A stretch of 45,164 nucleotides of DNA from Actinomycetes bacterium (GCA_021810705.1 JAJZID010000001.1:1-45164); one strand, 5' to 3'; counted from the first letter of the stretch, positions 1-45,164 are shown. The notes: generated by a model not told the origin, from the letters alone. Translations and numbers: made by a program.

Positions 1-121
1 TCAACGTCTCAGCCGGCAGACCCAGCTCCGCAGCGACCTGGCTGACAGGCCGACCAGACTCGATCGCCAAACGCACACCACGATCGATCAACTCCTGGGG
101 ATACTTCCTTCCTCTTGGCAT
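1..121 (-). CDS. IS3-family transposase OrfA, N-terminal part (truncated by window edge)
   Basis: Manual translation from ATG at 121: MPRGRKYPQELIDRGVRLAIESGRPVSQVAAELGLPAETL, the typical OrfA HTH pattern; not in the ORF track. Confidence 0.8.
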   Translation of the reverse strand, partial: MPRGRKYPQELIDRGVRLAIESGRPVSQVAAELGLPAETL

Positions 122-189
122 AACGGCAACTTCCTTCCCGAGGGCCAAAACCCTCGCTCAAAAGTCTCCGTGAAACCCGGCCTGCCTCA
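1..189 (-). mobile_element. IS3-family (IS6110/IS51-like) insertion sequence, left end; continues beyond the window start
   Basis: Minus strand from 189 reads TGAGGCAGGCCGGGTTTCACGGAGACTT, resembling IS6110-type terminal IRs (TG...CCGG...CGGAGACT), and is followed by an OrfA-like frame. Confidence 0.8.
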
Positions 190-401
190 GACCGGACCGT
201 CCGCCCATGACGCCACCTCACACCGGTCTTACGATCAACACCAACCTGCCGGCACGCCTCGCTGTTGCTCACACCCGCAGCGATCAGCACAGCCCAACGA
301 GCCCGCTTCTCAGCCTGCGGCGCCGGCCCCGGTGACCGTCTCTCTCCTGACATCGCGACCCCCAAACCGTGATGGTGTTGCGACGATCACTCGAATCCGC
401 C
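190..401 (-). mobile_element. IS30-family element left end with transposase N-terminus (ATG at 353), interrupted by the IS3 element
   Basis: Terminal sequence GGCGGATTCGAGTGATCGTCGCAACACC (401->374, minus) resembles actinobacterial IS30-family ends; protein GVSNSEACRQVGVDRKTGVRWRHGR is the HTH-like N-terminus; the frame runs into the IS3 IR at 189. Confidence 0.7.
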
Positions 402-423
402 CCGTCACGGTGGGGCCAAGCGA

Positions 424-796
424 AGTCGTCGTTCTCAAGAACCGGCGAGGGCAGCATTTCGTCAGCTTCTTGCCGGCGATCAGCAACGACGCCGCCACAG
501 CCCTCCGCCAAGAGATCCGATCCTGGCGGATCAACGTGCACAGCGATAAGACCCTCGATGAGATCGCGTCGTTCATCAACCCGATCGTGCATGGGTGGTG
601 CAGCTACTACGGGCGCTTCTACAAGTCCTGGTTGCATCGCTCGCTACGGCAGATCAACGAGTACCTGATTCGTTGGGCTCGCAGGAAATACAAACGGTTG
701 CGGACCAGCGCCCGCAGGGCCTGGCGATGGCTACGCGGAGTTCAACACCGCGCGCCAGAACTATTCGCTCACTGGGCGTTCGGTTCCGTCGCCTGA
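424..796 (+). pseudogene. ltrA: Group II intron reverse transcriptase/maturase, C-terminal (domain X) fragment
   Basis: KNRRGQHFVSFLPAIS...INPIVHGWCSYYGRFYKS...YLIRWARRKYKRL...PELFAHW is domain X of class-D-like intron-encoded proteins; RT core (YADD) is absent from the window. Confidence 0.85.
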
Positions 797-812
797 GAAG
801 ACTGGGTCAGAA

Positions 813-885
813 GAGCCGGATGACGGGAGACTGTCACGTCCGGTGCTGTGAGAGCCGGGGGCTGAAACGTCCCCGGCCACTCGAC
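813..885 (+). ncRNA. Group II intron domains V and VI with 3' splice site
   Basis: GAGCCGGATGACGGGAGACTGTCACGTCCGGTGC (AGC triad, GAGA loop, AC bulge), then the hairpin GCCGGGGG-CTGAAACGT-CCCCGGC and terminal CACTCGAC. Confidence 0.9.
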
Positions 886-984
886 AGGTTAGGTCCGGTC
901 CGCGTGCTATGAGCCGTTTCTCGCCATCTCCAAGTCGACAAAAGGTCTCACGTCAGCCTGACCGAACGTACGGGGCCAGCACGC

Positions 985-2817
985 CTACTCACGTGACGCG
1001 AGCTTCGCCAGCGTCGCCTCGGGCGTGAGGCTGGCCGTGAGCGCCGCGCGATAATAACCATCTGCGCCCAGGAGATCAGCCACAGACCCGAAGGCCTCGA
1101 TCTCACCGTCAACGATTACGAGTACCCGCTCGCAGATCTCGAGCGTTGACATCCGGTGAGCGACGATGAAGAGGGTCAGGTTGCTGCGTAGGCGCGTCAG
1201 CGAGTTCTGGATGACCTGCTCGGCGAGAGGATCCAGCGCGCTGGTCGGCTCGTCGAGTATGAGGACATCCGGGTCGGCAGCGAGCGCGCGGGCCAGGCAG
1301 ATGCGCTGCTGCTGGCCGCCCGAGATGGCGTCGGCGCGCGGACCCACGATCGTGTCGTAGCCACCGCTCCAGCTGATGATGTCATCGTGGATACCCGCGT
1401 CGATCGCTGCGCGCTGCACGGACTCAGCGGAGATGTCTCGGAAGAACCTGATGTTCTCGGCAACCGAGGCGTGCAGCAAGCGAGGCTCCTGGGGAACGTA
1501 GGCAAACGCCCTTCGCCACGACTCTCTGGTGTATTCACTGGCACTACTCCCGTTTATCAGGTAATCCCCTGAAGTCGGCGCACGGAGACCAAGCAAGATC
1601 TGCACTAGCGTGGACTTGCCCGCGCCTGATGGCCCCACCACTCCGATCGTCTCGCCTCCCGTCACCTCCATGTTCAGGTGCTTGAGCGCTGGCGCTGTGC
1701 GGTCGTATGAGAACGAGACGTTACGCAGCTCGAGGGTCTTGAGCCTCTCTAGCGGAATGGCTCCAACCGGCGCAGCGCTCTCGCGATAACTTCGCTCGGC
1801 CGCCTTGAGTCGGTCAACGTAGGGCTGGGACTGACGCAGCATCTGGATCGCCGACTGGACCGTCTGACCGTAGGAGCCGGAGCGCACCAGCATCAGCACG
1901 ACCACTCCGAGTGAGCCAAGGTTGGCCGGAGCGGCAGCATAGAGGATGAGCAGCGAGACGACGAGAAGCAGGTAGATCAAGCCCTGGTAGACACTGCTCA
2001 CGAGCGTCGCCAGCCAGTTCACGTGGAGATTTGGGCGACGGAACGAGGCGATGAAGTCGTCGAGGCGCACTCTCTGATGCTCCTCAGCGCCAAAGACGTG
2101 GGCCTCCTCGGCCAGGCGCACTGCCTCGTTGACGCCTCCGGCGTATGCCAGCCAACCCTGCGAGAGCGCGGCAGCGCGTCGTTGACCGAGACTGCCCAAC
2201 GGCCGCAGGACAGCCGCAAGGCTTCCGGCCACCAGGATGATCCCAAGCGCGGCGAACGGACTCAGGGCGACGGCCGAGATCACGAGCACAAAAAATGTCA
2301 AAAATGCGGTGATGAGCTGCGCGGCGACCTGGTAGGCCTGGGTGGCGCCATTTATGTGATTGGTGATCAGCTCCTGGAAGTGTCCCTCACGGTCGCGCGA
2401 TTGAACGTCCCAGGATGCGCGGCTGAAGGCGTCGAAGAGATCGCTACGGAGCGTCGCCTGCATCGATGTGGAGATCCACGCCGGTATGAACGAGGTGATG
2501 ACTCCGAGCGCGAGCCTGGCAAACGCGAGCCCGATCCCGAACGCGAGGAGCGTTCCGATTGACGCGTCTAACCGAACTGGTCCCACGCTCGTGGCGATGT
2601 GGGACTGATGCTTTGCGATCAGCAGTGCCGCTTCGGCAAGAATAGCCAGCACACCAGCCTCCGCGAGCCCGGCGGCGACAGAGGAGACGACCAAGCCAGC
2701 TATCGCAATCGGCATCGTTGACAGCAGGTATCGGATCTGCGCCAACACGAAAGAGCCCGACGTTGAAGCTGTCGGCCCCGGGGAGTTCGATCGTTTGAGG
2801 CGAAGGTTGATCGACAT
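985..2817 (-). CDS. ABC exporter, fused TMD+NBD (MsbA/PglK/Wzk-like), probable lipid-linked glycan flippase
   Basis: N-terminal TM helices; Walker A GPSGAGKST, signature ISGGQQQR, Walker B LILDEPTSALD, H-loop AHR; lies in a glycan locus. Confidence 0.85.
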   Translation of the reverse strand: MSINLRLKRSNSPGPTASTSGSFVLAQIRYLLSTMPIAIAGLVVSSVAAGLAEAGVLAILAEAALLIAKHQSHIATSVGPVRLDASIGTLLAFGIGLAFARLALGVITSFIPAWISTSMQATLRSDLFDAFSRASWDVQSRDREGHFQELITNHINGATQAYQVAAQLITAFLTFFVLVISAVALSPFAALGIILVAGSLAAVLRPLGSLGQRRAAALSQGWLAYAGGVNEAVRLAEEAHVFGAEEHQRVRLDDFIASFRRPNLHVNWLATLVSSVYQGLIYLLLVVSLLILYAAAPANLGSLGVVVLMLVRSGSYGQTVQSAIQMLRQSQPYVDRLKAAERSYRESAAPVGAIPLERLKTLELRNVSFSYDRTAPALKHLNMEVTGGETIGVVGPSGAGKSTLVQILLGLRAPTSGDYLINGSSASEYTRESWRRAFAYVPQEPRLLHASVAENIRFFRDISAESVQRAAIDAGIHDDIISWSGGYDTIVGPRADAISGGQQQRICLARALAADPDVLILDEPTSALDPLAEQVIQNSLTRLRSNLTLFIVAHRMSTLEICERVLVIVDGEIEAFGSVADLLGADGYYRAALTASLTPEATLAKLASRE

Positions 2818-3090
2818 TGTCCGAAGGCTAGGGCTTGAGTTGTGCTTGCACGGCCGCGTGAAGTTCTGAGGCGGCCACCGTCAATGAGCTAATAAGGGGT
2901 TAGTCGACAGGCTTGCCGGTGTTCTTTAGCGAGTCGGCCAGCCGCGCTTCAAGACGCGCGCCCTGAGCCACCAGCGGTGCCCTGGCTGCATACGCCGAAA
3001 CGGCCAAGGTTGGCTTCCATACGGCTGGCTCGGGACAGAGGAGATATGCGCTATCTCGCATGGAGGCGATGTGGGGCTGTCTTGGCGATC

Positions 3091-4101
3091 CTAGTCAGCG
3101 CTGCTCATGGCCTGCCAGCTCGGTGGCATGTTGGTTGGCACTTCGATTTCGCCTGGAAAGGGCACCTCGGCCCGCACGCCGTTTGCCCTGACCCAATCGG
3201 CCATGCGGCGGATGCCGTCGTCAAGACTGATGGTGGGCTGATCACCGAAAGTCCGGCGCGCCTTCTCATGGGTGGAGAACGCGTGGATCACCTCATTGCG
3301 CGCGGGGAGGTGGACCAGTTCTGGCTCAACACCGAACGCTCGGCCAACCGCCTCCGCGAGTTCAACGATCGTGTAGGGCTGGTCAGCCCCTACGTTGAAA
3401 ACCTCGTTTCGGGATTGCTCTACGAGAGGTGCTCGTGCGATGAGAGGAGCAACATCGTCGATATGGGAAAACGCTCGTGTCTGCAGGCCGTCCCCGAAGA
3501 TCGGCAGGGGCAGCCCCTGGATAAGTCGGTTCATAAAGATGCCGATGGCATTCCGGTACGGGTCAGAAATGTTCTGGCGCTCTCCGTAGACATTGTGCGG
3601 GCGGAAGACCGTGTAGTCGAGACCGAACATCTCGTGCGCCGCGGCGAGGTCGAGCTCCACGGCGTATTTGGAGATGCCGTAGGGATCCTCCGGTCGCGGG
3701 ACCGTGGACTCGGTCATCGGTGTTTGCTCGGCGCCATAGACCGCGATCGACGATGTGAAAACGAAGCGCTGCACGCCACGCAGGACTGACTGGTTTATGA
3801 GCAGAACGCTTGCTTCCAGATTGGTTCGGTAGTTGTACCTGCGGATGAAGTGCGACAGGCCCTCGGCTGCGTAGGCGGCGAGGTGGTAGACGTAGTCGTA
3901 GTCGCCGAGTTCCCAAAGCTCCTCGATGAACCGAGGATCGCGGATATCACCCTGTAGCCAAGCCGCTCCCTCGGGAACATTCTCGAGAAAGCCGCCTGAG
4001 AGGTCATCGGTTGCGACGACATCCATGCCCAGCGTTAGACAGTGATCGGCGACGTGGGAACCGATGAAGCCAGCGGCCCCAGTGACTAGCGCGCGTGCCA
4101 T
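3091..4101 (-). CDS. NAD-dependent NDP-sugar epimerase/dehydratase
   Basis: TGAAGFIG, TSS, YGISK (YxxxK), NVYG, GDGLQTRAF motifs of the extended SDR family. Confidence 0.9.
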   Translation of the reverse strand: MARALVTGAAGFIGSHVADHCLTLGMDVVATDDLSGGFLENVPEGAAWLQGDIRDPRFIEELWELGDYDYVYHLAAYAAEGLSHFIRRYNYRTNLEASVLLINQSVLRGVQRFVFTSSIAVYGAEQTPMTESTVPRPEDPYGISKYAVELDLAAAHEMFGLDYTVFRPHNVYGERQNISDPYRNAIGIFMNRLIQGLPLPIFGDGLQTRAFSHIDDVAPLIARAPLVEQSRNEVFNVGADQPYTIVELAEAVGRAFGVEPELVHLPARNEVIHAFSTHEKARRTFGDQPTISLDDGIRRMADWVRANGVRAEVPFPGEIEVPTNMPPSWQAMSSAD

Positions 4102-4206
4102 ACCGAGCGCCGAAGTATAGCCGTGCCTGGGCTCAGACTCCTGACTCGCGTGAATCGCTTGGCCGGCACCATGGCGCTATTGTCGCTTGCTGGCTCTGGT
4201 CCTGCA

Positions 4207-5361
4207 ATGCGAATCGTTTGCCTCACTTCTGACGCCTCCACTAACTCCCTTGTGCGCCTGGTCCCAGTGGCTAAGGTGCTCGCGCGAAATCACGAGGTGA
4301 CGGTTGCTGGGTTTATGTCCGGACCAGGCGTCTTCGGTCAATACGCTGACGATTTCGACTTTCACACGCTGAGGACGCGTAACCTGCCGGCGTTTGTAAG
4401 GCAGGTCGGAAGCCTTGCGCGCTCCGTGGATGCCGATCTCATCTACGCCTTCAAGCCACTTTCGACCAGCCTCTGGACCGGCTTGGCCGCGAGTAGGCGG
4501 CTTGCGGTTCCACTTGCGCTTGACATCGAGGACTGGGAGGTGGGATGGTATCTGGACCAGCCTCGCCTAGACCAAGTCAAGCACCTGGCGCATATCGAAC
4601 GTCCGAACGGGCTGTTGTGGTCGATCATAAATGAGCGCCTTGCGGCTTTCGCGCAACATCGTTTCGTCGTCAGCCGCTTCTTCCAGCAGCGGTTTGGCGG
4701 GACTCTTTTGAGCCACGGCCCCGATACGACGGTGTTCGATCCCGAACGCTGGGACAGACAGGAGGCACTTGAAGAGTTCGGGCTGGAGGATCTTCAATAT
4801 GTGCTGTTTGCCGGAACGCCTATGCGCTCGAAGGGGGTCGAGGACGTGCTTGCTGCACTAGAGCGGCTAGGCCGCCGCGACACCAAAATGCTGATCGTCG
4901 GCTCCACGAGGCATGATCCCCGCTTCTGCGCCGAGCTTGAAGCACGCCACGAAGAGATTTTGGTTATGTTGGGACCGCAGCCGCACCATCTGATGCCGGC
5001 GCTGCTCTCCGCTGCCACTGTGGTTGCTCTGCCTCAGCGCGTTACCCACGAAACGGTCGGACAGGTGCCCGGGAAGGTTTACGAGGCCATGGCGATGGCC
5101 AGGCCGGTTGTCGCCACTGCGGTGTCGGACCTACCTGAGATCCTCGATGGCTGCGGGGTGGTGATCCCACCCGGTGACTCGGCGGTGTTGGAGACTTCGC
5201 TCGCCCAGTTGCTTGATGACGCGGAGCTTTGTCATCAAGTCGGACGCAGGGCTCGCCTCAGGTGTCAGGAGCGGTACGGCTGGGATGCGATGGAGGCGAT
5301 CCTCGAGTCCGCTTTTGGCGCCACGGTTGCGTCCGTGTCAGGAGCAGGCCTCGTCGAGTAA
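4207..5361 (+). CDS. Glycosyltransferase family 4 (GT-B)
   Basis: Probable start MRIVCLT at 4207; KGVEDVL and PGKVYEAMAMARPVV motifs. Confidence 0.85.
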   Translation: MRIVCLTSDASTNSLVRLVPVAKVLARNHEVTVAGFMSGPGVFGQYADDFDFHTLRTRNLPAFVRQVGSLARSVDADLIYAFKPLSTSLWTGLAASRRLAVPLALDIEDWEVGWYLDQPRLDQVKHLAHIERPNGLLWSIINERLAAFAQHRFVVSRFFQQRFGGTLLSHGPDTTVFDPERWDRQEALEEFGLEDLQYVLFAGTPMRSKGVEDVLAALERLGRRDTKMLIVGSTRHDPRFCAELEARHEEILVMLGPQPHHLMPALLSAATVVALPQRVTHETVGQVPGKVYEAMAMARPVVATAVSDLPEILDGCGVVIPPGDSAVLETSLAQLLDDAELCHQVGRRARLRCQERYGWDAMEAILESAFGATVASVSGAGLVE

Positions 5362-6567
5362 CCCGGCGAGCCCGCCGGTGAGCGCCCGTCGGCTGAGCCT
5401 GCTCGCATCTCGGACGACCACTTCGGTACGAGCCGTTCGGAGCGCCGCGAGGGCTGCGGCGGTGTCCCCCGTGGCGACGATGTGGGTACCCGAAAATCCA
5501 CGCAGCAGCTGAGCGGCGTCAGTCTCCGGGTCACCGACGTAGATGATCGGTCGGCTGGTTGCCAGATACTCGAAGAGCTTCGCGACGATCCACCCGCGCT
5601 CGATGCCGGTCGATCGTAGCGGGCCTGGGACTACGAGCGCCGTGCAGCGCGCAAGCTCAGGAGCCACTTCTGCATGCGGGAGGTAGCCGGTGAACTCGAG
5701 CAACCCGCCTGCGCCACACGCAGCGACGCGAGCCTCAAGAGCCTCGTCCCGATTGCCAATCACGCGTATGGCATCGACACCAGGAAGCATCTGATCCAGG
5801 GCCGCGGCCGCCGACCAGATCGCGTCGAGGTCCTGGCTCTCCGGGTAAAAGGTCCCGGCATACCCCAGCGTGAAGCGATCAGTCAGGGGGGCGGGTGCCG
5901 CGGTGGTGTTCCCGTCGTGGCCGTTTGTGATGACTGACACATCACGCTGCCATGCTGCGCCGAAAATCTGTCCCCATGAGGGGGAGACCGTGACGAGCGC
6001 GTCCGCCTCCTGAGCGAGGCCGCGCTCTAGTCGCTCGGCACGTCGGCTTGGTGTGCCCGCCTGCGCTAGGCGGGCACACCAAGGGTCGCGGAACTCGGCC
6101 ACCCAAGGCACATGCAGCCTTCGGCGCAAGGTCCGCGCGATCAGGTGCGCGGTGACCGGGAAAGATGAGGAGAAGATCGCGTCAAAACGTCCCGGCCGGA
6201 TCTCCTGCTGGGCGCGTATAACTGCGGGGAGATACCAGCCTATCTGCGCATCGGGGAAATAGGCGTGGCGCCGCACGGCATGCTTCAACAGTTGACGGAC
6301 ACCGTGAACCGATGCGGCCTCCGTGTCGCTTCCGCCTGTGCGCAACAGCTGCTTGCCCGCCCGGCTCAGCTCGATCGAGCCCGTGCGGATCACGCGAGTC
6401 TCGGGAAAGGCAAGGCCAGGGTCGCGGTGATAGGCGCCGTTTCGTGGCGCCAGCACGGTCGCCTCCCAGCCAAAGTCGCTCAGGTGCTCGGCGAAGCTCA
6501 CGGTTCTGATGCTGCCGATACCGCCGAGCGGCGGGAAGTAGTAAGCAACGAACAGAACCCGCTTCAT
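5338..6567 (-). CDS. Glycosyltransferase family 4
   Basis: MKRVLFVAYYFPPLGG, EFRDPW, AKLFEYLATSRPI. Confidence 0.85.
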   Translation of the reverse strand: MKRVLFVAYYFPPLGGIGSIRTVSFAEHLSDFGWEATVLAPRNGAYHRDPGLAFPETRVIRTGSIELSRAGKQLLRTGGSDTEAASVHGVRQLLKHAVRRHAYFPDAQIGWYLPAVIRAQQEIRPGRFDAIFSSSFPVTAHLIARTLRRRLHVPWVAEFRDPWCARLAQAGTPSRRAERLERGLAQEADALVTVSPSWGQIFGAAWQRDVSVITNGHDGNTTAAPAPLTDRFTLGYAGTFYPESQDLDAIWSAAAALDQMLPGVDAIRVIGNRDEALEARVAACGAGGLLEFTGYLPHAEVAPELARCTALVVPGPLRSTGIERGWIVAKLFEYLATSRPIIYVGDPETDAAQLLRGFSGTHIVATGDTAAALAALRTARTEVVVRDASRLSRRALTGGLAGLLDEACS

Positions 6568-7739
6568 CGTGAGTTGACCACCTGCGCGTAGAGCGCTGCC
6601 AGTTCATTGCGAAAGCGATCGAGCGTGAAGCGCTCCTCAAACCGCGCGCGGCCGGCCATGCCCAGCTCGCGTGCGCGGGCGGGTGAAGTAGCCATCTCAG
6701 CCATGGCGGCAGCAAGCCCAGCGACGTCTCCCGGCGACACCAGGACCCCGGTCTTGCCATTCACGACGATCTCGGCGGCCGGTCCTGCCGTTGACGTTAT
6801 GACTGGCAGGCCGAACGACATTGCCTCAACGTTCGTAAAGCCGAAGCCTTCCGCGCGGGTAGGCATCACGAAAGCGTCCGCGGCGGGAAATAGCTCAGCT
6901 TTGAGGCGAGCATGGCTGACCTGAGCGAACCGCGTCAGCCGCCCACGTCGTTCGAGGTCGGCGACCATAGCTTGAACGTGCGTCCGGCGCTGCTCTGACG
7001 CCCAGCCATGCAGCAACAGGTCGGGGTTCCGCGCCAGCGGGTTGAACCCCGCCAGCACCAGGTGCACGTCCGGCAGGTCGCTTGCCACCTGCGCATAGGC
7101 CTCAATCAAGTCGTGCCCCCCCTTACGCTCGAAGTCAGTGCCCACAAACAGGAATGAGAACAGTGCTGGGCGCTCTGGCTTTGGTGTGAGCGGGGGCGTT
7201 GGAAATCCGGGGTAGATGACGCTGATCTTGGCGGGGTCGGCACCCCACGACCGGTTGATCTCACGAGCCCACTCGGAGAAGACGTATAGCCGGTCCACAC
7301 GGCTCAGGTTCAGCAGGCGATCGTGGATCCTGAGTGTCTTGTAGATTCTTCTGCTGCGCGCGTACCCGCCAGCGACCATCTCTGCCGTCCACCCGAGATA
7401 ATCAGCGAGATACACGGCCGAGGATGAGCCTTCGCTCATTACAAGCGGCGTCTTACCGAGGCCCCACAACGATGCTGGGTGCGCATGCACATGCACAAGG
7501 TCGTAGCGCTGGCGAAGAAGCAACGCCCGGAAACCCATGTCTGGGAGCGTCGCCGGGCGCGCAATCTTGTTCAGTGCCACCTCGATCGGGTAGTTGCACC
7601 ATGCGCCATCGGCGGAGCTGTGGAATCCGGCCGCTACGTCATAGCTCACACCGGGCGGCGGTGTGGCGCGCAGCGTATCGACATATATGCCTTCGCCGCC
7701 GTGTCCGGTTGGGCCTACCAGCAGCGTCCTCAAGCTCAT
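6564..7739 (-). CDS. Glycosyltransferase family 4
   Basis: FERKGG, EGFGFTNVEAMSFGLPV (EX7E); 4-bp overlaps with both neighbours. Confidence 0.9.
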   Translation of the reverse strand: MSLRTLLVGPTGHGGEGIYVDTLRATPPPGVSYDVAAGFHSSADGAWCNYPIEVALNKIARPATLPDMGFRALLLRQRYDLVHVHAHPASLWGLGKTPLVMSEGSSSAVYLADYLGWTAEMVAGGYARSRRIYKTLRIHDRLLNLSRVDRLYVFSEWAREINRSWGADPAKISVIYPGFPTPPLTPKPERPALFSFLFVGTDFERKGGHDLIEAYAQVASDLPDVHLVLAGFNPLARNPDLLLHGWASEQRRTHVQAMVADLERRGRLTRFAQVSHARLKAELFPAADAFVMPTRAEGFGFTNVEAMSFGLPVITSTAGPAAEIVVNGKTGVLVSPGDVAGLAAAMAEMATSPARARELGMAGRARFEERFTLDRFRNELAALYAQVVNSR

Positions 7740-8404
7740 CCCGGATGTGCCGCCACGACGACGTACTGGAAGGCGAGGAGTTCGGGAAAGACCCAGCGGG
7801 CGAGTGTCGCGTTGGAGATGCGTGTGGCCACCGCGCCGAGGCGCCCGATCTCCGACTGATCTTCGATCAGGCGATGGTTACGACCGATTTCGATTAGCTC
7901 CAAGCCATTGTGCTTGACGAACTGCTCGACGCTGTAGCGCGTGAAGACACGGAGATGTGTGCGGTCGCGGACACCTGCATCGGTGTAGCTCCAGCGATCG
8001 ACGATCAGCCGCAGCAGAACCGAGTAGAAGCGCCAGTTTGGAACGCTGATGATCACGCGGCCCTTCGGTTTCAGGAACGGCAGGCAACGCTGGAGCGCCG
8101 CGTCAGGGTCAGGCAGGTGCTCAAGCACGTCAGCGAACAGCAGGTAGTCGAACTCACTGTGAGCAAATGGCAGGTCGGCGTCCACGACGCTGCCTGCCAC
8201 AAGCAGGTCCAAGCGGCGGCGAGCCACCTCCGCAGATGGGGCGTGGAGCTCGATTCCTGCGACGTACGCCGCGCCGTCCGCCTTCAACCCCGCCCCGAGG
8301 ACGCCTTCGCCACAGCCGACGTCGAGGATGCGTGCTCCGTCGGCTTGCACGAGGCGTCGTATTTCGGGACGCGGATCCGAGTAGTAGGGGTATTTACCGG
8401 GCAT
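7736..8404 (-). CDS. Class I SAM-dependent methyltransferase
   Basis: ILDVGCGEG, DVLEHL, ISVPN, DRTHLRVFT; probable start MPGKYPYY at 8404. Confidence 0.85.
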   Translation of the reverse strand: MPGKYPYYSDPRPEIRRLVQADGARILDVGCGEGVLGAGLKADGAAYVAGIELHAPSAEVARRRLDLLVAGSVVDADLPFAHSEFDYLLFADVLEHLPDPDAALQRCLPFLKPKGRVIISVPNWRFYSVLLRLIVDRWSYTDAGVRDRTHLRVFTRYSVEQFVKHNGLELIEIGRNHRLIEDQSEIGRLGAVATRISNATLARWVFPELLAFQYVVVAAHPG

Positions 8405-11246
8405 CGCGCGGCTGCACAAGCAGGGAAAGCAGAGCCTTCAGTGATGTTGTATAGCCGGGAACCATCGAGCGGAACCGTGCAGCGTCGGCTCCCTGCATCA
8501 GGCCCCGCGTACGGTAGTAGAGCAGCCTGCTTGCTGTGGCAAGGATGAGGATGGCAAGGTAAACGGCCGCATCCGCGTCGCTGTAGCGCTCGGCAACCAT
8601 GGCGCGCTGGGCGCCAATTGAGATCGCCGTGCGCCGCGTGTCGTCGATCCACTTGTCGGTGCTCGCATGGTTCTGGTGAAGCACCGTAGCGTCTGGAAAA
8701 TACCTTACGCGCCAGCCGTGCTCTTGAATCCGGTAGCACCACTCGATGTCCTCTCCGTACATGAAGATCTCTTCGGCAAAACCGCCCGTCTCCTCGAATA
8801 CTTCGCGCGGCAGCAGCATGAACGCTCCAGCCACGGAGTCGACGTCGCGCTCGTAGTTCTGCTCCCAGTACCCGCCGAGCAGGTTCTCTCTGACACGTGC
8901 GGGAGCGAGCTTGCTCAGCCCGACGTTGTCAAGCAGAGCAAGCTTCACGCTCGGGAAGCGATACGTCGTGTACTGGAGCCCGCCGTCGGGTGAAACTAGG
9001 CGGCAGTGTGCGACCCCGAGCGTCCGGTCGTCCTGGATCCTGCGCCAGAGCGTGGCGACAGAGCCGTCGATCAGCTTCGCGTCGCTGTTGAGCAGCAGGA
9101 ACCAGCGGCCGCGCGCCACTCCCATGCCCTGGTTGTTCGCGCGGCCGAAGCCGACGTTCTCGGAGTTGCGGATCAGCCGCACGTGCGGAAACTCAGAGGC
9201 GATCATCTCCTGGCTGCCGTCGGCAGAGGCGTTGTCGACCACGATCACCTCATGCGCGGCAGAGCTCAGGTGATCCTCGAGCGATCGCAGCGCCGCCCGG
9301 GTGAGTTCAGCCGTGTTCCAGCTGACTATCACCACTGAAAGATCTGGTGCTGAGCGGATCTCCACCGCTGCGGCGGTTGAAGACGGGGCGGGCCCGAGCC
9401 ACCTCTGGGCCCACACCTCGAAGCTGTAGAGCATCATTACTGCGGGAACGAGCGAGGTCTCGCCCGCCAGGCAGCGACGGACGGTGCGCGTGACGGCGTC
9501 TGGATCGAAGACGCCGCGTTCTCCGACTGCCTGTCTGGTGAGGGTGTCGGCGACCTCGTCGCCGAGTTCGCCTGCAAGCCAGGTCGCCAGCGGTGGGGAG
9601 AACCCACGCTTGATTGCGCTGGTTGGGTCCGCAAGCCTGGCGTCTGCTATATCGCGCAGCAGCAGCTTGCCCTTGCGCCAGCGCATCTTGTGGGTGGCGG
9701 GAATGGCCAGCGCACGCTCCACGAGGCGGTGGTCCAAGAACGGCACGCGAAGCTCAAGCGAGCTGAGCATCGACATCGCGTCGGATGCGCGCAGCAGCTC
9801 ATTGGGGAGGTAGGTCTTAAGGTACAGGTACAGAAGGCGGTTGAGCGGCGTGCGTGCCTGTGCGCGCGCCAGATGTTCGACGAGGTAGGTCACCGGCCCG
9901 GATAGGTCGACCATGTCGACCATATCCGCGCTGAGCAACTCGGAGCGCAGTTGCGCAGAGGTCTGGTGGAACAACTCGTGAGTGACCCGCTCATCGGTCG
10001 ACATCGCAGCAAGCTCGCTCAACCGCTGAAAACGGTGCCAAGGCGTAAGCGTTGAAACCTCGTGAATCACACGGCGCGCAGGGGCAGGCACAGCGTCAAG
10101 CCTTGCGAGGACGTTGGCCGCCACGTGGGTTGGGTAGGCTGCAAAGAGCTCGTCGCCGCCGAGGCCAGACAGGGCGACGGTCACATGCTGGCGCGCGAAC
10201 TGTGAGACGAAATGTGTCTGGACTAGCGATTGGCCGGGCTCGTCGTAGAGCTCGACGAGGGAGCGCAGCGCCGCGGCGCCGGCATTGCTGCCCATCTCGG
10301 CTTCATGGTGGCGGGTTCCGAGGCTGCGCGCGATCGCCCTTGCTGCCGGTCGCTCGTCGTAGTCGGGATCGTCAAAGCCCAGCGTGAAGGTCTCAAGCTC
10401 CGGGTCGGCGCGGGCGGCGTAGGTTGCGAGCAGGCGCGAGTCAACTCCGCCCGAGAGCAGCACCCCGAGCGGTACATCGCTGACCATCGTGCGGCGCACG
10501 GAGTCCTCGAGCATGCCGCTGATCTCATGCACGTACGCCGCGCGGCCCCGGTCCGGCTCTTCGCGCACCGCGCAGTCCCAGTACTCGTACGCCCTCGGAC
10601 CATCCGGGGAGAGAACCATCGCGTGGCCGGCCGGCAGCCGTCTGATGTCCTCGAAGAGGCTCAGCGGCTCCGGAACCGCGAAGGCGGAGAGGTAGTGCGG
10701 CAGCGCGGTGGGGTCAAGCCTCGGCTCGATCAAGCCAGACGCGAGCAGAGCTTTGATCTCGGAGGCGAACACCACCGCGCCGGGAAGCAGCGCGTACACC
10801 AGCGGCTTTATGCCCAGCCGGTCGCGGGCAAGGAAGACGGCCCGCCGCTCCCGGTCCCAGACAGCAAAGGCCCACATGCCGTCCAGATGCTCGAGCACAT
10901 CGGGGCCCCACTGGGCGTAGCCGCGCACGACTACCTCGGTGTCGCAGCTGGTGTGAAACCTGTGCCCGAGCGTCTCCAGCCTGCGGCGCAGCGCCACGGT
11001 GTTGAACAGCTCTCCGTTGTAGACGATCGTGAAGGCGCCGTCGGCCACCGTGATCGGCTGGGCGCCGCCTTGGACATCGATTACGGCCAAGCGGCGGCTG
11101 ACCATCCCCAGCGAGGGCTGCCCCTGATCGATGAAGAATCCCTCTCCGTCGGGGCCGCGGTGGGCGATCGCGTCTCCCATCCGCTTGAGCATGTGGTGCT
11201 CGATCGGCCGGCCGTCGACTGCGTAGATGCCCGCGATCCCGCACAT
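8394..11246 (-). CDS. asnB: AsnB-like glutamine amidotransferase fused to a C-terminal GT2 glycosyltransferase
   Basis: Start MCGIAG at 11246 (Ntn Cys), HRGPD, NGE, LSGGVDS, GGDELF, ELRVPFLD; then SVVIVSWN, VDNASAD, GFGRANN, LLNSD, AGAFML, YGED in the same frame. Confidence 0.9.
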   Translation of the reverse strand: MCGIAGIYAVDGRPIEHHMLKRMGDAIAHRGPDGEGFFIDQGQPSLGMVSRRLAVIDVQGGAQPITVADGAFTIVYNGELFNTVALRRRLETLGHRFHTSCDTEVVVRGYAQWGPDVLEHLDGMWAFAVWDRERRAVFLARDRLGIKPLVYALLPGAVVFASEIKALLASGLIEPRLDPTALPHYLSAFAVPEPLSLFEDIRRLPAGHAMVLSPDGPRAYEYWDCAVREEPDRGRAAYVHEISGMLEDSVRRTMVSDVPLGVLLSGGVDSRLLATYAARADPELETFTLGFDDPDYDERPAARAIARSLGTRHHEAEMGSNAGAAALRSLVELYDEPGQSLVQTHFVSQFARQHVTVALSGLGGDELFAAYPTHVAANVLARLDAVPAPARRVIHEVSTLTPWHRFQRLSELAAMSTDERVTHELFHQTSAQLRSELLSADMVDMVDLSGPVTYLVEHLARAQARTPLNRLLYLYLKTYLPNELLRASDAMSMLSSLELRVPFLDHRLVERALAIPATHKMRWRKGKLLLRDIADARLADPTSAIKRGFSPPLATWLAGELGDEVADTLTRQAVGERGVFDPDAVTRTVRRCLAGETSLVPAVMMLYSFEVWAQRWLGPAPSSTAAAVEIRSAPDLSVVIVSWNTAELTRAALRSLEDHLSSAAHEVIVVDNASADGSQEMIASEFPHVRLIRNSENVGFGRANNQGMGVARGRWFLLLNSDAKLIDGSVATLWRRIQDDRTLGVAHCRLVSPDGGLQYTTYRFPSVKLALLDNVGLSKLAPARVRENLLGGYWEQNYERDVDSVAGAFMLLPREVFEETGGFAEEIFMYGEDIEWCYRIQEHGWRVRYFPDATVLHQNHASTDKWIDDTRRTAISIGAQRAMVAERYSDADAAVYLAILILATASRLLYYRTRGLMQGADAARFRSMVPGYTTSLKALLSLLVQPRDAR

Positions 11247-11318
11247 GCTGGCCCGGAGCATACGGCCTCTCCGGGGCAGGAAAGGCCACATGTCGCTCCC
11301 GTCGCTATCGTCGCTCGC

Positions 11319-13196
11319 GTGTGCGGCATCTGCGGAGCGGTCCAGGAACAGCCGGATTCGCTTGTCGAGCATGTCCGCGGCCAACTAAGGACCCAGCGCC
11401 ACCGCGGGCCTGACGCCGAGGGCTGGTTCGAGGGAGGCCACGGTGTCGTCGCCCAGAACCGACTATCAATCATCGACCTGGTCACCGGCGACCCGCCGAT
11501 GACCAGCGAGGACGCCACGATCGGTGCCGTCCTGAACGGCGAGATCTACAACTTCCGGGACCTGCGTGACGAGCTTCTCCGTGAGGGTCACACGCTCTCA
11601 TCACACGGTGACACGGAGGTACTGGCGCACCTCGCGGAGAGCCGTGAAGCTGTCGCGGTCGCCCGCAAGCTTGACGGCATGTTCGCCTTCGCCGTGTGGG
11701 ATCGCACCAGGCGGCGGTTGCTGCTGGGACGCGACCGGATGGGCAAAAAGCCGCTTTACTACTGGGCCTCGCAGGGCACGTTCGTGTTCGCCTCAGAGAT
11801 CAAGGGCGTGCTAGCGCATCCCGCGGTGCCGCGAGAGCTCAACCGGCGCGCGCTTGATGCGTATCTCACGTTCGGATACGTCCCGACTCCGGAGACCTTC
11901 TTCGCTGGCGTCAAGAGTCTGCCACCAGCACACGTGCTAACGCTCGAGCTTGGCCATGAGCCCAAGCTCGAGCGCTACTGGCACATGGCGGTTCCCGGGT
12001 TCGGGAGCGACGCCGCACGGCTGGACATCGATATGCACGCCGCCGCCAGTGAGCTGCGCAGGCTGCTTGAGGCAGCTATCCGCAAGCGCCTGGTTGCCGA
12101 CGTCCCGGTCGGGGCGTTTCTGAGCGGTGGGATAGACTCCAGCGCGATCGTGGCGATGATGGCTGGCGTCATGGGGGAGCCGGTCAAGACGTTCACGATC
12201 GGATTTGACGACCGCGATGGCTTTGACGAGCGCCCGTTTGCGCGCACGGTCGCTGAGCGTTTCACAACCGAGCATCACGAGCGGGTCGCGCGCCCAGAGA
12301 CGGTGGAGCTGGTCGAGCGCCTGGTGCATCATCACGATCAGCCCTTCGGCGACTCGAGCGCGGTTCCGACGTTCCTGCTCAATGAGCTCGCCCGCGAGCA
12401 CGTCACCGTCGCACTATCAGGCGACGGTGGCGACGAGCTCTTTGCGGGCTATGAGCGTTTCGCCGCTGGGGTCGCCGTTGACACGGTGCGGCGGATTCCT
12501 GCTCCAGTCCGCGCTGCCGGCCGCCGCCTGCTCGGCCAGCTTCCGGCGGCGAGCTTGCGTGGCCGCGTGGGACGCGCGCAGCGCTTCGCCGCGCAGGTTG
12601 AGCAGGGCATGCCCTACGCCTACCTCGAATGGATCAGCTTCGTGCCCGAGCCTTGGCGGCAGCGCCTGTTGGCCAGCCCAGATCCGTGGGCTCGCACCGA
12701 CTACGCCCGGCAATGGCATGCCAGCGCCGGGGCACGGACGCTAGATCGCCTTCTGCAGCTGAACATGGACACCTACCTCGTCGACGATCTGTTGGTCAAG
12801 ATGGACAGGACGAGCATGGCCCACGGCCTAGAGGTGCGCTCACCGTTCCTGGATACGGAGCTCATCGAGTTTGCGGCGCGATTGCCACCGCACCTGAAGG
12901 TCAGGGGCCTCTCGCTCAAGCGGGTGCTCAAGCACGCGGTCTCCGACCTGCTCCCTGCTGAGATCCTGCAGCGGCCCAAGCGCGGCTTCGGGGTGCCGCT
13001 TGATCGCTGGTTCAGGGAGGATCTCGAAAGCTACACACAGGGGATGCTGGGCCCTGGGGCGCGGCTGCGTGAGCACATACGTCCTGAGGCGTTGGATGCA
13101 TTGCTGGAGGAGCATCGCAGCGGAGCGAGCCGTCATGGGCATGCGCTCTGGACGCTCCTCACGCTCGAGCTGTTCCTGCGTCGCAATGGGTGGTAG
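11319..13196 (+). CDS. asnB: AsnB-like glutamine amidotransferase (second paralog)
   Basis: True start GTG at 11319 gives MCGICG; HRGPD, NGEIYN, LSGGIDSS, SGDGGDELFAGY, EVRSPFLD, KRGF. Confidence 0.9.
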   Translation: MCGICGAVQEQPDSLVEHVRGQLRTQRHRGPDAEGWFEGGHGVVAQNRLSIIDLVTGDPPMTSEDATIGAVLNGEIYNFRDLRDELLREGHTLSSHGDTEVLAHLAESREAVAVARKLDGMFAFAVWDRTRRRLLLGRDRMGKKPLYYWASQGTFVFASEIKGVLAHPAVPRELNRRALDAYLTFGYVPTPETFFAGVKSLPPAHVLTLELGHEPKLERYWHMAVPGFGSDAARLDIDMHAAASELRRLLEAAIRKRLVADVPVGAFLSGGIDSSAIVAMMAGVMGEPVKTFTIGFDDRDGFDERPFARTVAERFTTEHHERVARPETVELVERLVHHHDQPFGDSSAVPTFLLNELAREHVTVALSGDGGDELFAGYERFAAGVAVDTVRRIPAPVRAAGRRLLGQLPAASLRGRVGRAQRFAAQVEQGMPYAYLEWISFVPEPWRQRLLASPDPWARTDYARQWHASAGARTLDRLLQLNMDTYLVDDLLVKMDRTSMAHGLEVRSPFLDTELIEFAARLPPHLKVRGLSLKRVLKHAVSDLLPAEILQRPKRGFGVPLDRWFREDLESYTQGMLGPGARLREHIRPEALDALLEEHRSGASRHGHALWTLLTLELFLRRNGW

Positions 13197-13235
13197 CGGT
13201 GGAAGCTGAGTAATTGGTCGTCTAACTTCTCCTCG

Positions 13236-14150
13236 ATGAGCAGTCTCACCGAACCGCACGACCGAACCGCGTGCGTGATCTGCGGTGGTGCACGGATCAC
13301 CGCAGTAGCCCGCTTCGCCGCCGTGCACATGGTGAGATGCGCGACCTGTGGCACGCGCTTCGCCGGCCGGGCGCCATCGGACAGCGAGCTGGATGCGCAT
13401 TACCGGACTTACGGCGAGTGGCCGGATTCCGCGATCACCCGAAAACGCTACCGCGAGCTGCTGGCTGGCTTCGAGCGCTACCGCGGCAAGGGCAGAATCT
13501 TCGACATGGGCTGCGGTGCTGGGTACTTCCTCGAAGAGGCGGCGACATTGGGTTGGTCCCCGCACGGCTCAAACGTAGGCGAACGCTCGATCACGATGTG
13601 CCGTGCAAAGGGGCTCGACGTCGTCTCCGCGCCGGTTGTCGAGGGAGCCTTTCCTGACGGGCACTTTGACGTTGCCACCGCCTTTGAGGTTTTCGAGCAC
13701 TTGCGCGACCCCGCCCAAGAGGCACAGACCCTCGCGCGGCTCATTCGCCCTGGAGGGCTGCTCTACTGCACCACGCCGAACTATGACTCGCTCAGCCGGC
13801 GCCTGCTGGGCTCTCGCTGGCGTGTTATCTCCTACCCAGAGCATCTCATCTACTTCACGGCCGCCAGCCTGTCCGGCTGGCTTGAGCGCTACGGCTTCAG
13901 GACACTTTCGGTCACGTCGACGGGCATCAGCCTGGATGACCTGCGCGCCGCAGCGATCCGTGGCTCGCGCGGTCCGGCAGGGTCCAGTCACGGGACAGCG
14001 GCCGGATCTGGTCGGGAGGAATGGCTGCGGGCTGCCACCGAGACCGGGCGCCTCATGCCAAGTGTCAAGGGAGCCTTCAACCGGGGCCTCAGCGCGACCC
14101 AGACCGGCGATACGTTGAAAGGTTTGTTCATTCGTACGTCTGACCCCTGA
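13236..14150 (+). CDS. Class I SAM-dependent methyltransferase with N-terminal CxxC...CxxC
   Basis: CVICG...CATCG, FDMGCGAG, FEVFEHL, TTPN, PEHLIYF. Confidence 0.85.
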   Translation: MSSLTEPHDRTACVICGGARITAVARFAAVHMVRCATCGTRFAGRAPSDSELDAHYRTYGEWPDSAITRKRYRELLAGFERYRGKGRIFDMGCGAGYFLEEAATLGWSPHGSNVGERSITMCRAKGLDVVSAPVVEGAFPDGHFDVATAFEVFEHLRDPAQEAQTLARLIRPGGLLYCTTPNYDSLSRRLLGSRWRVISYPEHLIYFTAASLSGWLERYGFRTLSVTSTGISLDDLRAAAIRGSRGPAGSSHGTAAGSGREEWLRAATETGRLMPSVKGAFNRGLSATQTGDTLKGLFIRTSDP

Positions 14151-14300
14151 AGTGGGTGGACGAAGCGCATGCACGACACGGCCTCGCTCACTACGCAGGT
14201 CGCTGAATCTCACTGGCTTACGATCCGGAGGGGCGGTTGCCATCTGCAGTTGGCGGTTGCCATCTGCTGTTATTGGACGCCCATGGTGCCCGCGCAGCTT

Positions 14301-15365
14301 TCAGCTTGCGATGCTCCTGAGAAGCATCGCGAGTTCTGACGCCCACCGCTGATAGGAGAATTGCTCCTCGACGTACCGGCGCGCACCGCTTCCTCTCTGC
14401 GCTCTGGCGGCCGGATCGCCGAGCAGCTCCGTGAGCGCACGCTCCCACTCCAGTGCGGTCGTCGCCGCGATGCCACGCCCATCAGCCAGGAGGTCCCGGT
14501 TTATGCCCACGGGTGACGCTACTGCCGGAACGCCGGCGGAGAAGTACTGCAGCAGCTTGTAGCCTGACTTCCCCCGAGTCCAGGCGGTGTCTGGAAGAGG
14601 CATGACCCCAACGTCGAAGCTGGCGAGATCGGCGGCCTGTGACGCGAGCGTCCACGGGCGGTGCTCGATCCAATCCTCGCGGACACCCGTGTCTGTGCCC
14701 ACCACCACAAGTTGCACGTTCAAGCCGCGGCGCCGAAGCTGCCCGATCACCGGAAGTAGCGGCTGCAGATAGGAGGCTGTGGTGTGCGAGCCGATCCAAC
14801 CGACGTTGAGCACCTCGTCGTTGGTATGCCGGTGGATGGGCTGCCGCTCTGGATCCACGCAGCTTGGGACCACCTCGACGCGCCGTGCGTATGCTCCTGC
14901 CTCCCCGGCGAGCATGGCGTTTGCCGCTATCACCAGCCGCGCCCGGCGCATGTAAGCGATCGCCCGACGGGCCTCCTGCTTGGTCCACTGAAAGCGCCGG
15001 TTTGCGTCGGCGGCCGATCCCACCGTGAGCGCATCGTCAAAGTCGTAGACATCAAGAGCATGGGGCGGATCGGCCAGCGGAAGCGGGGTCATCAGCAGCA
15101 GTCGGTGGACAAGCAGCAGTCCGGGAGACCGGTGCAGGCCAATTGTGCGAAGCACGCTGCCGGCTAGCACCGCCGCCTTGACAGGAGCGCGGGTGGGGGA
15201 GATGAGCGTCGCATACTCCTGGGTGGTGAGCATCGGCGTGTAGTGGAGGTCAACTCCGTGCTGAGCGAGAAACGGCACGTGGTTGGCAAGGCGCACGCGC
15301 GCGCTCGCGGCTGACACCGGATAGGCTGTCGCCCCTCGCACGTTGAGCCGATCCAGGTCGCTCAC
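14301..15365 (-). CDS. Glycosyltransferase family 4
   Basis: YDFDDA, GWIGS, GKSGYKLLQYFSAGVPAVASPVG. Confidence 0.85.
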   Translation of the reverse strand: MSDLDRLNVRGATAYPVSAASARVRLANHVPFLAQHGVDLHYTPMLTTQEYATLISPTRAPVKAAVLAGSVLRTIGLHRSPGLLLVHRLLLMTPLPLADPPHALDVYDFDDALTVGSAADANRRFQWTKQEARRAIAYMRRARLVIAANAMLAGEAGAYARRVEVVPSCVDPERQPIHRHTNDEVLNVGWIGSHTTASYLQPLLPVIGQLRRRGLNVQLVVVGTDTGVREDWIEHRPWTLASQAADLASFDVGVMPLPDTAWTRGKSGYKLLQYFSAGVPAVASPVGINRDLLADGRGIAATTALEWERALTELLGDPAARAQRGSGARRYVEEQFSYQRWASELAMLLRSIAS

Positions 15366-15407
15366 AGGACCAGAACCGTACCGAGAAAGCCGTCGCCGCT
15401 GCTACTC

Positions 15408-16574
15408 ATGACCGATGCAGGAGGAAAGCCAAGGGTCGTCTACGTGTCCTACGACGGCGTTGGAGAGCCGCTGGGACGCTCGCAGGTGCTCTCCTACCTG
15501 TACCGGCTCGCGGGTGAGTACGACATAACGCTCGTGTCGTTTGAGAAGACGCGCACGGGTCGCGCCGCCCTGCGGGCCGAGCTATCTGAGCGAGGGATCC
15601 GTTGGCTGGCCCTGCCGTATCACAAACGCCCGCCGCTTCTCTCTACGGTGATTGACGTCGCGGCTGGCGCAGTAGCGCTGGTGGCCCTGGCGTGGCGCCA
15701 CGGCTACCCAGATATTGTCCACGTGCGGAGCTACGTACCCGCATTGATGGCCGTGCTCGCACGGCGGATCACGGCGGGGAGCCTGGTGTTCGACATCCGC
15801 GGCTTCTGGGTCGATGAGCGTGTCGATGGAGGTATCTGGCCACGTGAGAGCCTCACATACGGGCTGGTCTACCGCGTGGCTAAGCGCAGCGAGGGATGGC
15901 TCTTCGGAAGTGCGGATGCCATTGTGACGCTAACGCACGCCTCCGTTCCGCAGATTCGAATGTGGCTCGGGTCGCGGACAACGCCTGTCGTCGTGATTCC
16001 GACCTGTACTGACGTGGAGCGTTTTGCCGCGTCAGCGGCGCGCGATGACGGACCGCATCTGACCTGGTGCGGCTCGGTCGGGACGTGGTACCGCTTTGAC
16101 TTGGCGGGACCGCTGGCACAAGCCTGCGGGCGGCCGCTGGATGTAATCACTCGCCAGCCTGAGGCGGCGCGCAAGATCCTGGGTCCGACATCTGCGCGTA
16201 TCCGGTCGCTCGACGCTGCAGAGGTTCCTACCGCATTGCACGCCGGGGATATTGGCTTGAGCCTCTGCGTCGGCTCATTCTCCAAAACCGCGTCAGCGCC
16301 GACACGCTTTGCGGAGTATCTGGCCTCAGGCATGCCGGTGATCGTCAATCGTGGCGTTGGTGATCTGGCCCAGATCGTCGAGGAGCACGACGTTGGAGTG
16401 GTGCTTGATGGCGAGGATGCAGAGAGCATCGAACAGGCAGCCCGTCAAGCCCTGGCGCTGGCGGCCAAACCAGAAGTCCAAGCCCGCTGCCGACTAACCG
16501 CTCTGCAGCTCTTTGATGTAGACGCCGGCGCCCGGCGTTACGCCGATCTGTACCAGCGGCTGCTTGGCAGATAG
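15408..16574 (+). CDS. Glycosyltransferase family 4
   Basis: YVSYDG..EPLGRSQV, HVRSY, FDIRGFW, SAPTRFAEYLASG. Confidence 0.85.
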   Translation: MTDAGGKPRVVYVSYDGVGEPLGRSQVLSYLYRLAGEYDITLVSFEKTRTGRAALRAELSERGIRWLALPYHKRPPLLSTVIDVAAGAVALVALAWRHGYPDIVHVRSYVPALMAVLARRITAGSLVFDIRGFWVDERVDGGIWPRESLTYGLVYRVAKRSEGWLFGSADAIVTLTHASVPQIRMWLGSRTTPVVVIPTCTDVERFAASAARDDGPHLTWCGSVGTWYRFDLAGPLAQACGRPLDVITRQPEAARKILGPTSARIRSLDAAEVPTALHAGDIGLSLCVGSFSKTASAPTRFAEYLASGMPVIVNRGVGDLAQIVEEHDVGVVLDGEDAESIEQAARQALALAAKPEVQARCRLTALQLFDVDAGARRYADLYQRLLGR

Positions 16575-16684
16575 GCCCGTGGGTACCGCTCAAACTGCAA
16601 CTTCATCACGATGATCTACCTCACCGTCGGCAAACTCAATGCCGTGCCCGTCATCCCCTGACCCCCATCAAACAGCGAGGAGCC
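16575..16684 (+). mobile_element. ISL3-family remnant: transposase C-terminal tail plus right IR
   Basis: Manual translation ARGYRSNCNFITMIYLTVGKLNAVPVIP* (16575-16661) matches the ISL3 tail pattern ARGYR...F..MIYL..GKL; followed by AAACAGCGAGGAGCC (reverse complement GGCTCCTC..., ISL3-like end). Confidence 0.7.
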
Positions 16685-17021
16685 GGTCGATTGGTGGGGC
16701 GCTACGGGCCGCGATTCCGGTGCGAGATGGGGCCGGAAAGCTGCCGGGACGAGGGCTCTCACCTCGCAGCGCGGCGACCGGTCCCTGTTGGCGTGGGACA
16801 CTGGAAGCTTGGCTCAGGCGAAGGGTCTGTCGGGGAGGTTGTTGGCGCGTGTCGGGCGCCGCTTTCATTCGGCATGGGACGGGTGATCTGCGTGAAGGTG
16901 GTGGGTATGAGAACGGTGGGGCCACTGCACGCGAGTCAACGAAACAGGTGGCAGTCCATGCTTCGGCGCAGGATCGCGGCGCGCGTTTGGCTGTGTGACT
17001 CGAGACGTCGTTCAGCTTGGT

Positions 17022-18614
17022 TCAAGCACTAAGGTCGTGGTCCGAGGTTGGACTCTCAGAACCACGCTTGGCGCCAACCATCGGCGGCGCCTGCGTCAGC
17101 TGCAGTCCCGAAGCCGAGTCAGCGCGTACCTTGCGGCCATGTCGCTTGACCTGACGGTGGGTGGTGGCGTAGTAATGGCGCGCATAGCCAGAGTAGCCGG
17201 CTCCTGATCGCACAGCGGTAGCGACCGCTCCGAGCAGCCTGCCGTGAGCGGCGACAACGATTTTCTGAAGCCGATTGACGGCCGCCCGGTTCGACTGGTT
17301 CATGCGTGCGACGAGGACGACGCCGCTGACCGCGGACATCAACGGAACGGCATCGCTGACGGCGAGCGCCGCGGGCGTGTCGATGATCACCAGGTCACAG
17401 ATTGACTCGAGGTGCCGAAGCAGCGCTCGCATGGCTGGCGAGTCCACAAGCGCCGCCGGATTAGCTGGCACAGACCCGGCCGGCAGCACGCGCAGGCGCC
17501 CGGTGGCGTCCTTTGGAAGCTTCCAATCTGTGAGTACCGACTCAGCAGGGCGCGATTCGGCGATCACAGAGCTGAGTCCGGGGGTGTCCGCCAGGCTGAA
17601 CCGCTGGCTGGTTCCCGCGCGGCGCAGATCGCAGTCCACGAGGATGACATCCACGTTGGCGCGAGCGGCGGCAAGCGCAAGGCCCGTCGCGACCGTGCTC
17701 TTGCCCTCCTGCTCGAAAGGACTAGTCACGAGAATGCTGTTCAAGCGCTCTTCGGCGGCGAAGTAGGTGAGCGACGTTCGAAGCATCTGGAATGCCTCCT
17801 CGTCAGCTGGATCGGTTTCGCTGACGCCCTTGAAGGCTCCCTGGCCGATCGCTGCGAGGAGCGGCAGGCTTGTCAGGCGTTCGAGATCATCGGGACTGTG
17901 CAGGCCACGGTCAGCTCCTTCCAATAGGAGCACGGCTCCGGCCGCCAGCAGAATGCCGATGACGAGCGCGAGTTCGACGGCCCGCCGAATGTGAGGCCCG
18001 ACCGGGGTGTAGTTCGGGGTCGCTGCCTGGATGATCTGTGGGCCGCGCGACTCTGTTTGCAGCTGGGCCTTGTCTTGGCCTATCTGCTGTTGCAGCTGTG
18101 CGTATTCTGCAGATGTCCTGCTGAGGTTGCGAAGCTGAGCCTTGATCGCGGAGATCTGGCTGTCGGTGCTCGAAACCAGTTGCTGGTATTCGTCGGCACC
18201 CAGCGCGTAGGCAAAGGCGTTGGCGATCTGCGCAGCTCGTGTAGGGCTCTGGTCCGTCGCCGTGATGGTGAGGAAGTCGGTTGTGGCATTGGCGCTCGCT
18301 GACACCTCGCCGACGATTACCGAGCCGGGTACCTTGGGCCTCAATTTTGCTCCCGCGAGGTTCGCGACCTGGCTCGTCGTAACCACAGCGGCGATAGCGC
18401 TTAGGTTGCCGCTGGCGAACACGCTGTTGCCGCTGGGTGCCGCGCTTGGGTTGATCGCAAGCGTGACCTGCGCCTGGTAGATCTTTGGCTTGCGGTGCTC
18501 TACGAAATAGGCGATCGCCGGAGCTGCAACGACAAGAGCGATGACGAGCAGCTTCCAGCGCCAGAACATCTTCAGGTAAGCCTGAAGGTCTCGCTGTCCG
18601 GTGAATTCTGGCAT
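17022..18614 (-). CDS. wzc: Wzc-like polysaccharide co-polymerase/BY-kinase (fused CpsC-CpsD type)
   Basis: Two TM segments flanking a coiled-coil loop; EAFQMLRTSL, Walker A EQEGKST, DCDLRR, IIDTPA, Tyr cluster GYSGYARHYY. Confidence 0.85.
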   Translation of the reverse strand: MPEFTGQRDLQAYLKMFWRWKLLVIALVVAAPAIAYFVEHRKPKIYQAQVTLAINPSAAPSGNSVFASGNLSAIAAVVTTSQVANLAGAKLRPKVPGSVIVGEVSASANATTDFLTITATDQSPTRAAQIANAFAYALGADEYQQLVSSTDSQISAIKAQLRNLSRTSAEYAQLQQQIGQDKAQLQTESRGPQIIQAATPNYTPVGPHIRRAVELALVIGILLAAGAVLLLEGADRGLHSPDDLERLTSLPLLAAIGQGAFKGVSETDPADEEAFQMLRTSLTYFAAEERLNSILVTSPFEQEGKSTVATGLALAAARANVDVILVDCDLRRAGTSQRFSLADTPGLSSVIAESRPAESVLTDWKLPKDATGRLRVLPAGSVPANPAALVDSPAMRALLRHLESICDLVIIDTPAALAVSDAVPLMSAVSGVVLVARMNQSNRAAVNRLQKIVVAAHGRLLGAVATAVRSGAGYSGYARHYYATTHRQVKRHGRKVRADSASGLQLTQAPPMVGAKRGSESPTSDHDLSA

Positions 18615-18671
18615 CAGGTGGATCCTCTCTCGGCGCTCGTCAGGAGATCTTCGGCATACGGGTAATCAAGG

Positions 18672-19985
18672 TTAAACCCGAACCGGCTTCATGCGGACAT
18701 CTGATAGCCCGACTGGCTCGCGTTCATCGGGGGTGGCCGCGACCGCGCGCGCGTCCAAGACGTGCTGGCGCAGAATCATCGTTGCGGCTATCCCAAGCGT
18801 GACCAGATGGGAGCGGTAGCGAAACCCGGTACCGGCATTGCCGACCGTCAGCGAGTAGGCGATGGTCTCGAAGAGCAGGGGGTAGAGCAGCGGGCCGGCG
18901 CGCCCAAAGACCTGTCCACGCGAAAGCCATGCGTAGCGCATGAAGAGCACGAGGATCGCATAGAAAAACAGCGTCCCGAAGGCGCCGAACATTTGGTTGG
19001 CGTCATGCAGCTGCCAGGGGTACGGTTCGAGTAGCAGTTCTCGGACCTTGGTTGGCAGGCTGGTAAGGATCGCGGTGCGCGATGAGTAGTTGACAGCAGG
19101 CAACGCCAGATTCGCGCCGTTAGCGCCGCCACTGCTGCTGGCCTCTCCGGCGCCGGTGGCGTTGGCTGCCTGCGAATTCTGGAGTATCTTGAGGTTGGAG
19201 CCCCCGGTGGCCGCGTACGCTGTCGGGCCGGCGATGAAGGCCGCCAGCACGAACGCGTAGATGAAGGGCGCCGCGCGAGAGCTGTAGCGCATGCTTCTGA
19301 GCGACGCGTGCAACACGAGCATGACCACCCCCGCGGTCATGAACCATCCTGCGTAGGCGCGCGTCTCAATCGCGATCAGGCAGCCCAGTGCGCAGATGAT
19401 GATGCCGCGAATGTCGAGCCGTTTCCAGAACCAGACGCCGCCGAATGCGACGATTCCGGCGGCGAGTTCCATCATCGGTTCCTTGAGGATGCCGCTGTTG
19501 AAGAACACGCTCGAAGGCTCGATCGCGATCAGCCAGGCGGTCCAGCGAGATGCGCGCGGTCCAGCGAGGTCGTATGCAGCAGCGGCCATGAACAGGCTGC
19601 CGAGCATCGCCACGCCTACCTGGACCACGCGGATCGCTGTCGCGTTCATGAAGCCAACCTTCATCTCCATGGCGAACATGTCGGTCATCAGCTGATAGGG
19701 GCCGTGTGGCAGGTCGCCGGTCCCAAGCGGCGAACTGGCGATAGCGCTCGCAAGGTTTATATATGTGAACTCATCACCGCCACGCAGCGATGCGCCGATC
19801 CCGGTCGCGTTAACCGCGACGATCGCCAGCAGCCGCAACGTGAACGCGGTGAGCATGGCGGCTCCGATCAGCATGGCTGGGCGGGAGCGCTGCAGACGGC
19901 GAAGTGCAAAGAGCAGCATCACTGCCGTGGCAAGAATCGTGAGGATCAGGCCTTCCGCGGCGTTGCTGGCGTTGACAGTTGGCAT
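18672..19985 (-). CDS. Polytopic membrane protein, probable Wzy-like polymerase (GT-C fold)
   Basis: About 10 hydrophobic segments, GGDE..Y in the first loop, LKE, N.G..FRYR; directly upstream of wzc. Confidence 0.55.
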   Translation of the reverse strand: MPTVNASNAAEGLILTILATAVMLLFALRRLQRSRPAMLIGAAMLTAFTLRLLAIVAVNATGIGASLRGGDEFTYINLASAIASSPLGTGDLPHGPYQLMTDMFAMEMKVGFMNATAIRVVQVGVAMLGSLFMAAAAYDLAGPRASRWTAWLIAIEPSSVFFNSGILKEPMMELAAGIVAFGGVWFWKRLDIRGIIICALGCLIAIETRAYAGWFMTAGVVMLVLHASLRSMRYSSRAAPFIYAFVLAAFIAGPTAYAATGGSNLKILQNSQAANATGAGEASSSGGANGANLALPAVNYSSRTAILTSLPTKVRELLLEPYPWQLHDANQMFGAFGTLFFYAILVLFMRYAWLSRGQVFGRAGPLLYPLLFETIAYSLTVGNAGTGFRYRSHLVTLGIAATMILRQHVLDARAVAATPDEREPVGLSDVRMKPVRV

Positions 19986-20617
19986 GCGTGACCTTGCTTG
20001 GCGACCGCCACTTGAGGTCGCGACGAGAGGTGAGTCCCGGGACCAGCCCCGAAAAGGTTAGCGGCAGTGCTCTCATCGACGCGGTGGCGATACTGCTTGA
20101 GCAGCTCCGGTGCAACGAGGTTTGCGCGCGTCCCAGCTACCTTGCGCAGAGCCCGTCGCAAGCGCGTGGCCGTAGAGCGACGAGCCGACGCAAGCCGTGC
20201 CAGCGGGCCACCCGCGCCGGGTAATCTCGGGCTCGGCGGCGCGGTCCTGGACCTGGGTGGTGCTCGGGGCACTCAGCACGCCTTGAGTCTCACGCGCAGC
20301 GCGGGCACATTCGACGCGTGATCTGGGGGCCGGATGGCGGCGACGTGGGCCAAAGCGATCCGCTCGTCGGGATCGCGAGGGCGCGCGTGCCGCGGTCGTG
20401 GTGAGAGGGCTTCGGGCCGCGAAGGCCACCTGCAACGTGATTGTGGACTCTTCGTGGGTCGGTTGCGGAGCAAGCTGTGCGCGCCACCGTGCGGGCGCGG
20501 CTGCCGGTGCTCGGCCTGGCCTGAGCCCATAGGGCACTCAGGAGGTTCGGGGCCTGGCTGAGCCTCGCCGATGCGCGGTGTGCGGTTGCTCGCGGGATCG
20601 AAGATCCGGCTGTGGGC

Positions 20618-21817
20618 TCACCGGCCGTGTCGGCTCGCCAACAACTCGTCGTAAAGCGACGCGTGGTCCGAGACCAGTCGGTCGAGCGTGAACTCTGTGG
20701 TCACGTGCGACCGGCCAGCGTCTCCCATCCGCCTTCGCAACGACGGATCATCCAGGAGGCGACCGAGCGCGGCCACCAGCGCGGCGCTGTCGCCCGGCGG
20801 GGAAAGCAGCCCGCTCTCACCGTCAAGCACTACGGAACGTGTGCCACCCACGTCGGTGGCGACGACCGGCACGGCCGCCGCCTGCGCCTCGATGAGGCTG
20901 ACCGGCGTGCCCTCGTTATCTGAGGTCAGCATCACCACGTCGCTGGCGAAGCAGACGTCGGGGATGTCTCGTCGAAAGCCGGCCCAGACCAGACGCTCGG
21001 CAAGTGTCTTTGCCTGACTAGAAGCTTTTAGCTCCTCACCAAGTTCCCCGTCCCCGACGACCACGAAACGGACCTTCCGTCCCCGGGCCACGCTCACAGC
21101 AGCATCCAGGAAACGGTCCACGCGCTTGATGGGCACGAGCCTCGCGATCAGTGTGACGACAAGCTCCCCGTCGCTGAGCCCCCAAAGCTTGCGCAGTGCG
21201 AGCCGGCGTGCTTCCCGGTCTGTGTCGTCGGTGAAAGGCGAGAGATCAAACCCGAGCGGCATGACGCGCAATCGGCTTGCCGGCGCTACGCCGAGACCGA
21301 TGAGATCGTCGCGCACCTCGCTTGAGACGGCCAGCAGGACATCGGTCTGAGTTGCCAGGATCCGCTCGACCAGCGTGTAGAAGCGCGCCTTACGAGCAGA
21401 GAAGTACCCGGTCAGCGAGTGCCCATGGTAGGTGTGGATCAGGACGGGCCGCCTGCTGGGCAGCGGGAAGGCGAGCACGGTTGCCAGTCGACCGAGCGTC
21501 CCGCCCTTGGCCGCATGTGTATGCACGACCTTGGGACGGTCGCGGCGCATCAGCGCTACCAGTCGCAGTAGCGCCATGAGGTCGCCAAAGCTGGGATCGC
21601 GGCGCATACTCGAAACCAGCGTCGGCGCCACGCCCAGCTGCTCAGCGAGATAGTCCATGGTTCCCTCGGCGGGATCCTCGACGCCACGGACCAGCCGCGT
21701 CACGTAGCCGAACCGCTCAAGCTCCTTTGTAAGGGTGATCGCCTGTATCGCCGGTCCGCCCACGTTCAGCCGAGCGATTACGCGCGTGACACGCCCACGC
21801 TTCTGGTCTTCCGTCAT
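20618..21817 (-). CDS. Glycosyltransferase family 4
   Basis: Probable start MTEDQ at 21817; IARLNVGGPA, HTHAAKGG, NEGTPVSLIEA (EX7E). Confidence 0.9.
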   Translation of the reverse strand: MTEDQKRGRVTRVIARLNVGGPAIQAITLTKELERFGYVTRLVRGVEDPAEGTMDYLAEQLGVAPTLVSSMRRDPSFGDLMALLRLVALMRRDRPKVVHTHAAKGGTLGRLATVLAFPLPSRRPVLIHTYHGHSLTGYFSARKARFYTLVERILATQTDVLLAVSSEVRDDLIGLGVAPASRLRVMPLGFDLSPFTDDTDREARRLALRKLWGLSDGELVVTLIARLVPIKRVDRFLDAAVSVARGRKVRFVVVGDGELGEELKASSQAKTLAERLVWAGFRRDIPDVCFASDVVMLTSDNEGTPVSLIEAQAAAVPVVATDVGGTRSVVLDGESGLLSPPGDSAALVAALGRLLDDPSLRRRMGDAGRSHVTTEFTLDRLVSDHASLYDELLASRHGR

Positions 21818-21840
21818 TGATGCTGGTGATACTGCCACCA

Positions 21841-22665
21841 GTGGACGGCGCGGGCGCATCAAGAACAACGGTGGTCATCCCGGTGTGGGGGCGCTATGTC
21901 GGAATTCGCTTCGCCCAGGCGCTGGAAAGCGTCGCATCCCAGGATCTCCAGGCGCCGGTAGTGGTGGTGGACAACGCCTCCGAGGTTCCGCTGCCGCCGC
22001 TCGGTCGGGCACGGGTTCTGCGGACTGCGACCCGGCTGACGCTGGGGCGGGCGCGTAACCTCGGTCTGGATCAGGTGCAGACGCCGAACGTCGTTTTCTG
22101 GGACGCGGACGACCTGATGCCGCCGGGCACGCTCTCCTTCATGCAGGAGTCGCTTGAGTCCGACTCGCGCCTGGTGGCGTTCGGGATGGCGCTCGCTGAG
22201 GATCCGGGTGGCAAGCGTCACCGCTGGCCCCGTAGGTGGGTCGCGAGGCTCGTTCGCTACCCGCGCGCGCTGGCGATCTTAAACAGTGTTTGGTCGGTCT
22301 TCCCGGCCAACGGCCCGGTGATCATGCGCACCGATACCGTGCGGGCGTGCGGCGGCTTCGGGAGTGCGGCCACGGGCGATGATTGCGTGCTGGGTGCTGC
22401 CCTGCTGTTTCGCGGGCGCGTCGGTTGGAGCGAGCGAACCGGGTGTCTGTATCTGCTGCACGAAGGGTCCAATCGGGATGAGAACTCGAGCGTCCGCACG
22501 CTGCTGATGAATGCGCGCCATGTGCGAGTGCGTCTGCGCTCCGGGCCAGGGACCCCCGCTTGGGTGCGTCGCATCGTGCCGTTGATCGCCTCAGCGCAGT
22601 GGGCGGCGGTTGCTGGGCACCTGGCGGTGGCTGCGCTGCGCCGGCTCAAGAGCCGCGCGGCGTGA
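21841..22665 (+). CDS. Glycosyltransferase family 2
   Basis: VVIPVW, VVVVDNAS, ARNLG, FWDADD; probable GTG start at 21841. Confidence 0.85.
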   Translation: MDGAGASRTTVVIPVWGRYVGIRFAQALESVASQDLQAPVVVVDNASEVPLPPLGRARVLRTATRLTLGRARNLGLDQVQTPNVVFWDADDLMPPGTLSFMQESLESDSRLVAFGMALAEDPGGKRHRWPRRWVARLVRYPRALAILNSVWSVFPANGPVIMRTDTVRACGGFGSAATGDDCVLGAALLFRGRVGWSERTGCLYLLHEGSNRDENSSVRTLLMNARHVRVRLRSGPGTPAWVRRIVPLIASAQWAAVAGHLAVAALRRLKSRAA

Positions 22666-23203
22666 AGCGCCGCCGCAGTACATAGCCGAGTGCGCAGGCG
22701 GTAAGCGCGGCCAGTGAAACCGGGAGCACGAGGCCTAGCCCGTCTATGTCTGATCCACCCAGCAGTTGACCGACGCCAGCCAGCGCTGACCCGGCTGGCG
22801 CCTTCACGGCGGTGCCGGGACGGGGCGGCAAGCTGGCTTTGGCTGGTGGCAACCGGGTCGGCGTCGGGCTGGGCGCCGTCTGAAGCGCGAACTGAGCAGC
22901 CGCACTGCCCTGCGTGCCGAGCTTCGTCAGCTTCTTGATGCCCAACTTCCCAGCGCCGAGCTTCGAGATCTGCGCGGCTGTGGTGTTACCGCCTCCGCTC
23001 GACGGCGGCGCGACGTTGCCGCCAGCCGACGGAATGACCTCGGCGTATTCATTGGCGCCGGCTTTGCCAGGAGGATCGTAGACCTTAGTCTTGCCGGCGA
23101 ACGCGGGAACGGCGAGTGTGAGCCATGCGGTGACCACCAAGATCAGGACGAAAGCTCGGCTGCGGATGCACGTATGGTAGGACGTGGATGTTTCCCGCTT
23201 CAT
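22646..23203 (-). CDS. Secreted, C-terminally membrane-anchored low-complexity (P/A/G/S/T) protein
   Basis: ATG at 23203 overlaps the upstream stop (ATGA); signal peptide ending VPAFA; C-terminal TM helix followed by RRR. Confidence 0.7.
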   Translation of the reverse strand: MKRETSTSYHTCIRSRAFVLILVVTAWLTLAVPAFAGKTKVYDPPGKAGANEYAEVIPSAGGNVAPPSSGGGNTTAAQISKLGAGKLGIKKLTKLGTQGSAAAQFALQTAPSPTPTRLPPAKASLPPRPGTAVKAPAGSALAGVGQLLGGSDIDGLGLVLPVSLAALTACALGYVLRRRFTPRGS

Positions 23204-25206
23204 CCGCCGAACAGCGTTGATGTTGGATAGAGCAGCCGGGCACGCTGGTAGTCGGCTAGGGCCCTGACTGGGTGGTCGAGTTCGGTCTCGATCCGCGCCG
23301 CCGTCAGCCACAGGGTGTAGTTGTCGGGCTCGTGCTTGACAGCGATGCTGATCTCGTGCGCTGCGTTCGGAATGTCGTCTGCCTGCTCATACACCAATGC
23401 CGCCTGCAGAAATGGCGCCGCGGCTCCGGGCTCGACCGCTGCCGCGTTGCGGGCATCAGCAAGAGCGATGCGGAGCTTGCCAGCACGCTCCGCGGCCTGG
23501 CTTGCGCGCACCTCAATCGTGCTGGTCAGCGGAATCACGATCAGCACGATCGCAAGCAGCGCCGCCGCCACGGCTGCAGTTCTGCCTGCGACATTGCGCC
23601 AGCGGCGAGGGCCATTGGCCGCAGAACTCGCTGAGCGCCGGCGCGCTGCGCCGAAGACGACAGCCACGAGCAGCATCGTGACCATCGGCACGACCCCGAT
23701 CTGCCAGACCCAGTCAAACGAGGCAGCGCCGATGAACGCGACGACCGCAGCAGTTGCTGCGGCAATCAGCGCTCGCTCCGGCTCGGTGTGCTGCAGCGAG
23801 CGCGCCGCTCCGAACGCAACCACCGCGCCGAAGAACGCCGCGATCAGCAGCCAGCCGACGATCCCCGTCTCCGCCAGCGTCTCAAACCACAGCGAGTGTG
23901 CGTTCAGGACGAACTCAGCGTGCGCCGGCGTCGTGTGCGCCTGCCAGTAGTAGCGGTATGTGCCAGGTCCGATGCCGTGGATGGGGCTGCTCAAGAACGC
24001 CCGCCAGGCGACCTGCCAGTACTGGTAGCGGTGGCTTCCGGCGAGTGACAGCAGCCGGCTGTACTGGCTTGTGCCACGCGAAGGATTCCACTGTTTGAAC
24101 TGGGAGAAGAGACGTCCCACGGTGCCGCTGGCGGCTGCTGCCACCACCACGATCGCCACCGCCCCGATGATCGCGACGGTCACCCGCTGCGCGCCCCGGC
24201 GCGAGAACTCGAGCCAGCGCGGGCGTCTTGCGCGACGCATCACAAGCGCGAGCAGAAACTGGAGCACAGCCACTGCGGCCATCACCACGACCAGGAGGAG
24301 CAGCATCGAGTGCCGTTGCGCCGGCGGTGCCGCGGCGATCGAATCGCGCAGCGCCGGCCGGTCAAGCAGCGCCACCATCAGTACGGCGATGCCCAAACCG
24401 CTGAGCGCCAGTGTCACGAGGCGCGGAATGCGGTCTGGCATCAGCGCCACGAAGACGACGAGCGCCAGCGCCGCGGCCAGGATGCCGCCGCGCGAGACGG
24501 TCATAGCCAGGCACAGGAGCACGGGCTGAAGCAGCCCCGCCGCGCCAGCGCGCACCCAGAGGTTGCGCGCGTCACTTGCCATGTAGAGCAGCAGCGGGAC
24601 TGCGAGCGCCGCGTACTCGCCGACGCCGTCGGCATAGTCAAACGGGTAGCTGAGTCTTGCGGTCGCGTAGAAGCTGCTGGCCGCGTTGGAGGGGAAGAGG
24701 CTGGGTGTGAGCTTCGAGAGGACCGCAAGCAGGCTGACAGCTGCGATTCCGCAGGCGAGCCCGCCAACCAGGGCGCGCGCGTTGTCTGCACGTACGGCGC
24801 AGAGGCCGAGCACCAGCACGCCGAGGTAGGTCGACACGCGACAGACCTGGTCCAGCGTGCGCTGGTGGCTGGTGGTCCACGACAGGCCAGTCCATGTCCA
24901 GAGCAGAAAGCCCGCCAGGAGCGCAGCCGCGATCCAGCCGGCACCGGGGATGTTGGCGCGCGGCAGTGCGCCCACGAGCACGCCCAGCAGCACCAGCCAC
25001 CACACAACGAGCCCGATTTCGCTGCGCGCGACGATGTCGTAGCCACCACCCGAAAGCGCCAGATAGATGCTCAGCGCCAGCGCCCCAGCGAATGTGAGCA
25101 GACTGCGGGCGCTGTTCGCGCGTCCGCGAGCAGCGCCCGTGCCGAGCAGCACCGGTGTTGCCGGTGCATCCGCAGCGTCAGCCATCTGCCCGCTCGTACT
25201 GCCCAC
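23200..25206 (-). CDS. O-antigen ligase-like (Wzy_C/WaaL) membrane protein with C-terminal TPR-like helices
   Basis: RLSYPFDYAD, TVSRGG, HRYQYW, HGIGPGTY, NAHSLWFETLAETG; TPR-like tail. Confidence 0.8.
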   Translation of the reverse strand: MGSTSGQMADAADAPATPVLLGTGAARGRANSARSLLTFAGALALSIYLALSGGGYDIVARSEIGLVVWWLVLLGVLVGALPRANIPGAGWIAAALLAGFLLWTWTGLSWTTSHQRTLDQVCRVSTYLGVLVLGLCAVRADNARALVGGLACGIAAVSLLAVLSKLTPSLFPSNAASSFYATARLSYPFDYADGVGEYAALAVPLLLYMASDARNLWVRAGAAGLLQPVLLCLAMTVSRGGILAAALALVVFVALMPDRIPRLVTLALSGLGIAVLMVALLDRPALRDSIAAAPPAQRHSMLLLLVVVMAAVAVLQFLLALVMRRARRPRWLEFSRRGAQRVTVAIIGAVAIVVVAAAASGTVGRLFSQFKQWNPSRGTSQYSRLLSLAGSHRYQYWQVAWRAFLSSPIHGIGPGTYRYYWQAHTTPAHAEFVLNAHSLWFETLAETGIVGWLLIAAFFGAVVAFGAARSLQHTEPERALIAAATAAVVAFIGAASFDWVWQIGVVPMVTMLLVAVVFGAARRRSASSAANGPRRWRNVAGRTAAVAAALLAIVLIVIPLTSTIEVRASQAAERAGKLRIALADARNAAAVEPGAAAPFLQAALVYEQADDIPNAAHEISIAVKHEPDNYTLWLTAARIETELDHPVRALADYQRARLLYPTSTLFGG

Positions 25207-25212
25207 GGCGAC

Positions 25213-25222
25213 AGCCTACGGT
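25213..25222. promoter_or_regulatory. Putative bidirectional -10 elements sharing a TA (AGCC-TA-CGGT)
   Basis: TAGGCT (minus) lies 6 nt before GTG 25206; TACGGT on the plus strand faces the gene at 25290. Confidence 0.5.
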
Positions 25223-25289
25223 GGTAGAGTCACGCCTGTTCGGCCGCTTGCGGCAGCAAGTGGCGTGGTCGACTCCATCGCAGGGGGTT

Positions 25290-25769
25290 GTGAAATTGCG
25301 CAAAGCCATCTCGACGGTTGTGGTCTTCTGTGCGTTTATAGCTGGGGCCTCGGGCGTTGCGATGGCTGCTGGCACGCACACTGGCACGCACACCGGGAAA
25401 CACGTCAAGCCGGTACGCTGCGGGACTCTGTATTCGCCGCCGTGCGGTAAGCCGCACATCACCAACCGAGCGCCGAGCGCGAAGTGCGTGAACAGTGGCA
25501 CCAGATATACGCTGCCGCTGCTGCGCTTCACCTCAAACGCCGGTATCCGTCGGATCCAGATCCGCATGGGTAGGAAGATTCTGCGCACGATTCGGTTCAA
25601 GGGCCGCGGGCCTGTGCGCTGGATCGTCAAGGGCTTCAAGATCCCGACGCTCGCGCTCGGCTCGGGAGGCCATGCGCTCACGATCCGGGTGACAGACGTC
25701 AAGGGTCGCTCCGTGAGCAAGACGCTGCACTTTGCGGTCTGCGTCTCGACGCCCGTGTTCACCGGCTGA
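25290..25769 (+). CDS. Secreted basic Ig-like protein ending in -PVFTG
   Basis: GTG at 25290 after G-rich SD-like AGGGGG; signal peptide MKLRK...GVAMA; beta-strand pattern GGHALTIRVTDVKGR; four mature Cys. Confidence 0.7.
   Translation: MKLRKAISTVVVFCAFIAGASGVAMAAGTHTGTHTGKHVKPVRCGTLYSPPCGKPHITNRAPSAKCVNSGTRYTLPLLRFTSNAGIRRIQIRMGRKILRTIRFKGRGPVRWIVKGFKIPTLALGSGGHALTIRVTDVKGRSVSKTLHFAVCVSTPVFTG
25369..25392 (+). repeat. 12-bp tandem duplication (CTGGCACGCACA x2) encoding GTHT-GTHT
   Basis: Read directly from the sequence. Confidence 0.7.
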
Positions 25770-25770
25770 G

Positions 25771-26580
25771 ATGGCGCAGGCGCCGGCAGGTGGGGCCCCT
25801 CACGCTGACTGGAATGGGGTCCGTGCGCCGCAGCGCACGGACCCGGCAACGGCTCGAGTCAGGACGCTCGCAGCGTCTGTGGCGCTCATGGCGGCCGTCG
25901 CGCTCGCGCTTGTCGGGGCGGTAAGCGCCCGAGCAGCGAACCCCCGTGGCGCTGCGAAGAACCCCTATGACGTGATCACACGCTTCGCGGTTGCGAACGT
26001 GCAGAAGCCGATCTACCAGCAGCCGAACGTGCATTCGCGAGTGGTTAACAAGCTGAGCTTCTACACAACCGACACCGAGGCGCTTCAGACCTACCGCTTC
26101 ATCGCCGCAAAGCGGGTCCACGGAGTACTTTGGGAGCACATCGACGTGCCGATGCGCCCCAACGGCCAGACTGGCTGGGTCAAGCGTGCCTGGCTTGGTC
26201 CGGTGAAGACCGCGGACACGCTGATCATCGTCAAGCGCCGGCTCGAGCGTCTGTGGGTCTACCGACGCGGCGTGATGATCTTCACCTCGCCGGTCGGTGT
26301 CGGCAACTGGGCAAGCGGCTGGGCGACGCCACCAGGGCACTTCTGGATCGATCAAGGGTTCACGTCAACCGACCCGTTCTACGGACCGTGGGCCTTTGGC
26401 ACCACCGACTTCTCCAACGACACGCAGTTCCCGGACGGCTCGATCGTCGGCATCCACGGCACCAATGCGCCGTGGCTGATTCCGGGTGATCCGTCTCACG
26501 GTTGCGTACGCCTGCAGGACCCGGAGATCCTCAAGCTCAAGCCGTTGGTCGGCATCGGCACAGCGGTTTGGATCGAGTAG
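25771..26580 (+). CDS. L,D-transpeptidase (YkuD family), secreted or membrane-tethered
   Basis: VGVG...TPPG, GIHGTN...SHGCVRL catalytic His/Cys motif; N-terminal hydrophobic segment; RPNGQTGWV SH3-like part; ATG 1 nt after the upstream stop. Confidence 0.9.
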   Translation: MAQAPAGGAPHADWNGVRAPQRTDPATARVRTLAASVALMAAVALALVGAVSARAANPRGAAKNPYDVITRFAVANVQKPIYQQPNVHSRVVNKLSFYTTDTEALQTYRFIAAKRVHGVLWEHIDVPMRPNGQTGWVKRAWLGPVKTADTLIIVKRRLERLWVYRRGVMIFTSPVGVGNWASGWATPPGHFWIDQGFTSTDPFYGPWAFGTTDFSNDTQFPDGSIVGIHGTNAPWLIPGDPSHGCVRLQDPEILKLKPLVGIGTAVWIE

Positions 26581-26651
26581 GCGCTGACGCTTCCGCGCGG
26601 TGGTCGGCGATCAGGTCCGGCGGCTGCGCATGATGCGCCTCCGCTGCTGCC

Positions 26652-27800
26652 TCAACAGACTCCGCTGACGCCTCTGCGAGCGCAGCGTCTGAGAGCGCCT
26701 GGCACGCGCGCGGCTGACGCGCTCACCGGGTAGGGCGCCTGCACGACGCTGCTGAGGGCGGCCCAGCGGTTGCCCTGCGAGGCCTCGCTGTAGGTGTACC
26801 AGAGGATCAGCTTTGGATGCGCGTAGGCGAGCACCTCGTTGCGCAGCGCGAGCTGCACGGCCGCCGACGGGTACTGCAGCAGGCTGGCGCACTGTGCCTG
26901 GCTCATGCTGGCGGTGCAGACCCCGACTGCTTCGCCGTCCCAGATGTTGTCCCCAAAGGTGAATGCCTGCAGGATGAAGGCGGAGGCGGTTCCGTTTTGT
27001 GTGGCGGCGCGGGCGTCCTGCTGGACACCCTGCTGGATCGCCTGCCAGGTGGCGCTGTTGGGCGAGTAGGGCAGCAACGAGGAGGTCGTCACCGGGTAGA
27101 TCTCGTTGCCGATCGTCGCGCCCGAGCTGTAGTAGGTGGTGCCCTGGCCCTCGCTGGATCCGACCATGATCATGTGGTTGGGGTCGGCGGCGCGGATCGC
27201 GGCGACATACTGCGTAAGGCCCGGCAGTTGCGAGCGCGTGAGCGTCGAGTCATCGGCGGCGTAATACCCGTAAGTCGCCGGTAGCGCCCCAAGCCACTGG
27301 ATCATGTACTGCAGAACCTGCGGCGTGCTGGTGCAGCCGCAGGCGGCGCTGAATTGGCTCCAGTCGGCGGCCGCGCTCGCACCGATCCACGCGCCGCCCC
27401 AGAAACCCGGGTCGTTGATCTCCCACATGATTGACACGCCGACACTCTGGGCGTAGGCGGCATAGGCCGAGATCTCGGTCAGTGTGTCGCCCTGCGGGTC
27501 CATCACCGCCACCTGCATCCCGGCGGCGCGAAGCTGCGTGAGTTCCTGCTCGCAGGTGGTGAGCATGGAATTGAGCGCGCAGCCTGCAAAGATGCCTTCC
27601 GCCGGGAGCGCTGCGGCGCTCTGGGCCTGCCTGGGTATGGCTTGCTGGCTTATGTTGTGGACGTCGCCTTGAGGGCTGAGCGGCCTCGTAAACGCGAGCG
27701 CGCTGCGGGCTTCGATCATCAGCGCTGCCGCAAGGATGAGAACAAGGATCGAGAGGTAGGTGAGCGCGGCGGTCCGGCTGAGGCGGCGCGATTTCTGCAT
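26652..27800 (-). CDS. Secreted protein, possible TIM-barrel glycoside-hydrolase-like fold
   Basis: Signal peptide; GYYAADD, EIYP, ILQAF, LILWY alternating strand/helix pattern. Confidence 0.55.
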   Translation of the reverse strand: MQKSRRLSRTAALTYLSILVLILAAALMIEARSALAFTRPLSPQGDVHNISQQAIPRQAQSAAALPAEGIFAGCALNSMLTTCEQELTQLRAAGMQVAVMDPQGDTLTEISAYAAYAQSVGVSIMWEINDPGFWGGAWIGASAAADWSQFSAACGCTSTPQVLQYMIQWLGALPATYGYYAADDSTLTRSQLPGLTQYVAAIRAADPNHMIMVGSSEGQGTTYYSSGATIGNEIYPVTTSSLLPYSPNSATWQAIQQGVQQDARAATQNGTASAFILQAFTFGDNIWDGEAVGVCTASMSQAQCASLLQYPSAAVQLALRNEVLAYAHPKLILWYTYSEASQGNRWAALSSVVQAPYPVSASAARVPGALRRCARRGVSGVC

Positions 27801-28214
27801 GCCTCAGGCATCGGGTGAAGCTTCGTCATTGCGGAAGCGCGTCGGTCTGAAGCTGGACGGCTGTCCCTGCACGCGCCGGACGTTTGTTCTACTGAGCGCA
27901 GGCGGAGCCGTGCTCGGTCCGATCTGGACCATCGGAGCACGCGACGGTGGCGAAGATTGGACAGGCGGCCAGTGTCCCCTCGAGCCCGGGCGGTCAGCAT
28001 GTGTCCATGACCACAACACCGAACAAATCAAGGCTCATACTGGTTTACGGCGGTCGTGCCAACACGGAGGTGCCGGGCTCGATGCCGGTGCGTCGCTACC
28101 GTCTGGCGCGCGTCAGCTCCGGCCGGGACGAGTATTCGGCCAAGTCGCCGGCCGGGTACCGCGACCGCAACCGGTAGTCACACGCTGCGGCGCGTGTAGC
28201 GCTACGCTTGACAT

Positions 28215-28406
28215 ATGGCCCGCCAGCTTGAGCGCACCCGCAGCGGCCATCCGGTTTTGCGAAAGGCCGCGGCGACGCTGATTGTCGTGGCCGCAGCGGT
28301 GCTCGTGTTTCACGTGATCGCTGGGTTGGTGGTGGCCGTTTTCTGGGTTGTTGCCGTGATCGCGGTCATCGTCGCGGTGATCTGGGCCGCCAAAGAGCTG
28401 CTCTGA
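28215..28406 (+). CDS. Small two-TM membrane protein
   Basis: 63 aa, hydrophobic; TACGCT 6 nt upstream of the ATG. Confidence 0.7.
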   Translation: MARQLERTRSGHPVLRKAAATLIVVAAAVLVFHVIAGLVVAVFWVVAVIAVIVAVIWAAKELL

Positions 28407-28416
28407 GGGTCAGGCC

Positions 28417-28725
28417 GTGGACACATACGGGTTTGGCCTCATCGTCATCCTTTTTTTCTTTGGCCTGGCGGGCGGCTATGTCGGCAAGGTCAAGGGCAGT
28501 TCGTTCACGATCTGGTTTCTGGTTTCGTTCTGCGTCCCGTTCATCGGGCTGCTGACGGCCGTGCTCTACCGCTATGAGAACCAGGAGCTGCGCCGGCAAT
28601 GCCCGCGCTGTCACAAGGTCGTAAAGCTCTACGACGCCGTCTGCGTGCGCTGCGGGTACGAGCTCGAGTTTCCTGAGGTCGCGATCGCGCCTGAGGCGCA
28701 GCTTCGCAACGGCGTCGCCCGCTGA
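28417..28725 (+). CDS. Small membrane protein with zinc-ribbon
   Basis: Two TM segments, then CPRC...CVRCG. Confidence 0.75.
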   Translation: MDTYGFGLIVILFFFGLAGGYVGKVKGSSFTIWFLVSFCVPFIGLLTAVLYRYENQELRRQCPRCHKVVKLYDAVCVRCGYELEFPEVAIAPEAQLRNGVAR

Positions 28726-28839
28726 GGAACCGGGTCTGGCGCTCGTCTGGGCAACGTTGCGCCAGGCAATAGACTGAAACGCACCAACAGGCGCGGAGCG
28801 GCCGCGCCATTAGCGAGTTCTGGAAAGGAGGCGAGCGCT

Positions 28840-30510
28840 ATGCGTGCAGTCGACGCACTGATGGAATGTCTCAAGGCAGAGGGTGTCGAGGTCGTATTCG
28901 GCCTGCCCGGCGGCGCGAACCTCCCCACCTACGACGCCTTCTACGACGCCGGTATCCGGCACATTCTCGTGCGCCACGAAGCGGGCGGGGGCCACGCCGC
29001 CGAGGGGTACGCGAAGGCCACCGGCAAGGTTGGCGTGGCGCTCGGCACGAGCGGCCCTGGGGCGACCAACTTGGTCACGCCGATCTGTGACGCGATGATG
29101 GACTCGGTCCCCGTCGTGTTTCTGACCGGACAGGTCCGCACCGAGCTGCTCGGCACAGACGGCTTTCAGGAGGCGGACACGATCGGCATCACGATGCCGA
29201 TCGTCAAGCACAGCATGATGATCCAACACCCGCTGGAGCTGCCACGCGCGATCCACGAGGCGTTCCACATCGCCCGGACCGGTCGGCCCGGGCCGGTGGT
29301 CGTTGACATCCCAACCGACCTCAGCCGGGCCGACATCCCCTACGAGCCGATCACCGACGTGCACCTGCCCGGCTACCAGCCGACCACGGACGGCAACCAG
29401 AAGCAGATCCGACTGGCGGCCAAGGCGCTTGCCAACGCCCGCAGGCCCGTGATCTATGCAGGCGGGGGCGCGGTGGGCGCAGCCGCCGAGCTGCGTGAGC
29501 TGGCGACATCAGACAGGCTGCCGGTGACCTGCACGGTCATGGGGCTCGGCAGCTTCCCGGCAAGCCATCCGCAGTGGCTTGGGATGCTCGGCATGCACGG
29601 CACGCGCACCGCCAACTACGCGATGGATGAGGCGGACCTGATCGTGGCTATCGGCGCGCGCTTTGACGACCGCGTGACCGCGAAGCTCTCGGAGTTTGCG
29701 CCGCACGCGAAGTTCATTCACATCGACATCGACCCGGCCGAGATCTCAAAGAACGTGCCGGCGCACATCCCAATCGTCGGCTATGCGTCGAACATCCTGC
29801 CGCGGCTCACGACCGAGTACCGCGCGCTCAAGCCGGATCCTGCTCGGCTCGAAGAGTGGTGGCATCGGATCGAATCCTGGCGCGCGCGCTACCCGCTTGC
29901 CTACAGCGACAGTGACGACTCCGAGATCAAGCCGCAGTACATGGTTCAGGCGCTCTTTGAGGCGACTGAGGGCAATGCGATCGTCGCAAGCGATGTCGGC
30001 CAGCACCAGATGTGGGCGGCACAGCACTACCACTTTGACCGTCCTCGGCAGTGGATCAACTCGGGCGGCCTTGGCACCATGGGCTTTGGCCTGCCGGCGG
30101 CGATGGGCGCCAAGGTCGGAAGGCCTGAGGAGACGGTGGTGTGCATCACCGGCGACGGCTCTTTTCAGATGAACACCCAGGAGCTTGCGACCTGCGCGCA
30201 GAACGGCATAGACGTCAAGGTGTTCGTCATGAACAACGGCTATCTCGGCATGGTGCGCCAGTGGCAGGAGCTCTTCTGGGACCGCCGCTACAGCCAGGTT
30301 CACACCGGTCAGTACCCGGACTTCGTTAAGCTGGCCGAGGCCTACGGCGCGACCGGCGTGCGTCTGACTGACAAGCACACGCTCGTTGAGGGCATGCGCC
30401 AGGCACTGGCCACAGACGGCCCGGTGGTCGTTGATGTCCGGGTCTCCGCCGAGGAGAACGTGTACCCGATGATCGCGCCCGGACAGGCCGCGCGCGACAT
30501 GGTGGGCTGA
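28840..30510 (+). CDS. ilvB: Acetolactate synthase large subunit
   Basis: FGLPGG, RHEAGG, TSGPGATN, MLGMHG, RFDDRVT, DVGQHQMW, GDGSFQM..NNGYLGMVRQWQ; SD AAGGAGG. Confidence 0.97.
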   Translation: MRAVDALMECLKAEGVEVVFGLPGGANLPTYDAFYDAGIRHILVRHEAGGGHAAEGYAKATGKVGVALGTSGPGATNLVTPICDAMMDSVPVVFLTGQVRTELLGTDGFQEADTIGITMPIVKHSMMIQHPLELPRAIHEAFHIARTGRPGPVVVDIPTDLSRADIPYEPITDVHLPGYQPTTDGNQKQIRLAAKALANARRPVIYAGGGAVGAAAELRELATSDRLPVTCTVMGLGSFPASHPQWLGMLGMHGTRTANYAMDEADLIVAIGARFDDRVTAKLSEFAPHAKFIHIDIDPAEISKNVPAHIPIVGYASNILPRLTTEYRALKPDPARLEEWWHRIESWRARYPLAYSDSDDSEIKPQYMVQALFEATEGNAIVASDVGQHQMWAAQHYHFDRPRQWINSGGLGTMGFGLPAAMGAKVGRPEETVVCITGDGSFQMNTQELATCAQNGIDVKVFVMNNGYLGMVRQWQELFWDRRYSQVHTGQYPDFVKLAEAYGATGVRLTDKHTLVEGMRQALATDGPVVVDVRVSAEENVYPMIAPGQAARDMVG

Positions 30511-30519
30511 GGGAGGCGA

Positions 30520-31080
30520 GTGATGGGCGAACCAGGAACCAAGGAGCTTCTCTCGCTCGAGGAGCTGGAGGCGGCAGGCAGCTTCCGCACAGGCCGCAAA
30601 CACATCCTCTCGATCCTCGTCGAGAATAAGCCCGGCGCGCTCACCCGCATCACCGGCCTGTTCGCGCGGCGGGGCTTCAACATCGACACGCTTGCGGTGG
30701 GGCCCACGGACGACGAGACGATCTCCCGCATCACGCTCACGCTGGACGGCGCGGTGCAGTCGATTGACCAGGTCACCAAGCAGCTGCACAAGCTGATCAA
30801 CGTGCTCAAGATCCGCGACCTTGAGCCGACGGAGACGATGGCCCGCGAGCTCGCGCTGTTCAAGATCTCCGCCGATGGTGGGAGCCGCGCCGAGGTGATG
30901 CAGGTGTGTGAGATCTTCCGCGCCAAGATCGTCGATGTGAGCAAGCGCACGCTGGTCGCCGAGGTCACCGGCACCCAGGAGAAGATCGACGCGTTTGAGC
31001 GGCTGGTGCGACCCTTCGGGCTCGTGGAAATGGCACGAACCGGGGAGATCGCGATAGCTCGCGGCCGGGCGGAGACCTGA
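30520..31080 (+). CDS. ilvN: Acetolactate synthase small (regulatory) subunit
   Basis: VENKPGAL, LFARRGFNI, KQLHKLI, ARTG; start may be ATG 30523. Confidence 0.95.
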   Translation: MMGEPGTKELLSLEELEAAGSFRTGRKHILSILVENKPGALTRITGLFARRGFNIDTLAVGPTDDETISRITLTLDGAVQSIDQVTKQLHKLINVLKIRDLEPTETMARELALFKISADGGSRAEVMQVCEIFRAKIVDVSKRTLVAEVTGTQEKIDAFERLVRPFGLVEMARTGEIAIARGRAET

Positions 31081-32510
31081 CGCTCACGCACGCGACAGCC
31101 GAGTGGCTATCGGCGGGGGCGCAGGCGCGCCTGCGCTCACGCGTTCGCACCGCTGCCCGCCGCGCCAAGCCAGGCTCGCCGATCGTCGTCAGCGTCAGCG
31201 AAGCGCTGACCGGAGAGCACGACCCGGCGGCGATCGTGCTCTCAAGCCGAGTCGGGCACGAACGCTGGTATGTGCTCGAGCAACCAGCCCGAGCGAGCAC
31301 CGCCCACGCCGGCTTGGGCGCCGCGCTCAGGCTTGACGCTGACGGTCCCGAACGCTTCCGTGAGCTCGAGCGTCGCTGGATGGCCCTTGCCGAGCGGGCG
31401 CTCAGCGACGCGGGCGGCGATCCGCCTGGCTCCGGCCTCGTCGCCTACGCCGGCTTCGCGTTCGCTGAGGATGGCGGCTCAAGCCCGGCATGGCAGGGCT
31501 TTGGGCCAGGCTCGCTGACCGTTCCGGCGTTGTGGTTCGCACGCCGTGGTCAGAGCACCTGGATCACCTGCAACGTTGCGGTCCACAGTCGCGACGCAGA
31601 CCCCGACGCCGTCCTCAGCGAAGTGCAGGACCTGCTTACAGGCCTGCGCGAACAGCCACTACCCATGCTCGACCCCGCGCCGGTGGGGCGTTTTACGGTC
31701 CACAGCCCAATGCCGCCAGCGCACTACGAGGAGGCCGTCCGCAGCGCCGTCAGGCGCATCCGTGCGGGTGAGCTCCAGAAGATCGTGTTGGCGCGGGAGG
31801 TCCAGGTCCAGGCGCCGGCGGCGCACGATCCGGCAGCGGTCCTTGATGTGCTGCGCCACGGTTTTCCAGAGTGCTTTGTATACGCCGTCGGCCGTGGCGA
31901 GGCGACCTTCATCGGCGCGACCCCCGAGCTGCTGGTGCGCCGCGAGGGCATGCGCGCAAGCACCGTGGCGCTGGCTGGCTCGACGCGCCGCAGTTCGGAC
32001 CCGGCGGTTGACGACCATCTGGGGGAGAGCCTGCTGCGCAGCGACAAGAACCGTCACGAGAACCTGCTGGTCGCCGAGCGGATCGCACGCGAGCTCGCCC
32101 CGTATGCGGTTTGGGTTACGGCCGCGCCGGAGCCGGTGCTCGTGCGGGTCGCAAACATCCAGCACCTAGCTGCGCCGATCCGTGCGCAGCTGCGCAGGGC
32201 GGTCGGAGTGCTCACGCTGGCCGGAGCCCTGCACCCCACACCCGCTGTGGGCGGCGAGCCCGGTTCAGCGGCGCGGGAGCTGATTCCGGCGCTTGAGGGT
32301 CTTGACCGCGGCTGGTATGCAGGCACGCTGGGCTGGGTCGACACCGCAGGTGACGGAGAGTTCTGCGTCACCTTGCGCTGTGCGCTGCTGCGCGGCAAGG
32401 ATGCATCCTGCTACGCCGGCTGCGGCATAGTTGCCGACTCTGACCCGGCCGCCGAGCTCGAGGAGACCGAGATCAAGCTGCAGGCGCTGCTGCCGGTGCT
32501 GTCAGGATGA
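31077..32510 (+). CDS. menF: Isochorismate synthase (start uncertain: CTG 31077 or GTG 31236)
   Basis: KIVLAR, GATPELLV, LAGS, KNRHE, IQHL, LHPTPAVGG, DRGWYAG, AGCGIV, ETEIK. Confidence 0.9.
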   Translation: MTLTHATAEWLSAGAQARLRSRVRTAARRAKPGSPIVVSVSEALTGEHDPAAIVLSSRVGHERWYVLEQPARASTAHAGLGAALRLDADGPERFRELERRWMALAERALSDAGGDPPGSGLVAYAGFAFAEDGGSSPAWQGFGPGSLTVPALWFARRGQSTWITCNVAVHSRDADPDAVLSEVQDLLTGLREQPLPMLDPAPVGRFTVHSPMPPAHYEEAVRSAVRRIRAGELQKIVLAREVQVQAPAAHDPAAVLDVLRHGFPECFVYAVGRGEATFIGATPELLVRREGMRASTVALAGSTRRSSDPAVDDHLGESLLRSDKNRHENLLVAERIARELAPYAVWVTAAPEPVLVRVANIQHLAAPIRAQLRRAVGVLTLAGALHPTPAVGGEPGSAARELIPALEGLDRGWYAGTLGWVDTAGDGEFCVTLRCALLRGKDASCYAGCGIVADSDPAAELEETEIKLQALLPVLSG

Positions 32511-32573
32511 GGGCACGCGGCCTGGGAGGGCGAGCGAGCGCGTGTGAGAAGCCGTTTCGCAGACCGTCGGCTC

Positions 32574-34355
32574 TTATGGTTTCAGTTCGGTTCCTAGCCG
32601 GGGTAGTGACAGCAATGCGGCGGTCTGGACATCTGCGTGTAGCTGTCGGTTTGCGGCACGGTTGGTCCGTATCTCGAGGATGGTGCTGGTTGTTCCGTGT
32701 ACGGAGTCGAGCAGCGCCTGTGTGAACTCATCACCACTCCTCACTCGAGAGTGCTTCACGCCGTAGAGCTGGGCCGCCGTTGAGAAGTCGAGGCCGGTGG
32801 GGGTGGCGATGTGGTGGGCGAAGGCTTCGCCCTCCGATGAGACGGGCAGGAAGTCGAAGATACCGCCGCCTGAGTTGTTGAGCAGCACGATTGTGATTTT
32901 GAGGCCGAGGCGTGAGGCGGCGAGCAGGCCACTCATGTCGTGTGCGAGCGTCACATCGCCGAGCAGAAGGACGACCTCGGCGCCCGTTGCGGCGACGCCA
33001 AGCGCGGTCGAGACGGTGCCGTCGATGCCGTTGGCGCCCCGGTTTGCCAGCACGCGCAGCGGCTGGTTTAGTGCGGGAAAGAACTCCTCGACATCACGGA
33101 TCGGCATCGACGCCCCGACGACCAGCGTGACGTCCGGTGGCAGCAGCTGGGCGAGTGCTGTGACGGCGGCCGGTTCGCTCAGCCCGGCGTCGCGCAGTGG
33201 CGCGGCGATCGCGTGCGCGACGGCGCTATCGGCTGTGGTCCATTGCTTGAGCCAGCCGCTGTCGTTGAAGCTAGTGCTGTTGGCGTAGATGTTCTCGAGC
33301 ATGTCAAGCAGCTGGTTCGTGGCGCCGATGATCCGCTCGCTCACTCGTGCTGCCGGGTCGCTCCAGCGCTCATCGGGCGCCAGAAGAATGTGCTGTGCCG
33401 TGTCCGCCGCTGCGACCCAGTTGCGCAGCGGTTTCGAGGTCGGTAGCTCACCGATCCGCCAGATCACCTCCGGGGTCAGGGCTGCCGCCGTGCCAGGTTC
33501 GCGCAGGATCAGGTCGTAGTGGGCGATCGCCGCGCTGCCGCTGCGCGCACCCGACAGCGGATCTGCCAGCAGCGGCACCCCAGCCCGGGCCGCAAGCGCG
33601 GCGAGCCGCAGGCCCTGCGCACGCCAGTCAGCTTCGCTACGGGCGCCGCCAAGCTCACCGGCAATGATCACAGCCCGCTTGCCGGCCAGCTCAGGTTCAC
33701 CGACCACCTCCGGCAGGTCAGTGGCCAGTCGGCCTGCGTGAGACCGGATGACCCACGGGCGGCCACCGGCACGTCCGCCCGCACGCAGCTCATCAACGCC
33801 CAGCGGCTCTCTCAGCACCAGCGGCTCGCGCAACGGGATGTTGATGTGCACCGGACCGGGACGGTCGCCAAGCGCCGTCCAATGCGCACGACATGCCAGC
33901 GAGCGAACCCAGCGCAAACGCTCCTCGCTGGCCTCCGGCACGCCCAGCTCACAAAACCACTTCACATTGTCGCCATAGAGCTTGAGCTGATCGATCGTCT
34001 GGCCGGCACCGACATCCCTGAGCTCCGGTGGCCGGTCGGCGGTCAGGATGATGAGCGGCACCGCCGCGTAACGCGCCTCCACAACCGCGGGCATCAGGTT
34101 CGCAGCCGCCGTGCCCGACGTGCACGTGACCGCAACCGGCCTGCCCGAAGCCTTCGCCACCCCGAGCGCAAAGAAGCCGCTTGCACGCTCGTCAATGTGC
34201 GACCACGCCTGCAGTCGCTCATCACGGGCGATCGACAGCACGATCGGCGTGTTACGCGACCCGGGCGAGGTGCACGCATGCTGCATACCGCAACGCACAA
34301 GCTCATCAAGCAGCGCGCCGATCACCAGATAGCTGTCTTTGGCGGTCGTGGTCAT
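32574..34355 (-). CDS. menD: SEPHCHC synthase
   Basis: Start MTTTAKD at 34355; SPGSRNTP, DERASGF, TSGTA, TADRPPEL, SMPIRD, NRGANGIDG, GD...HD, NNSGGGIF. Confidence 0.95.
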   Translation of the reverse strand: MTTTAKDSYLVIGALLDELVRCGMQHACTSPGSRNTPIVLSIARDERLQAWSHIDERASGFFALGVAKASGRPVAVTCTSGTAAANLMPAVVEARYAAVPLIILTADRPPELRDVGAGQTIDQLKLYGDNVKWFCELGVPEASEERLRWVRSLACRAHWTALGDRPGPVHINIPLREPLVLREPLGVDELRAGGRAGGRPWVIRSHAGRLATDLPEVVGEPELAGKRAVIIAGELGGARSEADWRAQGLRLAALAARAGVPLLADPLSGARSGSAAIAHYDLILREPGTAAALTPEVIWRIGELPTSKPLRNWVAAADTAQHILLAPDERWSDPAARVSERIIGATNQLLDMLENIYANSTSFNDSGWLKQWTTADSAVAHAIAAPLRDAGLSEPAAVTALAQLLPPDVTLVVGASMPIRDVEEFFPALNQPLRVLANRGANGIDGTVSTALGVAATGAEVVLLLGDVTLAHDMSGLLAASRLGLKITIVLLNNSGGGIFDFLPVSSEGEAFAHHIATPTGLDFSTAAQLYGVKHSRVRSGDEFTQALLDSVHGTTSTILEIRTNRAANRQLHADVQTAALLSLPRLGTELKP

Positions 34356-34367
34356 GATGAAAGGATG
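34353..34367. promoter_or_regulatory. Putative interlocked leaderless bidirectional promoter between menD and menH
   Basis: CATGATGAAAGGATG: each start codon has a CANNNT hexamer 6 nt upstream. Confidence 0.45.
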
Positions 34368-35090
34368 AACCAGACACCGGTTGCCGTGCTGCTGCACGGC
34401 TTCACCAACAGCGGTGCAAGCTGGCAGCCGGTTGTCGAGGCGCTTGGCCAACGGTACCGCGCGATCACACCGGACATCCGCGGCCACGCATCCAACACCG
34501 CCGCATGGCCGATCACGCTCGAGGCGGTGATCGCCGATATCACGGCACTGACCAGCGAGGACTTCACACTCGCCGGCTACTCACAGGGCGGCAGAATCGC
34601 ACTGCATATCGCCCTTGCGCTGCCCCAGCGTATCCGACGGCTGGTGCTGATCGGCGCAAGCCCGGGCATCGCCGATGACGCCGGGCGCGCCGCAAGGCGA
34701 CTCGCGGACGAGCGCCTGGCCGAACGGATCGAGCGGCTCACGATCGAGCAGTTCGCGCGCGAGTGGGCCCAGACACCGGTGCTTGCGGACGCCCCGGCCA
34801 GCGTGGCGCTGGCAGCTTACCAGGACCGGCTGCGCAGCACACCGAAGGGGCTTGCCGCTGCGCTGCGTGGTCTCGGGACCGGGGCCGTGCCGCCGCTGTG
34901 GGAGCGGCTGGGAGAGCTGACGATCCCGGTCACGCTGCTAGCCGGAGCCCGTGACACGAAGTTCACCGCGCTCGCACGCGAGATGGCGAGCCTGATCCCC
35001 TGTGCGGACGTCCGGATCGTTGCCGATGCAGGGCATGCTGTGCACCTGGAACGGCCGGACGCCGTCGCCCAGGCGTTGCTTGAAGGTTGA
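34365..35090 (+). CDS. menH: SHCHC synthase (alpha/beta hydrolase)
   Basis: Start MNQTP at 34365; LLHGFT, GYSQGGR, ASPG, DTKF, AGHAVHLE. Confidence 0.9.
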   Translation: MNQTPVAVLLHGFTNSGASWQPVVEALGQRYRAITPDIRGHASNTAAWPITLEAVIADITALTSEDFTLAGYSQGGRIALHIALALPQRIRRLVLIGASPGIADDAGRAARRLADERLAERIERLTIEQFAREWAQTPVLADAPASVALAAYQDRLRSTPKGLAAALRGLGTGAVPPLWERLGELTIPVTLLAGARDTKFTALAREMASLIPCADVRIVADAGHAVHLERPDAVAQALLEG

Positions 35091-35143
35091 GCGCTCAGCC
35101 GGCAGGTCGCCGGCCCATGCGCTGGGGCCGGTCGATCGGCCGC

Positions 35144-36196
35144 TCAATACCAGTCCAACAGCCCATCGCCGAGCCCCGGGCCGGCTGGCGCCAGTATCAG
35201 CCCGTCGACCGGTTGGAGTTCCGCCGGGACGGGTCGGTCCAAGCGTCCCAGCGTCGCTAGACCGCAGTGGCGATCCGGCCGGACGACGTCGGCGGCGTGC
35301 AGCGCTGCTGCGATCCCGAGCGGGCCGTCGAGGGTCGAGGCGATATAGACCTCGTAGCCGAGCTCCCGCGCGCGCGCCGCATCGGCGATCAGGCCGCTGA
35401 TGCCGCCGCTAGCTGAGACCTTCAGGCACAGGGCGGTGCAGAGCTGGCGGGCGCCGTCCGCCAGGGCGGCGCCCGCACTCTCGTCCAGGGAGACGGCAAC
35501 GTCCGGCAGCGCTTTCGTGAGCGCCTCGGTCGCCGCAAGGCCGTGTACCGGCTCCTCGAAGAGCTCAATGTCGAAGCGGGCGAGCGCGCGGAGCCGCTCG
35601 GGCGCGGTGAGGCGGTCCCAAGAGCCGTTTGCGTCGGCGCGGATCAACATCTCCGGCCCTACGGCGTCGCGCACGGCCTTGAGGCGCTGGCGGTCGTCAG
35701 GCGTGCCGACCTTGACCTTCAGCGCCGCAAAGCCGGCATGTTGGGCTGAGGCGGCCTCGGCGGCCGCCTCAGCCGGTGCGACCGCACCGATCGTCGCGTT
35801 CAGCGCAATCGGCGGTGGGTCTCTGACGCCGAGCAGCTCGTGGATACTCGAGCCGGTGCGGCGGCCGATGAGGTCCCAGAGCGCCATGTCCACCGCCGCC
35901 AGCGCCTGCGGCAGCGGGTCGGCTGTCACGCAGGCCGCGACCGCCTCGCGCAGCCCGGCCACATGCGTGGGCTCAGGCAGTTCCGTGAGCACCGCCCGGT
36001 GGCGGTCGAGCGCGGCCAGTGCCCGTTCGACGCTGATCCCGTCGTAGGACTCAAGCGGCGCGGCTTCGCCGTGACCCACAAGGCCGTCGGGCGCTTTGAG
36101 GCAGAGCAGGATGAGCGGGCGAAGCTGCGGCGAGCCCGCCGCCGGTCGCAGAGGATCGCTCAGGCGGACGTTGATCAGCCTGGTGGTCGCGATCAT
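35144..36196 (-). CDS. menC: o-succinylbenzoate synthase (enolase superfamily)
   Basis: GEAAPL, KVKVG, DANG, EEP, LDES, CGLAT; ATG 36196 overlaps the menA stop. Confidence 0.85.
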   Translation of the reverse strand: MIATTRLINVRLSDPLRPAAGSPQLRPLILLCLKAPDGLVGHGEAAPLESYDGISVERALAALDRHRAVLTELPEPTHVAGLREAVAACVTADPLPQALAAVDMALWDLIGRRTGSSIHELLGVRDPPPIALNATIGAVAPAEAAAEAASAQHAGFAALKVKVGTPDDRQRLKAVRDAVGPEMLIRADANGSWDRLTAPERLRALARFDIELFEEPVHGLAATEALTKALPDVAVSLDESAGAALADGARQLCTALCLKVSASGGISGLIADAARARELGYEVYIASTLDGPLGIAAALHAADVVRPDRHCGLATLGRLDRPVPAELQPVDGLILAPAGPGLGDGLLDWY

Positions 36197-37092
36197 CTGC
36201 TGAGCAGCAGGCCGGCGGCCAGCAGGACGCAAAAGCCAAGCTGCAGCTGGCCGGTTCGAGCCAGCGCCCCGTTCAGCGTCGGTCCGTCGGTGTGCCTGGA
36301 GACGACTCCGATCAGCCGCCCAGCCAGCGGCAGAGTCGCGAGTGGCAGGAGCAGCCAGGCGCGCAGCGGGCCGAGCAGCCAGGGCAGCAGCGCGACCGGG
36401 TAGGCGCAGATCAGCATCGCCGCATACATCGTCCGGGCACGCTCACGCCCCAAGCGGACCGCCAGCGTGCGTTTGCTGGCGCGCCTGTCGGTGTCGAGGT
36501 CGCGCACGTTGTTGACCACCAGCACGGCTGCGGCGATCAGCCCCACCGGAACCGAGAGCACGAGTGACTCCCAGCTGAAGTGCCGGACCTGCGCGAAGTA
36601 GGAGCCGGCAACGGCCGCTACCCCGAAGAACAGAAAGACGAACACCTCGCCGAGCCCCTCGTAGCCGTAGGGCCGCGGGCCACCCGTGTAGAGCACCCCG
36701 GCGATGATCGACGCCACCCCGATCAGCAGGATCTGCCAGCCGGCAACGGCGATCAGATATACGCCGCAGAGGACCGCGATCCCGAAGGTGATGTAGGTCG
36801 CGATCAGCACCTGGCGGGGCGGGACCAGTCCGCCGGCGGTCACGCGCACAGGCCCAAGGCGCTCCTCGGTGTCGGCGCCGCGGTGTGCGTCGGAGTAGTC
36901 GTTTGAGAGGTTCGCGCCGATCTGGATGAAGACCGCGCCCAGCACGGCGGCGACGAACCGCAGCGGATGGAAGACACCGAGAAACCCGGCGAGCGCGGTT
37001 CCCACCAGCACCGGCGCGACGCCGAGCGGCAGCGTCCGTGGCCGGGCCGCCATCACCCAGATGCGCACCGGCCCTGTGGTTGTGGTCGGCAT
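36193..37092 (-). CDS. menA: 1,4-dihydroxy-2-naphthoate polyprenyltransferase
   Basis: ARPRTL, NDYSD..RGAD, YTGGP.PYGY.GLGE, NNVRD..D...KRTL. Confidence 0.95.
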   Translation of the reverse strand: MPTTTTGPVRIWVMAARPRTLPLGVAPVLVGTALAGFLGVFHPLRFVAAVLGAVFIQIGANLSNDYSDAHRGADTEERLGPVRVTAGGLVPPRQVLIATYITFGIAVLCGVYLIAVAGWQILLIGVASIIAGVLYTGGPRPYGYEGLGEVFVFLFFGVAAVAGSYFAQVRHFSWESLVLSVPVGLIAAAVLVVNNVRDLDTDRRASKRTLAVRLGRERARTMYAAMLICAYPVALLPWLLGPLRAWLLLPLATLPLAGRLIGVVSRHTDGPTLNGALARTGQLQLGFCVLLAAGLLLSR

Positions 37093-37952
37093 CAGGCGCG
37101 GTGCGGGAACTTGGAGAAGTCCGGACGGCGCTTCTCCAGGTAGGCCTGGCGGCCCTCGGCCGCCTCCTCGCTCATGTAGAAGAGGTAGTTGGCGTCGTGG
37201 GCCAGCTGCTGGATGCCGGCCATGCCGTCCTCCTCGGCGTTGAAGCTTGCCTTGAGCAGCCGCAGGCTCATGGGGGAGAGTTCAAGCATCTCCCTGCACC
37301 AGCGAACCGTCTCGGCCTCGAGCTCGGCGAGCGGCACAACCGCGTTTATGAGCCCCATGTCGAGCGCTTCCTGGGCGCTGTACTGGCGGCAGAGAAACCA
37401 GATCTCCTTGGCCTTCTTGGTGCCGACCAGGCGGGCGAGTGCACTGGCGCCAAAGCCGCCGTCGAAGGAGCCGACGCGCGGGCCGGTCTGGCCGAACCGG
37501 GCGTTGTCAGCGGCGATCGTGAGGTCGCAGACGACATGCAGCACATGACCGCCGCCGACGGCGTAGCCAGCGACCATCGCCAATACCGGCTTTGGCAGAC
37601 GGCGGATCTGGACGTGCAGGTCGGTGACGTGGAAACGCCCGGCGGTCTGGTGTTGGCCCGCCTGCGTGGGGTCCGCGCCGGTCACGTAGCCGCCGCGGCT
37701 GCCGCGCACGCGCTGATCACCGCCGCTTGAGAAGGCAAGCTCGCCCGCGCCAGTGAGGATGATGACGCCGACCGACTCGTCCTCACGCGCGCGGTTGAAG
37801 GCGTCCATCAGCTCGATCACGGTCTCGGGCCGGAAGGCGTTGCGCACCTCGGGGCGGTTGATCGTGATCTTCGCGATCCCCGCGTCCTCGCCGGTCGCAA
37901 GCTCGTAGCGAATGTCCACGTAGTCGGCGGCTTTCTCCCAGGTGGTGCTCAC
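37092..37952 (-). CDS. menB: 1,4-dihydroxy-2-naphthoyl-CoA synthase
   Basis: [42 protein letters not shown]. Confidence 0.97.
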
Positions 37953-37960
37953 GGCGACTC

Positions 37961-37970
37961 AGACTACCGT
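37961..37970. promoter_or_regulatory. Putative bidirectional -10 elements sharing a TA (AGAC-TA-CCGT)
   Basis: TAGTCT 8 nt before the menB GTG and TACCGT 8 nt before the menE ATG; no SD in the 26-bp gap. Confidence 0.6.
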
Positions 37971-37978
37971 TTGCGGGC

Positions 37979-39217
37979 ATGTATGACTGGCTTGAGCGGG
38001 CGGCCGCGCGGCGCCCGGAGACGATCGCGCTTGAGGCGGTGGGCGATCGCACGCTCACCTACGCGCAGCTGCTTACGGCCGCGCGGCGTGCGGCGGCGGC
38101 GCGCAACTCGACATCCGCCAAGCAGGTCGTGTCGCAGGCCAGGGGGGTCGCCCACATCCAGGCAACCGGGGCGCGCTTTGCCATAAGGCTGCATGGCGCG
38201 CTGCTAGCCGGTGTCACGGCCGTCCCGGTGGACGGTCGCCTGTCGGTGGCGGAGCGGCGGCTGCGGCACGTGGCTGAGCCGCCCGGACCAGACGTGGCGA
38301 CAGTGATGTTCACCTCCGGCACCACGGCGGCACCCAAGCCGGTGCACCTGACACTGGCCAACTGGGAGGCCAACGCGATCGGCTCCGCGCTCGCACTCGG
38401 GCTTGATCGCAACGAGCGCTGGCTGTGCGTGATGCCGCTCGCGCACGTCGGCGGCCTCTCGATCCTCTTGCGCTCGACGCTCTACGCCACGACCGTCGTG
38501 CTGCGCGAGCGCTACGACACCGAAGCGGTACTCGCGGAGCTGATGGACCCAAAGCGGGCGATCACGCTCGTGTCGGTGGTGCCGACGATGCTCTCAAGGC
38601 TCCTTGACGCGGGGCTCTCCAACCCGCCGACGTTGCGTTTTGCGCTGCTCGGCGGCGGACCGATACCGCCCAGCCTGGTGGAGCGTGCGACGGCCGCCGG
38701 TGTGCCGGTCGCTCCGACCTACGGCATGACCGAGGGCTGCTCACAGCTTGCGACCTTCGGCTTCGCGCTGCACGGCGTGAACCTGAAGATCGCCGCCGAC
38801 GGCGAGGTACTCGTGCGCGGGGCAAGCATCGCAGCCAACACGCTTTCAGAGGATGGCTGGCTGCACACCGGCGACATCGGCGCGCTTGACGCAAACGGGC
38901 GCCTTCAGATCATCGGACGGCGCTCGGAGACGATCGTCTCGGGCGGTGAGAACGTGGCCCCCGCCGAGGTCGAGGCGGTGCTGCTGGAGCACCCTGCGGT
39001 CGCCGACGCCGGCGTCTTTGCGAAACCCGACCCGGAGTGGGGGGAGCGGGTGGTCGCGGCCGTTGTGTTGCGTCCAGGACAGCAAGCCAGCCCACAGGAG
39101 CTCGAGCGTCACGTCGCTGAGCGCCTGGCGCGCTTCAAGGTCCCCAAGGAGATCGAGTTTCGCCCGAGCCTGCCGCGGACCGTCTCCGGCAAGCTGCTGC
39201 GCCGCCAGCTAGCCTGA
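37979..39217 (+). CDS. menE: o-succinylbenzoate-CoA ligase
   Basis: FTSGTT..PK, HVGGL, SVVPTML, YGMTE, TGD, SGGENV, SGKL. Confidence 0.9.
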   Translation: MYDWLERAAARRPETIALEAVGDRTLTYAQLLTAARRAAAARNSTSAKQVVSQARGVAHIQATGARFAIRLHGALLAGVTAVPVDGRLSVAERRLRHVAEPPGPDVATVMFTSGTTAAPKPVHLTLANWEANAIGSALALGLDRNERWLCVMPLAHVGGLSILLRSTLYATTVVLRERYDTEAVLAELMDPKRAITLVSVVPTMLSRLLDAGLSNPPTLRFALLGGGPIPPSLVERATAAGVPVAPTYGMTEGCSQLATFGFALHGVNLKIAADGEVLVRGASIAANTLSEDGWLHTGDIGALDANGRLQIIGRRSETIVSGGENVAPAEVEAVLLEHPAVADAGVFAKPDPEWGERVVAAVVLRPGQQASPQELERHVAERLARFKVPKEIEFRPSLPRTVSGKLLRRQLA

Positions 39218-39223
39218 GGGCAC

Positions 39224-40075
39224 ATGGACGAGGACCTTGAGGAGCAGCGGGAGCGGCTTCTAGACGGCTGGGAGCGGGTGGCCGGCGGCTGGGGGCGTCA
39301 GGCTGACCACAGCCAGGTTGCGGCGCTGCCGGTGTCCGAGTGGATGCTCGCGCACGCGGCGCCGGCGCCGGGGGAGCGGGCGCTTGAGCTGGCGGCCGGT
39401 CCCGGTGACACAGGCTTCATGGCGGCGAGGATGATCGCCCCGGACGGCGTGCTGGTCTGTAGCGACGCGACCGCGGGCATGCTCGCGGTCGCGCGTGAAC
39501 GTGCTGCCGAGCACGGCTTGAGCAACGTGGAGTTCCGCCAGCTGCAGCTCGAGTGGATCGATCTGCCGGCCGCGAGCGTCGATGTGGCGCTGTGCCGCTG
39601 GGGGGTGATGCTGGTGATTGACCCCGCCGCCGCGCTGCGCGAATGCCGTCGCGTGCTGAAGCCCGGAGGGCGCTTCGCATTGGCGGTCTGGGACCTACCG
39701 CATGAGAACCCCTGGGCGACGCTGATCCAGCGTGTGCTGGTCGATCTCGGTCACGCCGAGCCTGCCCCCCAGGGCGGCCCCGGGATGTTTGCGCTATCGC
39801 ACCCGGGACTGCTCGAGCAGATGCTCGCGGACGCAGGCTTTGTCGAGGTCGAGAGCGATGCGGTGGCGATCGTGCGCCGCTACCGCAACGTGACCGAGTG
39901 GATCGCCGAGACGCTCGATCACTCGGGCCAGTTCGCCGCGGTCTGGCGAACGCTCGACAGCAGCGGTCGTCAGCGGCTGAGCGACCGACTGTCGGAGGTC
40001 GCGGCGGAGTACGCGAGCCCAGAGGGCGAGATCGAACTGCCCGGCAGCTCGTTGGTCGGCTGTGCGCAGGCCTGA
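39224..40075 (+). CDS. Class I SAM-dependent methyltransferase (UbiE-like superfamily)
   Basis: LELAAGPGDTG, RRVLKPGG; 6 nt after menE. Confidence 0.8.
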   Translation: MDEDLEEQRERLLDGWERVAGGWGRQADHSQVAALPVSEWMLAHAAPAPGERALELAAGPGDTGFMAARMIAPDGVLVCSDATAGMLAVARERAAEHGLSNVEFRQLQLEWIDLPAASVDVALCRWGVMLVIDPAAALRECRRVLKPGGRFALAVWDLPHENPWATLIQRVLVDLGHAEPAPQGGPGMFALSHPGLLEQMLADAGFVEVESDAVAIVRRYRNVTEWIAETLDHSGQFAAVWRTLDSSGRQRLSDRLSEVAAEYASPEGEIELPGSSLVGCAQA

Positions 40076-40126
40076 GCTTCCCCGATCCTGCACCGGTGCC
40101 GGGCAATGGCCCCTATGATCGCCCGC

Positions 40127-41602
40127 GTGAGTGCTACAGGCCCCCAGACCGCCGTGCCTGGGGTGTGGTCGGCCTGTTGGCGGAGAGCGCTTACGGTGCT
40201 GGCCGCGGCGTTGGCGCTGCTGGCGCTTTTCAGCGGGCAGGCCCGCGCGGCGACCTTCACGCGAGGCTTCGTCGACGACGTCTGGTTCGACGGCACCCAG
40301 GACGGTGTAGCCACACAGACCTGGCTCGCTCATACGCGCGCTTCCGGCGCAAGGTTCGTGCAGATCGAAGTCGACTGGACCGGTGTCGAACCGGTCGCGC
40401 CCGCACCTGGTGCGAACCCCACCAACCCGGACGCGGCCCAGTTCAGTTTTGCCTCGCTTGACCAGAGGGTGCAGGAGATTGACGGCGCCGGCCTCACGCC
40501 GGTGTTCCTGGTCACGGACGCTCCCGCCTGGGCTGAGGCTCCCGGCGGGAGCCCGACCCTGGAGGCCACCGGCGGCTACAGGCCCAACGCCAAGGCGTTT
40601 GGCGAGCTCGGGCAGGCGCTCGCGACCCGCTACTCGGGCCACTACCCAAACCCGGCGGCCCCGGGGACGATGCTGCCGGCGGTCCATTACATGCAGGCCT
40701 GGGGTGAGGCGAACATGACCAATCACCTCTCGCCGCAGTGGGTCCGCGTACATGGCCGCGCCGTGAACACCGGGGCGGTCATGTACCGCTCGATGCTGAA
40801 CGACTTCTACGCCGGCGTGAAGGCCGGTGACCGCTCCGACGTCGTGCTGATGACCGGCCTCGAGGGCTACGGTGACGCGCCGTTCACTGGCCTTGAGCGC
40901 ACCCACCCTGTCACCTTTCTCGAGAACCTCCTGTGCCTGAGCCCGCAACTCAGGCGGGTCAGATGCGCGGGCGGCGGAGCGCACTTCAACGTGCTCGCCT
41001 CAGACCCATATGAGGCGTTTTCGCCAACAACGCCGGCGGTCTCGCCGCTTGACGCCTCAGCGCCTGACCTCGCCCGGCTGACCAGGGTGCTGAACGCCGG
41101 CCTTGCCGCCCACACCGTGCTTCCGCACACCCACAAGCCCCTGTGGGTGACGGAGTTCAGCTACCAGTCAGACCCGCCGATCCGCGTGTCCGGGACGCCG
41201 TCGCTTGCGACCCAGGCACGCTGGCTCGAGCAGTCCTTCTACGTCTTCTGGCACGAGGGCGTGAGCACCGTGTTCTGGTATCTGCTGCGCGACCAGGCGC
41301 CGCCCTACACGATCAACTACGCCTCCGGCATCTACTACTACAACGGCAAGCCGAAGCCGTCGCTTATCGCCTACCGGTTCCCGCTGGTGGTCTCAGCCGA
41401 TGGCCGTGGCCGCTCCCAGCTGTGGGGGATCGCGCCGGCCTCGGGGACGGTGCGCGTGCAGGTCCAGCGGCACGGCTGGCGCACCGTCGCGACCTTCCAC
41501 CGCCGTGCCGGCGCGGTGTTCTCGCTGGTGAGTGACAAGCTCGCGCGCGGACGCTACCGGGCAATCGATGGCTCACAGAAGAGCCTGGTCTGGGTTTACT
41601 GA
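40127..41602 (+). CDS. Secreted clan-GH-A-like glycoside hydrolase homolog
   Basis: Signal peptide ending QARA; AWGEAN and WVTEFSY at the acid/base and nucleophile positions; TATGAT 7 nt before GTG 40127 (alternative ATG 40106). Confidence 0.65.
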
Positions 41603-41649
41603 GGACGGCGCACGGCCGGCGCGGCGGGTGCTCCGCTAGCCTGCTGGCA

Positions 41650-42642
<993 letters not shown>

Positions 42643-42783
42643 ACGGCGGCGCAGAGGGCCAACCCGGGCGGAGTTGCCGCGGATGTGAGCGGGCCCGGCG
42701 GTACACCCCACGGCGCCGAACTGGGAGGACCATGAGCACGCCGGCGCCGCGCCCAGCCCCGCCGCTTCGCTATGGTTTGAGGC

Positions 42784-44047
<1,264 letters not shown>

Positions 44048-44048
<1 letters not shown>

Positions 44049-45164
44049 TGACCAAGGTCCTTGTTGCAGAGAAGGTCGGCGCCTCCGGCATCGAGCTGCT
44101 CAAAAGCCACTTTGAGGTCGAGCTCGGGTTCGACTGGGATCGCGAGCAGGTCAAGGCGCGCCTGGGCGAGTTTGACGGCATCCTGATCCGCTCGGCGACC
44201 AAGCTGGACGCCGAGCTCCTGGCCGCAGGCACGAGGTTGCGGGTGATCGGCCGGGCCGGGGTGGGGGTTGACAACGTCGACGTGCCCGAGGCTTCAAGGC
44301 GCGGGATCGTGGTCGCCAACGCGCCGCTCTCAAACGTCGTCACCGCCGCCGAACACACCCTGGCGCTGCTCCTGGCGCTCGCCCGCAACGTCCCGCAGGC
44401 CGACGCCTCGCTGAAGGCCGGACGCTGGGACCGCTCCAAGTACTCGGGCGTTGAGCTCTACGAGAAGACACTCGGGATCATCGGCTTCGGCCGCATCGGC
44501 CAGCTGGTCGCCGAGCGCGCCAGGGGCTTTGGCATGAACCTGATCGCCTTTGACCCCGTTGTCAGCGGCGAGCGCTTCCGGGAGCTCGGCGTCACGCGGG
44601 CGCAGACAGCCGAGGAGGTCTACGCCGTCGCTGACTTTTTGACCCTGCACCTGCCAAAGACGCCGGAGACGACCGGCTGGCTGAACGCCGAGGTGCTCGC
44701 CAAGTGCAAGGACGGGGTGCGCGTGCTGAACGTCGCGCGCGGGCCGCTGGTAGTCGACTCAGACCTGCAGGCGGCGCTTGACAGCGGCAAGGTCGCGGGC
44801 GCGGCGCTCGACGTCTTTCAGTCAGAGCCGATCACCGATCACCCGCTGTTTGCCTACCCGAACGTGATCGTCACCCCGCACCTCGGCGCCTCAACCGCAG
44901 AGGCCAACGACCGCGCCGGCTTCCAGGCCGCCGAGCAGATCGTGGCGGCGTTGACCGGCGGCTCGGTCACAACCGCCGTCAACATCCCGGCGATCCCCGA
45001 CGAGGACATCGAGCCGCTGACCCCGTTCCTGCCGCTTGCCCGCGCCCTGGGCAAGATCGCCGCCTCACTCGACGAGGAGGCGGCGGTCGAGACCGTCAAG
45101 GTCGATTTCCTCGGTGGCATCGCCGCACGCGACACCCGCCTTCTGGGCCTCAACGTGCTGATGG
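44048..45164 (+). CDS. serA: D-3-phosphoglycerate dehydrogenase (runs off the window end)
   Basis: ATG overlaps the serC stop (TGATG); manual translation MTKVLVAEK...IRSATK..GRAGVGVDNVD..AAEHT..GFGRIG..LHLP..NVARG..AALDVF..TPHLGAST. Confidence 0.95.

What the first reader, a model, noticed from the sequence alone, without database searches (positions are those of the whole stretch)
25290..26580. Secreted protein ending in -PVFTG coupled to an L,D-transpeptidase: candidate sortase-independent wall-anchoring system
Seen: a signal-peptide, Ig-like protein whose last residues are CVSTPVFTG-stop, with no TM helix or basic tail after the motif. A YkuD-family Ldt with intact H...SHGC starts 1 nt after its stop. 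Established: sortases cut LPxTG between T and G but need a TM plus basic tail; Ldts release a C-terminal D-Ala via an acyl-Cys, and some attach proteins such as Lpp to peptidoglycan. Inference: a free terminal Gly is achiral and could mimic D-Ala, so this Ldt may remove Gly from PxFTG and ligate the protein to a peptidoglycan amine or another protein. That would use the protein as acyl donor, the reverse of Lpp anchoring.
Basis: partly seen in the sequence, partly recalled or inferred. Interest (0 to 1): 0.85.

Follow-up and report, generated by a model that had tools for sequence, protein, structure and literature searches.

The report
Anchorless FTG tag with dedicated transpeptidase
Many unrelated exported proteins of these little-studied actinobacteria end exactly in a short tag (mostly Pro-x-Phe-Thr-Gly) and sit beside one subfamily of cell-wall cross-linking enzymes, which likely clip off the last glycine and fasten the protein to the wall, an untested and apparently undescribed alternative to sortase.

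Summary
Observation confirmed. A 159-aa secreted Ig-like protein ends in PVFTG-stop, and an SH3b+YkuD L,D-transpeptidase with intact His/Cys follows 1 nt later. All 28 homologues keep PVFTG. The tail is a general C-terminal signal on at least a dozen unrelated exported families. In 61 relatives, 21 of 34 close Ldt homologues lie within 500 nt of a PxFTG-stop (Trp-codon control: 0 of 87). At 119 loci picked by the enzyme alone, 40 of 49 upstream frames ending hydrophobic-Thr-x end in Gly. Terminal Ala was not found on real genes. Five near-complete genomes carry tagged proteins and this Ldt, and no sortase was found in them. Against: the wider Ldt family also occurs without tails; one cargo extends six residues past FTG; co-folding gave only weak support; no biochemistry exists. 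Best reading (0.55): the Ldt cuts Thr|Gly, with Gly in the D-Ala position, and ligates the protein to a wall amine, probably mDAP. Not found in print in 10 searches. This scan noted the same system earlier on three other genomes.

The parts
25290..25769 (+). Gene for a 159-aa secreted Ig-like cargo protein with four conserved Cys, ending PVFTG-stop
25290..25367 (+). Predicted Sec signal peptide (basic start, hydrophobic core, A-M-A cleavage site)
   Evidence: read from the sequence; conserved hydrophobic N-terminus in homologues; no predictor run
25455..25742 (+). Beta-sandwich (Ig/PKD/FnIII-like) domain
   Evidence: AlphaFold model strands 20-115; Foldseek
25752..25769 (+). C-terminal sorting tag P-V-F-T-G plus stop codon; coil in the model
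25771..26580 (+). Secreted SH3b+YkuD L,D-transpeptidase-family gene (start may be 25885)
25972..26208 (+). SH3b/GW-like N-terminal domain of the Ldt (likely wall- or peptide-binding)
   Evidence: VIA-align Z 9.6 to 4krt, Z 8.6-8.7 to GW domains 1m9s/4epc over model residues 14-92
26212..26577 (+). YkuD catalytic domain; His at 26455-26457, Cys at 26503-26505
23200..25206 (-). Divergent O-antigen-ligase-like (Wzy_C + TPR) gene; conserved neighbour of this cargo subfamily only, context rather than a shown part
   Evidence: same order in G002, G008, G017 and L016
26652..27800 (-). Convergent secreted glycoside-hydrolase-like gene; conserved neighbour, context only
   Evidence: weak PF00150 match E 0.052; similar ORF downstream in L002-L004

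Best explanation
PVFTG-stop is a membrane-anchor-free C-terminal tag shared by unrelated exported proteins and genetically coupled to an SH3b+YkuD L,D-transpeptidase subfamily, which likely cuts it between Thr and the terminal Gly and would ligate the protein to a cell-wall amine, most likely meso-diaminopimelate. Shown: the tag; its terminal position; its spread over unrelated cargos; its coupling to the enzyme; the intact catalytic His/Cys; the domain architecture. Inferred: (1) cargo and enzyme are exported by Sec or Tat; (2) the achiral terminal Gly-COO- takes the place of the D-Ala leaving group, and the catalytic Cys forms a thioester with the cargo's Thr; (3) the SH3b domain and/or a basic or Pro/Thr-rich linker hold the partners at the wall; (4) a peptidoglycan amine resolves the thioester. 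Operon pairs like this window would be dedicated systems; lone enzymes in genomes with many tagged proteins would be housekeeping.
For: PVFTG is invariant in 28 of 28 homologues; 15 of them have a duplicated domain and only the last copy carries VFTG. Adjacency: 21 of 34 close Ldt hits lie within 500 nt of a PxFTG-stop, against 0 of 87 for the PxFTG-Trp control. In a class-wide draw, 12 of the top 23 have the tag directly upstream, and 4 of 6 fetched remainders carry PAFTG, PRYTG or KPKATG. Enzyme-picked loci: 32 of 32 upstream F[TA]x ends are Gly (98 loci); 40 of 49 hydrophobic-T-x ends are Gly, against 112 of 661 frames overall. None of 6 PxFTA-stops is a real secreted gene. Cargos are unrelated: 43 of 56 have Pfam hits (ferritin-like, DUF11/SpaA, Big, ice-binding, GH5, GH31, peptidases S8/S9/S15, lipase). 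An N-terminal hydrophobic segment occurs in 83 of 103 tagged ORFs against 130 of 338 controls, and a TM-like C-terminus in only 3 of 105. No sortase was found in five 91-96% complete genomes that have tagged proteins and this Ldt. Four genomes of family f33 have 10-24 tags (controls 0-2), and this enzyme is their only PF03734 gene found. In G045 the enzyme reads SDPC instead of SHGC and no PxFTG-stop was found. Precedent: DpaA removes terminal Gly from mDAP-Gly (PMC8263019); Ldts exchange D-Ala for Gly (PMC10434034); Solirubrobacterales walls contain mDAP (PMC3035278). Co-folding gave weak support: 0.46 against a best control of 0.00; runs agree in at least 76% of contacts; partner pLDDT at least 83. 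That mark was reached by 116 of 157 solved and 2 of 215 mismatched pairs, but at 0.60 or under by only 18 solved and by both mismatches.
Against: No biochemical evidence. Described Ldts use a peptidoglycan stem as donor and the protein as acceptor (PMC12729407 Fig. 1 legend); Thr preceded by Phe is unlike mDAP. The wider SH3b-YkuD family often has no tag nearby: family f24 has it in 16 of 17 genomes, yet no tag lay at any of 18 fetched loci and only 2 of 17 genomes had a PxFTG-TGA/TAA match. A subfamily in f16 likewise has none. The tag-linked label changes 10 times on a quick tree, so linked enzymes are not one clade. One real cargo upstream of a close Ldt ends PAFTG-RAATTR (L268). A few tagged proteins show no signal peptide (two ubiquitin-like, one PqqD-like, one 2Fe-2S). 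Sortases are present in 48 of 61 relatives and in all four f33 genomes. The co-fold returned no contacts, so it does not show the tail in the active site. Genomes are kin, so counts are not independent.
Confidence: 0.55

Rival explanations
1. Same Thr|Gly cleavage, but the acceptor is a protein amine (a Lys side chain or the mature N-terminus of the next cargo), so small Ig-like cargos would be polymerised into pilus- or S-layer-like chains, as class C sortases do.
For: One-cargo-one-enzyme operons recur, with two paralogous pairs in each of G001, G007, G008, G016, G020, G034 and G055. The cargo here is a single Ig-like domain; others carry SpaA/DUF11 domains.
Against: No Lys is conserved in the cargo's invariant columns. 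Many cargos are hydrolases or ferritin-like proteins. The SH3b domain resembles wall-binding modules.
Confidence: 0.15
2. The tag is a non-covalent docking peptide (for example for the SH3b domain). The Ldt makes ordinary 3-3 cross-links, or attaches the cargo as acceptor through its N-terminus, as for beta-barrel proteins.
For: Donor and acceptor roles would match all described Ldts. SH3 folds bind Pro-containing peptides (recalled). The L268 cargo extends past FTG.
Against: It does not explain why the last residue is Gly and not Ala. A Lpp-like C-terminal Lys acceptor is unlikely: 58 of 105 tails have no Lys in the last 15 residues and 41 none in the last 30.
Confidence: 0.13
3. The Ldt removes the Gly, but water (DpaA-like carboxypeptidase maturation) or a non-peptidoglycan amine (amino sugar of an exopolysaccharide, or a lipid) resolves the intermediate.
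For: DpaA is a YkuD-family Gly carboxypeptidase. This pair sits beside an O-antigen-ligase-like gene at the edge of a polysaccharide cluster, as exosortase systems do (bioRxiv 2023.06.07.544157).
Against: The ligase neighbour was seen only for this cargo subfamily. Plain hydrolysis gives no evident benefit to dozens of unrelated cargos. The closest solved relative is the transpeptidase YkuD, while DpaA ranks 24th.
Confidence: 0.11
4. The tag is a truncated LPxTG/LAxTG-type signal read by a sortase or another protease, and the Ldt linkage reflects shared history only.
For: The motif ends in T-G like sortase signals (recalled); sortase is present in 48 of 61 relatives and in f33.
Against: No TM or basic tail. 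No sortase found in G040, G046, G049, G053 or G057. At least six unrelated cargo families each have their own adjacent Ldt.
Confidence: 0.06

Closest known systems
Sortase / LPxTG-LAxTG cell-wall sorting (PF04203; classes A, C, E)
   Same: C-terminal signal ending in Thr-Gly on unrelated exported proteins; Cys/His transpeptidase; dedicated operon pairs and many-to-one use. The T|G cut and thioester chemistry are recalled for sortase and inferred here.
   Different: No hydrophobic helix or basic tail; Gly is the free C-terminus; the partner is a YkuD-fold enzyme; no sortase found in five tag-bearing genomes.
Ldt-mediated protein anchoring (E. coli LdtA-C with Lpp; beta-barrel proteins via N-terminal Gly/Ala)
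   Same: YkuD catalytic domain with intact His/Cys; a protein-peptidoglycan link is the proposed product.
   Different: There the protein is the acceptor and the tetrapeptide the donor (PMC12729407). Here the conserved feature is a C-terminal carboxylate with no conserved Lys, so the protein could only be the donor. The host is a monoderm actinobacterium.
DpaA (LdtF/YafK), YkuD-family amidase / mDAP-Gly carboxypeptidase
   Same: YkuD-family enzyme that removes a terminal Gly and not D-Ala (PMC8263019).
   Different: It hydrolyses peptidoglycan substrates and is structurally more distant (Z 8.4 against 15.1 for YkuD).
Bacillus subtilis YkuD (PDB 1Y7M, 4A1I)
   Same: Best sequence and Foldseek match of the catalytic domain (E 5e-24; E 2e-9).
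   Different: The N-terminal domain here is SH3b/GW-like; YkuD has LysM (recalled); no coupled cargo.
Tripartite CTERM systems (PEP-CTERM/exosortase, GlyGly-CTERM, MYXO-CTERM)
   Same: Short C-terminal motif, many copies per genome, signal peptides, unrelated cargos; choice-of-anchor Q domains in some cargos; exopolysaccharide-locus context.
   Different: Those signals have motif + TM + basic cluster and are read by intramembrane proteases; this one has neither.

Membership tests
YkuD-family L,D-transpeptidase | YkuD domain above the Pfam cut-off | tested here: met
   PF03734 67.2 bits against a cut-off of 23.4
YkuD-family L,D-transpeptidase | Catalytic His...S-x-G-C motif and fold | tested here: met
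   His and Cys invariant in 112 aligned sequences; Z 15-16 to solved Ldts
YkuD-family L,D-transpeptidase | Uses a tetrapeptide stem as acyl donor | not testable with these tools
   needs an enzyme assay
Sortase-dependent LPxTG/LAxTG sorting | Motif followed by a TM helix and basic tail | tested here: not met
   stop follows Gly directly; TM-like C-terminus in 3 of 105 tails, all borderline
Sortase-dependent LPxTG/LAxTG sorting | Cognate sortase (PF04203) in the genome | tested here: inconclusive
   not found in this 70% complete genome or in five 91-96% complete tag-bearing genomes, but present in 48 of 61 relatives and in f33
Lpp-type Ldt anchoring | Conserved C-terminal Lys as acceptor | tested here: not met
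   no Lys in the last 15 residues of this cargo or of 58 of 105 tails
Beta-barrel-type Ldt anchoring | Mature N-terminal Gly/Ala as acceptor | not tested
   mature N-termini were not predicted systematically; Ala is likely for this cargo
Tripartite CTERM sorting signals | Motif + TM + Arg cluster, read by an intramembrane protease | tested here: not met
   no NCBIfam sorting-domain hit on this cargo or on 16 other tagged proteins
C-terminal protein-sorting signal (general criteria) | At the C-terminus, several per genome, on unrelated signal-peptide proteins | tested here: met

The most novel reading that the evidence does not exclude
A second, independently evolved sortase: an L,D-transpeptidase subfamily has swapped donor and acceptor roles. 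It reads a soluble five-residue tag whose achiral Gly mimics D-Ala, and it anchors or polymerises folded Sec and Tat cargos on the wall across several classes of Actinomycetota. This would also be a new minimal-tag peptide ligase that accepts a free C-terminal Gly.
Probability: 0.6. Interest if true: 0.92.

Novelty: new variant of a known kind. Interest (0 to 1): 0.8.

Why it matters
It would add a third route for covalent protein display, after sortases and acceptor-type Ldt anchoring. It would be the first case of a YkuD enzyme taking a ribosomally made protein as acyl donor, and the first T-G sorting signal that needs no membrane anchor. It would assign a location to hundreds of secreted enzymes and adhesins in abundant but poorly studied deep-branching actinobacteria. 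It also suggests a ligase for proteins that end in a native Gly. The test is cheap: a small soluble enzyme, a pentapeptide and MS. A named strain, Conexibacter sp. S30A1, encodes a member of the same 90% cluster as a 97% identical homologue (WP_249020847.1).

Tried and rejected
Pfam and NCBIfam gave no family for the cargo and no sorting-domain model for the tail. The first control, 0 of 53 weaker Ldts near PxFTG, overstates specificity: several weaker Ldts have Pro-less xxFTG or FAG tails upstream. A basic stretch as part of the signal was rejected as universal: tails in family f33 and others are Pro/Thr-rich and acidic. The pattern missed Ala by my error and was redone. PxF[SA]G-stop in the five tag-rich genomes: 4 sites fetched, none a secreted gene. 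PxFTG plus one residue: 4 of 8 fetched look like cytoplasmic enoyl-CoA hydratases (family recalled from the motif, not scanned), none secreted. Gly173 and Pro152 separate linked from unlinked enzymes (94% and 86% against 0 of 34), but I do not count this: the unlinked set is three clades, B. subtilis YkuD also has this Gly, and tag-rich f33 enzymes have Ala. A scan of the named-genome collection could not run because the alignment was too diverse. No sigma-70 promoter or terminator match. The PorH/ProtX preprint (passages) points to arabinogalactan and is not a precedent. The careful tree did not finish; the quick tree was used.

Full report
OBSERVATION. The window holds a 159-aa ORF at 25290-25769 (+) that ends CVSTPVFTG-stop. 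One base later an ATG opens a 269-aa ORF to 26580. The second protein matches Pfam YkuD (E 3.2e-18) and has IHG...SHGC intact. Its AlphaFold model (pLDDT 94.2) shows an SH3b/GW-like domain (model residues 14-92; Z 8.5-9.6 to endolysin, autolysin and internalin SH3-like domains) and a YkuD catalytic domain (94-215; Z up to 16.6). Its closest solved relative by sequence and Foldseek is B. subtilis YkuD. The first protein has no Pfam or NCBIfam match. It models as a beta-sandwich with a coil tail and weakly matches PKD/FnIII/Ig domains. Homologues of the Ldt are labelled Solirubrobacteraceae and Conexibacter sp. S30A1 by their sources, so the host is inferred to belong to Solirubrobacterales.

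THE TAIL IS CONSERVED AND TERMINAL. All 28 homologues end in PVFTG, at 50-91% identity. Fifteen carry a tandem duplication of the domain, and only the last copy has VFTG. Three congeneric genomes have diverged copies (31-38% identity) ending PIFTG, PVFTG and PPFTG, each followed by the Ldt. Three of four metagenome loci show the same order; the fourth is cut inside the cargo.

THE TAIL IS A GENERAL SIGNAL. A DNA pattern for PxFTG followed by a stop or by Trp gave 91 stop and 55 Trp sites in 61 genomes. I fetched the surroundings of nearly all stop sites outside the window. Of 80 frames ending in PxFTG, 56 were at least 150 aa and the rest mostly short shadow frames. Of the 56, 43 had Pfam hits in unrelated families: 11 ferritin-like, DUF11/DUF7507/SpaA, Big domains, ice-binding, TIL, PKD, GH5, GH31, peptidases S8, S9 and S15, lipase, pentapeptide repeat and 2Fe-2S. 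Over 105 distinct tails (mostly selected by the motif, so position counts are circular), 3 have a borderline hydrophobic C-terminus. A crude N-terminal hydrophobicity test is met by 83 of 103 complete tagged ORFs and by 130 of 338 control ORFs. In a phylum draw of 301 genomes, four genomes of family f33 have 24, 21, 22 and 10 sites against 0-2 for the reversed control. From 17 regions fetched there, 22 tagged ORFs were recovered; their linkers are Pro/Thr-rich and acidic, so the basic stretch seen in Solirubrobacterales is not part of the core signal. Two carry choice-of-anchor Q domains, which typically precede sorting signals (recalled).

COUPLING TO THE ENZYME. In the 61 genomes, 21 of 34 Ldt hits of 80 bits or more lie within 500 nt of a PxFTG-stop (20 on the same strand, upstream) and 24 lie within 5 kb. 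None of 53 weaker hits does, and none of 87 lies near a PxFTG-Trp control. The 26 genomes with such an enzyme hold 75 stop sites against 27 controls; the other 35 hold 16 against 28. The 0 of 53 is too clean: weaker sister enzymes have Pro-less xxFTG or FAG tails upstream. In a class draw of 151 genomes, 12 of the top 23 enzyme hits had the tag directly upstream and 14 within 2 kb (three of these genomes had been used in the profile). Of six remaining loci fetched, four had PAFTG, PRYTG (twice) or KPKATG, one had nothing, and one had a real cargo ending PAFTG-RAATTR. Other loci showed PPVTG, PPLTG, GLTG and PTLTG. The least biased test uses loci picked by the enzyme alone. At 98 loci, all 32 upstream frames ending F[TA]x end in Gly. 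At 119 loci, 40 of 49 frames ending hydrophobic-T-x end in Gly, while Gly ends 112 of 661 frames overall; the nine others are 40-151 aa. In five tag-rich genomes, none of six PxFTA-stop sites is a real secreted gene. The signal is therefore P-x-hydrophobic-(T/A)-G-COOH, with Gly the most fixed position.

NOT A SORTASE SUBSTRATE, AT LEAST IN SOME GENOMES. PF04203 was found in 48 of 61 genomes, but not in G040, G046, G049, G053 or G057 (91-96% complete). Each of these encodes two to four tagged proteins and this Ldt. G045, of the same genus as four of them, has an enzyme with SDPC in place of SHGC and no PxFTG-stop; this is a single case. In the four f33 genomes the family member is the only PF03734 gene found, but they do have sortases.

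RESULTS AGAINST. The wider SH3b-YkuD family is not tag-specific. It was found in 80 of 301 phylum genomes. Family f24 has it in 16 of 17 genomes, with no tag at 18 fetched loci and background-level patterns. A subfamily in f16, beside an Fpg/Nei-like gene (family recalled from its zinc-finger end), has none either. On a quick IQ-TREE tree of 110 enzymes the label changes 10 times (35 when shuffled). The window's enzyme lies in a branch of 37 rows (SH-aLRT 96), of which 28 were labelled linked; two more proved linked on inspection (L182 cut by the locus edge, L071 with PTLTG). Some tagged proteins show no signal peptide. Co-folding of enzyme and cargo gave weak support only: 0.46 against a best control of 0.00, runs agreeing in at least 76% of contacts, partner pLDDT at least 83. 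At 0.60 or under, the mark was reached by 18 of 157 solved complexes and by both of the 2 (of 215) mismatches that passed, and no contacts were returned. All counts come from related genomes and are not independent, although at least six unrelated cargo families each have an adjacent enzyme.

MECHANISM. Ldts attack the bond before a terminal D-Ala, form a Cys thioester and transfer the acyl group to an amine; they also exchange D-Ala for Gly (PMC10434034, passages). In described protein attachments the protein is the acceptor (PMC12729407, passages and Fig. 1 legend). DpaA, a YkuD-family enzyme, removes terminal Gly but not D-Ala from stems (PMC8263019, passages). LdtGo shows that the donor residue can change to L-Ala (bioRxiv 2023.10.31.564931, abstract). 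A ribosomal protein cannot end in a D-residue, and Gly is the only residue that fits a D-site (established stereochemistry). The tail has no amine, and 58 of 105 tails lack Lys in the last 15 residues, so a covalent role makes the cargo the donor. The likeliest acceptor is mDAP, the diamino acid of Solirubrobacterales walls (PMC3035278, passage). I put this at 0.55, polymerisation onto protein amines at 0.15, non-covalent docking at 0.13, hydrolysis or a non-peptidoglycan acceptor at 0.11, and a sortase or other reader at 0.06. How an unanchored cargo is caught before it diffuses away is unexplained.

WHAT IS KNOWN. It works like sortase but fails the membership test (no TM, no basic tail, different enzyme). 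It is a YkuD enzyme by domain and motif, with donor specificity untested. Ten literature searches found no description of the tag or of a protein-donor Ldt; 'PxFTG' and 'FTG motif' had no occurrences in any listed paper. A paper on C-terminal sorting signals has no mention of FTG or YkuD (bioRxiv 2023.06.07.544157, passages). The library lacks most subscription papers, and supplements were not read. After I had recorded my own reading, the scan's index showed three earlier AI notes on the same system in other genomes; they are not counted as evidence. Claims that touch unpublished genomes: the tallies include some, and two rows of the tree do (L183, L190); no conclusion depends on them.

VERDICT. 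The signal and its coupling to the enzyme are real and strong; the chemistry is inferred. Interest 0.8.

Noticed in passing
window 22646-23311 (-); L016 3327-4703 (-): Secreted protein ending in a G-x-G-x-x-L-P motif, a hydrophobic helix and an Arg-rich tail, conserved in L016 next to the O-antigen-ligase-like gene. It looks like a separate tripartite C-terminal sorting signal; no Pfam or NCBIfam hit.
   Followed up: partly
window 985-25206: Large polysaccharide cluster (ABC transporter, many glycosyltransferases, two asparagine-synthase-like amidotransferases, Wzz/kinase-like, Wzy-like, Wzy_C ligase) directly upstream of the pair, echoing exosortase loci. Names read from translations except Wzy_C.
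   Followed up: no
L254 2858-3607 and 3576-4322 (G164): Two tandem proteins with an N-terminal ubiquitin-like domain and no signal peptide, ending PNFTG and PGFTG; nearby in the same genome a PqqD-like protein also ends PTFTG.
   Followed up: partly
L132 4416-5018 (G034): A [2Fe-2S] small subunit without an evident signal peptide ends PPSFTG; it may be co-exported with a Tat partner.
   Followed up: no
L102, L104, L106, L109, L117, L121, L125, L145, L149, L152, L157: Ferritin-like (PF13668) proteins, several with twin-Arg-like leaders, carry the tag; ten of these eleven sit directly upstream of their own Ldt subclade.
   Followed up: partly
L164, L165, L169, L171: Cytoplasmic enoyl-CoA-hydratase-like proteins end ...KRxPxFTG plus one residue, a look-alike that can give false positives in motif scans.
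   Followed up: partly
L196, L200, L202, L207, L231, L233, L234, L236, L240 (family f16): A tag-free subfamily of the same Ldt family sits consistently downstream of an Fpg/Nei-like DNA glycosylase gene.
   Followed up: no
window 170-796 (+): C-terminal remnant resembling a group II intron reverse transcriptase/maturase (read from the translation).
   Followed up: no
window 8394-13196 (-): Two overlapping long ORFs encode asparagine-synthase-like amidotransferases, one fused to a glycosyltransferase-like domain.
   Followed up: no
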